Under the pieces are notes generated by a model. The model did no database searches. It saw only the letters and a program-made list of their open reading frames with translations, and was not told the origin of the DNA. The position numbers and the translations under genes were made by a program. Positions 1-64,000 of a stretch of 64,000 nucleotides of DNA are shown one piece after another (within the stretch, counting starts at the first letter, position 1; the number at the start of each line of letters is the position of its first letter). The stretch covers positions 192,001 through 256,000 of the forward strand of contig CM000432.1 in assembly GCA_000165345.1 (NCBI GenBank). The letters run 5' to 3'.

Positions 1-309
1 GCATTTTCTAGAGATCCAAAGGGGTATAAGACATCAAATTGCGAGAATATTAGATATGCACAAAAGATGTATGTACAACATCTGATGCTTGAGAATAGTC
101 AAGAAATTTACGAGAATATGATAGAAAAATGTGGTTACTTTTACCTTTGCGGTACTAAACAGGTTCCTATTGATATTAGGAAGGCAATAATCCAGATAAT
201 TATTAAACACAGCTCCACAACAGAGCAGGTAACCTCTGAAGAAGATGCTAATAGTATTTTGAATAGTATTCAGATAATGGGTAGATATAATGTCGAAGCC
301 TGGTCATAG
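1..309 (+). CDS. 3' fragment of a NADPH-cytochrome P450 reductase / diflavin oxidoreductase-like gene, truncated at the window edge
   Basis: Frame 1 is open from base 1. It translates to AFSRDPKGYKTSNCENIRYAQKMYVQHLM...GRYNVEAWS*. The AFSRD...YVQH and C-terminal GRY..D/EVWS motifs are characteristic of the FAD/NADPH-binding C-terminus of the CPR family. Confidence 0.55.
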   Translation, partial: AFSRDPKGYKTSNCENIRYAQKMYVQHLMLENSQEIYENMIEKCGYFYLCGTKQVPIDIRKAIIQIIIKHSSTTEQVTSEEDANSILNSIQIMGRYNVEAWS

Positions 310-600
310 AAAAAAATTATTATTAAATAAAACTTGAGAACTGAGACACTACAATTCAAAAAATAAGAGTTCAAAGTTTTCAATTTTTGGTTTTAAATAT
401 ACATTTTTTCAATTTTTTAAAAAAGCTATCATAGCCTTTGAAATTCTACTAATTTTTATTTCTATTTGATCAATTTCAATATTTGTGAGCTAATTACTAT
501 TTACATGCATTTTCAAGCACATTAGGTTTTTTCTCTTAAAATTGCACATACCGGCATCGAGCACACATTACATGTAAATTTTCTGTTAGATAGCAAATAC

Positions 601-628
601 TAATTGCATGCATATTCATGTGGACAAA
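601..628. promoter_or_regulatory. TGCATGCATATTCATGTGGACAAA block, with a near-identical copy at 60561-60587
   Basis: The core GCATGCAT[AT]TTCATGTGGAC[AG]AA is identical at two distant intergenic sites. TGTGGAC cores also occur at 5238-5246 (reverse strand) and 19276-19284. Confidence 0.35.
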
Positions 629-795
629 ATGAATTCGGCGAAGGCGCCTTGCTAATCCATCTACTAATAAATATTAGTGGCGATGGGCGATTAATAGAAA
701 AGTAGTTAGAATAGCAGAGGGTTTGTGCGGAAATTCTAGAACAAAAACAAAGATTACATCATCGTTCCGGTTAAAAGTTTCGAATTAAATCCTAT

Positions 796-2079
796 TTATT
801 TTTCCAAGTGCTCGACTTCAAATTGAATTCCTAAATCTTGGCATTGTTTGATAGCTGAGACTCCAAAAAGAGTAGAGGGTGTTGAAAATCCAGCAGTTTG
901 TGGGAGATTATCATAATCAAAAATGATCGAGAAAGAGCAAGCAAGTGCAGTAACTGCAGAAATACTATAAGTCTCAAGATCTCGTGCCTGAACAACACAT
1001 TTGTAGCTCTTTCCTTGCATTGTAGTTCCAACAAAGGTTGAATTAATAACAGTATCCTTAGCCTTTGAAACATCTGGTCCTGTTCCAATCAAATATGGTG
1101 CTCCACAATGAACCATCTTTGAGATGATATATCTTTCAGATAAGAATCTTCCAATCTTATCCTTAAAGCAACCAGTAAGAGCAGATAAATAAGAATTATT
1201 GATAGATCTTGAGGAAAAAACAAAATCCATACCATATGGATAACCCATTTCTTCATTTGCAAAATGTACAAACATTGAATAAGGACCGGAAAGCATATTT
1301 GGTGAAGTCCATGATTGAAGACTAGAGTTGTAAATTGGCTTACAAGCAACTCTATTTTTTTCAGTAACTTCTGCAATGTTACTAAGACATAAAGTTCCAT
1401 TACACATTCCATAAGGATCATTTTGTTTTATTTCATTCCTCATTGGGCCGTTTATTGTCAATAAAACACTCTTCACTGTTCCATAACTTGCTGATTGGTT
1501 ATATCCATCATGCTGAGAATAGTGTATGACTTCTTGACATGGGAGACCACTTGTTTGTGCCGCAAAGTTTTGAAGATGCAATAATCCTAAATCAACAATA
1601 GTTGAGACAAATCCACAACTTGTGGCAAATTTCAAACCCTTGGATGCAATTGAAGCTCCATATAATTTTTGCATTTTTTTTGCCCATGCATACTCACCGG
1701 ACAAATCTATATAATGAGTGTAATGCTCACAGCATAGGCTCACAATAATCTCACCGCATTCAGTATATGGCCCAGAAACATTGATACAAACTTTTGAATT
1801 TGCAATGCATTTTCCAATTTCCTCATTATTATTACATACAAACATTGGGACAGAGGAAATCATTTCTTCACCTTTAGAAGTACCTGTTTCTTTGTCTAAA
1901 GTATCAATAAGGCACTTTCTAAGGGCTTCCATTTTATCTACACTTCTTCCTCCAAAGCAGTAATTTAAGTTTGTTGTTCCTGGTTTATATGTTCTTACAA
2001 GTAAATCACATATTAAATTCCCTGTGAAGCCAGTGGATCCCCAAATAAATAAATCATATTGTTTTTGTGGTCCGGACAT
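796..2079 (-). CDS. saccharopine dehydrogenase-like (SCCPDH family) NAD(P)-binding oxidoreductase
   Basis: 427-aa ORF starting at an ATG. The N-terminus YDLFIWGSTGFTGNLICDLLV is a Rossmann GxxGxxG motif typical of saccharopine dehydrogenase-like proteins, and the long C-terminal domain fits that family. Confidence 0.65.
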   Translation of the reverse strand: MSGPQKQYDLFIWGSTGFTGNLICDLLVRTYKPGTTNLNYCFGGRSVDKMEALRKCLIDTLDKETGTSKGEEMISSVPMFVCNNNEEIGKCIANSKVCINVSGPYTECGEIIVSLCCEHYTHYIDLSGEYAWAKKMQKLYGASIASKGLKFATSCGFVSTIVDLGLLHLQNFAAQTSGLPCQEVIHYSQHDGYNQSASYGTVKSVLLTINGPMRNEIKQNDPYGMCNGTLCLSNIAEVTEKNRVACKPIYNSSLQSWTSPNMLSGPYSMFVHFANEEMGYPYGMDFVFSSRSINNSYLSALTGCFKDKIGRFLSERYIISKMVHCGAPYLIGTGPDVSKAKDTVINSTFVGTTMQGKSYKCVVQARDLETYSISAVTALACSFSIIFDYDNLPQTAGFSTPSTLFGVSAIKQCQDLGIQFEVEHLEK

Positions 2080-2609
2080 CTCTGATTAACTATTAGAAAA
2101 AAAAGATTACTCTTAAATTTCGGTCAAAATGTCCCTATTTCAGAAGAAGCTGTTAAAATCCAAAATTGGTTATTTGGATTTCTTACCTCAACAAAGCTTC
2201 TTTTTAGATTCTTTGATTTAAGAATTGTTCAATTCTATTCTTCGCCCCTCAATTCACTATTAATATATTAAATATGTCTACTATCCAAATATAGCTTCTT
2301 GAATGACTATTATTGTATTATTTATCCTGCACATTATATGTGAAAATTAGATCTATCCACATAAACATTAATTATTAATTCAATATATTTCCCCTCTTTG
2401 CCGCCTAAACTTTGCGCTGGTTATAATTTGACGAAAAAAGTTTAATGCATGGAATTAATATGTGAAGTTGAGGGAAGGAAGACTTAGGAGAAGTGGATAA
2501 ATAATTAAAAATAAGGTAATATGAATAAATAAGAACAAAGTAGGTTATATAAGCATTATTTAATGCTGTAGATTTAAATATATAAGTTAAAACTAATCTA
2601 TTAGTTTAC

Positions 2610-3284
2610 TCAAAGCAAGCTAATGAGCGATTTTTGGCTAATTTTACTCTCATTACTTTCAATGAGCGGTTTTTCGTAGGTTTTTGATTTATTAGGGTCG
2701 ACGTTTCCTTGTTGGGTTGGATTATTAGCATCTAATTTCTCAGATTTCTTCATACGATGAGCTTTTTCTACCTGTTGTAGATAAAAGTTGTTTTCCTTTT
2801 GAACTTGAGTAATTCTGGCTTGAAGTTTGGTTTTTCTAACAGATTTTAGATATCTGTTATGTTCTGTCAGATTATGCCACTTGAAATTGGATAAATATTT
2901 AATACACCAAATGTCATCTCTCCAAGCATTATGCCTTTTTTTACCTCCAACATTTGTATTATTTAATGAGCTTGCAACTATTTTTGCAACTTTTTTATCT
3001 TTGAATTCAACCCAACCATCAATATATCTGATATAGTTTCCACCCTTCATTTTAACTCTCTGCTCATGTTTTGATTTGTCTTCAGGTCTTAGAAAAATTC
3101 GGTCTACCTCACCAAATTTGGACATTATTTCTCTAATATGATGAGGTTGCATTTTTGGAGGTATTCTGGAAATATATATAATTCCTCTATTTTTTTCATC
3201 ATTAATAGCGTTTTCAAATGCAGAAAGAATTTCACTTTTCTCGTTAGTTTTGTTTAATTCTTTAGTAGTTTCTTCTGGAGTCAT
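2610..3284 (-). CDS. ESF2: ESF2/ABT1-family nucleolar RRM protein (pre-rRNA processing)
   Basis: 224 aa. The segments IIYISRIPPKM...FGEVDRIFLRPED and WVEFKDKKVAKIVASSLNNTNVGGKKRHNAWRDDIWCIKYLSNFKWHNLTEH closely match the ABT1/Esf2 conserved core (FVEFEDKKVARIVAASLHNT...RYDLWSLKYL.F.W.HL.EH). Confidence 0.8.
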   Translation of the reverse strand: MTPEETTKELNKTNEKSEILSAFENAINDEKNRGIIYISRIPPKMQPHHIREIMSKFGEVDRIFLRPEDKSKHEQRVKMKGGNYIRYIDGWVEFKDKKVAKIVASSLNNTNVGGKKRHNAWRDDIWCIKYLSNFKWHNLTEHNRYLKSVRKTKLQARITQVQKENNFYLQQVEKAHRMKKSEKLDANNPTQQGNVDPNKSKTYEKPLIESNESKISQKSLISLL

Positions 3285-3471
3285 TTTGATATGTATTCGA
3301 GAATAGGATGGTTTTGCTTCATCAAAGAAAATAAATAATAAGATAATCAGACTTTTAGATTTGGAATTTAATTAACAGTTTGAGTTAAAAGTCAAAATTT
3401 CGCTGCTTACCTTTGAAAAGCTATTTTTTTCTAAATTGTAAAAAATAATCAATTTTTGACAAAACTGTCAG

Positions 3472-3483
3472 TTGGCGCCAAAG
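3472..3483. promoter_or_regulatory. E2F-like site TTGGCGCCAAAGG between NAP1 (3' end) and ESF2 (5' end)
   Basis: The same GC-rich motif class. It lies about 190 bp upstream of the ESF2 ATG. Confidence 0.4.
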
Positions 3484-3768
3484 GTTAAAAAAATATATTA
3501 CCAAATATTAAAGAAAGAGAAATGATAATAGAAAATAAGAATTGTAAATAATATAAGCAATGGTTAATGAAAGTACTAATGATATAAATAGTTTAATGAA
3601 GGGAAAAATACCCTGAATTAAAGGTGAAAGGAAGGATAGATATTGCTTTATTAGTCTTTTGTATTAATTTGAAGATTTATTGCATTTGCAAGTTTAAAAT
3701 GAAAACATGATAATTTCTATTTAGTTAGAAAATTATACCAGCATAATATGTCTGTTAATTATTATTTG

Positions 3769-4770
3769 TTAATTTCTTTTAAAAGATTTTGCATTACTCA
3801 TGTTTCCAAATAAGTTCTTTTTATTGCTACGATTACTGATTTTATTAGATCTGTCATCTTCACTATCTGAATCAGTATCGCTATTACTTTCACTACTACT
3901 TTCTGATTCACTATCAGATTCGTCTTCATCTACATTAAGGATATCACCTTCGTCATCTTCTTCAAGTTCGTCATCTTCATCAACAGCTTCACCAGTAAAC
4001 CAATATAGAGAGTATGGAATCAATTTATCCCTAATAAAGATTCCCATTTCATAATCAGTTTCTACAGTGGATTCAAGTTCCATAATATCGAAACGATCCA
4101 TTTTTGCAAGTTCTTCGTCAGAAGGAACATTTAAAGATTTAAAGAAATTAAAGAAGCTTTCTCTATGGACAGTTTCTGTCACAATACGAACTTCTTTGGA
4201 TTGTTTATGTCTTTGCCTTCTGACAACAACCTCTTGAGTAGGGTCTCTTCCTTGCTTCCATTCAATTTTGCTTACAACAGTATTGCTTAATAATGGCTCA
4301 TCGTCTTCTAAGAAAACCATAACATATTCTTTTTTAATATTTGTGCCTTCAAAGAAGGGATTTGGAGCAAAGTTGAAATTAAGAATAAAACCAGATTGTT
4401 GCTCTGAAGTCCATTCCGAGGTAATATTCTTAAGATATGAAAGAATAGGAATGTCATACTCTTCAATGGCTGACCCTAGCATTCTGCTGTTCCTCATTGC
4501 AGTAATCCAAAATTGAGGTAGTCCAGGAGTTCCAGATTCTTCAACAGTGCCTGATTCCAAAATTTGATCTCTTTTACTATAAATTTCGTTATACTGAGCT
4601 TCAAATTTTGAACGGAGTTTTCGCATTTCTGCCAAGTATTCCTTTTCTATCAAGTTAAATTCAATCTGCAAATCTTTAAGTTTTTTGAGAGATTGCCTGC
4701 TCTCATCAGATAAATGTTGTTCGAACTCGTCGATTTCTTCTATCTTGTCTCCAGAAGTGTTAGTATTCAT
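3769..4770 (-). CDS. nucleosome assembly protein (NAP1 family) with an acidic Ser/Asp-rich C-terminal tail
   Basis: 333 aa. NAP motifs are present (FWITAMRNSRMLGSAIEEYDIPILSYLKNI, FNFAPNPFFEGTNIKKEYV), followed by the long acidic tail typical of NAP. Confidence 0.8.
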   Translation of the reverse strand: MNTNTSGDKIEEIDEFEQHLSDESRQSLKKLKDLQIEFNLIEKEYLAEMRKLRSKFEAQYNEIYSKRDQILESGTVEESGTPGLPQFWITAMRNSRMLGSAIEEYDIPILSYLKNITSEWTSEQQSGFILNFNFAPNPFFEGTNIKKEYVMVFLEDDEPLLSNTVVSKIEWKQGRDPTQEVVVRRQRHKQSKEVRIVTETVHRESFFNFFKSLNVPSDEELAKMDRFDIMELESTVETDYEMGIFIRDKLIPYSLYWFTGEAVDEDDELEEDDEGDILNVDEDESDSESESSSESNSDTDSDSEDDRSNKISNRSNKKNLFGNMSNAKSFKRN

Positions 4771-5483
4771 CTTAACTTTTTTATAGGCACTAGAAATTTG
4801 AATTAAATGAAGCTATTCTTGACGACAGAATAACGATTTTGTAAATTTTGACATTAATTTATAGCTCTGTTTTCATGGCGGGAAAATCCATTAGGTTTAA
4901 CTTAACTAACATTTTATAAGCCATTATCATTCAGGTAGTTTATAGCTTTATGACTAGACAATAAATTATTATGATTTTTTTAATGTTAGAAAATAAGTGT
5001 TGAATTAAACTACAAAAGTAATGAATTTTAGTGCTTTTGAACTTAAAATACATCTGTTGGTCTTCTTAAGAATTGATTTTAATTATAAATTTTTTTTAAA
5101 GTATTGCTACATTCAAAATTAATAATTATTGAATCTTTTTTTTCATAAAATGTTTACTTACGTGTCATGTGTTTGTTGTTTTTTTAATTAATAAGTAAAT
5201 TGCATGTAACACCGGTATAGTAATGTTTCTTAATTTTGTCCACATGCAAATATTTATGAATGAATAAAAAAATATAAAGGTACACACATAGTCAAAGTAT
5301 GAACTAAAAAAAAAAATCAATTAATTAAATAATTTAAAAATTTGTTCAAACAAGGAGACTAAGAGAGAATATTAATATACAAAACATAGAGCATTTATTC
5401 AAATTTAAAATAATTGCGTTTTGCAATACAAGATAAATGAAATTAGAATAGAAAATCACAAAAAAGGTGAATAATTAATAAAA

Positions 5484-7538
5484 ATGACTCATTACGACAA
5501 AAATAGCGATTTTATTGAAGATAATATTTTTGGAATCTTGAATAATGAGCAGGATTCAATTGAAAATTTAAAGAAAGGTGAGTAGAAGTAATTAATGCAA
5601 ATTTGATGATTAATAGCAAAGTATTTAGCAAATCTAATATATGAAGAAATTAATCAAAAAATTACCAATGAGAGAGAAAATACAATAGATATTAAAGTAA
5701 GTAAAAACAATCTAAAAATCATTTTGTTTATCATAAGTAATATGATGAGCATGATTAAAATAAAAATATTGGTATATTAATTTCTTGATAATTTATTATG
5801 AAATAGAACCAGTTAGAATCACTAATACAAATAATTGACCATGTAAAAGAAATGGAGGACCAAATCATGGAATATTTGAAATCGCAAAAAGTTGTTAAAG
5901 AAAAGGCAAGAGTTGAAATGGACAATAAATATAAAGAATCGCTTGAGGAAAAGAATATAGAGAGGAAGAAAGCAGAGGAAGAATTGGGTAGGATAATAGA
6001 TCAAATTAAAGAGAAGAATGGAGAATTAAGTAAGATGGACATTATGATAAAGGATGTATCTAAGGATAATGATTCAATTTTAAAGGTATGTTTAAAAGAA
6101 TTTAATAATGCTTATAACTATCAACTTGTTAATAAAATATAAAATAGTCAATTGAGAGTTGGAATGAAAAGAAAAATCAATGGAGAAGAGTAATTGATGA
6201 GCAAGAAAAAAAAAAGGAACAACTTTCAGATTTGAGTAGCTATTTATCCGAGAGATTCAAAAATTTGAATGATGAGTATAATCAAATTCTTCAGGAGAAG
6301 AAGGGTTTAATTGCTTCAAAAGATAATTTAGAGATTTTGATTGAAAAGTCAAAAAAAGAAGGAGAAGAGAAAATGAGAGAATTATATAAAGTGGATAAGG
6401 AAATAAAAGATGAATTAGAGGAAAAGGTGAATGAAAATAATAATATTTCAGCAGAAATATCGAAATTGAAAGAGAATAATGAAACAAATGAGAAAAAAAA
6501 AGTTTCTATTGAGGAAGAAATCGTTAAATTAGAAAATGATTTAATTTTAAAAGCAGATGAAATTAAGTTAAGTAAGGAGGATTTATTGAGAATTAGTGAT
6601 GAGTTGGATAAAAAAAAGCTAGAAACATCCAAATTTATACAGGAGTTGGTTGAAAATAAAAGATGTTTGGATGAAATTAATGAATTAAATATACTCTTAG
6701 AAAGCAAAAGAGAGAAATTGAGACAAATGGATGCAAAGAGTGAATCTAGTAATAGTTATTACAATATAATTGAGTTGGAGCATATCAATGAAGCTAATAA
6801 CCTACTTGAGCATGAGATTTTGTCATTGAATTCAAAAATAAAACAAGATGAGAAGGTTTTAATTGATGAGATTTCTAAATTAAAAGAATCGAAAGTGCTT
6901 GTTTCAGCTGAAGATATTGAAAAATCATTAACAGAATTGGAGATGGAATTAGCTGAAGACAAATTGGATAAGATTTCATTAATTGAGAATTTTGATCAAG
7001 ATGAAACAAAAATGGATGATATATTAAACCAAATTTCTAAAATACGTCAATTATTGAATGAACAAGAAAATGATAACAATAATAATGAAGAAGAAATTTC
7101 GATTAAGAAAAGAAAGGGAAAATTAAAAAGGAGCAAAGCAAAGAATACTCAATCTATGGAACATGTTTTAATACAGTCATTAAGAATGATACAAAAAATA
7201 GATCAATTTAGAGTAGGATCAATTAATCAAAGTTCAGATATCAAAGAGACTCAGAAGATAAATAACATTATTACAACCGAAAATGATAATAATCGAATAG
7301 TGAAGCCTCTTGAAAGTCCAAAGAGTGGGGTATCCGGCCTTGGAAGAAGAGTAATGATTTCTAATAGAAGACTGCTAACACCAAGAAAGGTAAGTTAATA
7401 AGAAAAAAAAAGATAAATTACAAAAATTTAACACTACATTAACAACTCCAGGGTTTATTTGCACCTATTCCACAATCTAGTCGCCACAGAGGATCTAGAT
7501 GTGGAGACGACGATACTCTATTTGGATCTGATTTATAA
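5484..7538 (+). CDS. coiled-coil protein, 5-exon gene model with no recognised family
   Basis: Proposed exons are 5484-5577, 5629-5696, 5807-6085, 6148-7389 and 7452-7538. Donors are GTGAGT (5578), GTAAGT (5697), GTATGT (6086) and GTAAGT (7390). Acceptors are tttag (5628), aaatag (5806), aaaatag (6147) and ctccag (7451). All junctions keep one frame and join track ORFs 5852..6142 and 6232..7398. The last exon reads GLFAPIPQSSRHRGSRCGDDDTLFGSDL*. The product is K/E-rich with heptad periodicity. Confidence 0.5.
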
Positions 7539-7596
7539 CTACATAAAAAAAGTCAGATTAAAAAAAAATTTGGTTCATTTGAAAAATTAAATCATT

Positions 7597-8187
7597 CTAA
7601 AATGAGTCCTTAAGATAACTGGAAACACCTTCATGAGTAGCTGACATTCCTTTTTGGCCCTTCTTCCAGTTTGCTGGGCAAACTTCACCATAGGTTTCAG
7701 TGAATTGAAGTGCATCAATAACACGTAGAGTTTCTTCGACTGATCTTCCTAATGGTAAGTCATAGATTACTTCAGAACGAACAACACCCTCCTTGTCAAT
7801 GATGAATAAACCTCTGAGAGCAATACCTTCTTCCTCGAGAAGTACACCATAGTTCTTGCTAATTGAATGAGATGAGTCAGAGATAAGTGGGAAATTGACT
7901 GGTCCAATTCCACCTTGTTCAAGAGGAGTACGTCTCCATGCAGCATGGGAGTATTGAGAATCAACTGAGACAGCGAGGAGCTGTACTCCCAATTTCTCAA
8001 AGTCTTTTTGTGCTTGATTGAATGCTAAGATTTCAGATGGACATACAAATGTGAAGTTTAATGGATAGAAGAACAATACAACGTATTTTCCTCTGTAGTC
8101 GCTCAAGGAGACCTTCTTGAATGAACCATCTGCCATAACAGCTTCAGCAGTAAAGTTTGGTGCTAACTTTCTAACTAATGTACTCAT
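7597..8187 (-). CDS. typical 2-Cys peroxiredoxin (thioredoxin peroxidase)
   Basis: 196 aa. It carries the peroxidatic Cys motif FFYPLNFTFVCPSEI and the resolving Cys context GEVCPANW. It is full length with an ATG start. Confidence 0.92.
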   Translation of the reverse strand: MSTLVRKLAPNFTAEAVMADGSFKKVSLSDYRGKYVVLFFYPLNFTFVCPSEILAFNQAQKDFEKLGVQLLAVSVDSQYSHAAWRRTPLEQGGIGPVNFPLISDSSHSISKNYGVLLEEEGIALRGLFIIDKEGVVRSEVIYDLPLGRSVEETLRVIDALQFTETYGEVCPANWKKGQKGMSATHEGVSSYLKDSF

Positions 8188-8636
8188 TTCAATAGACTAT
8201 TGTATACTTTAAAATGGAATAATAGTGAATTTTGTAAAAAATATTTCACTTTACTGGAAATTAAATTAAATTCACAAATTGAATTTATTGATTCAAGGTC
8301 AATTTATTTTGTACCTAAATATCCTCAGTTATATCTCGAAGCAATAATGAGGGGTAATTCCCGGAATAATTTCTCCGAGTTGGCGCTTAAGTCTTAAAAA
8401 TGCATGTAAAAAAAAATAAGAAAAAAATAAAAAAAAAGAGAAAAATCGATTTGGATAAATTTATCACCTGGAATTAAGAGCTATTTGAATATGGAAAGTA
8501 TTGAAAAGCAGTAATTGATTGGTATTTTTTCTTTATTGAAGATAATCCTTGAATTAAAATGAACAAAATTTGCTTTTTTTTTTCTTTCAAGTTTGATCAA
8601 ATTATTAAATATTAGGGCTAAATTATTTCATTTTGA

Positions 8637-9113
8637 TTAAAATGATTGTAATTCAGAAAGTACAGTTGAAAATGTAGATCCAGCCTTTATAGTATTAATT
8701 CTAAATAACGGATAGTTATCCCAAGAACTGATCATGGAAAGGCAAAATCTGAGTTGACAAGATTTACTATATGTTAAAAGATTATAGTTAATAAATAAAC
8801 AATAAAAAAAAATAGTGGGAAAGAGTAACTTACTTAACATCTGTGACAAGAATTGCATGATTAGTTTGGTCTGATAAGAACAATATATGGTACTTGATAG
8901 GCGCAGAACCAATATTACCCAGAATATTTAATATGGAAGAATTGATTATTGCATTCAGAAGATCTGCATTAATAAAATTCTTTGGAATTCCCTCTCTATT
9001 AAGAAAACAGAGTGATTGAAGTTGGTAAAATTTAATATTGATAAGTATTTAACGTACATTTTAATAAGAATATATTCCAGATCACTTTTCTTTGTAAATG
9101 ACCATTTACTCAT
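8637..9113 (-). CDS. small 3-exon gene, possibly a roadblock/LC7 (Robl-fold) family protein
   Basis: Proposed exons are 9058-9113 (MSKWSFTKKSDLEYILIK), 8834-8995 (EGIPKNFINADLL...HAILVTDV) and 8637-8766 (KSCQLRFC...SELQSF*). The donors are GTACGT (9057-9052) and GTAAGT (8833-8828). The acceptors are tag (8996-8998) and tag (8767-8769). This joins two track ORFs. The EGIP...ILVTD pattern loosely resembles Roadblock/LAMTOR2 proteins, so the family assignment is tentative. Confidence 0.35.
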
Positions 9114-9277
9114 TTCCAAAGGAAATCGAAGTATAAATTCTTTTAACCCCAGCAATTTCTAAAAATTTTGAGCTATATTGATTATTTTAATAACCAATTT
9201 AAAAGCTAATTATTATAAAAGCTGTTAGGTTTTATAATATTTTTATTACTTTGGAAGAAAAGTAAAAAAAAAAACAC

Positions 9278-9305
9278 TTTCGGCGCCACAAAATTGCCGC
9301 CAAAG
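9278..9305. promoter_or_regulatory. paired E2F-like sites (TTTCGGCGCC ... TTGCCGCCAAAG) upstream of the Kazal-protein gene
   Basis: Two GC islands within 30 nt, about 230 bp 5' of the 9537 start. Confidence 0.4.
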
Positions 9306-9536
9306 TGTAGTGGTAGCCTATTAAGTAACTTAACCATGCAAAGTATGATAAAAAAGAAAAATTTGCACCAAATAAAGTATAAAAGAAATTTAATGAAAAT
9401 TTGAGAATTAAAAATACTTAGAATTTGAGTAGTTTAAAAATATAAGGTGAAGTTTAAGAAGAAAGTGGGTTGGTAAGCTAAAGGTGAATATTGAAAATAA
9501 ATCAATAAGGAAATCAAAAGAAGAAAAAAATTAGGG

Positions 9537-11603
9537 ATGTTATTTCACCTAGGAGCGCTAACATGGTTGAGTTTATTTGCTCATTATGCAAAGCTTCAAA
9601 TGGATTCTATTGATTTTTCAGGAACCTCAGACCAAGATGAGTGCAGTATCCAATGTAATTTAAATTTTTTCCCATATTGTGCAACAAATGGGGTAACTTA
9701 TATAAATGAATGTTTTTATATGAGAGCAAGATGTTTAGATCCAAAAATTCAATTACAAAAGATGCCAGGAATACCATGTGGATTACTTGGATCAATGGAT
9801 GCAACTAAATATACTGGATGTGAGAAAGGGTGTGCTCCAGTAGAGTTTCCATATTGTGGTACAAATGGTGTAACTTATATAAATAACTGTGCATTGGATA
9901 TAGCTATGTGCGAAGATGCAAACATTCAATTGGCAAGATTACCAGGTTTAGCGTGTGGAAGTGAGACTAAATTTTCTATTTCAACTTCAGAATGCGAAGG
10001 ATTATGTTCAGAGCATTATATTCCCTATTGTGGTTCTGATGGAAAAACATATATTAATTATTGTGAATTTAGAAAGTCTAGATGCAGAGATCCAACTCTA
10101 TCAATTGTTGGTTTTCCAGGATTACCTTGTGAGAGTCAGATTTACGATGAAAAAGTTATTATTCAACAGACAAGAAAAATTGAATGTTTAAGAAAAAATA
10201 AATGTTCATCTATATTAATACCAATATGTGGATCAGATGGTGTAACTTATAGGAACCCATGCGAATTTAAGAGAGCAAGATGTAGAGATCCTAGTTTAAG
10301 AAGAGCAAATATACTTTTACCTTGTGGGAGTAAAATATCTGATGGTGTTGAAAATATTATTGATAAAATGCCAAATACTACATCAACTGGAATTCATAAA
10401 TCATGTTGGTTTAAATGTACTAAAGTATGGGAATATCCATTATGTGGTTCAGATGGTATAACTTATAGTAGTTATTGTGAAATGAGAAATGCTTTATGTT
10501 TGGATCCAGATTTAAGACTTGTCAAAATTCCTGGAGTGAAATGTTCAGGTGATTTTCAATTTACTAATCCAATAGAAATTGATAAATGCAGGGATGATTG
10601 CCCATTTGGTAAGACATTATCATATATATGTGGAAGTGATAATAAGACATATTTTAGTTACTGTGAATTTAGTAATGAAATGTGTAGAAATCCTGAATTA
10701 TATTTAGCAAAGCCTATGGGATTTCCATGTAGAGAGGAAGATAGAAATAAAGATCTGGAATCTGTAGCTAAAGAGTATCAGACTATGGATGAGGTATATT
10801 TTGGCATTACAAATTTCAAATCTAATGCTTTTGAGGAAAAGATTGAAGAATCAAGAATGACAGAAAATTCTGTTATTGTAATAAATAATGCAAATTTACA
10901 AGAAGAAATCAGAAATGGAATAGAAAAGAATTCTGGTTTATTATTTGATAATAAAATTTACAATAGTAATAATTATAACCATATTGAGACTAATAATACA
11001 TTACATAAGAATATTACTAATATGCTTGGCTATGAGGTTCATATGTTAAATCATGGATTAGAGACAACTAATTGTGAATTTGATTGTAGTCATTCACCTA
11101 GAATGGCTCATTGTGGCAGTAATATGTTAACATATCCTTCAGGATGTGCATTTCATAGAGATCAATGTAGAAATCCAAAATTACAGCTTGTTGCAGAGCC
11201 AGGAATACCATGCTCAGAATTGGGAAATTTTAGGATTACTCAAGAAAAGATGCAGGAATGTTTGAGGGATTGTACTCATTCTCAGAAAGTTTATCATTGT
11301 TTGAATACTGGAGAAACTATATATAGTTATTGTGAATTTCTTTATCTACAATGTTTAATTTCTGGATATAGAATAATTGGACATGCGGGAATTCCATGTG
11401 ATGATATAAGTGAATACAGGTATTATAAGAAATCATCAAATGAGAGTTCTATTGATAATAGTAAAACAAATGATTTTAATGTTGGTGGTGGTGATTATCT
11501 TGAAAATAAAGAACGTGAATTTCAGAAGAAGATCAGAGAAATGCTTAATGAGATACCTTCTTATGAATATACTGGTTTAAATAGAATCAATCACAATTAT
11601 TAG
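9537..11603 (+). CDS. secreted multi-Kazal-domain serine protease inhibitor-like protein (about 8 Kazal repeats)
   Basis: 688 aa with an N-terminal signal peptide (MLFHLGALTWLSLFAHYAKL). There are eight repeats of the Kazal signature C-x(n)-PxCG[ST][DN]G.TY.N.C-x(n)-C, for example PYCGTNGVTYINNC, PICGSDGVTYRNPC and PLCGSDGITYSSYC. Confidence 0.8.
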   Translation: MLFHLGALTWLSLFAHYAKLQMDSIDFSGTSDQDECSIQCNLNFFPYCATNGVTYINECFYMRARCLDPKIQLQKMPGIPCGLLGSMDATKYTGCEKGCAPVEFPYCGTNGVTYINNCALDIAMCEDANIQLARLPGLACGSETKFSISTSECEGLCSEHYIPYCGSDGKTYINYCEFRKSRCRDPTLSIVGFPGLPCESQIYDEKVIIQQTRKIECLRKNKCSSILIPICGSDGVTYRNPCEFKRARCRDPSLRRANILLPCGSKISDGVENIIDKMPNTTSTGIHKSCWFKCTKVWEYPLCGSDGITYSSYCEMRNALCLDPDLRLVKIPGVKCSGDFQFTNPIEIDKCRDDCPFGKTLSYICGSDNKTYFSYCEFSNEMCRNPELYLAKPMGFPCREEDRNKDLESVAKEYQTMDEVYFGITNFKSNAFEEKIEESRMTENSVIVINNANLQEEIRNGIEKNSGLLFDNKIYNSNNYNHIETNNTLHKNITNMLGYEVHMLNHGLETTNCEFDCSHSPRMAHCGSNMLTYPSGCAFHRDQCRNPKLQLVAEPGIPCSELGNFRITQEKMQECLRDCTHSQKVYHCLNTGETIYSYCEFLYLQCLISGYRIIGHAGIPCDDISEYRYYKKSSNESSIDNSKTNDFNVGGGDYLENKEREFQKKIREMLNEIPSYEYTGLNRINHNY

Positions 11604-11657
11604 TAATTCAATAAGATCTTAATGGGGGAGAAAAAATTCGCATATTTATTAATATAT

Positions 11658-12468
11658 TCATTGTTTATAGTATAATGAAATTGCTTCCATAAACTAAAAA
11701 TCAAAGCAAATTAAAATAATTATAGTAATTGTAATATATATCATATTTATTATAATAAAGAACAAACTTACCACTTTAATTCTGGCTTTAATGGAAGAAA
11801 TATCATGATTTAACTTTTCAATTTTACTAATAAATAACAAGAGAGAGAGATAAGAAGAGTATTATTATTATTTTTTTAATAAATTAATAAATAATTTGAA
11901 CTTACCTATGTTCAAATTCTTGTTTAAGACTTAATATATTAGGAATTTCATCGAGATTAAGTTCAAGAAAGAATCCAAATGAAAGTTCTACACATATCTT
12001 GGATAAATCAGGGCTGAAAAAGAAAGAATTCCAGAATATAGTATTAAAAATTGTGTTCATAAATATTTATTAGCAATATTATAATTATGAAAAATTGAAA
12101 AGATGTCCAAAAGTTAAACTTACATGAGAGTATCAACATAAACATCACATCCAAGATTTGTTCTTGTATTTAACTCGCTTAAATTCATCTCTTTAAAGAT
12201 TGAAACATTTCTTTCAAGCTTTTGTCTGTATTAACAAAAAATGAGAAATTAGAAGAAGAAGAGGAGGAAGAAAAATTTGATCAAATCATAATTAGAAATA
12301 ATTTCAAATTAAATTTTAAGCTTTAAATCTCTATTTCACTTACATTTCCTGGATTTTAACCAAAACTTCTTCTTTTTGCTTTAAAAGATTTTCAAGATCT
12401 TTCTGAAGTACATTTTCAAGAAAATCCTCATATTTATGAATTTCCTCTATTTGTTCATCTGCATTCAT
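11658..12468 (-). CDS. UXT: UXT (prefoldin-like) homologue, 5-exon gene missed by the ORF track
   Basis: Proposed exons (minus strand) are 12344-12468, 12124-12225, 11906-12013, 11772-11826 and 11658-11693. All four donors are GTAAGT and the acceptors are cag/cag/tag/tag. The spliced product reads MNADEQIEEIHKYEDFLENVLQKDLENLLKQKEEVLVKIQEIQKLERNVSIFKEMNLSELNTRTNLGCDVYVDTLIPDLSKICVELSFGFFLELNLDEIPNILSLKQEFEHSKIEKLNHDISSIKARIKVFMEAISLYYKQ*. It aligns well with UXT (VLRYETFISDVLQRDLRKVL...[35 protein letters not shown]). Confidence 0.7.
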
Positions 12469-13092
12469 ATTCAAATTAATATTAATGCAAAATTCTTTTA
12501 GTTAAATTAAATCTTTTTTTATTATATTCCTATTTCTAACTTTAATTTCCTTTTATTTATCCTTATTCAATAACAAGAATTTGTTCAGATTAAACTAATA
12601 AGTAAGTTTGATCTGTAATAATTCTCACACACAAATATTTCCTTATATATTTCATAAACAAAATTTTTTTATTAAGGTACTGATATTAATATTAAGGATG
12701 GTTCACTATTTCCCGCCAAAAAAAAAAAATCAGTTAATTTATATATTAATTAATTGAATAATACAAAGTAGGATATTGGATGTAGGAAGAAAGGATTATT
12801 GTAAATAAATATTTCATTTTAACTTAATTATTTTAACATTAAAGTTTTTATAATGTACAAATTTATTTACATAGAAAGAAATTATTTTGTATGATTATAA
12901 GAATTTTCTTATATTATTAGTCAAAATATAATTTTCGAGGTTTTCCCGCCTTTTTTTTATAATGTTAATTCTAATTTTAACATGCACAAGAGAATGAATA
13001 GAAACGATTTAAAAGGGACAAAAAAAAAAAAAAGGAGAAGATTAAGAAAATAAGCATTAATTAAATCCAATTACCGATAAATTGAGTCAAGT

Positions 13093-13806
13093 TTAATTGG
13101 AGCTTATAGTGGACATATTTGCATCCAAATTCTCATTATTATTGGGATTGGAGGATTGAGATGTGGGACCTTGGGAAGAAGAAAGTTTTTGGCTATTTAA
13201 ATTTGAAATTTGAGAAGGTTTAGGAGAAGAGTTTGAGGATATTTGAGAATTAATAGAGTCTTGAGAGTCATTATTTGAACTCTTTTGTGAGTTTATTTGA
13301 TCTTCATCACAACAAGATGAAAGATTTTGATCTTCTTGTTTAGTATCCCAACCAATATTAAATCTAGTAAGTCTTGGAGATTCACTAAGAATAATTCTTT
13401 GAAGTTTATCAAGAATTGGAATATCAGGTGGATTATCTTCAAGTAAGGGATCAGTGTAAACATTATGTACATAATATCCTATTCTGATAAATTCTTCATT
13501 TCTATAGGATCCAAGAATTAAAACTACTGCCATTCCATGTATATCTTCAGGAGGAATTTTTGTAAAATCTGGAGAAGGAGCTTTAAAAATAAATTTTAAT
13601 GCTCCTCTTGTTATAGGTCCTAAGGCAATACAATCAAGTTCTTGGTCCATATCTTTAGATTCTGCACAACTAATATATACAATTTTCCATTCAAGATCTT
13701 CTTCTAGATTTTGTAGACATTCAAAAGAAATTTCAAATTCGAAAGGATCTGTAATTTCTGTTGGATTCTTAAAAACTTTAACTGAAGTTACATTTACTAG
13801 TGACAT
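13093..13806 (-). CDS. ASF1: histone chaperone ASF1 with a Ser/Asn/Gln-rich low-complexity tail
   Basis: 237 aa. The N-terminal ~155 aa (MSLVNVTSVKVFKNP...EFEISFECLQNLEEDLEWKIVY...GYYVHNVYTDP) is the conserved ASF1 fold. Confidence 0.88.
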   Translation of the reverse strand: MSLVNVTSVKVFKNPTEITDPFEFEISFECLQNLEEDLEWKIVYISCAESKDMDQELDCIALGPITRGALKFIFKAPSPDFTKIPPEDIHGMAVVLILGSYRNEEFIRIGYYVHNVYTDPLLEDNPPDIPILDKLQRIILSESPRLTRFNIGWDTKQEDQNLSSCCDEDQINSQKSSNNDSQDSINSQISSNSSPKPSQISNLNSQKLSSSQGPTSQSSNPNNNENLDANMSTISSN

Positions 13807-14247
13807 TTTTTTTTTTCTATATTTTTTATATTTCTATTTATCACTATATCTTTCTTTTCTTTATTATTTAATTTATTTCTTCCTCTCCTCTATAACTTCT
13901 TTTCCACAATATTTAATATCTTATCTTATAAATTTAGCTAATGAATTTAAATTCTTAAGGTAACAATTCCAACAAAACCATTCACAATTAAAACAAAAAA
14001 TCTGTAATTACTTGAGAGAACACACAAATAATTACTTGCTTAGATATAAAATATATTACATTTATATATAATGAATATTTTCAAGTTTATCTATGCTTTC
14101 TTAAATATTAAAAGTTCAGAAACTTGTAATCTATATATATAAATATATATATTATCTTTTTGTTTCACTTATTTTTTTTTTTTTTCCCTCTATAAAGTAA
14201 ATATATTTAATCTTAATATAAAAATAAAATATATTTTTTTTTGGTGT

Positions 14248-14266
14248 TTGGGCGGGCTTCCCCCAA
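14248..14266. promoter_or_regulatory. E2F-like site TTTGGGCGGGCTTCCCCC in the divergent ASF1 / repeat-protein intergenic region
   Basis: The only GC island in a roughly 900-bp region that is about 90% AT. ASF1 is a classical S-phase/E2F target in other eukaryotes. Confidence 0.4.
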
Positions 14267-14723
14267 ATATAATTAATTAATAATTTTTTTCGTGATCTAA
14301 GCGAGGTTGTAAAATAAGGACAAAAGTAAAAATATAAAATAAATGATAAATTAAGAAAATAATGATAATAAAAGTAGGATTAAATAATATTATTTGATGA
14401 ATATTAGTAGCAATTAGAATAGTATTTCAAAACTATATTTGAAGATTTAATCCAAATTGGATGAGTTTTCTTATAATTGTTTTTTTTTTTCATTATATTT
14501 AATAAAAGGTACCGACTAATTAATTCAGTGGGGGGTAAACACAAATTTTTTTTTTTTTTTAAATTTAAAATATTAATTTATAAATATTCTAGATTTAATT
14601 AATCCGAGTTAAAATCAAGATAGATATTTATAGATATATATTAAAATAATAATAAATTATAATATAAATAAATAAATATATTAAAAAGTAATTATTATGT
14701 AAGATTAAAAAATAGTATAAAAT

Positions 14724-19043
<4,320 letters not shown>

Positions 19044-19122
19044 TATTAGCTCTATATATAATACTCGAATTTCAGTATCAAAGTAATACTTTAATTTATA
19101 TTTATAAAACTATTATTCATTC

Positions 19123-19145
19123 TTTTTTTTTTTTTTTTTTTTTTT
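19123..19145. repeat. poly(T) tract of 23 nt just 3' of the repeat-protein gene
   Basis: Seen directly. Long homopolymer tracts are common in the intergenic DNA of this window. Others are a(16) at 30696-30712 and t(17) near 14541. Confidence 0.9.
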
Positions 19146-19295
19146 AAATAAATTAATTCCCATTTTAATAAATATTTTATTCCCCACTTATTTATATATA
19201 TAATATAAATTATTTACACGTAATTATTATTTAAATGACGTGGGTTAATACCGCCAAAATATTTTATATTATTTCTTGTGGACTGAAAAAGTATT

Positions 19296-19328
19296 TGCAT
19301 GCATGCAAAAAATTGGTATACCGGTATT
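19296..19328. promoter_or_regulatory. TTGCATGCATGCAAAA plus GGTATACCGGTATT palindromes upstream of TOP2
   Basis: A double GCATGC (AP2-type motif in apicomplexans) and an ACCGGT palindrome lie about 520 bp 5' of TOP2. CGCCAAAA (19250s) and CTTGTGGAC (19276-19284) lie just upstream. Confidence 0.4.
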
Positions 19329-19839
19329 AACAAAAATTACATAAAAATAATTAAATTATAAGGGAGGGAAAATATTTTATTAATAATTAATGAAAAATAA
19401 TAATAAAAATTTTTAATATTAAATATAAATACTAAAAAAGTATTGTATAAAAAAAAAAAACAAAGATTTTGAATAATAAATATAACTTTTTTTTTCTTTC
19501 ATTCCTCCTCCACTCTCTTTTTTTTTTTAACTAGTATTATAAAGATATAAAGAGAAATACTAATGCAAATATATCAAATATAAGTAAGTTTAATATAAAA
19601 AAAGAAGAAAAATAAGAATAAGGAAATATATTAATATTTACAGATATTATAAAAAAAATATATATTAAAGTAAATAAATAAGATATGTTGTAATATATAA
19701 ATATATATGTATATATATATATGTATTTATTTATTTATTTATATTTAAATAAAAGTTAATCATTACAAATAGAAAATAAAGATAAAGATAATAAAATAAG
19801 AATCAAATAACTATTAATATTAATATTTAAAAAGAAAAG

Positions 19840-22800
19840 ATGATTTTAGAAGAAAATCAATTAGAAAATAATGAATTAATTAGTAATAGTAAAATAACAA
19901 GTAAACCAAAAATGGTAAATAAATCAAAAAAAACAGTTGAAGAAAGATATCAAAAAAAAACACAAATTGAACATATATTACTAAGACCTGATACATATAT
20001 TGGAAGTACAGAATTTCATGAACAAGCATTATGGGTTTGGGATGATTCAAATATGAAAATGGTCTATAAGACCATTAATTATGTACCTGGTTTATATAAG
20101 ATTTTTGATGAAATCTTAGTTAATGCTGCTGATGTTAAAGCTAGAGAAATTTCAACTAAAAATAATCATATTTTTGAAAAATGTACTTGTATTAAAGTTG
20201 AAATTAATAGAGAAAAAAAAGAAATTACTGTATTTAATGATGGAGAAGGAATACCAATTGAAATACATAGAGAACATCAAGTATATGTTCCAGAATTAAT
20301 TTTTGGACATTTATTAACTTCTGATAATTATGATGATAATGAAGATAGAGTTACTGGAGGAAGAAATGGTTTTGGAGCAAAACTTACTAATATATTCTCT
20401 AAAGAATTTAAAGTAGAATGTGGTGATAATAATACTGGAAGAATCTTCAAAATGACTTGGTATGATAATATGTCCAAAAAAAGTGAAGAAAATATTAAAG
20501 AAAATTACTCAGGAAAATCTTATGTTAAAATTACTTTTAAACCAGATTTATCAAGATTTGGTAATATGAAAGATTTTGATGATGATATTATTTCATTACT
20601 AAATAAAAGAGTTTATGATATTTCTGGTACTTCTGGTGTTAAAGTATATTTAAATGGTTCTTTAATTCCTATTAAAGATTTTAAATCATACACATTACTT
20701 TATTTAAAATCAAGAATGAACAATACTAATAATATTGAAAACAATAATAATAATAATAATAATAATGAAAAGAAAACAAGTACAACAAGAACATTAAGAA
20801 ATACAAACAAAAAAAATATGTCGAAAAATAATAGTTATGATGATGAATTTGAAAATTACAATGTTGAAAATGAAGATGAATATGATAATAATTTTGAAGA
20901 AGATATTATGGAAGATGATGAATGGGATGATGAACCTAAATCATCTAAGAAAAAAAACTCAAATTCAAATTCCAAGAAGAAAAAATTAGGACAAAATGGT
21001 AATGGATCATCATCTTCATTAATATTATCCGGTGGAGGAGGTAGTGATACAAACTCTCCTCTAATAATATATGAAAGTGTTCCAAAATGGGAAATTGTTA
21101 TTAGTGAATCTGATGGAGGACAATTTCAACATGTATCTTTTGTTAACTCAATTTGCACAATTAAAGGAGGAACCCATATTTCTTATGTATTAGATCCTTT
21201 AATCAATGCTATTCTTAAAAAAGTTCAAACTAAAAATAAAGGTGGAATGGATGTTAAAAGTAACCACGTTAAAAATCATATATGGATCTTTATTAAATGT
21301 CTTATTGTAAATCCCTCATTTGACTCTCAAACTAAAGAAACTTTAACAACAAAAGTTTCAAAATTTGGATCAGTATGCACATTATCTGAGAAAACTATTA
21401 ATAGTGTCGTAAAAAGTTCAATTGTTGAAAATGTATTAATGTGGGCTCAACTTAAACAAAGTATGGAATTAAAAAAGAAAATGAAATCAAACCAAAAAAA
21501 TACAGTAACTAGCAGACTTTTAGGAATCCCAAAACTTGAAGATGCAAACGAAGCTGGTGGACCCCATTCTAAAAAATGTACTCTTATACTTACTGAAGGT
21601 GATTCTGCTAAAACTTCTTGTCTTGCAGGATTATCTATTGTTGGTAGAGACTATTTTGGAGTATTTCCACTACGTGGTAAACTTTTAAATGTTAGAGAAG
21701 CTTCATTTAAACAACAAATTGGTAATGTTGAAATACAAAATATTCTTAAAATATTGGGATTAGGTATTGGACAAAAATATGATAATGGACCAGTCAATTT
21801 AAGATATGGTTCTTTAATGCTAATGACTGATCAAGATCATGATGGTAGTCATATTAAAGGACTCATTATTAATTTAATACATTATTATTGGCCAAGTTTA
21901 ATTCATTTTAGAGGATTCTTAAAACAATTTGTAACTCCTATTGTTAAAGCTAAAAAAGGATCTAATGAAATCTCGTTCTTTACTTTATATGAATATGAAC
22001 AATGGAGAAAGAATAATTCATCAAACTTAAATGGATGGAGATTCAAGTATTATAAAGGTTTAGGTACATCTACAGATCTTGAATTTAAAGAGTATTTTAC
22101 AAAGATTGAAAATCATAGTATTGAATTTGATTGGATGGATGATCAAGATGATGAAGCCATTGATATGGCATTTAGTAAGAAAAGAACTGAAGATAGAAAG
22201 AACTGGATTGAATCTTATAAAGAAGGAACTTATGTTGATTATTCTATTAATAATCAATGCAGAAATTTAAGATATTTTGATTTTATTCATAAAGAACTTG
22301 TATTATTTAGTAGATATGATACTACTAGATCTATTCCAAATTTATTAGATGGTTTAAAACCTGGACAAAGAAAAGTACTTTTTGCAACATTTAAAAAAAA
22401 GCTTAATAATGAACTTAAAGTTGCACAATTAGCTGGTTATGTTGCTGAACATAGTGCTTATCATCATGGAGAATCATCATTGCAAAGTACTATTGTTAAT
22501 ATGGCTCAAAATTTTGTTGGAAGTAATAATCTAAATCTATTAGAACCATGTGGTCAATTTGGTAGTAGAAAAGAAGGTGGAAAAGATGCAAGTGCTGCTC
22601 GTTATATATTTACTAAGCTATCTAAATGGACTAGATATATTTTCCCAGAGGCTGATGATCCTTTATTAACTTATTTATATGATGATGGACAACAAATTGA
22701 ACCTTTATATTACGTTCCAATAATTCCAATGATTTTGGTAAATGGTACTGATGGAATTGGTACAGGTTGGAGTAGTTCAGTTCCTAACTATAATCCAAAA

Positions 22801-25233
22801 GATATAATTATGAATCTAAAAAGAATGTTAAAAGGTGAGATGATGGTTCCAATGACTCCTTGGTATAAATCTTTCAAAGGAAAAATTTTCCCTATAAAAC
22901 AAAAATCTAAAAAGAATTCAGCAAGTAATGGGGGTGGAAATAATAATAGAAAAAAGACAGCAATCAATAGTTTTAATAATGGAAGCAATAGTAGTATTTT
23001 GATTGGATCACAAGTTGATGCTGAAGATGATGATCTTCAACAAATTCAAAGAACAAATAATATGGGAAATGGTATAATTGAAGAAACATTAGAGCTTGGA
23101 GCAAATTATGAAACTTTTGGGAATTGGTACAAAAAGAATGAAGAGACCCTAGTAATTACTGAACTCCCAGTTAGGAGATGGACACAAGATTATAAAGAAT
23201 GGTTAGAATCAACATTATTACCTGCTCCTAATGCAGATAATGATAATATTGAGAATTCATGGATAATTGATTATAGGGATAATTCATCTCACGAAAGTGT
23301 TCATATTACTGTTAGAATGAGACCAGAAAAATTACAACAAGCAGAAATGGAAGGTATAGAGAAGATTTTTAGATTAAAATCAACTTTATCAACAAGTAAT
23401 ATGACATTATTTGATCATAATAGTAGAATTGTAAGATATGAAACTGAATTAGATATTTTAAAAGAATTCATTCCTATAAGATTGGAAATGTACGAGAAAA
23501 GAAAGAATTACTTACTTTCAAAGTTAAATTATGAGAAATGTTTACTAGAACAAAAGATCTTATTTTTGAAATTAGTTATTCAAGGAGTTATTGGATTAAG
23601 TAATAAAAGCAAGGAAACCTTGGTTTCTGATCTAAAGAAGAATAATATTAAATCTATTAAACAAGTACAAGAATTAACTCAATGGGTAGGAGTAGGAGGA
23701 AGTAATTTAGCACAAAATAGTATTTCTGGAAGTGGAATTGGAGGAAATCCAAGCTTTGTTGATTCTGGTGATAATTCTATGGATTATATCAACTTTGAAA
23801 TGAATTCATTTGACTATTTAGAATCATCTCAACAAGATGGAATACTAGAAAGTACTAGTTATTCACGAGAAACTAACAAAGGAAATGAGCTAAAACTCTT
23901 TGATTACTTACTTTCTATGCCACTTTGGAGCTTGACAAAAGAAAAAATGGAACTTTTGGAGGCTGATTTAATTAAAAAGACTGAAGAATACGAAAAATTA
24001 TTAAAAACAAGTATTGAAGAGATTTGGAATACTGAGTTAGATGAGCTTCTTAAGGTTATTGAAGAGGAAGAGACACAAGATGAGTTGATTGAGGCTGAAC
24101 ATAATAGCTTGATACAAAAACGAAGACTTTCTGTAGATTGGAATGATTCAAAGAAAAAAAAGACAGGAGCTTCTAGAAAAAGAAAAAATGAAACAACAAA
24201 GAAACAAGAAAGTTTAAAAGTAAAGAATCCACAAAAATCAAATTTAAAGAAGACTAGTGCAAAACCTACAAAAAAAAGCAGAATTGATGATTCTGATGAA
24301 GAAGATGATTATATTGATGGAGATAATTACAGTGATGAAGATGATTATTATGATGATATTGGTGATGATTTCTATGGTTCTGATAACTCTAATGATTCTA
24401 ATGATCGAATTATACTAAATAATGAAGAATCAGAAAATGAGGAATTTGACAATCTCACAAGTGATTTAGATGATATCAGTGATGATGGTGGAGTAGGAAA
24501 TAAAGGAAAGCGTACTCAAAAGACTTTAGCTAATAAATCAAAAACAGATAATCAAGGAAAGACAAAATTGAATAATCTTAAAAAAGCAAAGAATACTTCT
24601 TCAGTTAAAAGTTCTTCAAAAGATAAGAAGCAGGGATTATTAAAGGTTCCAAAGAGTACTGGAGGTAATTCATTTGGTGGAATAGGTGGTGGTGTTGCTG
24701 GTACTGGTATTAGCAATACAAATAGTTCTAGTACTAGTAATAATACTTCCACCAAAAAGGAGAATATTGAAAGTTCCTCTTCAAAACCATTAGAATCCGT
24801 ATCTATGTTGCAAAGATTGCAACAAAGGACTAATCTAGTAAATAGCTTAAATCAAAGTTTGAATTCCTTATCTTCAAATCTGACAAAAGTTGCTTCTACA
24901 ACTAGTTCTTCCTCTTCAGGAGGGGTTCCTGCAACTAAGCAGACTAAGATTACAGACCTATTCAAAAGTAAAGATAGTGAAGATATTGAAAGTAGGACAG
25001 CGAAATCTGGAAGTCAGAAGAAACAGAACAGCCAAAATAGTGAAAATGAAATAATTTCCAGACCAAAAAGAGGTAAGAGAAAAACCATCATAGAAAGTGA
25101 GGAAGAAGAGGAAGATGGGGAAGAAGAGGAAGAAGAAGATGATGATGATGAAATTGAGGATCAAGAATCTGTTAGTAATATTTCTAGTGATTCTTTAAAA
25201 GAAAGTGACTTTAGTGAATATTCTGACTTTTAA
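19840..25233 (+). CDS. TOP2: DNA topoisomerase II (type IIA, eukaryotic) with low-complexity insertions and a long charged/Ser-rich C-terminal tail
   Basis: 1797 aa. It contains the GHKL ATPase, TOPRIM (LILTEGDSAKT...PLRGKLLNV) and DNA-cleavage core (YKGLGTS..., active-site AARYIFTKLS), plus Asn-rich inserts at about 20740-21060 and 22900-23000. Confidence 0.95.
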   Translation: MILEENQLENNELISNSKITSKPKMVNKSKKTVEERYQKKTQIEHILLRPDTYIGSTEFHEQALWVWDDSNMKMVYKTINYVPGLYKIFDEILVNAADVKAREISTKNNHIFEKCTCIKVEINREKKEITVFNDGEGIPIEIHREHQVYVPELIFGHLLTSDNYDDNEDRVTGGRNGFGAKLTNIFSKEFKVECGDNNTGRIFKMTWYDNMSKKSEENIKENYSGKSYVKITFKPDLSRFGNMKDFDDDIISLLNKRVYDISGTSGVKVYLNGSLIPIKDFKSYTLLYLKSRMNNTNNIENNNNNNNNNEKKTSTTRTLRNTNKKNMSKNNSYDDEFENYNVENEDEYDNNFEEDIMEDDEWDDEPKSSKKKNSNSNSKKKKLGQNGNGSSSSLILSGGGGSDTNSPLIIYESVPKWEIVISESDGGQFQHVSFVNSICTIKGGTHISYVLDPLINAILKKVQTKNKGGMDVKSNHVKNHIWIFIKCLIVNPSFDSQTKETLTTKVSKFGSVCTLSEKTINSVVKSSIVENVLMWAQLKQSMELKKKMKSNQKNTVTSRLLGIPKLEDANEAGGPHSKKCTLILTEGDSAKTSCLAGLSIVGRDYFGVFPLRGKLLNVREASFKQQIGNVEIQNILKILGLGIGQKYDNGPVNLRYGSLMLMTDQDHDGSHIKGLIINLIHYYWPSLIHFRGFLKQFVTPIVKAKKGSNEISFFTLYEYEQWRKNNSSNLNGWRFKYYKGLGTSTDLEFKEYFTKIENHSIEFDWMDDQDDEAIDMAFSKKRTEDRKNWIESYKEGTYVDYSINNQCRNLRYFDFIHKELVLFSRYDTTRSIPNLLDGLKPGQRKVLFATFKKKLNNELKVAQLAGYVAEHSAYHHGESSLQSTIVNMAQNFVGSNNLNLLEPCGQFGSRKEGGKDASAARYIFTKLSKWTRYIFPEADDPLLTYLYDDGQQIEPLYYVPIIPMILVNGTDGIGTGWSSSVPNYNPKDIIMNLKRMLKGEMMVPMTPWYKSFKGKIFPIKQKSKKNSASNGGGNNNRKKTAINSFNNGSNSSILIGSQVDAEDDDLQQIQRTNNMGNGIIEETLELGANYETFGNWYKKNEETLVITELPVRRWTQDYKEWLESTLLPAPNADNDNIENSWIIDYRDNSSHESVHITVRMRPEKLQQAEMEGIEKIFRLKSTLSTSNMTLFDHNSRIVRYETELDILKEFIPIRLEMYEKRKNYLLSKLNYEKCLLEQKILFLKLVIQGVIGLSNKSKETLVSDLKKNNIKSIKQVQELTQWVGVGGSNLAQNSISGSGIGGNPSFVDSGDNSMDYINFEMNSFDYLESSQQDGILESTSYSRETNKGNELKLFDYLLSMPLWSLTKEKMELLEADLIKKTEEYEKLLKTSIEEIWNTELDELLKVIEEEETQDELIEAEHNSLIQKRRLSVDWNDSKKKKTGASRKRKNETTKKQESLKVKNPQKSNLKKTSAKPTKKSRIDDSDEEDDYIDGDNYSDEDDYYDDIGDDFYGSDNSNDSNDRIILNNEESENEEFDNLTSDLDDISDDGGVGNKGKRTQKTLANKSKTDNQGKTKLNNLKKAKNTSSVKSSSKDKKQGLLKVPKSTGGNSFGGIGGGVAGTGISNTNSSSTSNNTSTKKENIESSSSKPLESVSMLQRLQQRTNLVNSLNQSLNSLSSNLTKVASTTSSSSSGGVPATKQTKITDLFKSKDSEDIESRTAKSGSQKKQNSQNSENEIISRPKRGKRKTIIESEEEEEDGEEEEEEDDDDEIEDQESVSNISSDSLKESDFSEYSDF

Positions 25234-25592
25234 AAAATTTATTTTATCAAGTTAAGAAGAAAAAATGAAATGGCGGGAAACACACAAATTACGTCTATAA
25301 AGCTAAAAAAATGGATAAAATTAAAGGAAACAAAGGAAGAGAAACAAAATTAAAAGGATAAAAAAGTAGAATATCAATATCAAGAGAAAAAACTTTGTGA
25401 GTTCTTTTTTCTTTTGATATTGATTTTGAAAGATATATATTTTATTGAGTTAGAAGAAAAGGAAATAAAATTGGAACAAGTCAATAGAGCTAGCAGATCT
25501 TAGAAGAATAAAGATAATTATAATAGATTTTGACATAAAGTTAGATTAAAAAAAAAGAATTAAGAAATTTAATATAAAAGGAGGAAATAAAG

Positions 25593-25826
25593 ATGTCAAG
25601 AGGAAATCAAAGAGATATTGATAGACAAAGAGCACAAAAGAGACAAGATAGAACAGCTCCAAAGACTGGAAAATCAATAATAGAACAAAAGGAGAAGATT
25701 TTGAGTATAGTTTGTAATATTTGTAAACAAACATTTATGTGTACTGCAAATAGACAAACCCTGGAGGTGCATGTTGATACAAAACATCCAAAGTTGGAAT
25801 TTTCTCAATGTTTTCCAAATAATTAA
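25593..25826 (+). CDS. ZNF706/SERF-like small protein (4F5 domain plus one C2H2-type zinc finger)
   Basis: 77 aa (MSRGNQRDIDRQRAQKRQ...CNICKQTFMCTANRQTLEVHVDTKHPK). This matches the 4F5 N-terminus and the single C-x2-C...H-x4-H finger of ZNF706. Confidence 0.7.
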   Translation: MSRGNQRDIDRQRAQKRQDRTAPKTGKSIIEQKEKILSIVCNICKQTFMCTANRQTLEVHVDTKHPKLEFSQCFPNN

Positions 25827-25883
25827 TTTTGCAGATAAAACAACAAAAACAATAAGATTCTTTAATAAAAGTTAATTCAAGAA

Positions 25884-27329
25884 TTAAAATATGGTAACAA
25901 TTGTAAAACTAGCGTATAATAGAGCAATAGGATAAGCAATAAGATATCTTTGGTGTTTGAGAGATACAGTATATTCAAAGAATCTTGAAGCAGTAATAGT
26001 ACTCCACATATTAAAGAATATGGCCATAATAATTCCAACTTTAGATCTAAGTGAAAATACAACAGAAATACCAGCAAGAATTACAATTGGGAGGAGTGAA
26101 TATCCAAGAATAGACATTGTAGTATATAAATCAATACTTTGGCTGCTGCTCATTATATTGAGTAAAATATAAGTTCCAATACAACTAAGAATTCCTATAC
26201 CATAAATATATCCAAAATGTATCTTCCCTGCTAATAGAAGGAAGAATCCAAGACATGCAATTAATAATATGGGTCCAGCCATATCCCATTCAATTTCATG
26301 ATTATTAGGTGATCCATCACTTTTCGTACATATATTATTATTTCCAGAGTATTCTTTGATGCTTTTGAACATAATTACACATTTTAAGTATCTTGCAATA
26401 TTTTCAGGGTCAATTCCAAGTTCTTCTAAAAGGGGAGGTTCATTCAGAATATCGTCATAATCATCATCATTTCCTCCTTGTTGAGTTGAAGCACCACCAT
26501 AACTAGATGAAGAAGATGATGATGAATTATCTTGCCCTGATGTCCATAAAAGGCCTGGATTAAGTAATTTTATGAGACTTGTCAAACTTGAATATGATGA
26601 TGTTTTACCTCCTTGCTGTATAGGATGATCCATTGAATTTGGAGAATTCCCAGTTGATGAAAATATACCATTTCCTGTTTGAATTCTGGAACTCCCATTT
26701 TGAGGAAATGGAGTTGACATTGGACCTAATGGAACATTTCCAAAGTTTCCTGAACCTACTACTTGGTTAAAGTCATCATTATTACCAGGTTTTCCTTGCA
26801 TTGCCATTTCCATCATTCCCTTTCCTCCTATGCTTGGTTCGCTTCTTCCTCCAAATTGATTATTTGATTCACTTATGTTGAATGGAGACTTCCTAGGAAT
26901 ATTATTATTCATTGAGGATGATGAGGGACTAAAGCTAAGTGAGGGAGGGTGATTGTAATGGTTATTACTATTATTATGATAATTATTATTGTTGTCACTT
27001 GTATAGTTAGAATTCGGTATTTGAGAAAGATTTCCTTTATTTGTCTTTGCTAAATTATAATTATAATTTGAGTAGTTTAAATTATTAAACATCTTATTGT
27101 TTCCAGATGATCCTGAGATTCCTACTCCAGTAGTAGTCCCACTTCCTCCCATTCCTACCAACGAGTTGATTTCATTTCCTCCTCCATCATTCTTAAGTTT
27201 ACTCATTGTATAAAATTGAAGAGAATTTGCATTTCTATCACCACTATTACTATCGTAATTATTATTAATTCCTCCAAATCCCACACTATTATTGTATGTA
27301 TTTCCAAAACCGTTTACCTGTTGTTCCAT
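25884..27329 (-). CDS. Yip1-domain family membrane protein (Rab-GTPase interacting, Golgi) with a long N/S/G-rich N-terminal region
   Basis: The C-terminal part has the Yip1 hallmark DEPPLLEELGID followed by about 5 hydrophobic helices. The track ORF begins at a non-ATG codon. The first in-frame ATG (MEQQVNGFG) is at 27327-27329. Confidence 0.75.
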   Translation of the reverse strand: MEQQVNGFGNTYNNSVGFGGINNNYDSNSGDRNANSLQFYTMSKLKNDGGGNEINSLVGMGGSGTTTGVGISGSSGNNKMFNNLNYSNYNYNLAKTNKGNLSQIPNSNYTSDNNNNYHNNSNNHYNHPPSLSFSPSSSSMNNNIPRKSPFNISESNNQFGGRSEPSIGGKGMMEMAMQGKPGNNDDFNQVVGSGNFGNVPLGPMSTPFPQNGSSRIQTGNGIFSSTGNSPNSMDHPIQQGGKTSSYSSLTSLIKLLNPGLLWTSGQDNSSSSSSSSYGGASTQQGGNDDDYDDILNEPPLLEELGIDPENIARYLKCVIMFKSIKEYSGNNNICTKSDGSPNNHEIEWDMAGPILLIACLGFFLLLAGKIHFGYIYGIGILSCIGTYILLNIMSSSQSIDLYTTMSILGYSLLPIVILAGISVVFSLRSKVGIIMAIFFNMWSTITASRFFEYTVSLKHQRYLIAYPIALLYASFTIVTIF

Positions 27330-28195
27330 ATTTTTCAGATCCAGAAAAATTACCTTAATCAAGTGATTGTAAATACCTTAATATATTTCTCTTAGACTCT
27401 GTAAAACAAGTTTTAAAGATCTTTTATTATTTTATATTTTTAGTTATTTTTTCTAATTCAAACCTTTATACAATTTTTATGCCACAAGAATTCCCGCCAA
27501 AATTTTATTTATTAATTTATTTTAATTTTATACTTAATTACTCCAGGATTTATCTGTAGAAATGTGTGTGAGGCGAATAATATGGTCAGAAAAAGAACAA
27601 GTTCATTTAATAAATTCAATACCTTACAAAAACTTTTAATCTTAATCAAAATAAATTTGTTATATGAATATATATATATATATATATATATGATATAATA
27701 TAAATACGTATGCCCTGTATCTATTTTCTATTATTGCATTTTTATTTTTATAATTTAATTCTAAAAATGGGAAGCCCGCCATTTTCTAATTTATATTGCA
27801 TATTTATTTGTATTTGGAAGCCTATAAAAGAAAGGAAAACTAGATGAAAAGGAGGAATGAGAATTTAATGTAGTAATAAGAAGACAATGTGAAAATAAGA
27901 AAATAGTACAATAATGGGAGGAAATTATGTAAAATAAAAAGTGGGGAAAGAAAATTTAGGCTGTTATCAAAAAAAAAGAAAAATAGTCAAATATTTCCTA
28001 CTCTTATATTAGAGATTAAGGGTAGGAGAAGTTAAAAAAAAATGAAAAACAGAAAATAGGTGAAAGTTAAAAAGAGGAAGAAATGTAATTAGAATTTGGA
28101 TTTGAATATTTAAGAAAAATTTCACGATTTTCTTATATCCGAAAAAAAAGTTGATTAGTAAAGGTATCGCATTATACCGGTAAATAGGCGCGTTG

Positions 28196-28218
28196 AATTT
28201 GCCGCCAAAGTGCATGCA
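28196..28218. promoter_or_regulatory. AATTTGCCGCCAAAG followed by TGCATGCA between the YIP1 5' end and the UAP1 3' end
   Basis: An E2F-like motif directly abutting GCATGCA. It is preceded by TATACCGGTAAATAGGCGCG. Confidence 0.4.
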
Positions 28219-28313
28219 TTTATGGAAATAAAATGGCCAAGTATAAAATAGAAAACAAAAAAAATAACGAAAGAATAAAATAAGAAATATTTTATAGTTT
28301 TTAAAACTATTAT

Positions 28314-30125
<1,812 letters not shown>

Positions 30126-30224
30126 TTTTACGTTCTTTTTTTTTTTAATTTCTCACTTCCTACCCTATTTTCTAAATTTAAGTCTTTTGTATACAAAAGC
30201 ACCACAAATCCTCTTTCTTTCTAA

Positions 30225-30420
30225 TATATATATTCTCTCTTTCTATATATTTATCTCTTTCTTTCATTAATTCTATATCTATTTCAGTTCCTATATACCT
30301 CTCTTTCTATTTATCTCTCTTTCTATTTATCTCTCTTTCTATTTATCTCTCTTTCTTTTCTTTCATTAATTCTATATCTACTTCTCTTTCTATATACCTC
30401 TATTTCTCTCTCTTATACCA
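30225..30420. repeat. pyrimidine (CT)-rich compound tandem repeat (ctctctttctatttat x4, plus a duplicated ctttctttcattaattctatatcta unit)
   Basis: Directly visible repetition in the UAP1 / CstF-50 intergenic region. Confidence 0.85.
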
Positions 30421-30459
30421 ATAATATTTTCCATGCTCATTTTTAAGATCACGCACATA

Positions 30460-30487
30460 GCGGCGCCGGCGGGAAAATCCGGTACCC
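30460..30487. promoter_or_regulatory. GC cluster GCGGCGCCGGCGGGAAAATCCGGTACCC in the divergent UAP1 / CstF-50 promoter region
   Basis: An E2F-like GGCGGGAAAA fused to ATCCGGTACCC. The same composite recurs at 34197-34233 and in part at 54194-54219. Confidence 0.45.
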
Positions 30488-30764
30488 ATTAATTTATAGT
30501 AAAATTAAGGATGAAAAAAAATAGAAAGTTAGAATAATAATAGTATTTCCTGATCTTTTCTTATTAAAAACTTTCTAAAATAAATAAATCAACAATCTGA
30601 ACATTTATAGTGATTGAAGAAATATTTTGGGAAAGTGATAAGTTGATCAGAAACACTTAACACATATATAATATATATTTTCAAAGTTTTAAAAAAAAAA
30701 AAAAAAACACTTTTTGATTCATCCATTTTTTTCAAATCCCTTAAATTCATATGATAATAATAAG

Positions 30765-32978
30765 ATGAATAATAATGATAATACAAAAATGATACCAATG
30801 AGTGATAGTATGGAAGATCATCTCAGTGTTATGCCAATCAATACAGATGAATCATCTTCTGGCAATAACATTAATACAAATATTTATGGTGAAAATAAAC
30901 TTAATATTACAAAAACAAATGAGCTTGGCTCTTCAACTATTAAAGAATACCTTGAATTTGAACCACTAAAAATTAGTCTATATGAATTAATTATGAGACA
31001 ATTAATGGATGATGGATTAATTGAAGTAGCACAGTTACTACATATTAAAACAAAAACATCAATACCAATACATATTAATAAAAATTGCCTCTATAATCTT
31101 TATAAGACTGTTACATATCTTCCAATGGATTTAAGACAAGGAAATCATGAAAATCATGAAAATAATGATCTTTTAGAATTAAAAAGTACTAATTACGTTA
31201 AAAGAATTGAATCTGTGTTACCACATCTTGAGAATTTAACAAAACAATGGATACCTATTCGACCAAAATCCAGATTTCTGTATTATTATAAAAAGAAAGG
31301 TAATTATTCAAATGCTATAATGAAATCATATCCTTTAATTAATATTAATGATAAAATTACAAATACAAAACATCATATTTCTGATGATTTATCTAATCAT
31401 CATGTTACTCCTATAACTGAAAATGATCAGAATAATCCAATTATTAATGATGAACATGAAAATCAAAAATCAAAAGAAAAACCTTGCAAAGAATTTTATT
31501 TCCTTGAAAACTTATCAAAAATCAAATTACAAGATTCTTGGAATACTATTCCAAATATTTCTGTCAATTTTAGAGGAAATAGTGTCTTATCTAATCATAG
31601 ACCATACTGTAGAGCTTTAGCTGTAAATCCTAATGGAGGATATATTGCTACAGGAGGAGCTGATGGTATTGTAAAAATTGTTCCTGCACCTTCACAAGGT
31701 ATTAATGGTACTTTTAATTCATCTATTTTTGGAATTGGTACTAATTCTAGTCTATCATCACAACAAAAAACATTTACTGAAAGTAAAGGTATTATTACAT
31801 CCCTAGAGTACCGAATTAGAAAAGATATACTCATTTCTGGAGATACTGATTCTACTTTAATTATATATGATGTTAAAGGTATTTCTGGTGGTAATTCTGG
31901 AGATATGGATGAAATTACACCAAATATTACTAATATTAATAATAACAATCAATCCAGAATTTCAAAAAAACCAATACAAAATATTCGTGAAAGTTCTCCA
32001 ATTAACTGTATACAAATGCATCCTTTAGATGATCACTTTTTTGTTGGTACTCAAGATCCAATCTTAAGATTATACGATATTCATACAAATGACTCATTTA
32101 CATCATCACATCCTATTCATCAACATTGTTCTGCTATTAATGATATTAAAATTTCTCAAGATGGATCAATTGTATGTACCTGTAGTGAAGATGGTACTAT
32201 CAAATTCTGGGATTCTGTTAATTTATCTTGTATTAATACTATTTATGGATCTCATAGTGGATTTCCAGTACATTCTTTATCATTTTCTTTATCTCAAAAA
32301 TATTTAATATCTTCAGGAGGAGATGGTATTGCTAGATTATGGGATCTTAGAATGGGAAGAGAATTAGTCAAGTATTCATCAGGATTAAGAAGTTCTTGTC
32401 ATTCAAAAGTATCGTTTTTGATTGATGAAAGATATACTATTCTTTCTGCAATTGATGATACTGGTTCATCTTATAGTAATATAATGAATAATGTTTCAAA
32501 TTTAATGGATGATCATAACTTAGGATTAGATAAAAATTCGGATTTAAGTAAAGATCATTCAATGTTAATTCAAAATAGGGATGAATTATTAGATCCTTTA
32601 TCTACAAATATTGGATTAAGAGTAAATAATAAATCAAACTTATTTAACTCAAAAATGGTCAATGATATGTTAAAATCAAGAAACTTTAAAATATTGGATC
32701 GTCAAATTAAACAGAATCCTATTGGTGATCTTTTAATATTTAATACTTTATCAGGAAATCTAATTGGGACAGTAGAAGGAATTCATGATGCTCCTATAAT
32801 GAACTTTGAACTTTTATATAATAATAATCTAAATGGTAATATAAATGGAAACAATGTATCAACAAGTAATAATAATCAAAATAATCTTCCATGTTCAATT
32901 TCAGATTGTTCATTAGTAACAGTAAGTGATGATGGGAAATGTAGAATCTTAGACTTGAATTATTCAAGTTTATTATAA
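30765..32978 (+). CDS. CSTF1: cleavage stimulation factor 50 kDa subunit (CstF-50/CSTF1) homologue, WD40
   Basis: The dimerisation-helix motif LYELIMRQLMDDGLIEVAQLL corresponds to QLYKLIISQLLYDGY in CstF-50. WD40 blades follow, with characteristic segments HRPYCRALAVNPNGGYIATGGADGIVKI, FVGTQDPILRLYDIHT, CTCSEDGTIKFWD and LISSGGDGIARLWDLRMGRELVKY. The track ORF starts at a TTG at 30714. The first ATG is at 30765. Confidence 0.8.
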   Translation: MNNNDNTKMIPMSDSMEDHLSVMPINTDESSSGNNINTNIYGENKLNITKTNELGSSTIKEYLEFEPLKISLYELIMRQLMDDGLIEVAQLLHIKTKTSIPIHINKNCLYNLYKTVTYLPMDLRQGNHENHENNDLLELKSTNYVKRIESVLPHLENLTKQWIPIRPKSRFLYYYKKKGNYSNAIMKSYPLININDKITNTKHHISDDLSNHHVTPITENDQNNPIINDEHENQKSKEKPCKEFYFLENLSKIKLQDSWNTIPNISVNFRGNSVLSNHRPYCRALAVNPNGGYIATGGADGIVKIVPAPSQGINGTFNSSIFGIGTNSSLSSQQKTFTESKGIITSLEYRIRKDILISGDTDSTLIIYDVKGISGGNSGDMDEITPNITNINNNNQSRISKKPIQNIRESSPINCIQMHPLDDHFFVGTQDPILRLYDIHTNDSFTSSHPIHQHCSAINDIKISQDGSIVCTCSEDGTIKFWDSVNLSCINTIYGSHSGFPVHSLSFSLSQKYLISSGGDGIARLWDLRMGRELVKYSSGLRSSCHSKVSFLIDERYTILSAIDDTGSSYSNIMNNVSNLMDDHNLGLDKNSDLSKDHSMLIQNRDELLDPLSTNIGLRVNNKSNLFNSKMVNDMLKSRNFKILDRQIKQNPIGDLLIFNTLSGNLIGTVEGIHDAPIMNFELLYNNNLNGNINGNNVSTSNNNQNNLPCSISDCSLVTVSDDGKCRILDLNYSSLL

Positions 32979-33069
32979 TAGAAGATATATAAATGTAATA
33001 TAGTATTAGATTAATTCCTAGTATATATTGGAAATTATATATTTAATATATAATTGAATTTTCTAATAA

Positions 33070-34047
33070 CTAGGTTATTCTTGAAAGACTTTGTTTACTA
33101 TTACCTTTGTAAGAATAAGAATCTCTTAGCTGATTATCAAAAAGTATATCACTTTTATTTAATCTTCTTAGAGCATTTTTAACAAGGGGGGACTTCATAA
33201 GTAAATTTTTAGAAGTCTTTTTGTTATCAAGAAATATAGGATTTAAGTTTTGAGCTTTATCGAGATGAATTTGTTTTCTTTTGGTTTGTATTTCTTTAAG
33301 AAGAAGCATTCTTTCATCTTTTTCAAAATCATCCATGTAATTATATCTTGTATTACTAGGATTAATAAGCTTTTCTCTATCTTGAGGAGTATTAACTTCT
33401 TTTTTTAGTTGATTATGATGATTGTGATTTGGAAACATAAAGTTACTTCTAGATTGACTTTTATTGAATATAAGTGATTTTTCATCAAAATCATTAATTT
33501 GATTAGAATTCTTTTGATTCATTTGAATGATGTTCATTTCTCTTTTAAGATTATGATTGAAGCTTTGGTGTTCTATCCAACTTTCCTTTTCTCTTCTTTG
33601 AATTAAATCTTGATTAGTCAAAGCTAAAAGATCTAAATGGCCTTTATGAGTATATTTAGATTGAAATTGAGTGATATTTGGTAACTTTTTACAGACTAAT
33701 AAATCTTTATTACTTTCATAATCTTCAATATGAGGAAAATCATTCATATTTAAGGTACCTGGAGGATTATTAATAATTGACTTAATACTTTCATGATCAT
33801 CTTTATTTTTATTCATATAATCTAGATCTGGATAATAATCTTGGCAAATTATTTGACTAAGGTTATTTTCATACTTGGTTTGATCAAGCTGTTTTTTTCT
33901 ATTCGTTTTTATCTGGTAAGGATTCTCTAATTCAGTTGCTCTTCTTAATCTTTCTAAAACATCACCTTGTATTTTCTGAAGCGCTCTTTCATTAGTATTA
34001 TATTTTCGAATAGACTTTCTTAACGCTAGTTCTTCATCTTTACTCAT
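33070..34047 (-). CDS. ESS2/DGCR14 (Es2) family nuclear/splicing-associated protein, tentative
   Basis: 325 aa. The N-terminal segment LENPYQ...LSQIICQDYYPDLDYMN resembles the conserved Es2 motif (..IQRDFFPDVEKL..). The remainder is low-complexity and basic. Confidence 0.5.
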   Translation of the reverse strand: MSKDEELALRKSIRKYNTNERALQKIQGDVLERLRRATELENPYQIKTNRKKQLDQTKYENNLSQIICQDYYPDLDYMNKNKDDHESIKSIINNPPGTLNMNDFPHIEDYESNKDLLVCKKLPNITQFQSKYTHKGHLDLLALTNQDLIQRREKESWIEHQSFNHNLKREMNIIQMNQKNSNQINDFDEKSLIFNKSQSRSNFMFPNHNHHNQLKKEVNTPQDREKLINPSNTRYNYMDDFEKDERMLLLKEIQTKRKQIHLDKAQNLNPIFLDNKKTSKNLLMKSPLVKNALRRLNKSDILFDNQLRDSYSYKGNSKQSLSRIT

Positions 34048-34196
34048 TAATTAAACTTTGTTATATATAGAATAATGTTGTTTATATTTATATATATATG
34101 AATATATGGACATTAATGTTTTTACAATTTTTTTTTGTATTTTCAAATTTTTTTTTTCGATCTAATTAATATACTTGCTAAAAAAAATTCGGAGAT

Positions 34197-45700: not shown

Positions 45701-46450
45701 TTGTAATCTTGGTATAATTAATTGCTTTCTATCAAGATTGCCGCCATTTGGGGGTTTGGCGGCAAAGGTGCGATCGATTTGCAAAGTGGTGTTGCATCTA
45801 TGATAATTATTATTAGAGCTAAGGAAATTGAATATATTTCGAATGACTCCAGATGTATTGAGGGATAGCAAATTAAGTAGAGGGTCAATCACTACTAAGT
45901 CCTTGTTTACTTTATCTCTATTTATCGACAAGTTGTTTTTGTCGCATCTCAGGATACGTCTTTCAGTGCCTGTTAAAAGGTTCGTTTGAATAAAGCTTAT
46001 AAAATCGATTTGATAGGGGTAGATAACAATTGTTTCTATTTTACTCCTATATTTGGATTCTATGTAGACATTATTTCTTTCTGAAAAGGGCATCCAACCT
46101 CTTTCACTTCTATACATCCAGTGTACAGAACATTCGAGCTTTTTTTTAGGACTATTAAGTTCCCCATCATAGTTTCTATCACAAAACTCTGATTTTCCTA
46201 CAAGAACTGTTCCTGGAGTTAATTTCTTATTAGAATTTATAAAGCTTTCATTAACAAAGTTTGTTTGTTTATTAGATATACTCGAATCAAATACTGGACT
46301 CACATTAGTGCATGAGTCATTGTTAGTTGAATCAACTTTATGATCTTTACAATAATTTATGGATACATCATGCATTTTGCACTGTATATAACTATCATCT
46401 TTCTTGCTAAGTTCTCTATAATTATCAAATACATGTTCATCGATTTTCAT
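42710..46450 (-). CDS. 1246-aa WWE-domain-containing protein with a Leu-rich central region and an uncharacterised C-terminal half
   Basis: The N-terminal segment ECSVHWMYRSERGWMPFSERNNVYIESKYRSKIETIVIYPYQIDFISFIQTNLLTGTERRILRC fits the WWE consensus (W.W....G.W..Y......IE.AY...V...Y.IDF..M.Q.N..TG..R.IRR). ATG start. Confidence 0.6.
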   Translation of the reverse strand: MKIDEHVFDNYRELSKKDDSYIQCKMHDVSINYCKDHKVDSTNNDSCTNVSPVFDSSISNKQTNFVNESFINSNKKLTPGTVLVGKSEFCDRNYDGELNSPKKKLECSVHWMYRSERGWMPFSERNNVYIESKYRSKIETIVIYPYQIDFISFIQTNLLTGTERRILRCDKNNLSINRDKVNKDLVVIDPLLNLLSLNTSGVIRNIFNFLSSNNNYHRCNTTLQIDRTFAAKPPNGGNLDRKQLIIPRLQIENCKGNLLSDSTINTDSHIEATLSPTGGYMIKSPTKSGINVTNKCRVNACNRVVQSDVASTTNVATNDNEIRDSRRNRSDMSVCFEDCTKEEKKDGQLSSFSPDTGLDDEIKIPRIYFHGVLGSNIPTKNVKLNTDVSPSSSSNTISNSSMSKFGETNKEEGEKSGSKSQSGSKSLFFFTPHKYRKSVGIIVPRILSSKFNNKKTTKNSEKETKNKYVRFNCGLMSPDQSKHTLGGYIGTPRRVNSNSSKEGQSKKKRDLEVSKEVAGSESYSSSPLLDNSSQTLSESANSNSTKTDNLKAFSVKSAFIILNEDAIPFDISENKPVSIFDGGRGIEKVKVTGSGIGVGTGGIVSNNEGAGGYLRVLNSWNRIGKMQNEFFETMSEREFSSQRISMDLNDFEDDKTASDTDARFLVDEDSRKLISLGNFDNNTGKPRPINWWFNHSVRHITVKFNCENNFNNKSTSLEIIPLLKPLLTGYMDDQIPIVRKLLPNNQVSGISTHVLLGLKSLEIIGLKPNKSEFPKISEFCFTELNNIIPISLEELYIVQSIIPISIFSLLLTRFPVPAASTFSFSLICNDDELPNTGLQTIQVINLHLSQNPCSHIKRRNRYGITRGRKHLAYSGDYSTCSHVHLDIFRKYNHVKICPWLAISNFVDEFVLRTPILVKCIIDPHNIMVVPSFNSRNLRDNSRFLYDHKDSQGNYGINNIGELSRGAEFVIMTANLILPLLIIQSHSIQNIIIGGEIDNQSESSSSKNVKKLRVDSIVFSCKYLPFKFFKVRNLDLFLDLNIDKTELGLFIRNNNSKDGIESISFTKVPEGKNQDIKQDSDSYCFQQLYNSIDSWIDEFSTWLDKYVCCDSIEILHVNLYVTSRYLELKVNNNHNSNNSTYRDNSNVYYGIGDKLNGQKSKHFYNGQAITETECLNNGSAISFGSEGSVNAVDCDIAISKNIFNFDPFYQKFSAKSKANHNSLNDVKIKVCISSHLQNFIFDTINLS

Positions 46451-47083
46451 TATTCATTCAATAGAGCACAAGGATCAAAAATTACTATATTAAAGCTTTT
46501 AAAATTAATTATATCCATAATCAATGCTAAACTAGTTAATTTGTTTCTTCTTTGTCAAAAATTATTGTTTGCTTAGCTGTTAATTTCTTATACAAGTATT
46601 TATATACATATGCATATATTTACATGCAAAAATATTTGCTAAATTTACCATATATAATACTAAATTTAATTCCTAAAATTAGTAAATTAAAAATTCCTAT
46701 AAACTTGGGTCTCTTATTTCTCAATTTTATAGCTTTCACTTATTTGTTTAATTCAATCTTCTTAATTCACTAATTGTATTTAATTCGGATCTTCAACTAC
46801 TTATTCTGAAAATATATTATTGCAATTTATTAGCTTAATAATTATCAATATTAATATATTATTAATACCAATATTATTATTTTAATGTGTTATCATTCAA
46901 CTCTCTATAATTCTTCCTTATCCAATTTAATACATGCTGCGTTTGTACTATCTCATTAATTCAATGTTATTTCTTTTTCCGCCAATTTTGAAATTTATCT
47001 CTTATTAATTCCCTATCCGCCCGCCCCCCCTATTTCTTTCATATCTCCATGCTAATTTATTGCTTTAAATCTGTATTTAAAAT

Positions 47084-47117
47084 GGCCATGGCGCGGGCGC
47101 CACAGAAGTGGCGCCGA
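47084..47117. promoter_or_regulatory. GC-rich cluster GGCCATGGCGCGGGCGCCACAGAAGTGGCGCCGAG in the divergent intergenic region (46451-47476)
   Basis: Two GGCGCC cores 20 nt apart. Upstream are CCGCCAATTTTG (46980s) and CCGCCCGCCCCCC. Confidence 0.4.
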
Positions 47118-47476
47118 GAATGTTTTTGTGTGTATTATATGCATACACAAAATAATTGTAAGTGAAGAAAAAAGAAGATTAAAAAGAATAAGTCCCGAAG
47201 ACTCCTTCTGGGGTTAAAGTACATAATTCTATGTATCTGTATGCGAATGAGTTACATTAAGGGCATTTCAAATTGAAAAGAAGAAAGTTTTAAAGAATAT
47301 TATATAAAAGTAAGGAATGACATTTTGATAGTAGCTGGCAAGTTAGTGGAATAAATAATAAAACACTTGAAAAAGAAAGACTAAGGTAAAGTTATACATT
47401 TGGGTACATTTTTTTAAAACTTTGCCTTGTCCATACGTAAATTACTGTTACTATTACAAAAAATTAATTCTTAATT

Positions 47477-50400
47477 ATGACATTAACTATGACAAAAGTA
47501 TTTATAATTTGGATCTTACAATGGTATTTCTTTGTTTTACTAGTAATACTTATGGCGGGTAGAATATATGGTGAAAGTTCACGAGAATTATCAGAGTCTT
47601 CAAATTTTTTCCTAGAAGGAGGCTCAAAAACAGAATTTACTAATGAAATTACATTCGATGATGAGCACGTATTGAGTTTAGATTTTAGTCAAACAGGAAG
47701 AAGTTATGAAGAAAACTACTCAATTGAATCGCCATTAAAAGGGGATGAATCTACTTTAAGTTCTTTATATTATAATCCTTTTCTTTATGAGTTTGAATTG
47801 AATACAAAAATTGTATGTCATGAACAATTTTGTAAAAAAGGATTACATAGTAAAAGATCATCCAAATTATTTAAATCTTATACAAAATCAGTTTTAAAGC
47901 ATTATATTCTTGAATCCAAAGTTAGATCGTGGTTCTTTAGATTATGGAGTGAATCTACTGTATTAACTTCTCCTGTATTATATATTGAAAAAAAACAGGA
48001 ATTTAAAGATATATACAAAATTGCTAGAAACTATTACCATAAGCTTAAAGATTCTGCTGTTATAATTATACTCAAAGTATTAACAAAAAAGGTTTCCAAA
48101 GAACTTGCCTTAGAGGAAATGGAAGAAGAGGAAGTATCTAAATCAATCTCTAATACATCAGAAAATGAAGAACATTCTTATTCTTCTGAAAATGGAGAAG
48201 AAACTAGAGCTTATGGTAAAAATAGCTCTGCAGGAGTTTCATATTCCATTAGTCAGGCTGTGAAGAATCTTTGTGTTAAACTTAGAGGCCTAAGTAAACA
48301 TAGAACAAGTGATAATGGTCAATCATACTTGTTTGTTATTGAAGCTCATGAAATTACTGATCGAATCATCTTTTCAAAGTTAATGACTAGCTTGATACAG
48401 ACTTCATGTTGGAATAGAGCAAATGTGAATAAGTCTAGAGTTATTATTCCAATCATTGTTGGTAACTTTAAGTATAATCCTGAAAACCAAAGTATTCTTA
48501 GTGATGTTTATTATACAGAAATGGGATCTGGAAATAGAAAATCTAAGTCAAATATTAAACAAACTTCAAAATCAAAATCTAGATCTGAATCTTCGGTAAA
48601 TCTAGAAGATGATGATTTAATTGAGAATTTTGACCAGTCAAACTTGAATTTATCTGTTGATTTGAAACCAGAATATAATGAACTATTTATTAAATGGCTT
48701 AAAAGATGTAATGAATCCAAAGTTATCCATCAAAAGTACCAACTTACTAGTCCTGGTCTCTTTGAGAAACTTCTAAATCAGTATCTTGTATATGCAATTA
48801 ATAATAACTCTATTACACGTGAGCTTTCTAAGCATAATCAAGGATCTCGTCATTTTATGAGTCAATATCCGAAAAATTGTCATCATTCTTGGAATGATTT
48901 GTTAAAGTTTATTGAAACTGAATATAATTCTACTGATGTCAAATTCAAAATTATTCTTATTAGTACAATACTTGAATCTCTACATGTTGCAAACTTTACC
49001 CTATTTAAAGAAGCTGATATTCAATCAAGTACTGAATCTGATCAAAAAGAAGAGGAAATTCCATCAAAGGAACAAAAAGGTAAAGAAAATGATATAGAGA
49101 AAGAAACTGAAGGTATTCATTCTACTGGAAATGATTCCAATCATTTCAACCAAGGTCAGATTAGGTCCAAAATTGAAAATCATCCAGAAGTTAGTGATCT
49201 ATATAGTATTCTCTCTTCAAAAGAACAAAAACCTATTACATTATTACAAGCAAGAATAATGGATGATTTAATCAATAGGCTTCAAGAACTTCCTGATCAA
49301 AGAAAATCAAGGCTTGAGTTCAAAAACTATATTTCAAGCTTAAAACTTGATCATCAATCTCTTAACCAAGTACTTGAGCTTTTTGAAGCTATTGATCATG
49401 TACAAAATTCTTTTCATTTACTTAGAGTTATGTTCATTACTAATATTGATTTGGGTCTTACATTAAATCCTTTAGAAATCATTATTTCTGTATGTAGAAA
49501 TGCTAAAATGGTTCCAATCGATTCTCAAAGTGTGGGAGAAAGGTCAAATAAAAGCTTAAGAAAGAAAAAGAGTAAAAAAGGAAGAAAAGATCAAAAAAAC
49601 CATAATATTGAAGATAGTCCTATAGAACAAAGTATTTATGAAGTAGAAGAAGAATATTCTGAGGAAGAAAAGAGTCAAAATGCTCAAGATGAATTACAAT
49701 CTGATCATAATAATGAAAATAACCAAGATATATTGGAAGAATGTGATCCTTTCAAATATTTAAGTAAAGATTTATTATCTGAAGATTACGATGGTGATGT
49801 TATGGAATCTATTCAAAAGTCATCCATAAAATTTGCTTCATTAATACTTGGATTATCACAATACAATACAAAGATCTTGAATATACATATATCTAATTTG
49901 GTCATTAAGACTGAGAGACTTATGTTAAGTAATATACTAGAAAACCAAAAGATCTCTACTATGGTTTTAATCTTGAGTGAAAAAATTCGAACTTTTCCAT
50001 TTAATACATTATCATCTTTTTCATATTTGAAAGAAATTTCTGAGACAAGAACTATAGCTTTATTAAAACCATTTATTCCTCTATTTCCTTCATATACTTT
50101 AATTGGTCTATTTGGTGATTCTATAGAATTTAAAAATCCAAAGCAATTTGGTAAAATATTAATCATGGAAATATGTATTCTTTATTATGATCCAAAATCA
50201 TTTTTGGACCAAGAATTTGTCGATTTATGTATTAGTACTTGGGAGTCTAATAGTAAAGATGAAGAATATAATAAAAGTATTTCTAAAGCTAATTCAAAAT
50301 GTAAGAAACTTTCTAAAGAAGTAAAAGGTTTAGAAATTGGTAATAAAGTAGGAAATAGTTCACCTACAGTATTTTTATTCTGTGATCTCCTTGATAAACT

Positions 50401-50551
50401 TGTAAATGGTCCAAGTTCAAGAAACGAGCAAAGCTTTAATGAGATTAAGGAATTGTATGTTTCAAAAGAGTTTAACAATAAATGTGAGAATATTAAATCA
50501 TATAGTATTCAACAATCAGGGAATTTATATAATATGTTAGTTAAGCTATAA
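47477..50551 (+). CDS. 1024-aa hypothetical protein with an N-terminal hydrophobic signal/anchor
   Basis: A long intact ORF from an ATG. The N-terminus MTLTMTKVFIIWILQWYFFVLLVILMAGRIYG is strongly hydrophobic. The body is charged and low-complexity with no motif I recognise. Confidence 0.5.
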   Translation: MTLTMTKVFIIWILQWYFFVLLVILMAGRIYGESSRELSESSNFFLEGGSKTEFTNEITFDDEHVLSLDFSQTGRSYEENYSIESPLKGDESTLSSLYYNPFLYEFELNTKIVCHEQFCKKGLHSKRSSKLFKSYTKSVLKHYILESKVRSWFFRLWSESTVLTSPVLYIEKKQEFKDIYKIARNYYHKLKDSAVIIILKVLTKKVSKELALEEMEEEEVSKSISNTSENEEHSYSSENGEETRAYGKNSSAGVSYSISQAVKNLCVKLRGLSKHRTSDNGQSYLFVIEAHEITDRIIFSKLMTSLIQTSCWNRANVNKSRVIIPIIVGNFKYNPENQSILSDVYYTEMGSGNRKSKSNIKQTSKSKSRSESSVNLEDDDLIENFDQSNLNLSVDLKPEYNELFIKWLKRCNESKVIHQKYQLTSPGLFEKLLNQYLVYAINNNSITRELSKHNQGSRHFMSQYPKNCHHSWNDLLKFIETEYNSTDVKFKIILISTILESLHVANFTLFKEADIQSSTESDQKEEEIPSKEQKGKENDIEKETEGIHSTGNDSNHFNQGQIRSKIENHPEVSDLYSILSSKEQKPITLLQARIMDDLINRLQELPDQRKSRLEFKNYISSLKLDHQSLNQVLELFEAIDHVQNSFHLLRVMFITNIDLGLTLNPLEIIISVCRNAKMVPIDSQSVGERSNKSLRKKKSKKGRKDQKNHNIEDSPIEQSIYEVEEEYSEEEKSQNAQDELQSDHNNENNQDILEECDPFKYLSKDLLSEDYDGDVMESIQKSSIKFASLILGLSQYNTKILNIHISNLVIKTERLMLSNILENQKISTMVLILSEKIRTFPFNTLSSFSYLKEISETRTIALLKPFIPLFPSYTLIGLFGDSIEFKNPKQFGKILIMEICILYYDPKSFLDQEFVDLCISTWESNSKDEEYNKSISKANSKCKKLSKEVKGLEIGNKVGNSSPTVFLFCDLLDKLVNGPSSRNEQSFNEIKELYVSKEFNNKCENIKSYSIQQSGNLYNMLVKL

Positions 50552-50652
50552 AAGTAGATGATTTTAATTAATTAGTAATAATTTAATTATAATATACATT
50601 ATTAAAAGATTGATAAATATATACTTGAAATAGTTCCTTTGTAAGATTGATG

Positions 50653-52674
50653 TTATTTGTCAACAAAAGATAGACAAAAATCGTAAAGTTGTCCAGCTCT
50701 TTGTGCATCTAATCTAATAACTCTAGAGAATTCATCCTTAGAAAGATGAGGTATTCCATTTGTTGAGATATCTTGTATACCAGAAAGGTTATTATTGCTT
50801 GAATGATTAGTTGATCCTTTTCTAGTTTTACTATTAAGGCTTAAATGGTATTTGGCTTCTTGAATAAGAATTCTCTTAGAGAGTATATAGAAAATTGGCG
50901 GGAGTTGTATTTGATCACAAAAGAGCTTTTCCTGATCAGTAAGTAAGGAAGCACCAGGATAACTTTCAATAGGTACAGCAGATGAAGAATTAGAATTGGA
51001 TGTAGTAGAGATAGTATTAATGGACTGTTGATTAGTAAGTGGAAGAGAAGATGAATTAGAAGAGTTAGTATTAAGAGGAAGATTAGGATTGGAAATAGAG
51101 ATTTGGCTTTTTTGTTGTTTCTTAATGGCTCTAGCTTGGCCTTCATATACAAAAGGAGTGGAAATTCCTGATTTAGGAACAGTTTTAATATTTCCAAGTC
51201 CAAGTCCAGCAGGAGCAATAAGATTTCCCGATTGAGTTTGGTTAATGATTTTACATTTAATATCTTCGCGTCTCTTCTTTTCTTCTTCATACCTTTTAAC
51301 TTCTTCCAAAGTTCGAATTCCTAAACTGCACCATTCTTGTACTTTTTGGAGATGATTTCTAATTCTTTTTTCTTCAATAAGTAAAGAAACAAGCTTTTCT
51401 TGTTCTTCTTCAGTTTGGAATCTAGAAATAGGTTTTAAGAATGAGTGCAAATCTCTTTCATCCTTGGTTCTCTTTTTCTCCTTTTGTTGTTGTAATTTAA
51501 TATCCAAAAGATTACGTTCAATAACAAACCTTTTTCTATATGTTCTTTCGTCAAGCTTGGAATTATAGATCTCAAGTATTTGAAGTTTAAGTTCTTTTTC
51601 TTGAGGAGTGTCAGAATCTCTAAACTCCATATCAGCTAATAAAAGTTCAGCATCATTATCATATTCGACATCGAAATCTCCTCTTAAAGGCATATATCCA
51701 ATAACGCTAGTACTAGGTTTGGATTGGCTTCCATTACTTGTACTAGTAGTTTTATTACCAGTATTACCACCAGAAGCTCTTCCATAAGGTTGTTTTTTGA
51801 CTTGAGGATTTTCTAATTCTTGTTTGAGTTTAGAATCATTTTCTGTATTAATAGAGTTAGATGATGAATCTTTATGAGATGATTGATCAGTAATTTTCGA
51901 TTCGGAGTCATCTTTTTCTTGTCCAGATTTGTTTAAAAGATTGAGATCTTGTTTAATAGCTTCTAATTCTGGAGAATTAGCAATATCTTGGGTTTTTTGT
52001 ATAAGATTAAGATAATTTCTAGTATCTGGTAAAGGTTTAGTTTTACTATTCAAATAGAAATTATTATAATGTTTTTCGCATTCGTCAGCTGTATGACTTC
52101 CAAATCCTGGTTTTTGAGTCTTTTGGTACATAGTTAGAGCTCCAGCTGGACCTTCAGTAATATATTTGGAAATTTCAGACCAGTTTCCTAATCCATATCT
52201 TGAAACTGCTTCCATTAAAAGAAGTTCCTCTTCTGCTGTCCAGTTTTCAGTTAGTAAGTTAAATGTATATCTTCCTACAGGAATGTATTTATGATTAGGT
52301 TTATGATCGTTACTTGACTTTCCTTGACAGAAACAATCCAAACATAGATCATATTCAATACATTCTGCACATCTTATTCTATAATCCCATGTATCTTTTT
52401 TGCATACATCACATCTAAATTTTCCATCGATAATGTTTAAGTCATTAACTCTGGTTTCATCATCCATTTGATCAAGAGCTCCACTCTTTTCTTTTAATTC
52501 TTCTAATCCTTTTTTCATAATTTCAGATAAATCTTCTTTGATAATAGATGAATCACTTAGAGTAGAAATCTCAACAGTATTTAATAAATTTACTCCATCA
52601 GGATGAATTGTTTCCTCACCTAATAAGTTCATAGCCTCCTCTGGAGCACTTTCATTTTCTTTTTCTCCAGACAT
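50653..52674 (-). CDS. ADA2: transcriptional adaptor ADA2 (SAGA/ADA complex)
   Basis: 673 aa. It has a ZZ zinc finger (CDVCKKDTWDYRIRCAECIEYDLCLDCFCQGKSSNDH), a SANT/Myb domain (WTAEEELLLMEAVSRYGLGNWSEISKYI) and a C-terminal SWIRM-like region, in the canonical ADA2 order. Confidence 0.85.
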   Translation of the reverse strand: MSGEKENESAPEEAMNLLGEETIHPDGVNLLNTVEISTLSDSSIIKEDLSEIMKKGLEELKEKSGALDQMDDETRVNDLNIIDGKFRCDVCKKDTWDYRIRCAECIEYDLCLDCFCQGKSSNDHKPNHKYIPVGRYTFNLLTENWTAEEELLLMEAVSRYGLGNWSEISKYITEGPAGALTMYQKTQKPGFGSHTADECEKHYNNFYLNSKTKPLPDTRNYLNLIQKTQDIANSPELEAIKQDLNLLNKSGQEKDDSESKITDQSSHKDSSSNSINTENDSKLKQELENPQVKKQPYGRASGGNTGNKTTSTSNGSQSKPSTSVIGYMPLRGDFDVEYDNDAELLLADMEFRDSDTPQEKELKLQILEIYNSKLDERTYRKRFVIERNLLDIKLQQQKEKKRTKDERDLHSFLKPISRFQTEEEQEKLVSLLIEEKRIRNHLQKVQEWCSLGIRTLEEVKRYEEEKKRREDIKCKIINQTQSGNLIAPAGLGLGNIKTVPKSGISTPFVYEGQARAIKKQQKSQISISNPNLPLNTNSSNSSSLPLTNQQSINTISTTSNSNSSSAVPIESYPGASLLTDQEKLFCDQIQLPPIFYILSKRILIQEAKYHLSLNSKTRKGSTNHSSNNNLSGIQDISTNGIPHLSKDEFSRVIRLDAQRAGQLYDFCLSFVDK

Positions 52675-52954
52675 TTTTTATGATTTGGTTAGTATAGTCA
52701 AATAAATGATTCTTTTTAATTGTTGATATAATAAACCTTCAATAAGACCTTCATTAAAGTGAAACAAGTCTTTCCAACTCTTCTTGTCCTATTGACTACC
52801 CTCCAGTGTGTGTATTATTGGGTAGAATTCGTATTTTCATACAACAATTGGGTACAAGTTATTTAAAATTCAATATTAGCAGAAAATTTTCATTTAAAAT
52901 GATTTTATTCAACCTTTTTATTTATTGAAATTTCTCTATTTTCAATTTATCTTA

Positions 52955-52966
52955 TTTGGCGCCAAA
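52955..52966. promoter_or_regulatory. perfect palindromic E2F-like site TTTGGCGCCAAA, with a second TTGGCGCC at 53027-53034, upstream of ADA2
   Basis: A GC island in otherwise >80% AT intergenic DNA. TTT[GC][GC]CGC[GC]AAA is the E2F/DP consensus. It lies about 280 bp 5' of the ADA2 start. Confidence 0.45.
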
Positions 52967-53111
52967 CCCATTTTTTTTTAATTTGAAAGAAATCGTACCG
53001 ATACAGTCAAAAAATTGTCGGGGTAGTTGGCGCCATTTATGATTAAAGTTAAAAAATAAACTAAAGAAAATGAAAAAAAGATGTTTATATACAAATAAAA
53101 TAAATAAATAA

Positions 53112-53149
<38 letters not shown>

Positions 53150-53556
53150 TGATAAGAATGAACATAATGTTTTCTTAATATTCATATTTTAATGTTTTTA
53201 CAATTATGTATGGAGTGTAAGAAAAATATTGGTTTTGTTTGATCTCACATTCATACACAAATAATATTATGAGCCATATTAATAGTATTTGAATTTAGAG
53301 ATTAAATAAATAAAAAATTGAGAATGATCTAGAAAATTAAATTATATCTCAGAAAAAAAAGAGAAATTGGTTTCAACTAGTATGAAAATTATTTCTAGTT
53401 TTGTAATAGGAATTAATTATAATATATAAATGCCTTAAAGCTGTAAGATTAGCTTTAATATTTATTAGTTATATATCAGATGAAGAATATAAAAATGTTG
53501 GCGCTTTTTTACTTTTATTAAAATAAGAAATTTGATTTGATCACCAAATGAAGTTT

Positions 53557-53885
53557 TTACTGTTCTCTCTTCTTCAAACTTGCTGGTATCATTGATTCTA
53601 ACATTCTAAAGCTTATTCTAGCTTTGCTAGTATTTTCAGCTATTGCAAAATATGATATTCTAGATTGATGCATTATATTGGAAGATGCTGTATCCCTTAA
53701 GATGTTATCTCCCCACTCACTATAAAGAGTTCATACAAAGTAGTTATTGTAAGATTATTAATTCATAAGAAATTAAAATAATAATAAACTCACCTTCTTT
53801 TAGTATTAATATGTCCAGTTCCTTGATACTTACTATGCAATTGCTCTAATTGAAAATATATTGTTGATCTGTTTTCCCCATCCAT
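53557..53885 (-). CDS. SF3B5: splicing factor 3b subunit 5 (SF3B5/SF3b10), 2-exon gene missed by the ORF track
   Basis: Exon 1 is 53794-53885 (MDGENRSTIYFQLEQLHSKYQGTGHINTKR). The GTGAGT donor is at 53793-53788 and the intron is 53720-53787. Exon 2 is 53557-53719 (SEWGDNILRDTASSNIMHQSRISYFAIAENTSKARISFRMLESMIPASLKKREQ*). It aligns with human SF3B5 (RYTIHSQLEHLQSKYIGTGHADTTKWEW...LLNYFAIAENESKARVRFNLMEKMLQPCG). Confidence 0.8.
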
Positions 53886-54145
53886 TTCTCCCAAATAACA
53901 AAAAAAGAAAATATTATATTTGTTTTTAATAATTAATTTTGAATTATTTTTTTTTTTTTTAACCTATGAATTTGGAAAATAATTCTATCAGGAACTTGCT
54001 TTTTATTATAATACTATATACAATTGGACTTCTCCCTTATCTTTCTATAATCTAATATTAATAAACTACTTCCCACTCAAATTATTCTCACTACTAGATT
54101 CTTTTTTCTTTGTAATTTTCTTTTTAATCTTCATCTTGATTTTGG

Positions 54146-54219
54146 GTTTGCGCGCCAAAATTCTACGATTTTAATATTAATTAAATATTATTTGGGTACC
54201 CGTGTAATAGGCGCCAAAT
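54146..54219. promoter_or_regulatory. TTTGCGCGCCAAAA, GGGTACCCGTG and TAGGCGCCAAAT between SF3B5 and UTP13
   Basis: Three GC islands in an AT-rich divergent promoter region. Confidence 0.4.
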
Positions 54220-54361
54220 GTCAAATTTGAAATTTTATAATGTAAATAATTGGTCGAATTTTTTTTAGTTGCTAATTTAAACAATATTTAAAAAAAAAGG
54301 AAAAGCAAATAAAAAGTTCTCTTTTTGATTGGAAGTGCATTTATTATATTAAAATTATATA

Positions 54362-54411
<50 letters not shown>

Positions 54412-54569
54412 TCATTAAAGATTTGTTTTCTTACATTAATTTAAGCGACAAAATTGGAAAATATATATATTGAAATAATTTAATTTCCGGATCTAAAGAA
54501 ACACCAACATTCAACAAATACACTCATGAATAATTAAATCTTCTAAAATTTTGGCTAACACTTTTTATT

Positions 54570-54616
<47 letters not shown>

Positions 54617-54697
54617 ATTCTTTAAGAACAAAAGTAATAAAATCTATAATACTAAATAAACTCAACTCAAAAGTAATCGTTATAAAAGGTCAATAAA

Positions 54698-64000: not shown

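Follow-up and report, generated by a model that had tools for sequence, protein, structure and literature searches.

What might a short sequence block be doing when it recurs, nearly unchanged, at two intergenic sites 59 kb apart? The window analyzed here, a 64-kb stretch of AT-rich DNA (G+C ~28%), was assigned by exact protein matches to Cryptosporidium parvum chromosome 4, where it spans cgd4_690 to cgd4_920. Long, intron-poor open reading frames (ORFs) fill the window, and topoisomerase II, NAP, Utp13 and histidine acid phosphatases are among the eukaryotic proteins that they encode. The first copy of the block (copy 1, 605–625) lies inside the 486-nt tail-to-tail spacer between cgd4_690, which encodes pyruvate:NADP oxidoreductase (PNO; plus strand, stop at 309), and cgd4_700 (minus strand, ORF 796–2079, exact protein match, stop at 796), 296 nt beyond the PNO stop and 170 nt beyond the cgd4_700 stop. 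The second copy (copy 2, 60564–60584) is found within a spacer of 1.55 kb, which is long by C. parvum standards. It precedes the ATG of cgd4_910 (58370–60022, minus strand, exact protein match) by ~540 nt and lies ~1 kb beyond the stop of cgd4_920, the tandem paralog of cgd4_910. A longer, 641-aa model of cgd4_910 differs from the shorter one solely in the C-terminus, as judged by protein comparison, so the start codon stays at 60022. In total, the scanned DNA comprised the 64 kb of C. parvum and ~150 kb of orthologous loci from C. meleagridis, Cryptosporidium sp. chipmunk genotype I, C. ubiquitum, C. canis, C. ryanae and C. muris.

The near-identical block that a first-pass annotation had reported at two distant intergenic sites was confirmed. 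The 20-mer GCATGCATWTTCATGTGGAC is present at 606–625 and 60565–60584 only, compared to 0.00 expected from 100 shuffles of the window, none of which yielded even a single match. Identity between the two copies is lower than the 24 of 27 positions first claimed, as the best ungapped 27-nt alignment gives 22/27, with a core of TGCATGCAT[A/T]TTCATGTGGAC that is identical at 21 of 22 positions. The 9-mer CATGTGGAC was detected three times (617+, 5238− and 60576+; 0.06 expected), the reverse-strand core already noticed at 5238 (site 3) being the third copy. A TGTGGAC-type core, CTTGTGGAC, is likewise present near TGCATGCATGCA as described (site 4), with its coordinates corrected from 19276–19284 to 19275–19283. 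The proposed recurrence of TGTGGAC stood insofar as its four copies (619, 5238−, 19277 and 60578) are all located in non-coding DNA, which accounts for ~27% of the window, but the 7-mer by itself is not over-represented in the window (4 versus 2.15 expected). The signal is the longer word, the strict non-coding restriction and the accompanying boxes, not TGTGGAC alone.

Two near-identical 22-mers at this distance could be read as a dispersed repeat, a mobile-element relic or a chance agreement in AT-rich DNA. Wider pairwise alignment of the two copies showed that identity collapses outside 605–625, with similarity ending at the block edges and no homology past the core, and the shuffled windows did not reproduce the match. 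The copies are also orthologously conserved in four other species, and because each is conserved at its own orthologous position, selection at each site is indicated instead of recent copying. A repeat family without positional bias, which the first-pass annotation had named as the outcome against a regulatory reading, was not observed, as all copies are intergenic. We therefore regard a repeat or chance origin as highly improbable.

The left half of the block corresponds to a known site. TGCATGCA is the documented ApiAP2 box AP2_1 (PMC3734150, PMC4117751), and in vitro several AP2 domains of C. parvum bind it, among them those of the female-specific cgd2_3490 and AP2-F (PMC3734150, PMC4117751, PMC12246861). 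AP2_1 is bound by the ApiAP2 domains of cgd2_3490 and cgd1_3520 in C. parvum and of PF14_0633/AP2-Sp in Plasmodium, and the published C. parvum binding data come from protein-binding microarrays of isolated domains. In the window, TGCATGCA was found nine times compared to 0.31 expected, at seven loci, with all nine matches outside the listed coding intervals; the exact palindromic 8-mer (BGCATGCAH) is located at 605–612, 60560–60567 and 60564–60571. In agreement with the published box, the left half of the block is an exact palindrome, and its spacer enrichment is as described for C. parvum non-coding DNA. What differs from AP2_1 is that the conserved unit runs 9–13 nt on into a non-palindromic box, (C)ATGTGGAY(A), with GTCCACAT on the opposite strand. 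This orphan box had no match among the C. parvum AP2 specificities named in the available sources (TGCAT, CACACA/GTGTGT, G-box, GCGTGCA and AAAA).

The two boxes keep company with each other and with further words. TGTGGAY was found within 45 nt at four of the seven TGCATGCA loci in the window, a result reached in at most 5 of 100,000 trials of random placement of the non-coding TGTGGAY copies (p ≤ 5e-5). TACCGG was detected 10 times (1.74 expected) and is often followed, after a fixed N4, by ACATGCA (at copy 1 in four species and at site 3 in five), while all four copies of CACGTAA (0.96 expected) are in spacers containing TGCATGCA. E2F-like GGCGCC and CCGCC were also found within 30 nt of copies 1 and 2.

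In the comparison with C. meleagridis, chipmunk genotype I, C. ubiquitum and C. canis, copy 1, copy 2, site 3 and a further box copy upstream of cgd4_700 (site 6) stood out as conserved islands in spacer DNA that is otherwise poorly conserved. The first-pass annotation had overlooked the conserved box copies at site 6 and upstream of cgd4_920 (site 5). At copy 1, the AP2_1 box TGCATGCA (605–612) lies within TTGCATGC, invariant in five species, and is followed by TCATGTGGACAAA (616–628, plus strand), which carries the orphan GTCCACAT box. Upstream, TACCGG (549–554, plus strand) falls in invariant columns of the PNO/cgd4_700 spacer, in which most columns are poor; the N4-ACATGCA next to it in four other species is degenerate in C. 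parvum. The pattern ATTGCATG..CATT[C/A]ATGTGGA[C/T] is kept in four of five species, the exception being chipmunk genotype I with ATGTGTAC; correspondingly, ATGTGGA is kept in C. meleagridis, C. ubiquitum and C. canis and reads ATGTGTA in chipmunk genotype I. Chipmunk genotype I and C. ubiquitum carry an inverted second ATGTGGAY flanking copy 1, around TACCGG. Among the orthologous loci compared, copy 1 was absent in C. muris and C. ryanae, a point against the module.

Copy 2, upstream of cgd4_910, comprises TGCATGCATGCA, two overlapping AP2_1 boxes (60560–60571), and TCATGTGGACGAA (60575–60587, plus strand), which reads GGACAAA or GGACAGA in four other species. GTCCACATGAAA[A/G]TGCAT is identical in five species, and a second AP2-like box, TGCATGCGCA (60537–60546; TGCRCATGCA in gene orientation), is kept in C. 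parvum, C. meleagridis, chipmunk genotype I and C. canis; more conserved sequence, GGATAAATAATTAATATGG, then follows. In C. ryanae, the cgd4_910 promoter has TGCATGCATGCA and then the box TTCCACAA.

Site 3 lies in the divergent promoter of NAP (cgd4_720; 3769–4770, minus strand, exact protein match) and cgd4_730, where TGCATG and ATGTGGAC overlap within TTTGCATGTGGACAAAA (5234–5250, minus strand). It is accompanied by the composite TACCGG-TGTT-ACATGCAA (5200–5217, minus strand), of which CTATACCGG..TT.CATGCA is kept in five species, and by the box TGACACGTAA (5158–5167, minus strand), of which TGACACGTA is kept in five species. C. muris, the most distant species, has TACCGG, TGCATGC and ATGTGGAC together at this site in a rearranged form, its NAP promoter reading TACCGGTAC-TGCATGC-GACTTTA-ATGTGGAC with all three boxes in new order. 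At site 6, ~280 nt upstream of the cgd4_700 ATG, the 16-mer TATGTGGATAGATCTA (2348–2363, minus strand) is identical in five species and is the sole informative conserved block of that spacer; the equivalents are GTTTATGTGGAA in C. muris and AAATGTGGAT in C. ryanae.

Two additional sites contain longer arrays. Site 4, upstream of the topoisomerase II gene (19217–19326), combines four boxes: CACGTAA at 19217, CTTGTGGAC at 19275–19283, TGCATGCATGCA at 19296–19307 and TACCGGTA at 19319–19326. Site 5, upstream of cgd4_920 (63595–63630, minus strand), has the composite TGCATGCA-AA-CACGTAA-N11-ATGTGGAT, in which ATGTGGAT is the conserved box copy at 63595–63602(−); the box at 63595(−) corresponds to AATGTGGATAAA. 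The composite is entire in chipmunk genotype I, while C. ubiquitum has TGCATGCAAACACGTAA without the ATGTGGA box.

As a measure of footprint strength, exact C. parvum 8-mers surviving in all four relatives were collected from four spacers. Beyond A/T runs and AT-only words, only CTATACCGG, TGACACGTA, TTGGCGCCAA (E2F), TATGTGGATAGATCTA and GCATGCAA survived. Because the footprint leaves these five blocks only, the orphan box has a status equal to that of the two best-known Cryptosporidium promoter motifs. The conservation in related species that the first-pass annotation had asked about was thus found, with both boxes kept at orthologous positions in four to six further species. That the boxes stay together while their arrangement drifts is typical of cooperating transcription-factor sites.

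The arrangement itself is not fixed. A constant spacing between the two elements of a bipartite site had been suggested, and the 5-nt distance from TGCATGCA to ATGTGGA is indeed shared by copies 1 and 2; as a general rule it fails, being constant only between these two main copies. The copy 1 orthologs of C. ubiquitum and C. canis have a spacing of 3 nt. Elsewhere, the boxes overlap at 5238; at 19275 they are inverted, with TGTGGAC flanking TGCATGCATGCA on the opposite side at a distance of 12 nt; and at 63595 they are separated by 20 nt. Upstream of published long non-coding RNAs (lncRNAs) (Li et al. 2021), distances between 1 and 73 nt occur, on either strand. Relative to the nearest gene, the orphan box is in the same sense at sites 3, 5 and 6 and antisense at copy 2. 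With order, spacing and orientation differing from site to site, the module is flexible and not a rigid bipartite site.

An RNA product of the block was considered as well. A short non-coding RNA (ncRNA) gene, or the signature of an ncRNA promoter, had been put forward as the alternative to a regulatory site, and the spacers are unusually informative, that of copy 2 extending over 1.55 kb. No Rfam family was found at the gathering score, nor any at E ≤ 1 near either copy, and a tRNA scan found none. Folding z-scores on both strands ranged from −0.2 to −1.25, not better than shuffles, and conservation at copy 1 is gone within ~25 nt with no compensatory pattern. We consider this alternative very unlikely.

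The orphan box was traced to a supplementary table. Li et al. 2021 (PMC7840661) applied MEME to the 100 nt upstream of 396 C. parvum lncRNAs and reported five motifs in Table S3, of which Motif5, TTGTCCACATK, is the reverse complement of CATGTGGACAA, and Motif4 includes CCTATACCGGC-type instances. The available text of that paper names and discusses Motifs 1 (E2F) and 2 (AP2) only, and in it no factor, conservation, pairing or stage association is given for Motif5. Copy 1 and site 3 match Motif5 exactly over the 11-nt consensus (TTGTCCACATG, on the opposite strand, which is the minus strand at copy 1), and copy 2 (TCGTCCACATG) has one mismatch, a TCGTCCACAT variant also present at Cp_lnc_375. 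Motif5 often accompanies the ApiAP2 Motif2 of that study: it is located within 100 nt upstream of 18 lncRNAs, and for 10 of the 18 an AP2 motif is in the same 100 nt (Li 2021 Table S3). The early suggestion of an AP2-type site plus a partner fits these data, with TGCATGCA as AP2_1 and Motif5 as the partner, co-occurring far above chance and conserved at orthologous positions.

UGCAUG-type motifs are sites of RNA–protein interaction in other eukaryotes, and the block might instead act at the RNA level, as a 5′ or 3′ untranslated region (UTR) motif for an RNA-binding protein that mediates, for example, translational repression or stability in gamonts. At its distances from the two flanking stops, copy 1 could be in a long 3′ UTR, and copy 2, with 540 nt between it and the ATG and with the conserved GGATAAATAATTAATATGG following it, would be compatible with a long 5′ UTR. 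Against this, the box is found in both orientations with respect to the nearest gene, Motif5, on either strand, precedes the mapped starts of lncRNAs (Li 2021), and TGCATGCA is a proven DNA site; sequence inspection also revealed AATAAA signals near both stop codons flanking copy 1. An RNA-level element is, in our assessment, decidedly unlikely.

A second published motif resembles the orphan box. In Oberstaller 2013, the promoters of class II COWP (oocyst-wall) genes, whose expression is highest at 72 h, contain A[T/A]G[T/A]GGA.A alongside AP2_1-like and E2F-like motifs; only five genes underlie this consensus, which was called 'not similar to any of the 11 families' (PMC3734150). ATGTGGACA (copy 1 and site 3) and ATGTGGATA (sites 5 and 6) agree with this consensus, as does copy 2 in four other species, and AP2_1 and E2F motifs are nearby here too. 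Judged from the consensus string, the orphan box may be the class II COWP motif. Neither the 25 motifs of Oberstaller 2013 (PMC3734150) nor the table of a 2025 review include the orphan box; that review recognizes six promoter motif families, ATGTGGAY and TACCGG not among them. A full-text literature search for TGTGGA together with Cryptosporidium returned primer matches only, and a search with the cgd4 gene identifiers of the window found none. Against the regulatory reading, ATAC-seq peaks from sporozoites contain E2F motifs and no AP2 motifs.

A working analogy for the pairing of a non-AP2 site with an AP2 factor is provided by Plasmodium, in which the female-gametocyte element TGTRNNYACA is bound by the non-AP2 factor PFG, which recruits AP2-FG, so that both act jointly on sexual-stage promoters; homologs of PFG are said to exist broadly in Apicomplexa (bioRxiv 10.1101/2023.04.10.536204). 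TGTGGACAAA agrees with TGTRNNYACA at nine of ten positions. Membership in the PFG/AP2-FG element was rejected, as position 9 is A or G and never C at the five sites (TGTGGACAAA, TGTGGATAGA, TGTGGATAAA and TGTGGACGAA), and the half-sites TGT and ACA are 2 nt apart in the Cryptosporidium core compared to 4 nt in the Plasmodium element. The PFG element may thus serve as a lead for the Cryptosporidium box, a functional analogy at best. Reading GGATAA/GGATAG as a GATA-factor site was likewise dropped, because C predominates there, both in C. parvum and in the consensus of Li et al.

Is the module associated with a stage of the life cycle? The 48 h-specific set of Li 2021, corresponding to the sexual stage, comprises 44 of the 396 lncRNAs. 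Among 11 Motif5 lncRNAs with the exact GTCCACA core, seven are in this set versus ~1.2 expected (p = 3e-5, hypergeometric). Of the lncRNAs listed in the available tables, those in the window are Cp_lnc_169 (34410+) and Cp_lnc_179 (58040−), neither of which starts at a block, and none listed there is antisense to cgd4_690 or cgd4_700 (CPATCC_0017810 and 0017820), a point against copy 1 as a promoter. The start of Cp_lnc_179 maps into the last exon of cgd4_910, which identifies CPATCC_0018050 as cgd4_910. In the available cluster lists, cgd4_910 is the only one of the ~25 genes of the window in RNA-seq cluster 5, 'specifically turned on at 48 h' (Li 2021), and by RT-PCR it rises roughly at least 100-fold at 48 h. 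PNO is 10–100-fold up at 48–72 h, cgd4_700 climbs steadily to 72 h, cgd4_730 is listed as 72 h-specific, the NAP profile is flat and cgd4_920 (site 5) shows, among the values listed, a 6 h peak in at least two of four replicates. Because neighboring genes without the box commonly show late (48–72 h) RT-PCR rises too, the profiles of PNO, cgd4_700 and cgd4_730 are not discriminating; they are only consistent with a late role and carry little weight. On this evidence, we judge the case for a link between the module and late or sexual-stage genes and antisense RNAs to be evenly balanced.

The position of copy 1 exactly between two convergent genes also invites an architectural or boundary reading, namely an insulator, a roadblock or terminator between the converging units, or a nucleosome-positioning or replication-related site. 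The inverted second ATGTGGAY around TACCGG in chipmunk genotype I and C. ubiquitum is in line with this, and in the TGTGGACA core TGT-GG-ACA forms an inverted repeat, which suggests dimer binding. The other four conserved copies, by contrast, are in ordinary 5′ spacers, and transcript starts that share a stage profile are enriched for the motif immediately upstream. A boundary element is therefore an unlikely explanation.

Taken together, the block is probably a conserved composite transcription-factor-binding module within compact cis-regulatory DNA, as far as can be predicted from its sequence, statistics and conservation. One half would be occupied by an ApiAP2 protein on TGCATGCA and the other by a second sequence-specific factor on (C)ATGTGGAY(A) beside it, often with binders of TACCGG (commonly as TACCGG-N4-ACATGCA) and CACGTAA nearby. 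We infer that these factors would cooperate by proximity, with the boxes tolerated in variable order, spacing and orientation. The module is predicted to activate RNA polymerase II transcription late (48–72 h, sexual stages), and its targets may include mRNAs such as that of cgd4_910 as well as antisense or intergenic lncRNAs. In C. parvum, antisense lncRNAs usually start at the 3′ ends of convergent genes. Since copy 1 has this position and adjoins the E2F-like GGCGCC, it would most likely drive an unannotated antisense or bidirectional transcript, or else act on its neighbors from downstream.

A broader proposal can be put forward tentatively, as a possibility that we do not favor strongly. 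The factor on GTCCACAT/ATGTGGAY, probably a non-AP2 protein, might pair with the female-stage TGCATGCA binders (cgd2_3490 and AP2-F) and with the TACCGG and CACGTAA binders, and the combination might define a sexual-stage regulon that includes 48 h-specific antisense lncRNAs starting from gene 3′ ends. Such a grammar would be older than the divergence of the gastric (C. muris) from the intestinal species.

As an object, a cluster of transcription-factor sites is nothing unusual, and the motif itself is already in a supplementary table (Li 2021). As far as the available literature shows, the motif has apparently not been described as deeply conserved, as a partner of TGCATGCA, TACCGG and CACGTAA or as linked to 48 h-specific lncRNAs. 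How Cryptosporidium regulates its genes is poorly understood, and here the orphan box has a footprint as clear as E2F and AP2 sites and is enriched among the promoters of 48 h-specific lncRNAs. The promoters of cgd4_910, cgd4_700 and cgd4_730 offer concrete starting points for reporter work, and a short DNA probe such as GTCCACATGAAAATGCATGCA may be suitable for capturing a regulator of sexual development that has so far been missed; it is in this stage that transmissible oocysts are formed.

The TACCGG box is over-represented in the 64-kb window, occurring ten times against an expectation of 1.74, with sites at 549, 5212(-), 19319–19326, 28175–28182, 30479(-) and 34222(-). At 19319 and 28175, TACCGG is embedded in the palindrome TACCGGTA. 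It is likewise contained in the 13-mer AAATCCGGTACCC, two copies of which (30475–30487 and 34218–34230) each adjoin an E2F site (GGCGGGAAAA and TTTCCCGCCAAA). TACCGG also overlaps instances of 'Motif4' in Table S3 of Li 2021 (PMC7840661). The E2F site TTTCCCGCCAAA, together with ATCCGGTACCC, sits about 180 nt upstream of the start of the published lncRNA Cp_lnc_169 at 34410(+).

In the copy-1 spacer of chipmunk genotype I and C. ubiquitum, a second ATGTGGAYA box (L004:7575(+) and L005:7615(+), respectively) lies inverted across TACCGG from the first. This arrangement makes the copy-1 module roughly symmetrical in these two species. The C. parvum counterpart of the inverted arm is decayed and reads ATGTGCTT (about 520–535).

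The CACGTAA box was found at 5158(-), 19217, 42140 and 63614(-), four occurrences in the window compared to 0.96 expected. All four spacers containing CACGTAA also contain TGCATGCA, and the two elements immediately abut at 42130 and 63623. At 5159–5167, TGACACGTA is kept in five species (C. parvum, C. meleagridis, chipmunk genotype I, C. ubiquitum and C. canis). CACGTAA was absent from the published C. parvum motifs with which it was compared.

Elsewhere in the window, positions 16001–18000, within the 1,439-aa ORF at 14724–19043, display an extreme strand composition (G+C 0.35, GC skew +0.74 and AT skew +0.48), which points to a low-complexity repeat, rich in purines, within the coding sequence. 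Rfam gave a weak match to Dictyostelium Class I RNA at 31271–31327(-), inside the ORF at 30714–32978. This match reached 28.6 bits, below the gathering score of 41.5, with E = 0.31, and is probably due to chance.

Copy 2 is separated from the cgd4_910 ATG by further conserved blocks at 60482–60500(-) and about 60440–60470(-). These blocks, GGATAAATAATTAATATGG, conserved in four species, and AGAGGGAAAAATCTGAAATTTA, could mark where transcription starts, belong to the 5′ UTR or form a site of another kind. The genes cgd4_910 (58370–60022(-)) and cgd4_920 (61576–63159(-)) are tandem histidine-phosphatase paralogues that differ in timing, with cgd4_910 high at 48 h and cgd4_920 reaching its maximum at 6 h in two or more of the four replicates. 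This locus holds a single copy in C. canis and C. ryanae. The 550-aa ORF at 58370–60022 corresponds to the older cgd4_910 model, which lacks the 3′ intron. In the 641-aa model, the last exon contains the start of the published lncRNA Cp_lnc_179; the positions concerned are 57998–58040(-) and 54698–57826. Cp_lnc_179 is on the same strand as cgd4_910, antisense to Utp13, and shares with cgd4_910 its 48 h-specific expression. Cp_lnc_179 may be 3′ read-through of cgd4_910 mRNA instead of an independent lncRNA.

Follow-up and report, generated by a model that had tools for sequence, protein, structure and literature searches.

An eight-Kazal protein of Cryptosporidium parvum, cgd4_750, with three conventional-looking candidate inhibitory heads and tightly constrained putative reactive sites

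Results

Surveying a window of 64,000 nucleotides of the C. parvum genome, we interpret one of its genes, cgd4_750, with moderate confidence as encoding a secreted eight-Kazal protein in which at least some modules would be standard-mechanism serine protease inhibitors, likely directed against gut proteases. This reading draws support from the Kazal identity of the array, its cysteine spacing of the type seen in the Anemonia sulcata elastase inhibitor (AEI) and a SPINK1-like loop in the fifth domain (D5), from the conservation in nine species of P1 Leu, Lys and Phe/Tyr in D1, D5 and D6, and from an N-terminal hydrophobic segment, the lack of an anchor, a sporozoite transcript and the precedent of TgPI-1 of Toxoplasma. 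It is weakened because the highest-ranking matches to the sequence as a whole are Kazal-like modules without inhibitory function, those of agrin and follistatin, and because expression is moderate only.

The open reading frame list of the window shows, at 9537..11603 on the forward strand, one intact frame of 688 amino acids plus stop, exactly where the earlier note had placed the gene. This frame is a complete, single-exon CDS whose product is identical to GenBank EAK87660.1 (C. parvum Iowa II) and QOY41965.1, with a computed mass of about 76 kDa and a pI of about 5.5 for the mature protein. The locus lies on chromosome 4 between cgd4_740 and cgd4_760 (gene ID from the supplements of Tandel 2019, PMC6877471). 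A ciliate-type genetic code or a missed intron was rejected, as the annotated proteins of several independent assemblies match the frame without a difference. GenBank titles the product ‘extracellular protein with a signal peptide and 8 kazal repeats’, and public annotation has listed both the gene and its eight-Kazal make-up from the first release of the genome onwards. The observation is thus real, ordinary and already annotated: the earlier picture of a secreted protein with eight Kazal domains, likened to apicomplexan inhibitors, is supported in the apicomplexan C. parvum by a signal-like segment at the N-terminus and by eight Kazal modules, while any claim to the multi-Kazal protein as a discovery falls to the existing GenBank entry.

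Across the genus the frame is unbroken in nine of nine Cryptosporidium species, with synteny kept and an overall omega of about 0.12. These conservation and selection data refute a chance ORF or a mis-annotated, functionless pseudogene, which the Pfam match (E=4e-43) and the transcripts likewise oppose and for which the moderate expression level alone could be cited; we regard that explanation as vanishingly improbable.

The N-terminal hydrophobic, signal-peptide-like segment (aa 1-21, MLFHLGALTWLSLFAHYAKLQ; 9537..9599, forward strand), recognized by hydropathy and by source annotation, is the hydropathy peak of the whole protein. It is nearly invariant across the genus and also precedes, in frame, the start annotated for C. 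muris; its n-region carries no basic residue and its -3/-1 pattern is not textbook. Residues 2-23 form a predicted helix in a low-confidence full-length AlphaFold model, which was built from a nine-sequence alignment and, at a mean pLDDT of 41, is usable for secondary-structure pattern only. Scanning hydropathy beyond aa 1-21 revealed neither a second hydrophobic stretch nor a C-terminal anchor. The product is best explained as a soluble protein with a signal-like N-terminus, annotated by the sources as a signal peptide, and without a membrane anchor.

Between the sixth and seventh domains, composition delimits a Cys-free linker of 114 residues (aa 399-512; 10731..11072, forward strand). The split of the array into six plus two domains had been proposed from a linker at about 10740-11030, close to these bounds, and stands; the description of that linker as Q/N-rich must be amended to Asn/Glu-rich (N 17.5 %, E 14 %, Q 1.8 %). 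In the low-confidence full-length model the linker is almost without secondary structure (pLDDT about 22-27), and between species it is rich in indels, with an omega of 0.17-0.21. The array is followed by a 67-residue C-terminal tail (aa 622-688; 11400..11600, forward strand), delimited by alignment and lacking a hydrophobic anchor, whose end bears the motif EREFQKKIREMLNEIPSYEYTGLxRINHNY, conserved in the cross-species alignment and missing from the C. muris orthologue; a helix is predicted, with low confidence, at aa 654-671. Pfam found no domain in the linker or the tail, only noise scores.

Evaluating Kazal identity against Pfam PF00050/PF07648 and MEROPS I1, we found that the 48 cysteines fall into eight blocks of six with spacing C-x3(5)-C-x7(8,9)-C-x10-C-x6-C-x13/14-C, and that the six Cys columns are invariant and in register over an alignment of 56 domain copies, D8 included. 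This spacing is compatible with the Kazal 1-5/2-4/3-6 pattern and of the AEI type (PDB 1Y1B). The whole protein matches Kazal_2 (E=4e-43) and Kazal_1 (E=3e-32) over 7 stretches, and when scored singly D1-D7 reach 26.9-41.3 bits vs the Kazal_2 cut-off of 22.8 bits. The core motif C3-G-(S/T)-(D/N)-G-x-T-Y-x-N-x-C4 is complete in D2-D4, has Ala for Gly in D1 and Ser for Asn in D5 and D6, and its region reads CGSNMLTYPSGC in D7 and CLNTGETIYSYC in D8. Position P15' is Asn in D1-D4, as in AEI, SPINK1 and OMTKY3, and Ser in D5-D8, where the loops are also lengthened.

The individual domains, all on the forward strand, differ mainly in the loop that follows Cys2 (P1 being the residue at Cys2+2). D1 (aa 36-81; 9642..9779; Kazal_2 26.9 bits; spacing 3,7,10,6,14) presents C-N-L-N-F-F-P-Y-C, with a P1 Leu42 that is invariant in nine species. 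D2 (aa 95-140; 9819..9956; 32.3 bits) presents C-A-P-V-E-F-P-Y-C and D3 (aa 153-198; 9993..10130; 34.9 bits; PDB matches to AEI 1Y1B and ovomucoid) C-S-E-H-Y-I-P-Y-C, their P1 residues Pro101 and Glu159 being invariant across species. D4 (aa 217-263; 10185..10325), the top-scoring domain (Kazal_2 41.3, Kazal_1 39.4 bits), is strongly basic (net charge +7, pI 9.6) and carries C-S-S-I-L-I-P-I-C, with Ser225 at P1 (S/R/N across species). D5 (aa 290-336; 10404..10544; Kazal_2 38.8 bits), with C-T-K-V-W-E-Y-P-L-C and an invariant P1 Lys296, is the most conserved domain (91 % identity between C. parvum and C. muris). D6 (aa 351-398; 10587..10730; 32.6 bits) has a nine-residue loop, C-P-F-G-K-T-L-S-Y-I-C, with Phe357 at P1 (Phe/Tyr across species). 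Beyond the linker, D7 (aa 513-559; 11073..11213; Kazal_2 26.9 bits, Kazal_1 15.8 bits and below threshold) carries C-S-H-S-P-R-M-A-H-C with His519 at P1 (H/N/Y/S/E across species), its motif being degraded to CGSNMLTY.

The last block, D8 (aa 575-621; 11259..11399, forward strand), has the loop C-T-H-S-Q-K-V-Y-H-C with His581 at P1, has lost the CGSDG-TY motif (CLNTGE in place of CGSDG) and gave no Pfam Kazal match even at E<=10. It nevertheless aligns end to end, at 33-42 bits, with an HMM of the D1-D7 copies from nine species, and its AF2 model (pLDDT 93.5, from an MSA that contained D1-D7) found only Kazal structures among the best 50 PDB fold matches, with probabilities up to 0.96 and weak E-values of 0.2-1.6. 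Together with the cysteine register, these results led us to reject an unrelated Cys-rich module, and D8 is, as judged from sequence and model, an eighth, diverged Kazal copy that Pfam misses. The count of eight tandem Kazal domains given in the earlier note thus holds, D1-D7 by Pfam and D8 by the D1-D7 HMM and its predicted fold.

Weighing the P1 residues, we consider that only D1 (Leu), D5 (Lys) and D6 (Phe/Tyr) are plausibly suited to inhibition, and that Pro in D2, Glu in D3, Ser in D4 and His in D7 and D8 would be poor P1 residues, a ranking for which the OMTKY3 P1 series of Lu et al. 1997 reportedly provides the basis. Asn at P15' (Asn33 of OMTKY3) hydrogen-bonds and stiffens the reactive loop. 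In no domain do all the canonical features come together: P15' Asn is retained in D1-D4, three of which have a poor P1, and gives way to Ser in D5-D8. According to PDB entry titles, the Pro18, Glu18 and His18 variants of OMTKY3 were crystallized in complex with SGPB; therefore a poor P1 need not mean non-binding.

Were these modules inhibitory, each would present the loop after Cys2 to the protease active site in a substrate-like manner, binding tightly but reversibly. The likeliest active heads would include D5, whose SPINK1-like P2-P1 pair Thr-Lys would suit trypsin-like enzymes, and D1 (P1 Leu) and D6 (P1 Phe/Tyr), which may each face chymotrypsin-, elastase- or subtilisin-like enzymes. Contact with pancreatic proteases would most likely come in the gut lumen and at the brush border, for sporozoites after excystation and for merozoites. 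D2, D3, D4, D7 and D8 are more likely weak, specialized, or non-inhibitory spacer or binding modules. The ‘broad-spectrum’ role inferred for the array in the earlier note consequently appears over-stated; its view of the array as inhibitor-like by analogy with coccidian proteins survives in the AEI-type spacing and the TgPI-1 precedent, and is limited by the fact that only D1, D5 and D6 carry a typical inhibitor P1.

We evaluated selection using C. meleagridis and C. ubiquitum, synonymous sites being saturated against C. canis, C. bovis and C. muris. No non-Cys sites of the protein are under tighter constraint than the predicted protease-contact positions (omega 0.043 and 0.033 vs C. meleagridis and C. 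ubiquitum, respectively, as opposed to 0.10 and 0.094 for the scaffold), which argues that the loops are functional and not decaying. In D1, D2, D3 and D5 the P1 residue never changes among species of different hosts, intestinal ones and the gastric C. muris alike. The ‘variable P1 regions’ proposed earlier are therefore real between domains and not between species, where P1 hardly varies (contact omega about 0.03-0.04). Such strong purifying selection at the putative contact residues speaks against an arms race and in favour of conserved targets. Kazal inhibitors confronted with many different enemy proteases are said, after Laskowski et al. in 1987, to have hypervariable reactive sites as a rule; our omega analysis found no such hypervariability in cgd4_750, which counts against a host-directed inhibitor. 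Strongly conserved loops would also fit targets whose active sites are conserved across vertebrate hosts.

The same constraint bears on a different role, in which the protein regulates the parasite's own secreted serine proteases (e.g., subtilisin-like maturases acting in the secretory pathway, egress or invasion) through loops matched to those targets. Purifying selection at contact sites and the invariant P1 of D1, D2, D3 and D5 suit endogenous, co-evolving targets no less well than host ones, the conserved but unusual Pro and Glu at P1 are hard to square with pancreatic enzymes, and the gene is transcribed at all stages sampled. Subtilisins, moreover, are commonly inhibited by Kazal inhibitors. 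The parasite target is, however, still purely hypothetical, the P1 residues Lys, Leu and Phe make up the classic trypsin/chymotrypsin/elastase set, and the coccidian precedent TgPI-1 targets host enzymes (PMC12147184), so that we consider this role unlikely.

Discussion

Placing cgd4_750 among known systems, we find its closest parallel in spacing in AEI (PDB 1Y1B, MEROPS I1), which is of the same ‘non-classical’ type (3,7,10,6,13 vs 3,7,10,6,14). Both have a short Cys1-Cys2 gap and a Cys5 placed one helical turn further along, and AEI shares with D1-D4 the core P-x-C-G-S-D-G-x-T-Y-x-N-x-C. AEI, however, consists of one domain of 48 residues, has P1 Met and is proven to inhibit elastase, whereas cgd4_750 comprises eight modules, half of which have lengthened loops and P15' Ser. 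The loop of human pancreatic secretory trypsin inhibitor SPINK1 (CTKIYDPVC) and that of D5 (CTKVWEYPLC) have in common P2 Thr, P1 Lys, a beta-branched P1', an aromatic P2' and an acidic P3'; SPINK1 has classical spacing (6,7,10,2,17) and P15' Asn, whereas in D5 the spacing is non-classical, the loop is longer by one residue and P15' is Ser.

Within the Apicomplexa, TgPI-1 of Toxoplasma, which has four Kazal domains, blocks trypsin, chymotrypsin and elastase and confers protection from proteases of the gut (PMC12147184). Like TgPI-2 and Neospora NcPI-S, it is a dense-granule inhibitor that is secreted, as cgd4_750 is predicted to be, and that resembles cgd4_750 in being an apicomplexan, multi-domain protein of non-classical Kazal modules with a short Cys1-Cys2 gap and a P1 that varies by domain (PMC12147184). 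TgPI-1 has four domains backed by biochemical and genetic evidence, whereas cgd4_750, known from sequence, has eight, plus the 114-residue linker and the conserved tail. Among the best 120 matches to cgd4_750 there was no Toxoplasma or Neospora protein, the next-best after Cryptosporidium being a TSA protein and crustacean, oomycete and mollusc multi-Kazal proteins; orthology with TgPI-1 is not supported by these comparisons.

The top-scoring solved relatives are the FS modules of agrin and follistatin, which share with cgd4_750 the C4-x6-C5 spacing, long tandem arrays and TYSS/TYSN motifs. These metazoan signalling or matrix proteins are not known as protease inhibitors, and their kinship raises another explanation, namely that cgd4_750 is a non-inhibitory extracellular scaffold or adhesion protein whose Kazal modules would be stiff, disulfide-rich units for binding, comparable to those of agrin, follistatin and SPARC, with ligands such as host glycosaminoglycans (via the basic D4) or parasite secretory or wall proteins. 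Consistent with such a role are the best PDB sequence matches (agrin, E=2.6e-28, and follistatin), the follistatin-like P15' Ser and TYSSxC motifs of D5-D8, the charge and pI of D4, the conservation of D8 despite its lost inhibitor motif, and the long flexible linker and conserved C-terminal motif. Yet in agrin and follistatin an N-terminal EGF-like (FOLN) sub-domain accompanies the Kazal-like part, and other matrix domains are added, whereas Pfam finds Kazal only in cgd4_750 and no FOLN/EGF-like, laminin G or EC domains, and membership of the agrin/follistatin family is not indicated by the sequence. The many tandem repeats of agrin also inflate its score, AEI is a true inhibitor with the same spacing, and the strongest constraint falls exactly on the canonical protease-contact set.

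Expression data touch on the same question. The cgd4_750 transcript was seen at all stages sampled, in sporozoites as well as intracellular stages, at a moderate level that is somewhat enriched in sporozoites (log2 CPM about 7.9 vs 6.1 and 7.0, the column order being inferred from the sample list; PMC6877471 supplements). Four other C. parvum proteins at different loci (cgd4_3550, cgd5_3380, cgd8_3550 and cgd8_4830), compared by annotation and expression, are also annotated with a signal peptide and Kazal domains. Some such proteins are tied to oocyst or female stages: cgd8_4830 is female-specific, with hardly any expression in asexual stages and a very high level in females (log2 about 1.5 to 11.4), unlike cgd4_750, and a 12-Kazal glycoprotein has been reported in C. 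parvum oocysts (PMC8486141), both of which would favour a scaffold. Against this, cgd4_750 is missing from the female-versus-asexual differential list (PMC6877471 supplements), so an oocyst-wall role is not indicated, and on balance we judge the scaffold or adhesion role improbable. In the searchable literature we found no biochemical or genetic study of cgd4_750 (enzymology, localization, knockout).

Cryptosporidium ranks among the major causes of diarrhoea in children; its extracellular stages occur in the protease-rich gut lumen. Beyond the existing annotation, the present analysis adds D1, D5 and D6 as conventional-looking heads, D8 as a diverged Kazal, and a tight genus-wide constraint on the putative reactive sites; this domain-by-domain assessment narrows the choice of target for a first biochemical experiment. 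Tentatively, and as a possibility we hold with some doubt, cgd4_750 might instead be a multi-headed regulator in which each conserved, partly unorthodox loop, with Pro, Glu or His at P1 in some domains and Lys, Leu and Phe in others, is matched to a specific conserved parasite protease or non-protease ligand, rather than an arms-race shield against digestive enzymes of the host. If true, this would account for the contact residues being the slowest-evolving part of the protein, and would make cgd4_750 an apicomplexan case of Kazal modules used for endogenous control or adhesion. Under the reading we favour, a secreted multi-headed protease inhibitor would be a plausible Cryptosporidium survival factor and antigen.

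Eight Kazal modules in the cgd4_750 product

The Cryptosporidium parvum gene cgd4_750 is an uninterrupted open reading frame of 688 codons (window 9537-11603, forward strand) in an AT-rich genome (G+C ~28 %), lying ~201 kb along chromosome 4 (CP044419.1), with a product that exactly matches EAK87660.1 and QOY41965.1 (CPATCC_001557) in public databases; its ID was fixed from the supplements of Tandel et al. The product has 48 cysteines, every one of which belongs to one of eight six-Cys blocks (D1-D8 from the N-terminus) with the spacing C-x3(5)-C-x7(8,9)-C-x10-C-x6-C-x13/14-C. Searched whole against Pfam, the protein matched Kazal_2 (E=4e-43) and Kazal_1 (E=3e-32), with seven stretches passing, and scored singly against the Kazal_2 gathering threshold of 22.8 bits, D1 to D7 gave 26.9, 32.3, 34.9, 41.3, 38.8, 32.6 and 26.9 bits, respectively. 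Sequence matches in the PDB included agrin, follistatin, ovomucoid, the Anemonia elastase inhibitor, rhodniin and SPINK1.

Scored alone against Pfam, D8 gave no Kazal match even at E<=10. An HMM of D1-D7 from nine species aligned to it over its whole length (33-42 bits), and in an alignment of 56 domain sequences its cysteine columns kept register, those six columns and the Thr column of the T-Y motif being the only invariant ones. Its AlphaFold model had a mean pLDDT of 93.5, with D1-D7 present in the input MSA, and all of the best 50 PDB fold matches to that model were Kazal folds (ovomucoid third domain, FSTL3/follistatin, rhodniin), rhodniin fitting at 1.6 A over 45 columns; match probabilities reached 0.96, and the E-values were no better than 0.2-1.6, which is what a query of 54 residues leads one to expect. 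Given the HMM match, the cysteine register, the model and the Kazal-only fold matches, D8 is, by sequence and predicted structure, a degenerate eighth copy. The eight-Kazal feature proposed in an earlier note is thus real, far beyond chance and correctly described there but for the degenerate eighth module and the linker composition, and its architecture was already known, the existing annotation using that note's very words; we found no functional study of cgd4_750 in the searchable literature.

Between D6 and D7, a cysteine-free linker of 114 residues (aa 399-512, nt 10731-11072) divides the array 6+2, essentially where the earlier note had placed it, although its composition (N 17.5 %, E 14 %, Q 1.8 %) makes it Asn/Glu-rich rather than Q/N-rich as that note had it. 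Two module sub-types were also apparent, D1-D4 (window 9642-10325), in which Cys2 and Cys3 enclose 7 residues and P15' is Asn, and D5-D8 (window 10404-11399), in which this loop has 8-9 residues and P15' is Ser, a division that suggests two ancestral module types, each duplicated.

The earlier note would have given up the idea had the cysteine spacing proved incompatible with the Kazal pattern. On checking, the spacing is compatible and of the type of the Anemonia sulcata elastase inhibitor (AEI, PDB 1Y1B; 3,7,10,6,13, sequence verified against the PDB copy), and it differs from that of the classical Kazal domains OMTKY3 (7,7,10,2,17) and SPINK1 (6,7,10,2,17), such that we group the cgd4_750 modules with non-classical domains such as AEI. 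AEI works as a Kazal inhibitor of the "non-classical" kind (Hemmi et al. 2005, as cited in PMC12147184), and the citing paper gives TgPI-1, the Toxoplasma gondii multi-Kazal inhibitor, and other coccidian inhibitors the same short Cys1-Cys2 gap. Membership of the agrin/follistatin family was rejected because Pfam found no FOLN or other matrix domains.

Relatives, expression and genomic neighborhood

The orthologues match cgd4_750 in length and architecture, with identities, taken from our nine-species protein alignment, of 98 % in C. hominis and C. tyzzeri, 95 % in C. meleagridis, 90 % in the chipmunk genotype, 85 % in C. ubiquitum, 84 % in C. canis, 74 % in C. bovis and 54 % in C. muris, with synteny kept in all Cryptosporidium species compared. 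Among the best 120 matches, the closest relative outside the genus was P0005, an 860-aa transcriptome protein in which about a dozen modules share this spacing, followed by multi-Kazal proteins of crustaceans, oomycetes and molluscs; none of the 120 was a Toxoplasma protein, and orthology to TgPI-1 was not demonstrable. At least four further C. parvum genes for secreted proteins are Kazal-annotated (cgd4_3550, cgd5_3380, cgd8_3550, cgd8_4830), and PMC12147184, which credits C. parvum with "a Kazal", therefore understates the family.

Transcripts of cgd4_750 were moderate (log2 CPM ~7.9, 6.1 and 7.0 in three triplicates, taken as sporozoites, 24 h and 48 h cultures in an order inferred from the sample list, not from the header), and cgd4_750 is in the list of genes enriched in sporozoites. 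The differential list for asexual versus female stages does not include it, in contrast to the strongly female-specific paralogue cgd8_4830, which is near-silent in asexual stages and very high in females (log2 CPM ~1.5 versus ~11.4), suggesting an oocyst or macrogamont role for that paralogue.

Gene order around cgd4_750 runs from pyruvate:NADP+ oxidoreductase, further upstream, to NAP, peroxiredoxin, Rpp14, the Kazal gene, prefoldin, ASF1, a 1439-aa protein and topoisomerase II. The window begins inside the first of these (POR/PFOR and flavodoxin domains; 3' end at window 1-311), which we take to be cgd4_690. The peroxiredoxin gene cgd4_740 (window 7597-8187, reverse strand) is highly expressed (log2 CPM ~10; Tandel 2019). 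The 1439-aa open reading frame, cgd4_770 ('Uncharacterized protein'; window 14724-19043, forward strand), holds ~53 tandem copies of the 24-nt unit GAGGAAGAGAGACTTAGAAAAGAA (octapeptide EEERLRKE) at 16911-18193 and a second repeat with a 51-nt unit at 15930-16054, which together explain the extreme purine and GC skew at 14-18 kb; because its length differs between assemblies (1423 versus 1439 aa), repeat copy-number variation is suggested.

Termini of the protein

Only the N-terminal segment of the product forms a hydrophobic stretch, hence there is no TM helix or GPI-type C-terminus. This signal-like segment (aa 1-21, window 9537-9599) is far more conserved than is usual for signal peptides, being near-identical in eight species with 1 non-synonymous versus 10-15 synonymous changes (against C. 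ubiquitum, C. canis and C. bovis), and basic residues are lacking from its n-region. The segment may have a role beyond ER targeting. The annotated start of the C. muris orthologue (L009:3001) is an internal Met, and the 21 in-frame codons upstream of it (L009:2938-3000) specify MILHLGHLTWISLFLYYAKKQ, a homologue of the N-terminus in C. parvum. Choice of the downstream Met is the only reason that this segment is missing, and the public C. muris model is probably without its signal peptide.

Within the fast-evolving tail, the motif EREFQKKIREMLNEIPSYEYTGLxRINHNY (window 11490-11600, aa ~652-688) is conserved in the species from C. parvum through C. bovis and missing from C. muris. Pfam gave no match for it, a low-confidence model predicts a helix at 654-671, and the motif may serve in sorting or in binding a partner.

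Putative reactive loops and their constraint

We extracted P1 as the second residue after Cys2, as in OMTKY3 (Leu18) and SPINK1 (Lys18), residue 18 being confirmed as P1 by PDB entry titles. This gave Leu in D1 (C-N-L-N-F-F-P-Y-C), Pro in D2 (C-A-P-V-E-F-P-Y-C), Glu in D3 (C-S-E-H-Y-I-P-Y-C), Ser in D4 (C-S-S-I-L-I-P-I-C), Lys in D5 (C-T-K-V-W-E-Y-P-L-C), Phe in D6 (C-P-F-G-K-T-L-S-Y-I-C) and His in both D7 (C-S-H-S-P-R-M-A-H-C) and D8 (C-T-H-S-Q-K-V-Y-H-C), where calls in the lengthened loops assume an insertion C-terminal to P3'. Across species, P1 is invariant in D1, D2, D3 and D5, Phe/Tyr in D6, S/R/N in D4, H/R/N in D8 and variable in D7. D1 and D6 carry P1 residues of the classic chymotrypsin/elastase/subtilisin type and D5 closely mimics the SPINK1 loop (C-T-K-I-Y-D-P-V-C); by their loop sequences, D1, D5 and D6 are the three credible inhibitory heads. 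Speaking against eight active heads, D1-D4 combine the 7-residue loop with P15' Asn, yet three of the four have a poor P1, and the 8-9-residue loops of D5-D8 come with a P15' Ser as in some follistatin modules.

Nei-Gojobori dN/dS (omega) on codon alignments was 0.12 overall, against C. meleagridis and C. ubiquitum alike. Against these two species, respectively, it was 0.043 and 0.033 for the predicted contact set (P6-P4, P2-P3', P14', P15', P18'), 0.100 and 0.094 for the remaining scaffold, 0.19 and 0.13 for short inter-domain linkers, 0.21 and 0.17 for the long linker, and 0.44 and 0.30 for the C-terminal tail, on small counts (e.g., 2 non-synonymous and 9 synonymous changes for the contact class against C. 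meleagridis) and with synonymous sites saturated in more distant species. The direction was the same in all usable comparisons but C. hominis, which is near-uninformative (contact class 1 + 1 change), and D5 of C. parvum is still 91 % identical to that of C. muris, a gastric species. The contact-site omega and P1 calls together indicate that the loops, described in the earlier note as variable, do differ among domains and are almost frozen among species. This is the opposite of avian ovomucoid third domains, whose contact residues are reportedly hypervariable (Laskowski et al. 1987). The mixed quality of the eight heads and this extreme constraint on the putative reactive sites are the sole mildly surprising elements.

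Because the loops are near-frozen between species, they argue for a specific, conserved partner for each. Such partners could be serine proteases of the parasite itself or, as with modules of the agrin/follistatin type, a ligand that is not a protease, and this second reading gains some weight from D8, degenerate yet conserved, and from the strongly basic D4 (net +7, pI 9.6). D4 (window 10185-10325) is basic whereas the mature protein is acidic (pI ~5.5), and in its charge it recalls the follistatin FS1 module, which binds heparin (PDB 1LR7, among the matches). The best explanation, in our view, would be vertebrate pancreatic enzymes with conserved active sites, on which the Kazal modules would act by standard-mechanism inhibition, and the closest systems in putative working mode would be the multi-headed Kazal inhibitors TgPI-1 and ovomucoid. 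It is plausible, and we lean slightly toward it, that at least some cgd4_750 domains act as canonical inhibitors, for which host gut enzymes would be the likeliest targets.

Follow-up and report, generated by a model that had tools for sequence, protein, structure and literature searches.

Cryptosporidium is the sole apicomplexan with E2F/DP (PMC3734150, PMC4117751). The gene set of C. parvum holds two to three E2F and two DP genes (PMC3734150, PMC12246861, 10.1101/2025.01.17.633476), and pocket-protein and DREAM components are mostly absent (PMC3734150). The E2F-like motifs DTTGSCGCCH (Motif 3) and TTTGGCGGGAAV (Motif 4) of Oberstaller 2013 are the top over-represented upstream motifs of C. 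parvum (PMC3734150) and lie upstream of 163 of 200 co-expression clusters (PMC3734150, PMC4117751). E2F motifs likewise dominate sporozoite ATAC-seq peaks, and more than half of the C. parvum ATAC peaks are annotated as bidirectional promoters (10.1101/2025.01.17.633476).

A domain that reads GTAC is known in the phylum from PfAP2-G, with the motif (Gx)GTACNC (PMC6631176) and a protein-binding-microarray (PBM) matrix of G[T/C]GTAC (PMC2965767 supplement). In C. parvum itself, cgd4_3820 is described as a non-stage-specific AP2 domain that binds the palindrome GGTGCACC (Oberstaller 2014). As tabulated in a 2025 review, 0 of 18 C. parvum ApiAP2 proteins have a reported GTAC-type primary motif, and four (cgd6_5320, cgd3_1980, cgd6_1140, and cgd3_2970) gave none (PMC12246861).

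Here, a 64-kb stretch of C. parvum chromosome 4 from the cgd4_830/cgd4_840 region (the window) was analyzed, in which GGTACC stands beside E2F-type sites between UAP and a WD40 protein gene (site 1), upstream of cgd4_830 (site 2), and between SF3b10 and a Utp13-like gene (site 3), with a related sequence upstream of ADA2. In metazoan CDE/CHR promoters, an E2F-type site is held at a fixed 4-nt spacing from a TTYGAA partner read by LIN54. The promoters described here are alike in pairing an E2F-type site with a second short element at nuclear housekeeping or cell-cycle genes, but the distance between the two varies and the partner is another sequence. In yeast, the general regulatory factor Reb1 recognizes TTACCCG; sites 2 and 3 read GTACCCGT, and a further likeness is the location in nucleosome-free bidirectional promoters, but the CCCG side is not kept at site 1 or in its orthologues.

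Results and Discussion

The window and its E2F-type sites

The window is compact, AT-rich, nearly intron-free eukaryotic sequence with 27.7% GC overall (72% AT). Intergenic DNA makes up 28% of it and has 22.8% GC (77% AT), so that the value of ~80% AT given in the first-pass annotation was roughly right for intergenic DNA. Genes around the sites were named from Pfam and orthologue annotation (Table 1). Syntenic loci were compared from C. meleagridis, chipmunk genotype I, C. ubiquitum, C. canis, C. felis, and C. ryanae; the C. andersoni locus was also taken, and synteny is broken there.

The GC cores had been rightly called E2F-type, and E2F and DP are both encoded by the organism (PMC3734150, PMC4117751). 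With the consensus taken from PMC3734150, each E2F-type site in Table 1 carries a TTTSSCGC or [C/G]GCGC[G/C] core with T/A-rich flanks. TTTSSCGC occurs 14 times in the window against 0.37 expected, and 13 of the 14 are intergenic, an over-representation in non-coding upstream DNA. These cores are the same motifs as Motifs 3 and 4 of Oberstaller 2013, being strongly enriched, intergenic, and conserved across species, but the published logos carry no GGTACC partner. The E2F half of the finding is already described and is the best-documented promoter motif of C. parvum.

Table 1. Genes and sequence features of the window (positions counted from its first nucleotide)
Feature	Positions	Strand	Remarks
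Candidate fifth site, GGTACCG	14508-14514	+	216 bp upstream of ORF 14724-19043 (+)
UDP-N-acetylglucosamine pyrophosphorylase (UAP)	28314-30125	-	Pfam/orthologue annotation
Site 1, conserved downstream block GTGCGTGATCTTAAAA-ATGAGCATGG	30431-30456	-	GATCT invariant in 7 species
Site 1, tandem E2F-type GGCGCC + GGCGGGAAAA	30462-30477		Matches DTTGSCGCCH and TTTGGCGGGAAV (PMC3734150)
Site 1, GGTACC core	30481-30486		Divergent promoter, UAP (-)/WD40 (+)
WD40 protein	about 30765-32978	+	N-terminus weakly CstF-50-like, below threshold
ES2-like protein, cgd4_830 position	33070-34047	-	Exact match to C. parvum Iowa II hypothetical protein Q5CQG3
Site 2, conserved block GATCTAATTA (minus strand, TAATTAGATC)	34159-34168		Between E2F site and cgd4_830 start codon
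Site 2, E2F TTTCCCGCCAAA (minus strand, TTTGGCGGGAAA)	34196-34207		Exact published Motif 4
Degenerate E2F-like stretch GCGTGGAAAAAAA	34208-34220		Between site 2 E2F and GGTACC
Site 2, element CGGTACCCGTGAT (minus strand, ATCACGGGTACCG)	34223-34235		177 bp upstream of cgd4_830 ATG
Ribosomal protein L24 (RPL24), Cgd4_840	34764-35165	-	Exact protein match
ADA2	50653-52674	-	Pfam/orthologue annotation
ADA2 site, E2F TTTGGCGCCAAA	52955-52966		Flanks hexamer pair; invariant
Fourth (ADA2) site, CGTACCG-ATACAG	52994-53006	+	Adjacent pair of RTACCG-like hexamers; 321 bp upstream of ADA2 (-)
ADA2 hexamer pair in C. parvum, GTACCG, ATACAG	52995-53006		
ADA2 site, E2F TTGGCGCCA	53027-53035		Flanks hexamer pair; invariant
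SF3b10, small, spliced	about 53557-53894	-	Pfam/orthologue annotation
Site 3, second E2F GCGCGCCAAA	54150-54159		
Site 3, GGGTACCCGTG	54194-54204		Divergent promoter, SF3b10 (-)/Utp13-like (+)
Site 3, E2F GGCGCCAAA + conserved block TGTCAAATTTGAAATT	54210-54234		E2F-type core at 54210-54218
Utp13-like WD40 protein	54698-57826	+	Pfam/orthologue annotation

Recurrence of GGTACC near E2F sites

The first-pass annotation had drawn attention to three intergenic occurrences of an E2F-type core fused to a shared GC-rich string. The strings are present where they had been placed, with GGCGGGAAAATCCGGTACCC at 30468-30487, TTTCCCGCCAAAGCG...AAATCCGGTACCCGTG at 34196/7-34233, and GGGTACCCGTG at site 3 followed by TAATAGGCGCCAAAT, and all three are intergenic. 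The element shared by sites 1 and 2, ATCCGGTACCC, occurs exactly twice in the window (30477 and 34220), as does GGTACCCGTG (34224 and 54195). Each of the two strings was found in 0 of 100 dinucleotide-preserving shuffles. The claim that the recurrence is far more than chance is subject to caveats, and the within-window statistics by themselves fail multiple-testing correction.

Because the element had been picked after the fact, recurrence was counted for all GC-rich 11-mers, and 14 recur in the window compared to ~0.9 expected under a second-order Markov model. Most of the 14 are E2F variants with shared flanks or coding, trinucleotide, or simple repeats, and ATCCGGTACCC is among the few others. 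The 11-mer flanks that are identical at sites 1 and 2 (ATCC..C) lack conservation in other species, where only CGGTACC is kept.

Proximity to E2F sites was assessed for the hexamer itself. Intergenic DNA no more than 50 bp from an E2F core covers 3.4% of the window. Of the seven GGTACC sites in the window, three have an intergenic E2F core at most 50 bp away (P ~1.2e-3), a value that corresponds to an expectation of 0.31 across 260 composition-matched control hexamers and is not significant alone. There are three distinct GGGTACC sites, each of them intergenic with an E2F core at most 50 bp away, and GGGTAC and GGTACC stand at the top of 260 composition-matched non-E2F hexamers for E2F-near intergenic location. 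By themselves, the window statistics on the GGTACC-E2F association are suggestive only. In the AT-rich species, 9 of 10 intergenic GGTACC sequences are within 50 bp of an E2F-type site. In an alignment-free test of nine orthologous intergenic regions, few non-E2F GC-hexamers were retained in at least 3 to 4 of 5 divergent species, and these include GGTACC at site 1 and CACGGGTA/CCGTGA at site 2.

As judged from the alignments described below, the real support for GGTACC is cross-species conservation, which goes from strong at site 1 through moderate at site 2 to none at site 3. The evidence comes from four or five sites in one 64-kb region and ~250 kb of orthologous loci. The observation made at the outset is confirmed, in that GGTACC does recur beside E2F-type sites in promoters; the interpretation placed on it is partly supported.

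The part that did not hold is the fused composite. Measured to the nearest good E2F core, GGTACC stands 5 to 7 bp away at site 1 and 8 bp away at site 3, compared to 19 to 26 bp at site 2 and ~28 bp upstream of ADA2, and the side of the E2F core on which GGTACC lies differs between sites. The invariant distance and orientation of a CDE/CHR-like composite were therefore not found among the four sites, and a spacing of 5 to ~28 bp describes a loose promoter module instead. In addition, the window has 25 intergenic E2F cores, and about 21 of them lack a neighboring GGTACC.

Conservation at site 1

The strongest evidence comes from the UAP/WD40 divergent promoter (cgd4_810/820). On the minus strand, the order is GGTACC, a spacer of 5 to 7 bp, TTCCCGCCGGCGCC, GTGCGTGATCTTAAAA, and ATGAGCATGG, in a module of ~65 bp. 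The conserved extended form of the hexamer is GGTACCGR on the minus strand, or CGGTACC at 30480-30486 on the plus strand. Within the module, GTA.C, CGC.GGCG, and GATCT are invariant in seven Cryptosporidium species, with C. ryanae carrying GGTATC and C. meleagridis carrying GAGTACC at the position of the hexamer. GGTACC is 5 to 7 bp from the tandem E2F site in all seven species, and the spacers between them differ in both sequence and length (GGATTTT, GACTTTT, GGCGTC, GAGTT, GGGTTT, AGGTTT, and GGGAT). The rest of this 400- to 660-bp intergenic region is unalignable in C. canis, C. felis, and C. ryanae.

When 660 sliding 6-column windows were ranked by conservation, GGCGCC was first and GGTACC was second, level with GATCT (also 2). 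A rank of 2 of 660 beside a freely changing spacer and amid unalignable surroundings reflects purifying selection on the site 1 GGTACC itself, as strong as that on the E2F core, and not to a mutational cold spot.

The GATCT/ATGAGCATGG block is possibly a core promoter or transcription start region. Sequences of the GATCT type show no count enrichment in the window, with 31 GATCT(A/T)A compared to 42.8 expected and 7 GTGATCT compared to 7.3 expected; GATCT(A/T)A was rejected as a count-enriched motif and is conserved at specific positions only. The ATGAGCATGG block was also considered as a hidden first exon or upstream open reading frame and rejected, given a frame-breaking extra G in chipmunk genotype I and a different peptide in C. 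ubiquitum. At sites 1 and 2, ACCGGAT was also considered as an ETS-like sequence and discarded, since its GGA varies (GGTACCGGA, GAC, GGC, GAG, GGG, and AGG).

Sites 2 and 3

At site 2, C. parvum shares an unchanged ATCACGGGTACCG with C. meleagridis, chipmunk genotype I, and C. ubiquitum, and C. canis has GGGTATCG, which differs by one transition. The element is lost in C. felis and C. ryanae, of which C. felis retains the E2F site. Its conservation window ranks in only the top 22%, partly because the region also holds the well-conserved 3' end of RPL24. In the E2F site, GGCG..AAA is invariant in five species (rank 11 of 711 windows), and the block GATCTAATTA, also invariant in five species, is the top window (1 of 711).

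The third occurrence put forward by the first-pass annotation fared less well, since conservation of the element ends at C. meleagridis, the closest relative and the only species that keeps the C. parvum form GGGTACCC. The aligned position is CAGCACCC in chipmunk genotype I and C. canis, and no counterpart was found in the C. felis and C. ryanae alignments. The conservation window of the element ranks in the top 32%, which equals background, and site 3 is the weak member of the set. Its neighbors GGCGCCA and the TGTCAAATTTGAAAT block are conserved in all species aligned; TTTGAA ranks 1 of 798 windows and GGCGCC is in the top 4%.

The ADA2 site and further occurrences

A GGTACC census in the other species revealed a fourth site, upstream of ADA2, that had not been listed in the first-pass annotation. 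The two hexamers corresponding to the C. parvum pair are ATACCG and GTACCG in C. meleagridis, GTGCCG and TTACCG in chipmunk genotype I, TTACGG and GTACCA in C. canis, and GGTATC and GGTACC in C. ryanae, and in C. felis a GGTACC stands 14 bp away from the E2F pair upstream of ADA2. Among these six species, all except chipmunk genotype I thus have at least one good GTACC, and which copy is kept varies, as expected for a selected binding site in turnover. The conservation window of the ADA2 site is in the top 10.5%. Across the set, one locus is well supported and two are fairly supported, whereas the third occurrence originally listed is poorly supported.

Head-to-head gene pairs flank three of the four GGTACC sites, and all sites lie in promoter-type intergenic DNA. 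The candidate fifth site at 14508 adjoins a G-box-like GTGGGGGG; it is not near an E2F site (~250 bp off), and none of the orthologous loci extends to it.

Comparison with published motifs and factors

GGTACC(G) appears to be an undescribed candidate cis-element, absent from the published C. parvum motif lists examined. No GTAC(C)-like motif is among the 25 motifs in 11 families of Oberstaller 2013 (PMC3734150, Table 1) or among the six families and 18 ApiAP2 primary motifs of the 2025 review (PMC12246861, Table 3). None is found in the text of PMC3734150, PMC4117751, Mullapudi 2007 (PMC1779779), or Cohn 2010 (PMC2832001), and none is reported in the MEME results from sporozoite ATAC-seq (10.1101/2025.01.17.633476). 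Literature that names GGTACC or GTACC together with Cryptosporidium concerns primers and restriction sites (KpnI) only.

As far as primary motifs are given in the literature, no cognate GTAC-specific AP2 domain is listed for C. parvum. With AP2-G, a palindromic GTAC core in an apicomplexan promoter is common to both systems, this core being present at sites 1 to 3 and at the ADA2 site. An exact fit to GNGTACNC is seen only at C. parvum site 3, GGGTACCC, whereas at sites 1 and 2 GGGTAC matches the half-site. In contrast to AP2-G, the conserved flank here is GGTACC-G, and the outer G at -3 and C at +3 are not kept at site 1, which reads GGGTAC, GAGTAC, AGGTAC, or TGGTAC across species. The strict AP2-G motif GNGTACNC was rejected on this variation of its flanks. 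The genes also differ, since AP2-G drives sexual commitment genes and those in the window are housekeeping nuclear genes.

The cgd4_3820 site GGTGCACC shares a GG-T..A-CC palindrome with GGTACC, and chipmunk genotype I and C. canis carry GCACC in place of GTACC at site 3. However, the cgd4_3820 palindrome is 8 bp long and contains a central GC not present in GGTACC, and the half-site spacings are 2 bp apart; by this analogy, cgd4_3820 as a reader of GGTACC is a lead only. PfL1900w, with putative orthologue cgd6_5320_D4 and RNA processing genes as predicted targets, was rejected as a lead, its matrix being TCTACA and not GTAC. An origin of the element in a noncoding RNA or tRNA was likewise rejected, as the window contains no Rfam hits at gathering threshold and no tRNA found by ARAGORN.

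A proposed role for GGTACC and its alternatives

GGTACC lies beside E2F sites and is kept at some of them, and is therefore probably an uncatalogued, minor docking site for a regulatory protein. The reading we prefer, with a probability of roughly 0.55, is that GGTACC may be the site of a separate factor acting within E2F promoter modules, as an accessory at a minority of E2F promoters. The predicted cis-regulatory protein-binding site would be GGTACC, with a conserved form of GGTACCG/R that tolerates GGTATC, placed in nucleosome-sized promoter modules a few to ~30 bp from E2F/DP sites in some Cryptosporidium genes. Its occupant would be a sequence-specific factor other than E2F/DP, and the palindrome suggests that this factor would probably bind as a dimer or through a palindrome-reading domain. 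Acting with E2F/DP, it might set promoter activity or keep the promoter open. Candidate readers would include an ApiAP2 domain, with a Myb/SANT or zinc-finger protein equally possible. In alignments of the syntenic loci, selection has kept GGTACC at one promoter throughout the intestinal clade, and two other promoters have kept it to a moderate degree. The earlier proposal of a dimeric factor co-operating with E2F/DP is, given the palindrome and its proximity to E2F sites, a reasonable inference. More tentatively, and with the balance of our judgment against it, an unassigned Cryptosporidium DNA-binding protein (a motif-less AP2, Myb, or zinc-finger protein) could read GGTACC(G) and partner E2F/DP at a mostly bidirectional subset of promoters.

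An alternative that we consider rather unlikely is that the finding is specific to one locus, with the site 1 GGTACC being part of the ~65-bp core-promoter block of UAP/WD40 and the other occurrences reflecting chance and the clustering of GC strings in promoters, without a shared motif or factor. Site 3 at background conservation, site 2 in only the top 22%, 11-mer flanks that are unconserved, within-window statistics that fail correction where ~0.9 chance GC-rich recurrences are expected, and the lack of GGTACC in published genome-wide motif lists would all follow from such a situation. It accounts poorly for the 13-nt block of site 2, which survives in C. ubiquitum and also, changed by a single transition, in C. 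canis, where the region is mostly unalignable, for a GTACC that lies between the same two E2F sites of ADA2 out to C. ryanae with turnover, and for the 9 of 10 intergenic GGTACC sequences in AT-rich species that adjoin E2F sites. The variable E2F spacing would also fit independent binding by a general regulatory or boundary factor of the Reb1-like Myb type, which would keep bidirectional promoters nucleosome-free without E2F/DP and share a nucleosome-depleted region with it only by coincidence. Three of the four sites are in head-to-head promoters, more than half of C. parvum ATAC peaks are annotated as bidirectional promoters, and GTACCCGT at sites 2 and 3 resembles the Reb1 site TTACCCG. What makes this explanation improbable is site 1, where the plus strand reads CGGTACCC, CGGTACTC, CGGTACCT, or CGGTACCA depending on the species; the CCC side is unconserved, and the shared core is therefore GGTACCG, not TACCCG.

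Spacing bears in a different way on whether GGTACC is an extended flank of the E2F/DP site, with one E2F/DP or atypical E2F complex contacting both. The 5 to 7 bp held in seven species at site 1 and the 8 bp at site 3 would suit a single complex, but the 19 to 26 bp at site 2 and ~28 bp at ADA2, on either side of E2F, would not. Most E2F sites have no GGTACC, spacer bases vary freely, and the published C. parvum E2F logos end at TTTGGCGGGAAV, making this explanation very unlikely. We give even less credence to an RNA-level element in a 5' untranslated region or unannotated transcript: although the sites are 177 to 356 bp upstream of start codons, so that a long 5' untranslated region could include them, the motif is a palindromic DNA sequence found in both orientations relative to genes, has no Rfam match, and has classical DNA-level E2F sites as neighbors, and the conserved block is non-coding by the chipmunk genotype I frame break and the differing C. 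ubiquitum peptide.

A separate factor at GGTACC would bear on how a near-ubiquitous E2F motif yields different expression patterns, and the largely missing Rb/DREAM components sharpen the question of E2F partners. If the more tentative reading of an unassigned protein partnering E2F/DP is true, the partnered genes would be nuclear gene-expression genes (SF3b10, ES2-like, Utp13, ADA2, and possibly CstF-50), and GGTACC would mark the first combinatorial E2F partner to be identified among apicomplexans, with conservation throughout the intestinal Cryptosporidium clade. Another conserved element next to E2F sites would offer a short handle for EMSA, DNA pull-down, DAP-seq, and C. parvum reporter and CRISPR systems. 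If GGTACC is not enriched genome-wide, what is left is the known E2F sites and a single conserved promoter block specific to its locus.

Side observations

Splicing, rRNA processing, and SAGA recur as a theme among the target genes, with n of ~6 and the CstF-50 and ES2 assignments below Pfam thresholds; this theme was left out of the evidence. In C. andersoni, GGTATCGGATAC is 21 to 27 bp from CCCGCC and ~100 bp upstream of a gene without kin in the window, which we record as an anecdote. Cross-species footprinting, for which more than ten Cryptosporidium genomes are available, finds elements that expression-cluster motif discovery missed, as with GGTACC, the GATCT blocks, and GTCTCGAGAC, the last a palindrome brought out upstream of RPL24.

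Conserved DNA flanking the promoter E2F sites

Outside the E2F sites themselves, the most conserved block in the survey of orthologous intergenic regions lay upstream of the ribosomal protein gene RPL24, with its hexamers kept in 5/5 divergent species in the orthologous intergenic region (see the table for coordinates). The GCCGCCGTCTCGAGACGAGAC portion of this block contains the palindrome GTCTCGAGAC, and the block resembles VYGTCBC and RMGACG, two motifs of "Unknown set 1" (Oberstaller 2013, PMC3734150). The same motif set includes GAYCTMD and HTAGVTCW, which are similar to GATCT-type blocks found beside E2F sites at two of the GGTACC elements. GATCT at site 1, the divergent UAP/WD40 promoter, was unchanged across seven species, and TAATTAGATC at site 2, upstream of cgd4_830, was unchanged across five, while counts of GATCT-type strings showed no enrichment in the window.

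Conservation within the SF3b10/Utp13 intergenic region reached its maximum at TGTCAAATTTGAAATT (rank 1 of 798 sliding windows). In metazoans, the CHR element pairs with E2F-like CDE sites, and we take the TTTGAA within this block to look like such an element. The neighboring SF3b10 gene was missed by simple ORF listing and lacks annotation in the C. canis assembly; this small spliced gene accounts for the stretch separating ADA2 from Utp13, which had looked like 2 kb of "empty" DNA.

Features in the window and in C. andersoni
Feature	Position	Strand	Context
E2F variants sharing extended flanks	9295-9307 and 28200-28212; 3470-3480 and 53025-53035		
12-mer GGCGGGCTTCCC	14251-14262 and 27769-27780	+ and -	E2F core plus CTTCCC
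Large ORF, 1439 aa	14724-19043		Internal GGAGGAG/CTCCTC repeats
Tandem repeat tctctttctatttatc, about 4-5 copies	30290-30360		Inside UAP/WD40 intergenic region
GATCT	30446-30450		20-25 bp from site 1 E2F tandem
TAATTAGATC	34159-34168		Site 2
AATCATTAATAATAAACTC block	34388-34410	-	~350 bp downstream of RPL24 stop codon
CCCGCC...GCCGCCGTCTCGAGACGAGAC	35541-35575		Upstream of RPL24 (cgd4_840)
SF3b10 (SF3B5), small spliced gene	53557-53894	-	
TGTCAAATTTGAAATT	54219-54234		Directly 3' of E2F site GGCGCCAAA
GGTATCGGATAC	L011 5085-5125 (C. andersoni)		21 bp from CCCGCC

Extended and recurring E2F arrangements

Exact copies of GGCGGGCTTCCC, the sole recurring 11-mer in the window with at least 8 G/C, were found in two promoters unrelated to each other. 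The copy at 14251 is followed at 14292 by CGTGATCT, a string also present in identical form in the site 1 conserved block. Other E2F variants with flanks in common, CACTTTGGCGGCA and AGTTGGCGCCA, each occurred twice in the window. This sharing of extended flanks suggests that functional E2F sites would be longer than the 8-bp core. The variant copy at 28213 adjoins GTGCATGCA, the known AP2_1 motif.

In C. andersoni, GGTATCGGATAC lies ~100 bp upstream of a gene encoding 1071 aa, for which the window contains no homologue. This may be an independent case, from the distant gastric clade, of the tandem RTAYCG and E2F arrangement.

Other features of the window

The AATCATTAATAATAAACTC block was without change in five species, including C. 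felis, and contains AATAAA; it is probably the 3'-end/polyadenylation region of RPL24. The 1439-aa ORF had no Pfam match and shows extreme GC and AT skew, with GC skew of 0.74 at 16-18 kb; the long antisense ORFs inside it (15542-18550) are artefacts of its repeat. By comparison with C. meleagridis and chipmunk genotype I, the tctctttctatttatc repeat is a C. parvum-specific insertion.

What the first reader, a model, noticed from the sequence alone, without database searches (positions are those of the whole stretch)
53557..53885. Two-exon SF3B5 (SF3b10) gene in the 2-kb gap between ADA2 and UTP13
On the minus strand, MDGENRSTIYFQLEQLHSKYQGTGHINTKR is followed by GTGAGT. After a 68-nt intron, SEWGDNILRD...YFAIAENTSKARISFRMLESM follows. 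This is collinear with SF3B5 and shares its conserved intron-containing architecture. It also confirms that the organism has U2 snRNP-type splicing, consistent with the introns proposed elsewhere in the window.
Basis: partly seen in the sequence, partly recalled or inferred. Interest (0 to 1): 0.5.

Follow-up and report, generated by a model that had tools for sequence, protein, structure and literature searches.

The report
Known Cryptosporidium SF3B5 splicing-factor gene
This is a real two-exon gene for the small spliceosome protein SF3B5 in Cryptosporidium parvum, read correctly by the first stage apart from the intron length, but it is already annotated in public genomes and so is ordinary.

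Summary
Confirmed, correctly interpreted and already known. On the minus strand, exon 1 (53885-53794, 92 nt) and exon 2 (53719-53557, with TAA stop) are joined across a GTGAGT...TATAG intron. The intron is 74 nt (53793-53720), not 68 nt, and lies in phase 2 inside Ser31. The 84-aa product hits Pfam SF3b10 (PF07189) at E=8e-25, 87 bits against a cut-off of 27. It aligns without gaps across the junction to human SF3B5 (PDB 5IFE_B, E=1e-16). It is 100% identical over its full length to an annotated C. parvum protein (CPHLJ_4g890, QOY41980.1, "Splicing factor 3B subunit 5/RDS3 complex subunit 10"). Window 49557-57885 matches C. parvum chromosome 4 record CP029783.1 with 0 of 8329 mismatches. The UTP13-SF3B5-ADA2 order and the intron position and phase are conserved in C. 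felis, C. ryanae and C. xiaoi. Exons are 74-76% identical to those species while the introns align poorly, and synonymous changes far outnumber non-synonymous ones. The "conserved intron architecture" claim is only partly right. The same position and phase occur in a plant and in Nematostella. Frog SF3B5 has no coding intron, amphioxus has one elsewhere, and yeast YSF3's intron directly follows the ATG. Interest is low.

The parts
53794..53885 (-). SF3B5 coding exon 1: ATG at 53885-53883, 92 nt, codons 1-30 plus the first two bases (AG) of Ser31
   Evidence: Start context GAGAAATGG. Exon 1 alone hits PF07189 profile positions 2-26.
53720..53793 (-). Spliceosomal GT-AG intron: 74 nt, phase 2, 5' GTGAGT, 3' CTCTTTATAG, 19% GC. 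If retained, the frame stops at once (AGG TGA).
   Evidence: Only this junction gives the 84-aa product. Same position and phase in C. felis (213 nt), C. ryanae (141 nt) and C. xiaoi (134 nt), all GT..AG. The intron aligns poorly between species, against 74-76% exon identity. GC.
53557..53719 (-). SF3B5 coding exon 2: 163 nt, last base of Ser31 through Gln84, plus stop TAA at 53559-53557
   Evidence: Exon 2 alone hits PF07189 profile positions 28-72, E=3.7e-14.
53743..53746 (-). Candidate branch-point motif TAAC (in AATAACTAC), 23 nt upstream of the 3' AG. This is inferred, not shown.
   Evidence: Position. TTAAC or CTAAC lies at a similar distance in the C. ryanae and C. xiaoi introns (sequences). 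No experimental support.
53514..53519 (-). Candidate poly(A) signal AATAAA, 37 nt downstream of the stop codon (inferred)
54152..54158 (-). E2F-like promoter motif TTGGCGC(GC), 267 nt upstream of the SF3B5 ATG, in the divergent SF3B5/UTP13 intergenic region
   Evidence: 9 window hits against 0.25 expected. Motif family described in PMC3734150.
54211..54217 (-). Second E2F-like motif TTGGCGCC, 326 nt upstream of the SF3B5 ATG
53498..53504 (+). E2F-like motif TTGGCGC, 53 nt beyond the SF3B5 stop codon, between SF3B5 and the same-strand ADA2 gene

Best explanation
The locus is the single-intron gene for SF3B5 (SF3b10; yeast Ysf3/Rds3 complex subunit 10) on Cryptosporidium parvum chromosome 4, between UTP13 (divergent) and ADA2 (same strand). 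Transcription probably starts from the 812-bp region shared with UTP13, which carries two E2F-like sites; this step is inferred. The pre-mRNA loses a 74-nt phase-2 GT-AG intron and encodes an 84-aa protein. By homology to solved human and yeast spliceosome structures, this protein should be the small helical subunit of the SF3b core of the U2 snRNP. There it packs against SF3B3 and the SF3B1 HEAT solenoid and helps hold SF3B1 in the shape that recognises the branch site. Gene structure, family membership, identity to the public annotation, purifying selection and intron conservation are shown here. Transcription, the promoter, the branch point and the protein's place in SF3b are inferred.
For: The splice gives one open 84-aa frame. 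PF07189 E=8.3e-25, 87.2 bits against cut-off 27, profile 2-72 of 78. Human SF3B5 5ife_B E=1.1e-16, gapless 5-76 vs 3-74 across the junction; Chaetomium and yeast Ysf3 also hit. 100% identity over the full length to annotated C. parvum proteins. The public annotation has the same 329-nt gene span and the same neighbours. The gene DNA is identical to two C. parvum assemblies, with 0 of 8329 mismatches to CP029783.1. Gene order and intron position and phase are conserved in three other species. Exon identity is 74-76% while introns align poorly, and synonymous codon differences number 29-34 against 10-12 non-synonymous. There are 29 invariant columns shared with human, including GTG, EW, RD and YFAIAEN. 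Intron length (74 nt) and GC (19%) fit published C. parvum means of 99 bp and 22% (PMC4637869). The IOWA-ATCC re-annotation reports all its introns RNA-seq supported (PMC8744675).
Against: No expression or junction reads could be examined here, so splicing at exactly 53794|53719 rests on homology, annotation and conservation. An older Iowa II model (XP_001388055.1, 85 aa) has an extra Ser at the junction. On this DNA that needs a non-canonical GT..TA intron of 71 nt. An in-frame alternative acceptor exists at 53696. Whether QOY41980.1 is the IOWA-ATCC record covered by the RNA-seq statement is from memory, not checked.
Confidence: 0.97

Rival explanations
1. The main product uses a different junction. 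One option is the 85-aa form of the old Iowa II model, with an extra Ser. The other is a 76-aa form using the in-frame downstream AG at 53696 (98-nt intron).
For: The 85-aa model exists in GenBank. The 98-nt intron also keeps the frame open.
Against: On this DNA the 85-aa product needs a GT..TA intron. All newer C. parvum, C. hominis, C. meleagridis, C. tyzzeri and C. ubiquitum models lack the extra Ser, and the human alignment has no gap there. The 76-aa form deletes SEWGDNIL, which includes the invariant E32, W33 and N36.
Confidence: 0.02
2. It is a decaying or non-functional copy (pseudogene) that only looks like SF3B5.
For: None specific. The gene is tiny and lies in an unusually long (2023 bp) gap for this compact genome.
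Against: The frame is intact, the splice sites are canonical and the start and stop are conserved. Synonymous changes far outnumber non-synonymous ones across species. The gene sits at the same position in four species and shows no difference between two C. parvum strains. It was the only SF3b10 protein returned for each species.
Confidence: 0.01
3. The two short ORFs are a chance resemblance and there is no gene.
For: Each ORF is short (31 and 54 codons) and the DNA is AT-rich.
Against: E=8e-25 to Pfam and E=1e-16 to human SF3B5. The two pieces hit adjacent, collinear parts of the same profile. Conservation across species.
Confidence: 0.003

Closest known systems
Annotated C. parvum SF3B5 (CPHLJ_4g890; QOY41980.1, WKS77283.1, WRK32048.1, KAL5368980.1; UniProt A0A7S7RFX8)
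   Same: Identical 84-aa protein, identical 329-nt gene span, identical neighbours, identical DNA. It is the same gene.
   Different: Nothing. The older Iowa II entry XP_001388055.1 is labelled 'hypothetical protein' and has one extra Ser at the junction.
Human SF3B5 (SF3b10), solved in the SF3b core and spliceosome structures (PDB 5IFE chain B and 65 further entries)
   Same: 46% identity and about the same length (86 vs 84 aa). Gapless alignment over 72 residues. Shared GTGH, EW, RD and YFAIAEN..KAR..F motifs.
   Different: The vertebrate coding sequence has no intron, as tested on the frog Discoglossus protein (P0026), which is 51% identical to the query. The C-terminal tail differs (PCGPPADKPEEN vs ASLKKREQ).
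S. cerevisiae Ysf3 / RDS3 complex subunit 10 (PDB 5GM6 chain K and others)
   Same: Same Pfam family and size (85 aa). It is also a single-intron gene in an intron-poor genome.
   Different: The sequence match is much weaker (E=1.5e-3). The intron is at a different site: directly after the ATG, phase 0, 122 nt.
Plant (Castilleja foliolosa) and cnidarian (Nematostella vectensis) SF3B5 genes
   Same: Both have an intron at exactly the homologous place and phase. Plant: CDS nt 92, codon 31, phase 2. Nematostella: codon 29, phase 2, which equals Cp codon 31. In both...|GTGAGT...AG|T GA(A/G) TGG is followed by the invariant Glu-Trp.
   Different: Nematostella has three further coding introns. The plant model fuses two tandem copies.

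Membership tests
SF3b10 / SF3B5 (Pfam PF07189) | Score above the Pfam gathering threshold | tested here: met
   87.2 bits against a cut-off of 27, E=8.3e-25
SF3b10 / SF3B5 (Pfam PF07189) | Near full-length, collinear match in a single-domain protein of about 85 aa | tested here: met
   Residues 6-76 match profile 2-72 of 78 in an 84-aa protein. Gapless to human residues 3-74.
SF3b10 / SF3B5 (Pfam PF07189) | Conserved signature residues shared with structurally characterised members | tested here: met
   29 invariant columns across 11 Cryptosporidium sequences plus human, including Y20, G22-T23-G24, E32-W33, R39-D40 and Y54-F-A-I-A-E-N60
SF3b10 / SF3B5 (Pfam PF07189) | Orthology: one gene at a conserved genomic position across related species | tested here: met
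   UTP13-like / SF3b10 / ADA2 order in C. parvum, C. felis, C. ryanae and C. xiaoi. One SF3b10 protein returned per species. Whole genomes were not scanned for extra copies.
SF3b10 / SF3B5 (Pfam PF07189) | Physical subunit of the SF3b complex of the U2 snRNP (binds SF3B3 and SF3B1) | not testable with these tools
   Inferred from homology to chains in solved SF3b and spliceosome structures
U2-type (GT-AG) spliceosomal intron | GT at the 5' end with a GTRAGT-like donor, AG at the 3' end, frame restored on removal | tested here: met
   GTGAGT...TATAG; removal gives the homologous ORF. GTAAGT...TTTAG in three other species.
U2-type (GT-AG) spliceosomal intron | Size and composition typical of the host genome's introns | tested here: met
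   74 nt and 19% GC, against published C. parvum means of 99 bp and 22% GC (PMC4637869)
U2-type (GT-AG) spliceosomal intron | Recognisable branch point 15-40 nt upstream of the 3' splice site | tested here: inconclusive
   TAAC lies 23 nt upstream, and TTAAC or CTAAC at a similar distance in C. ryanae and C. xiaoi. There is no consensus model or experiment to score against.
U2-type (GT-AG) spliceosomal intron | Actual removal from the transcript (junction reads) | not testable with these tools
   No RNA-seq access. PMC8744675 says introns in the IOWA-ATCC annotation are 100% RNA-seq supported, but this gene was not checked individually.

The most novel reading that the evidence does not exclude
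The codon-31, phase-2 intron is an ancient intron, shared with plants and cnidarians and so possibly dating to the last eukaryotic common ancestor. On this reading it has been kept on purpose in a genome where only about 11% of genes still have introns. One possible reason: an unspliced SF3B5 message stops right at the junction (AGG TGA), which would couple the supply of a U2 snRNP subunit to the cell's splicing capacity. The shared ancient position is fairly likely (about 0.6-0.7). The functional, autoregulatory part is pure speculation. The immediate stop is an automatic result of any phase-2 GTRAGT intron.
Probability: 0.06. Interest if true: 0.35.

Novelty: already known. Interest (0 to 1): 0.07.

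Why it matters
It matters little beyond confirming that the first-stage reader can recover a tiny split gene from raw sequence. The gene, its intron and its name are already in GenBank and UniProt for C. parvum and at least ten other Cryptosporidium species. The one mildly useful by-product concerns the single intron that Cryptosporidium kept in this gene. It sits at exactly the same codon and phase as in a flowering plant and a sea anemone, whereas yeast kept a different one. That is a small, clean data point for studies of which ancestral introns survive genome reduction.

Tried and rejected
1. The intron is 74 nt (53720-53793).
2. I tested whether yeast YSF3 keeps the same intron. It does not: its intron follows the ATG.
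3. Intron architecture is not universal. Frog and an unnamed metagenome eukaryote have no coding intron, and amphioxus has one after codon 35.
4. The old 85-aa Iowa II model could not be retrieved. On this DNA it needs a GT..TA intron, so it is treated as an outdated model.
5. Rfam at gathering thresholds and a tRNA scan of the whole window found nothing. There is no hidden RNA gene in the gap at that sensitivity.
6. Literature searches for cgd4_890 and for SF3B5 + intron + Cryptosporidium found no papers.
7. I asked whether SF3B5 and ADA2 form one of the reported C. parvum polycistrons. No supplementary tables are held for that preprint, so this is untested.
8. Apicomplexan SF3B5 genes outside the genus, and the gastric species C. 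muris and C. andersoni, never appeared in the listed hits. Their intron positions could not be examined.

Full report
**What is in the sequence.** Read on the minus strand, 53885-53794 is ATG GAT GGG ... AAA AGA AG. It is followed at 53793 by GTGAGT. The first AG more than 20 nt downstream ends the string CTCTTTATAG at 53720. The sequence then continues T GAG TGG GGA GAT AAC ... GAA CAG TAA, with the stop at 53559-53557. Two details need correcting:
- The intron is 74 nt (53793-53720), not 68 nt.
- The intron is phase 2. Two exon bases (AG) lie between the Arg30 codon and GTGAGT, and Ser31 is a split codon (AG|T).

Without splicing the frame ends at once (AGG TGA), which is why a mechanical ORF list shows only a 34-codon and a 38-codon fragment.

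**Is it more than chance?** Yes.
- The spliced product scores 87.2 bits (E=8.3e-25) on Pfam PF07189 SF3b10, whose cut-off is 27 bits, covering profile positions 2-72 of 78.
- The two exons tested separately hit adjacent parts of the same profile: positions 2-26 and 28-72.
- Against solved structures the best hit is human SF3B5 (5ife_B and 65 further entries), E=1.1e-16. Residues 5-76 align to 3-74 with no gap, so the junction restores collinearity to the residue.
- Chaetomium YSF3 (E=1e-11) and yeast Ysf3 (E=1.5e-3) follow.

**Where the window comes from, and whether the gene is known.**
- The 84-aa protein is 100% identical over its full length to an annotated Cryptosporidium parvum protein. 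Its records are CPHLJ_4g890, QOY41980.1, WKS77283.1, WRK32048.1, KAL5368980.1 and UniProt A0A7S7RFX8. Sources name it 'Splicing factor subunit' or 'Splicing factor 3B subunit 5/RDS3 complex subunit 10'.
- Near-identical entries exist for C. hominis, C. meleagridis, C. tyzzeri, C. ubiquitum and chipmunk genotype I. More distant ones (75-77% identity) exist for C. felis, C. ryanae, C. xiaoi and C. bovis.
- Two C. parvum chromosome 4 records annotate a gene of exactly 329 nt, the finding's span. It lies between a 1042-aa WD40 gene and a 673-aa ADA2 gene.
- The gene DNA is identical in both records. Window 49557-57885 matches CP029783.1 with 0 mismatches in 8329 bases.
The 1042-aa protein carries the Utp13-specific domain PF08625 (E=1.1e-19). 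The 673-aa protein carries ZZ_ADA2, Myb/SANT and TADA2A-like domains.

**Evidence that the gene model is real and under selection.**
- In C. felis, C. ryanae and C. xiaoi the orthologue sits between the same two neighbours.
- It is interrupted at the same codon and phase by a GT..AG intron of 213, 141 and 134 nt.
- Exon DNA is 74-76% identical to C. parvum. The introns align poorly (30-45% of positions in forced alignments of unequal lengths).
- Across 70 aligned core codons there are 29-34 synonymous differences against 10-12 non-synonymous ones.
- Two C. parvum strains differ at several places in the surrounding 8.3 kb, mostly in (TA)n tracts, but nowhere in the gene or its intron.
- The intron's length (74 nt) and GC content (19%; exons 32%) fit published C. 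parvum values: mean 99 bp, 22% GC, and introns in about 10.8% of genes (PMC4637869).
- The IOWA-ATCC re-annotation states that its introns are 100% supported by RNA-seq (PMC8744675). I could not check this gene individually, and no expression data are available to me. Transcription therefore remains inferred.

**Alternative junctions.** An older Iowa II entry (XP_001388055.1, 85 aa, 'hypothetical protein') has one extra Ser at the junction. On this DNA that product needs a 71-nt GT..TA intron, so I treat it as an outdated model. A downstream AG at 53696 would also keep the frame open, giving a 98-nt intron and a 76-aa product. It would, however, delete SEWGDNIL, which includes residues invariant from Cryptosporidium to human.

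**The 'conserved intron-containing architecture' claim.** I mapped coding introns in SF3B5 genes from several lineages.

| Organism | Coding intron(s) |
|---|---|
| Castilleja foliolosa (plant), both tandem copies | After CDS nt 92, codon 31, phase 2 (CGA TT\|GTGAGT...CAG\|T GAA TGG); the same nucleotide position as C. parvum |
| Nematostella vectensis | Four introns; the third is in codon 29, phase 2 (AAA TT\|GTGAGT...CAG\|T GAG TGG), homologous to Cp codon 31 given the gapless two-residue offset |
| Branchiostoma | One intron, after codon 35, phase 0 |
| Discoglossus (frog) | None |
| Unnamed metagenome eukaryote | None |
| S. cerevisiae YSF3 | One intron, directly after the ATG, phase 0, 122 nt |

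The architecture is therefore not universal. Even so, the particular site used in Cryptosporidium is shared by an alveolate, a plant and an animal. The exon bases flanking it in the plant and in Nematostella (TT|T) are not the AG|G context usually invoked for independent intron insertion. This is most simply explained as an old intron that Cryptosporidium kept. Interkingdom sharing of intron positions is a well-known general phenomenon (my own knowledge), so this is a tidy detail and not a surprise.

**How it most likely works.**
- *Shown:* a two-exon gene encoding a bona fide SF3b10-family protein under purifying selection.
- *Inferred from homology:* the protein is the small helical subunit of the SF3b core of the U2 snRNP. 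It packs against SF3B3 and the SF3B1 HEAT repeats and so contributes to branch-site recognition.
- *Inferred from the sequence:* transcription starts in the 812-bp region shared with the divergently oriented UTP13 gene. That region holds two E2F-like sites (TTGGCGCGC at 54158-54150 and TTGGCGCC at 54217-54210). A TAAC 23 nt upstream of the 3' AG is a plausible branch point. AATAAA at 53519-53514 is a plausible poly(A) signal.

E2F-like motifs (DTTGSCGCCH, core [C/G]GCGC[G/C]) are the most abundant upstream motif reported in C. parvum and dominate its open chromatin (PMC3734150; bioRxiv 10.1101/2025.01.17.633476). They are expected promoter elements here.

**Verdict.** The gene is already annotated and named in public databases, so novelty is 'already known' and interest is low. 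The only reading with some novelty is that the retained ancient intron has a regulatory role. Nothing here supports that beyond its conservation. The immediate stop codon on intron retention follows automatically from any phase-2 GTRAGT intron.

Noticed in passing
window 52956-52965, 53027-53033, 53498-53504, 54152-54158, 54211-54217: Six of the nine TTGGCGC hits in the 64-kb window (0.25 expected by chance) fall in this one 2-kb intergenic gap. Every GGCGC/GCGCC in the window lies outside the long ORFs. They match the E2F-like motif reported as the most abundant upstream element in C. parvum. Three of the sites lie between SF3B5 and the same-strand ADA2 gene.
   Followed up: partly
window 53086-53148, 54356-54407, 54574-54618: (TA)n / ATAT microsatellites flank the gene. 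Two C. parvum assemblies (CM109964.1 and CP029783.1) differ by small indels in all three of these tracts. The SF3B5 gene and its intron are invariant between them. The tracts could serve as strain-typing markers.
   Followed up: partly
window 53720-53793 (junction): The older C. parvum Iowa II protein XP_001388055.1 (85 aa, 'hypothetical protein') has an extra Ser at the exon junction. On this DNA that needs a non-canonical GT..TA intron of 71 nt, so it looks like an outdated gene model still in the databases.
   Followed up: partly
L009 301-6318 (Castilleja foliolosa JAVIJP010000023.1): The 142-aa plant 'SF3B5' model (P0012) is two truncated copies of the same 71 residues joined head to tail. 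The DNA holds two near-identical tandem SF3B5 copies about 3.6 kb apart. The model is probably an annotation fusion of a tandem duplicate.
   Followed up: partly
L011 301-680 (S. cerevisiae YSF3) and L006 501-3996 (Nematostella): Yeast YSF3's only intron and Nematostella's first SF3B5 intron both lie directly after the start codon (ATG|GTATGT and ATG|GTAAGT, phase 0). Yeast and Cryptosporidium may therefore each have kept a different one of the introns still present together in Nematostella.
   Followed up: no
window 52675-54697: The ADA2-UTP13 gap is 2023 bp. With SF3B5 placed in it, the two spacers are 882 and 812 bp, still longer than the published mean C. parvum intergenic length of about 552 bp. 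Whether SF3B5 and ADA2 are co-transcribed, as in the polycistrons reported for C. parvum, could not be checked.
   Followed up: no
window 56070-56160 (inside UTP13, + strand): UTP13 has a low-complexity Asp/Asn run (DDDDDNNNNNNN) inside its WD40 region. Its product is 1042 aa, against 981-989 aa in C. felis, C. ryanae and C. xiaoi, which suggests species-specific insertions.
   Followed up: no
window 1-64000: There are no tRNA genes and no Rfam family hits at gathering thresholds anywhere in the 64-kb window.
   Followed up: yes
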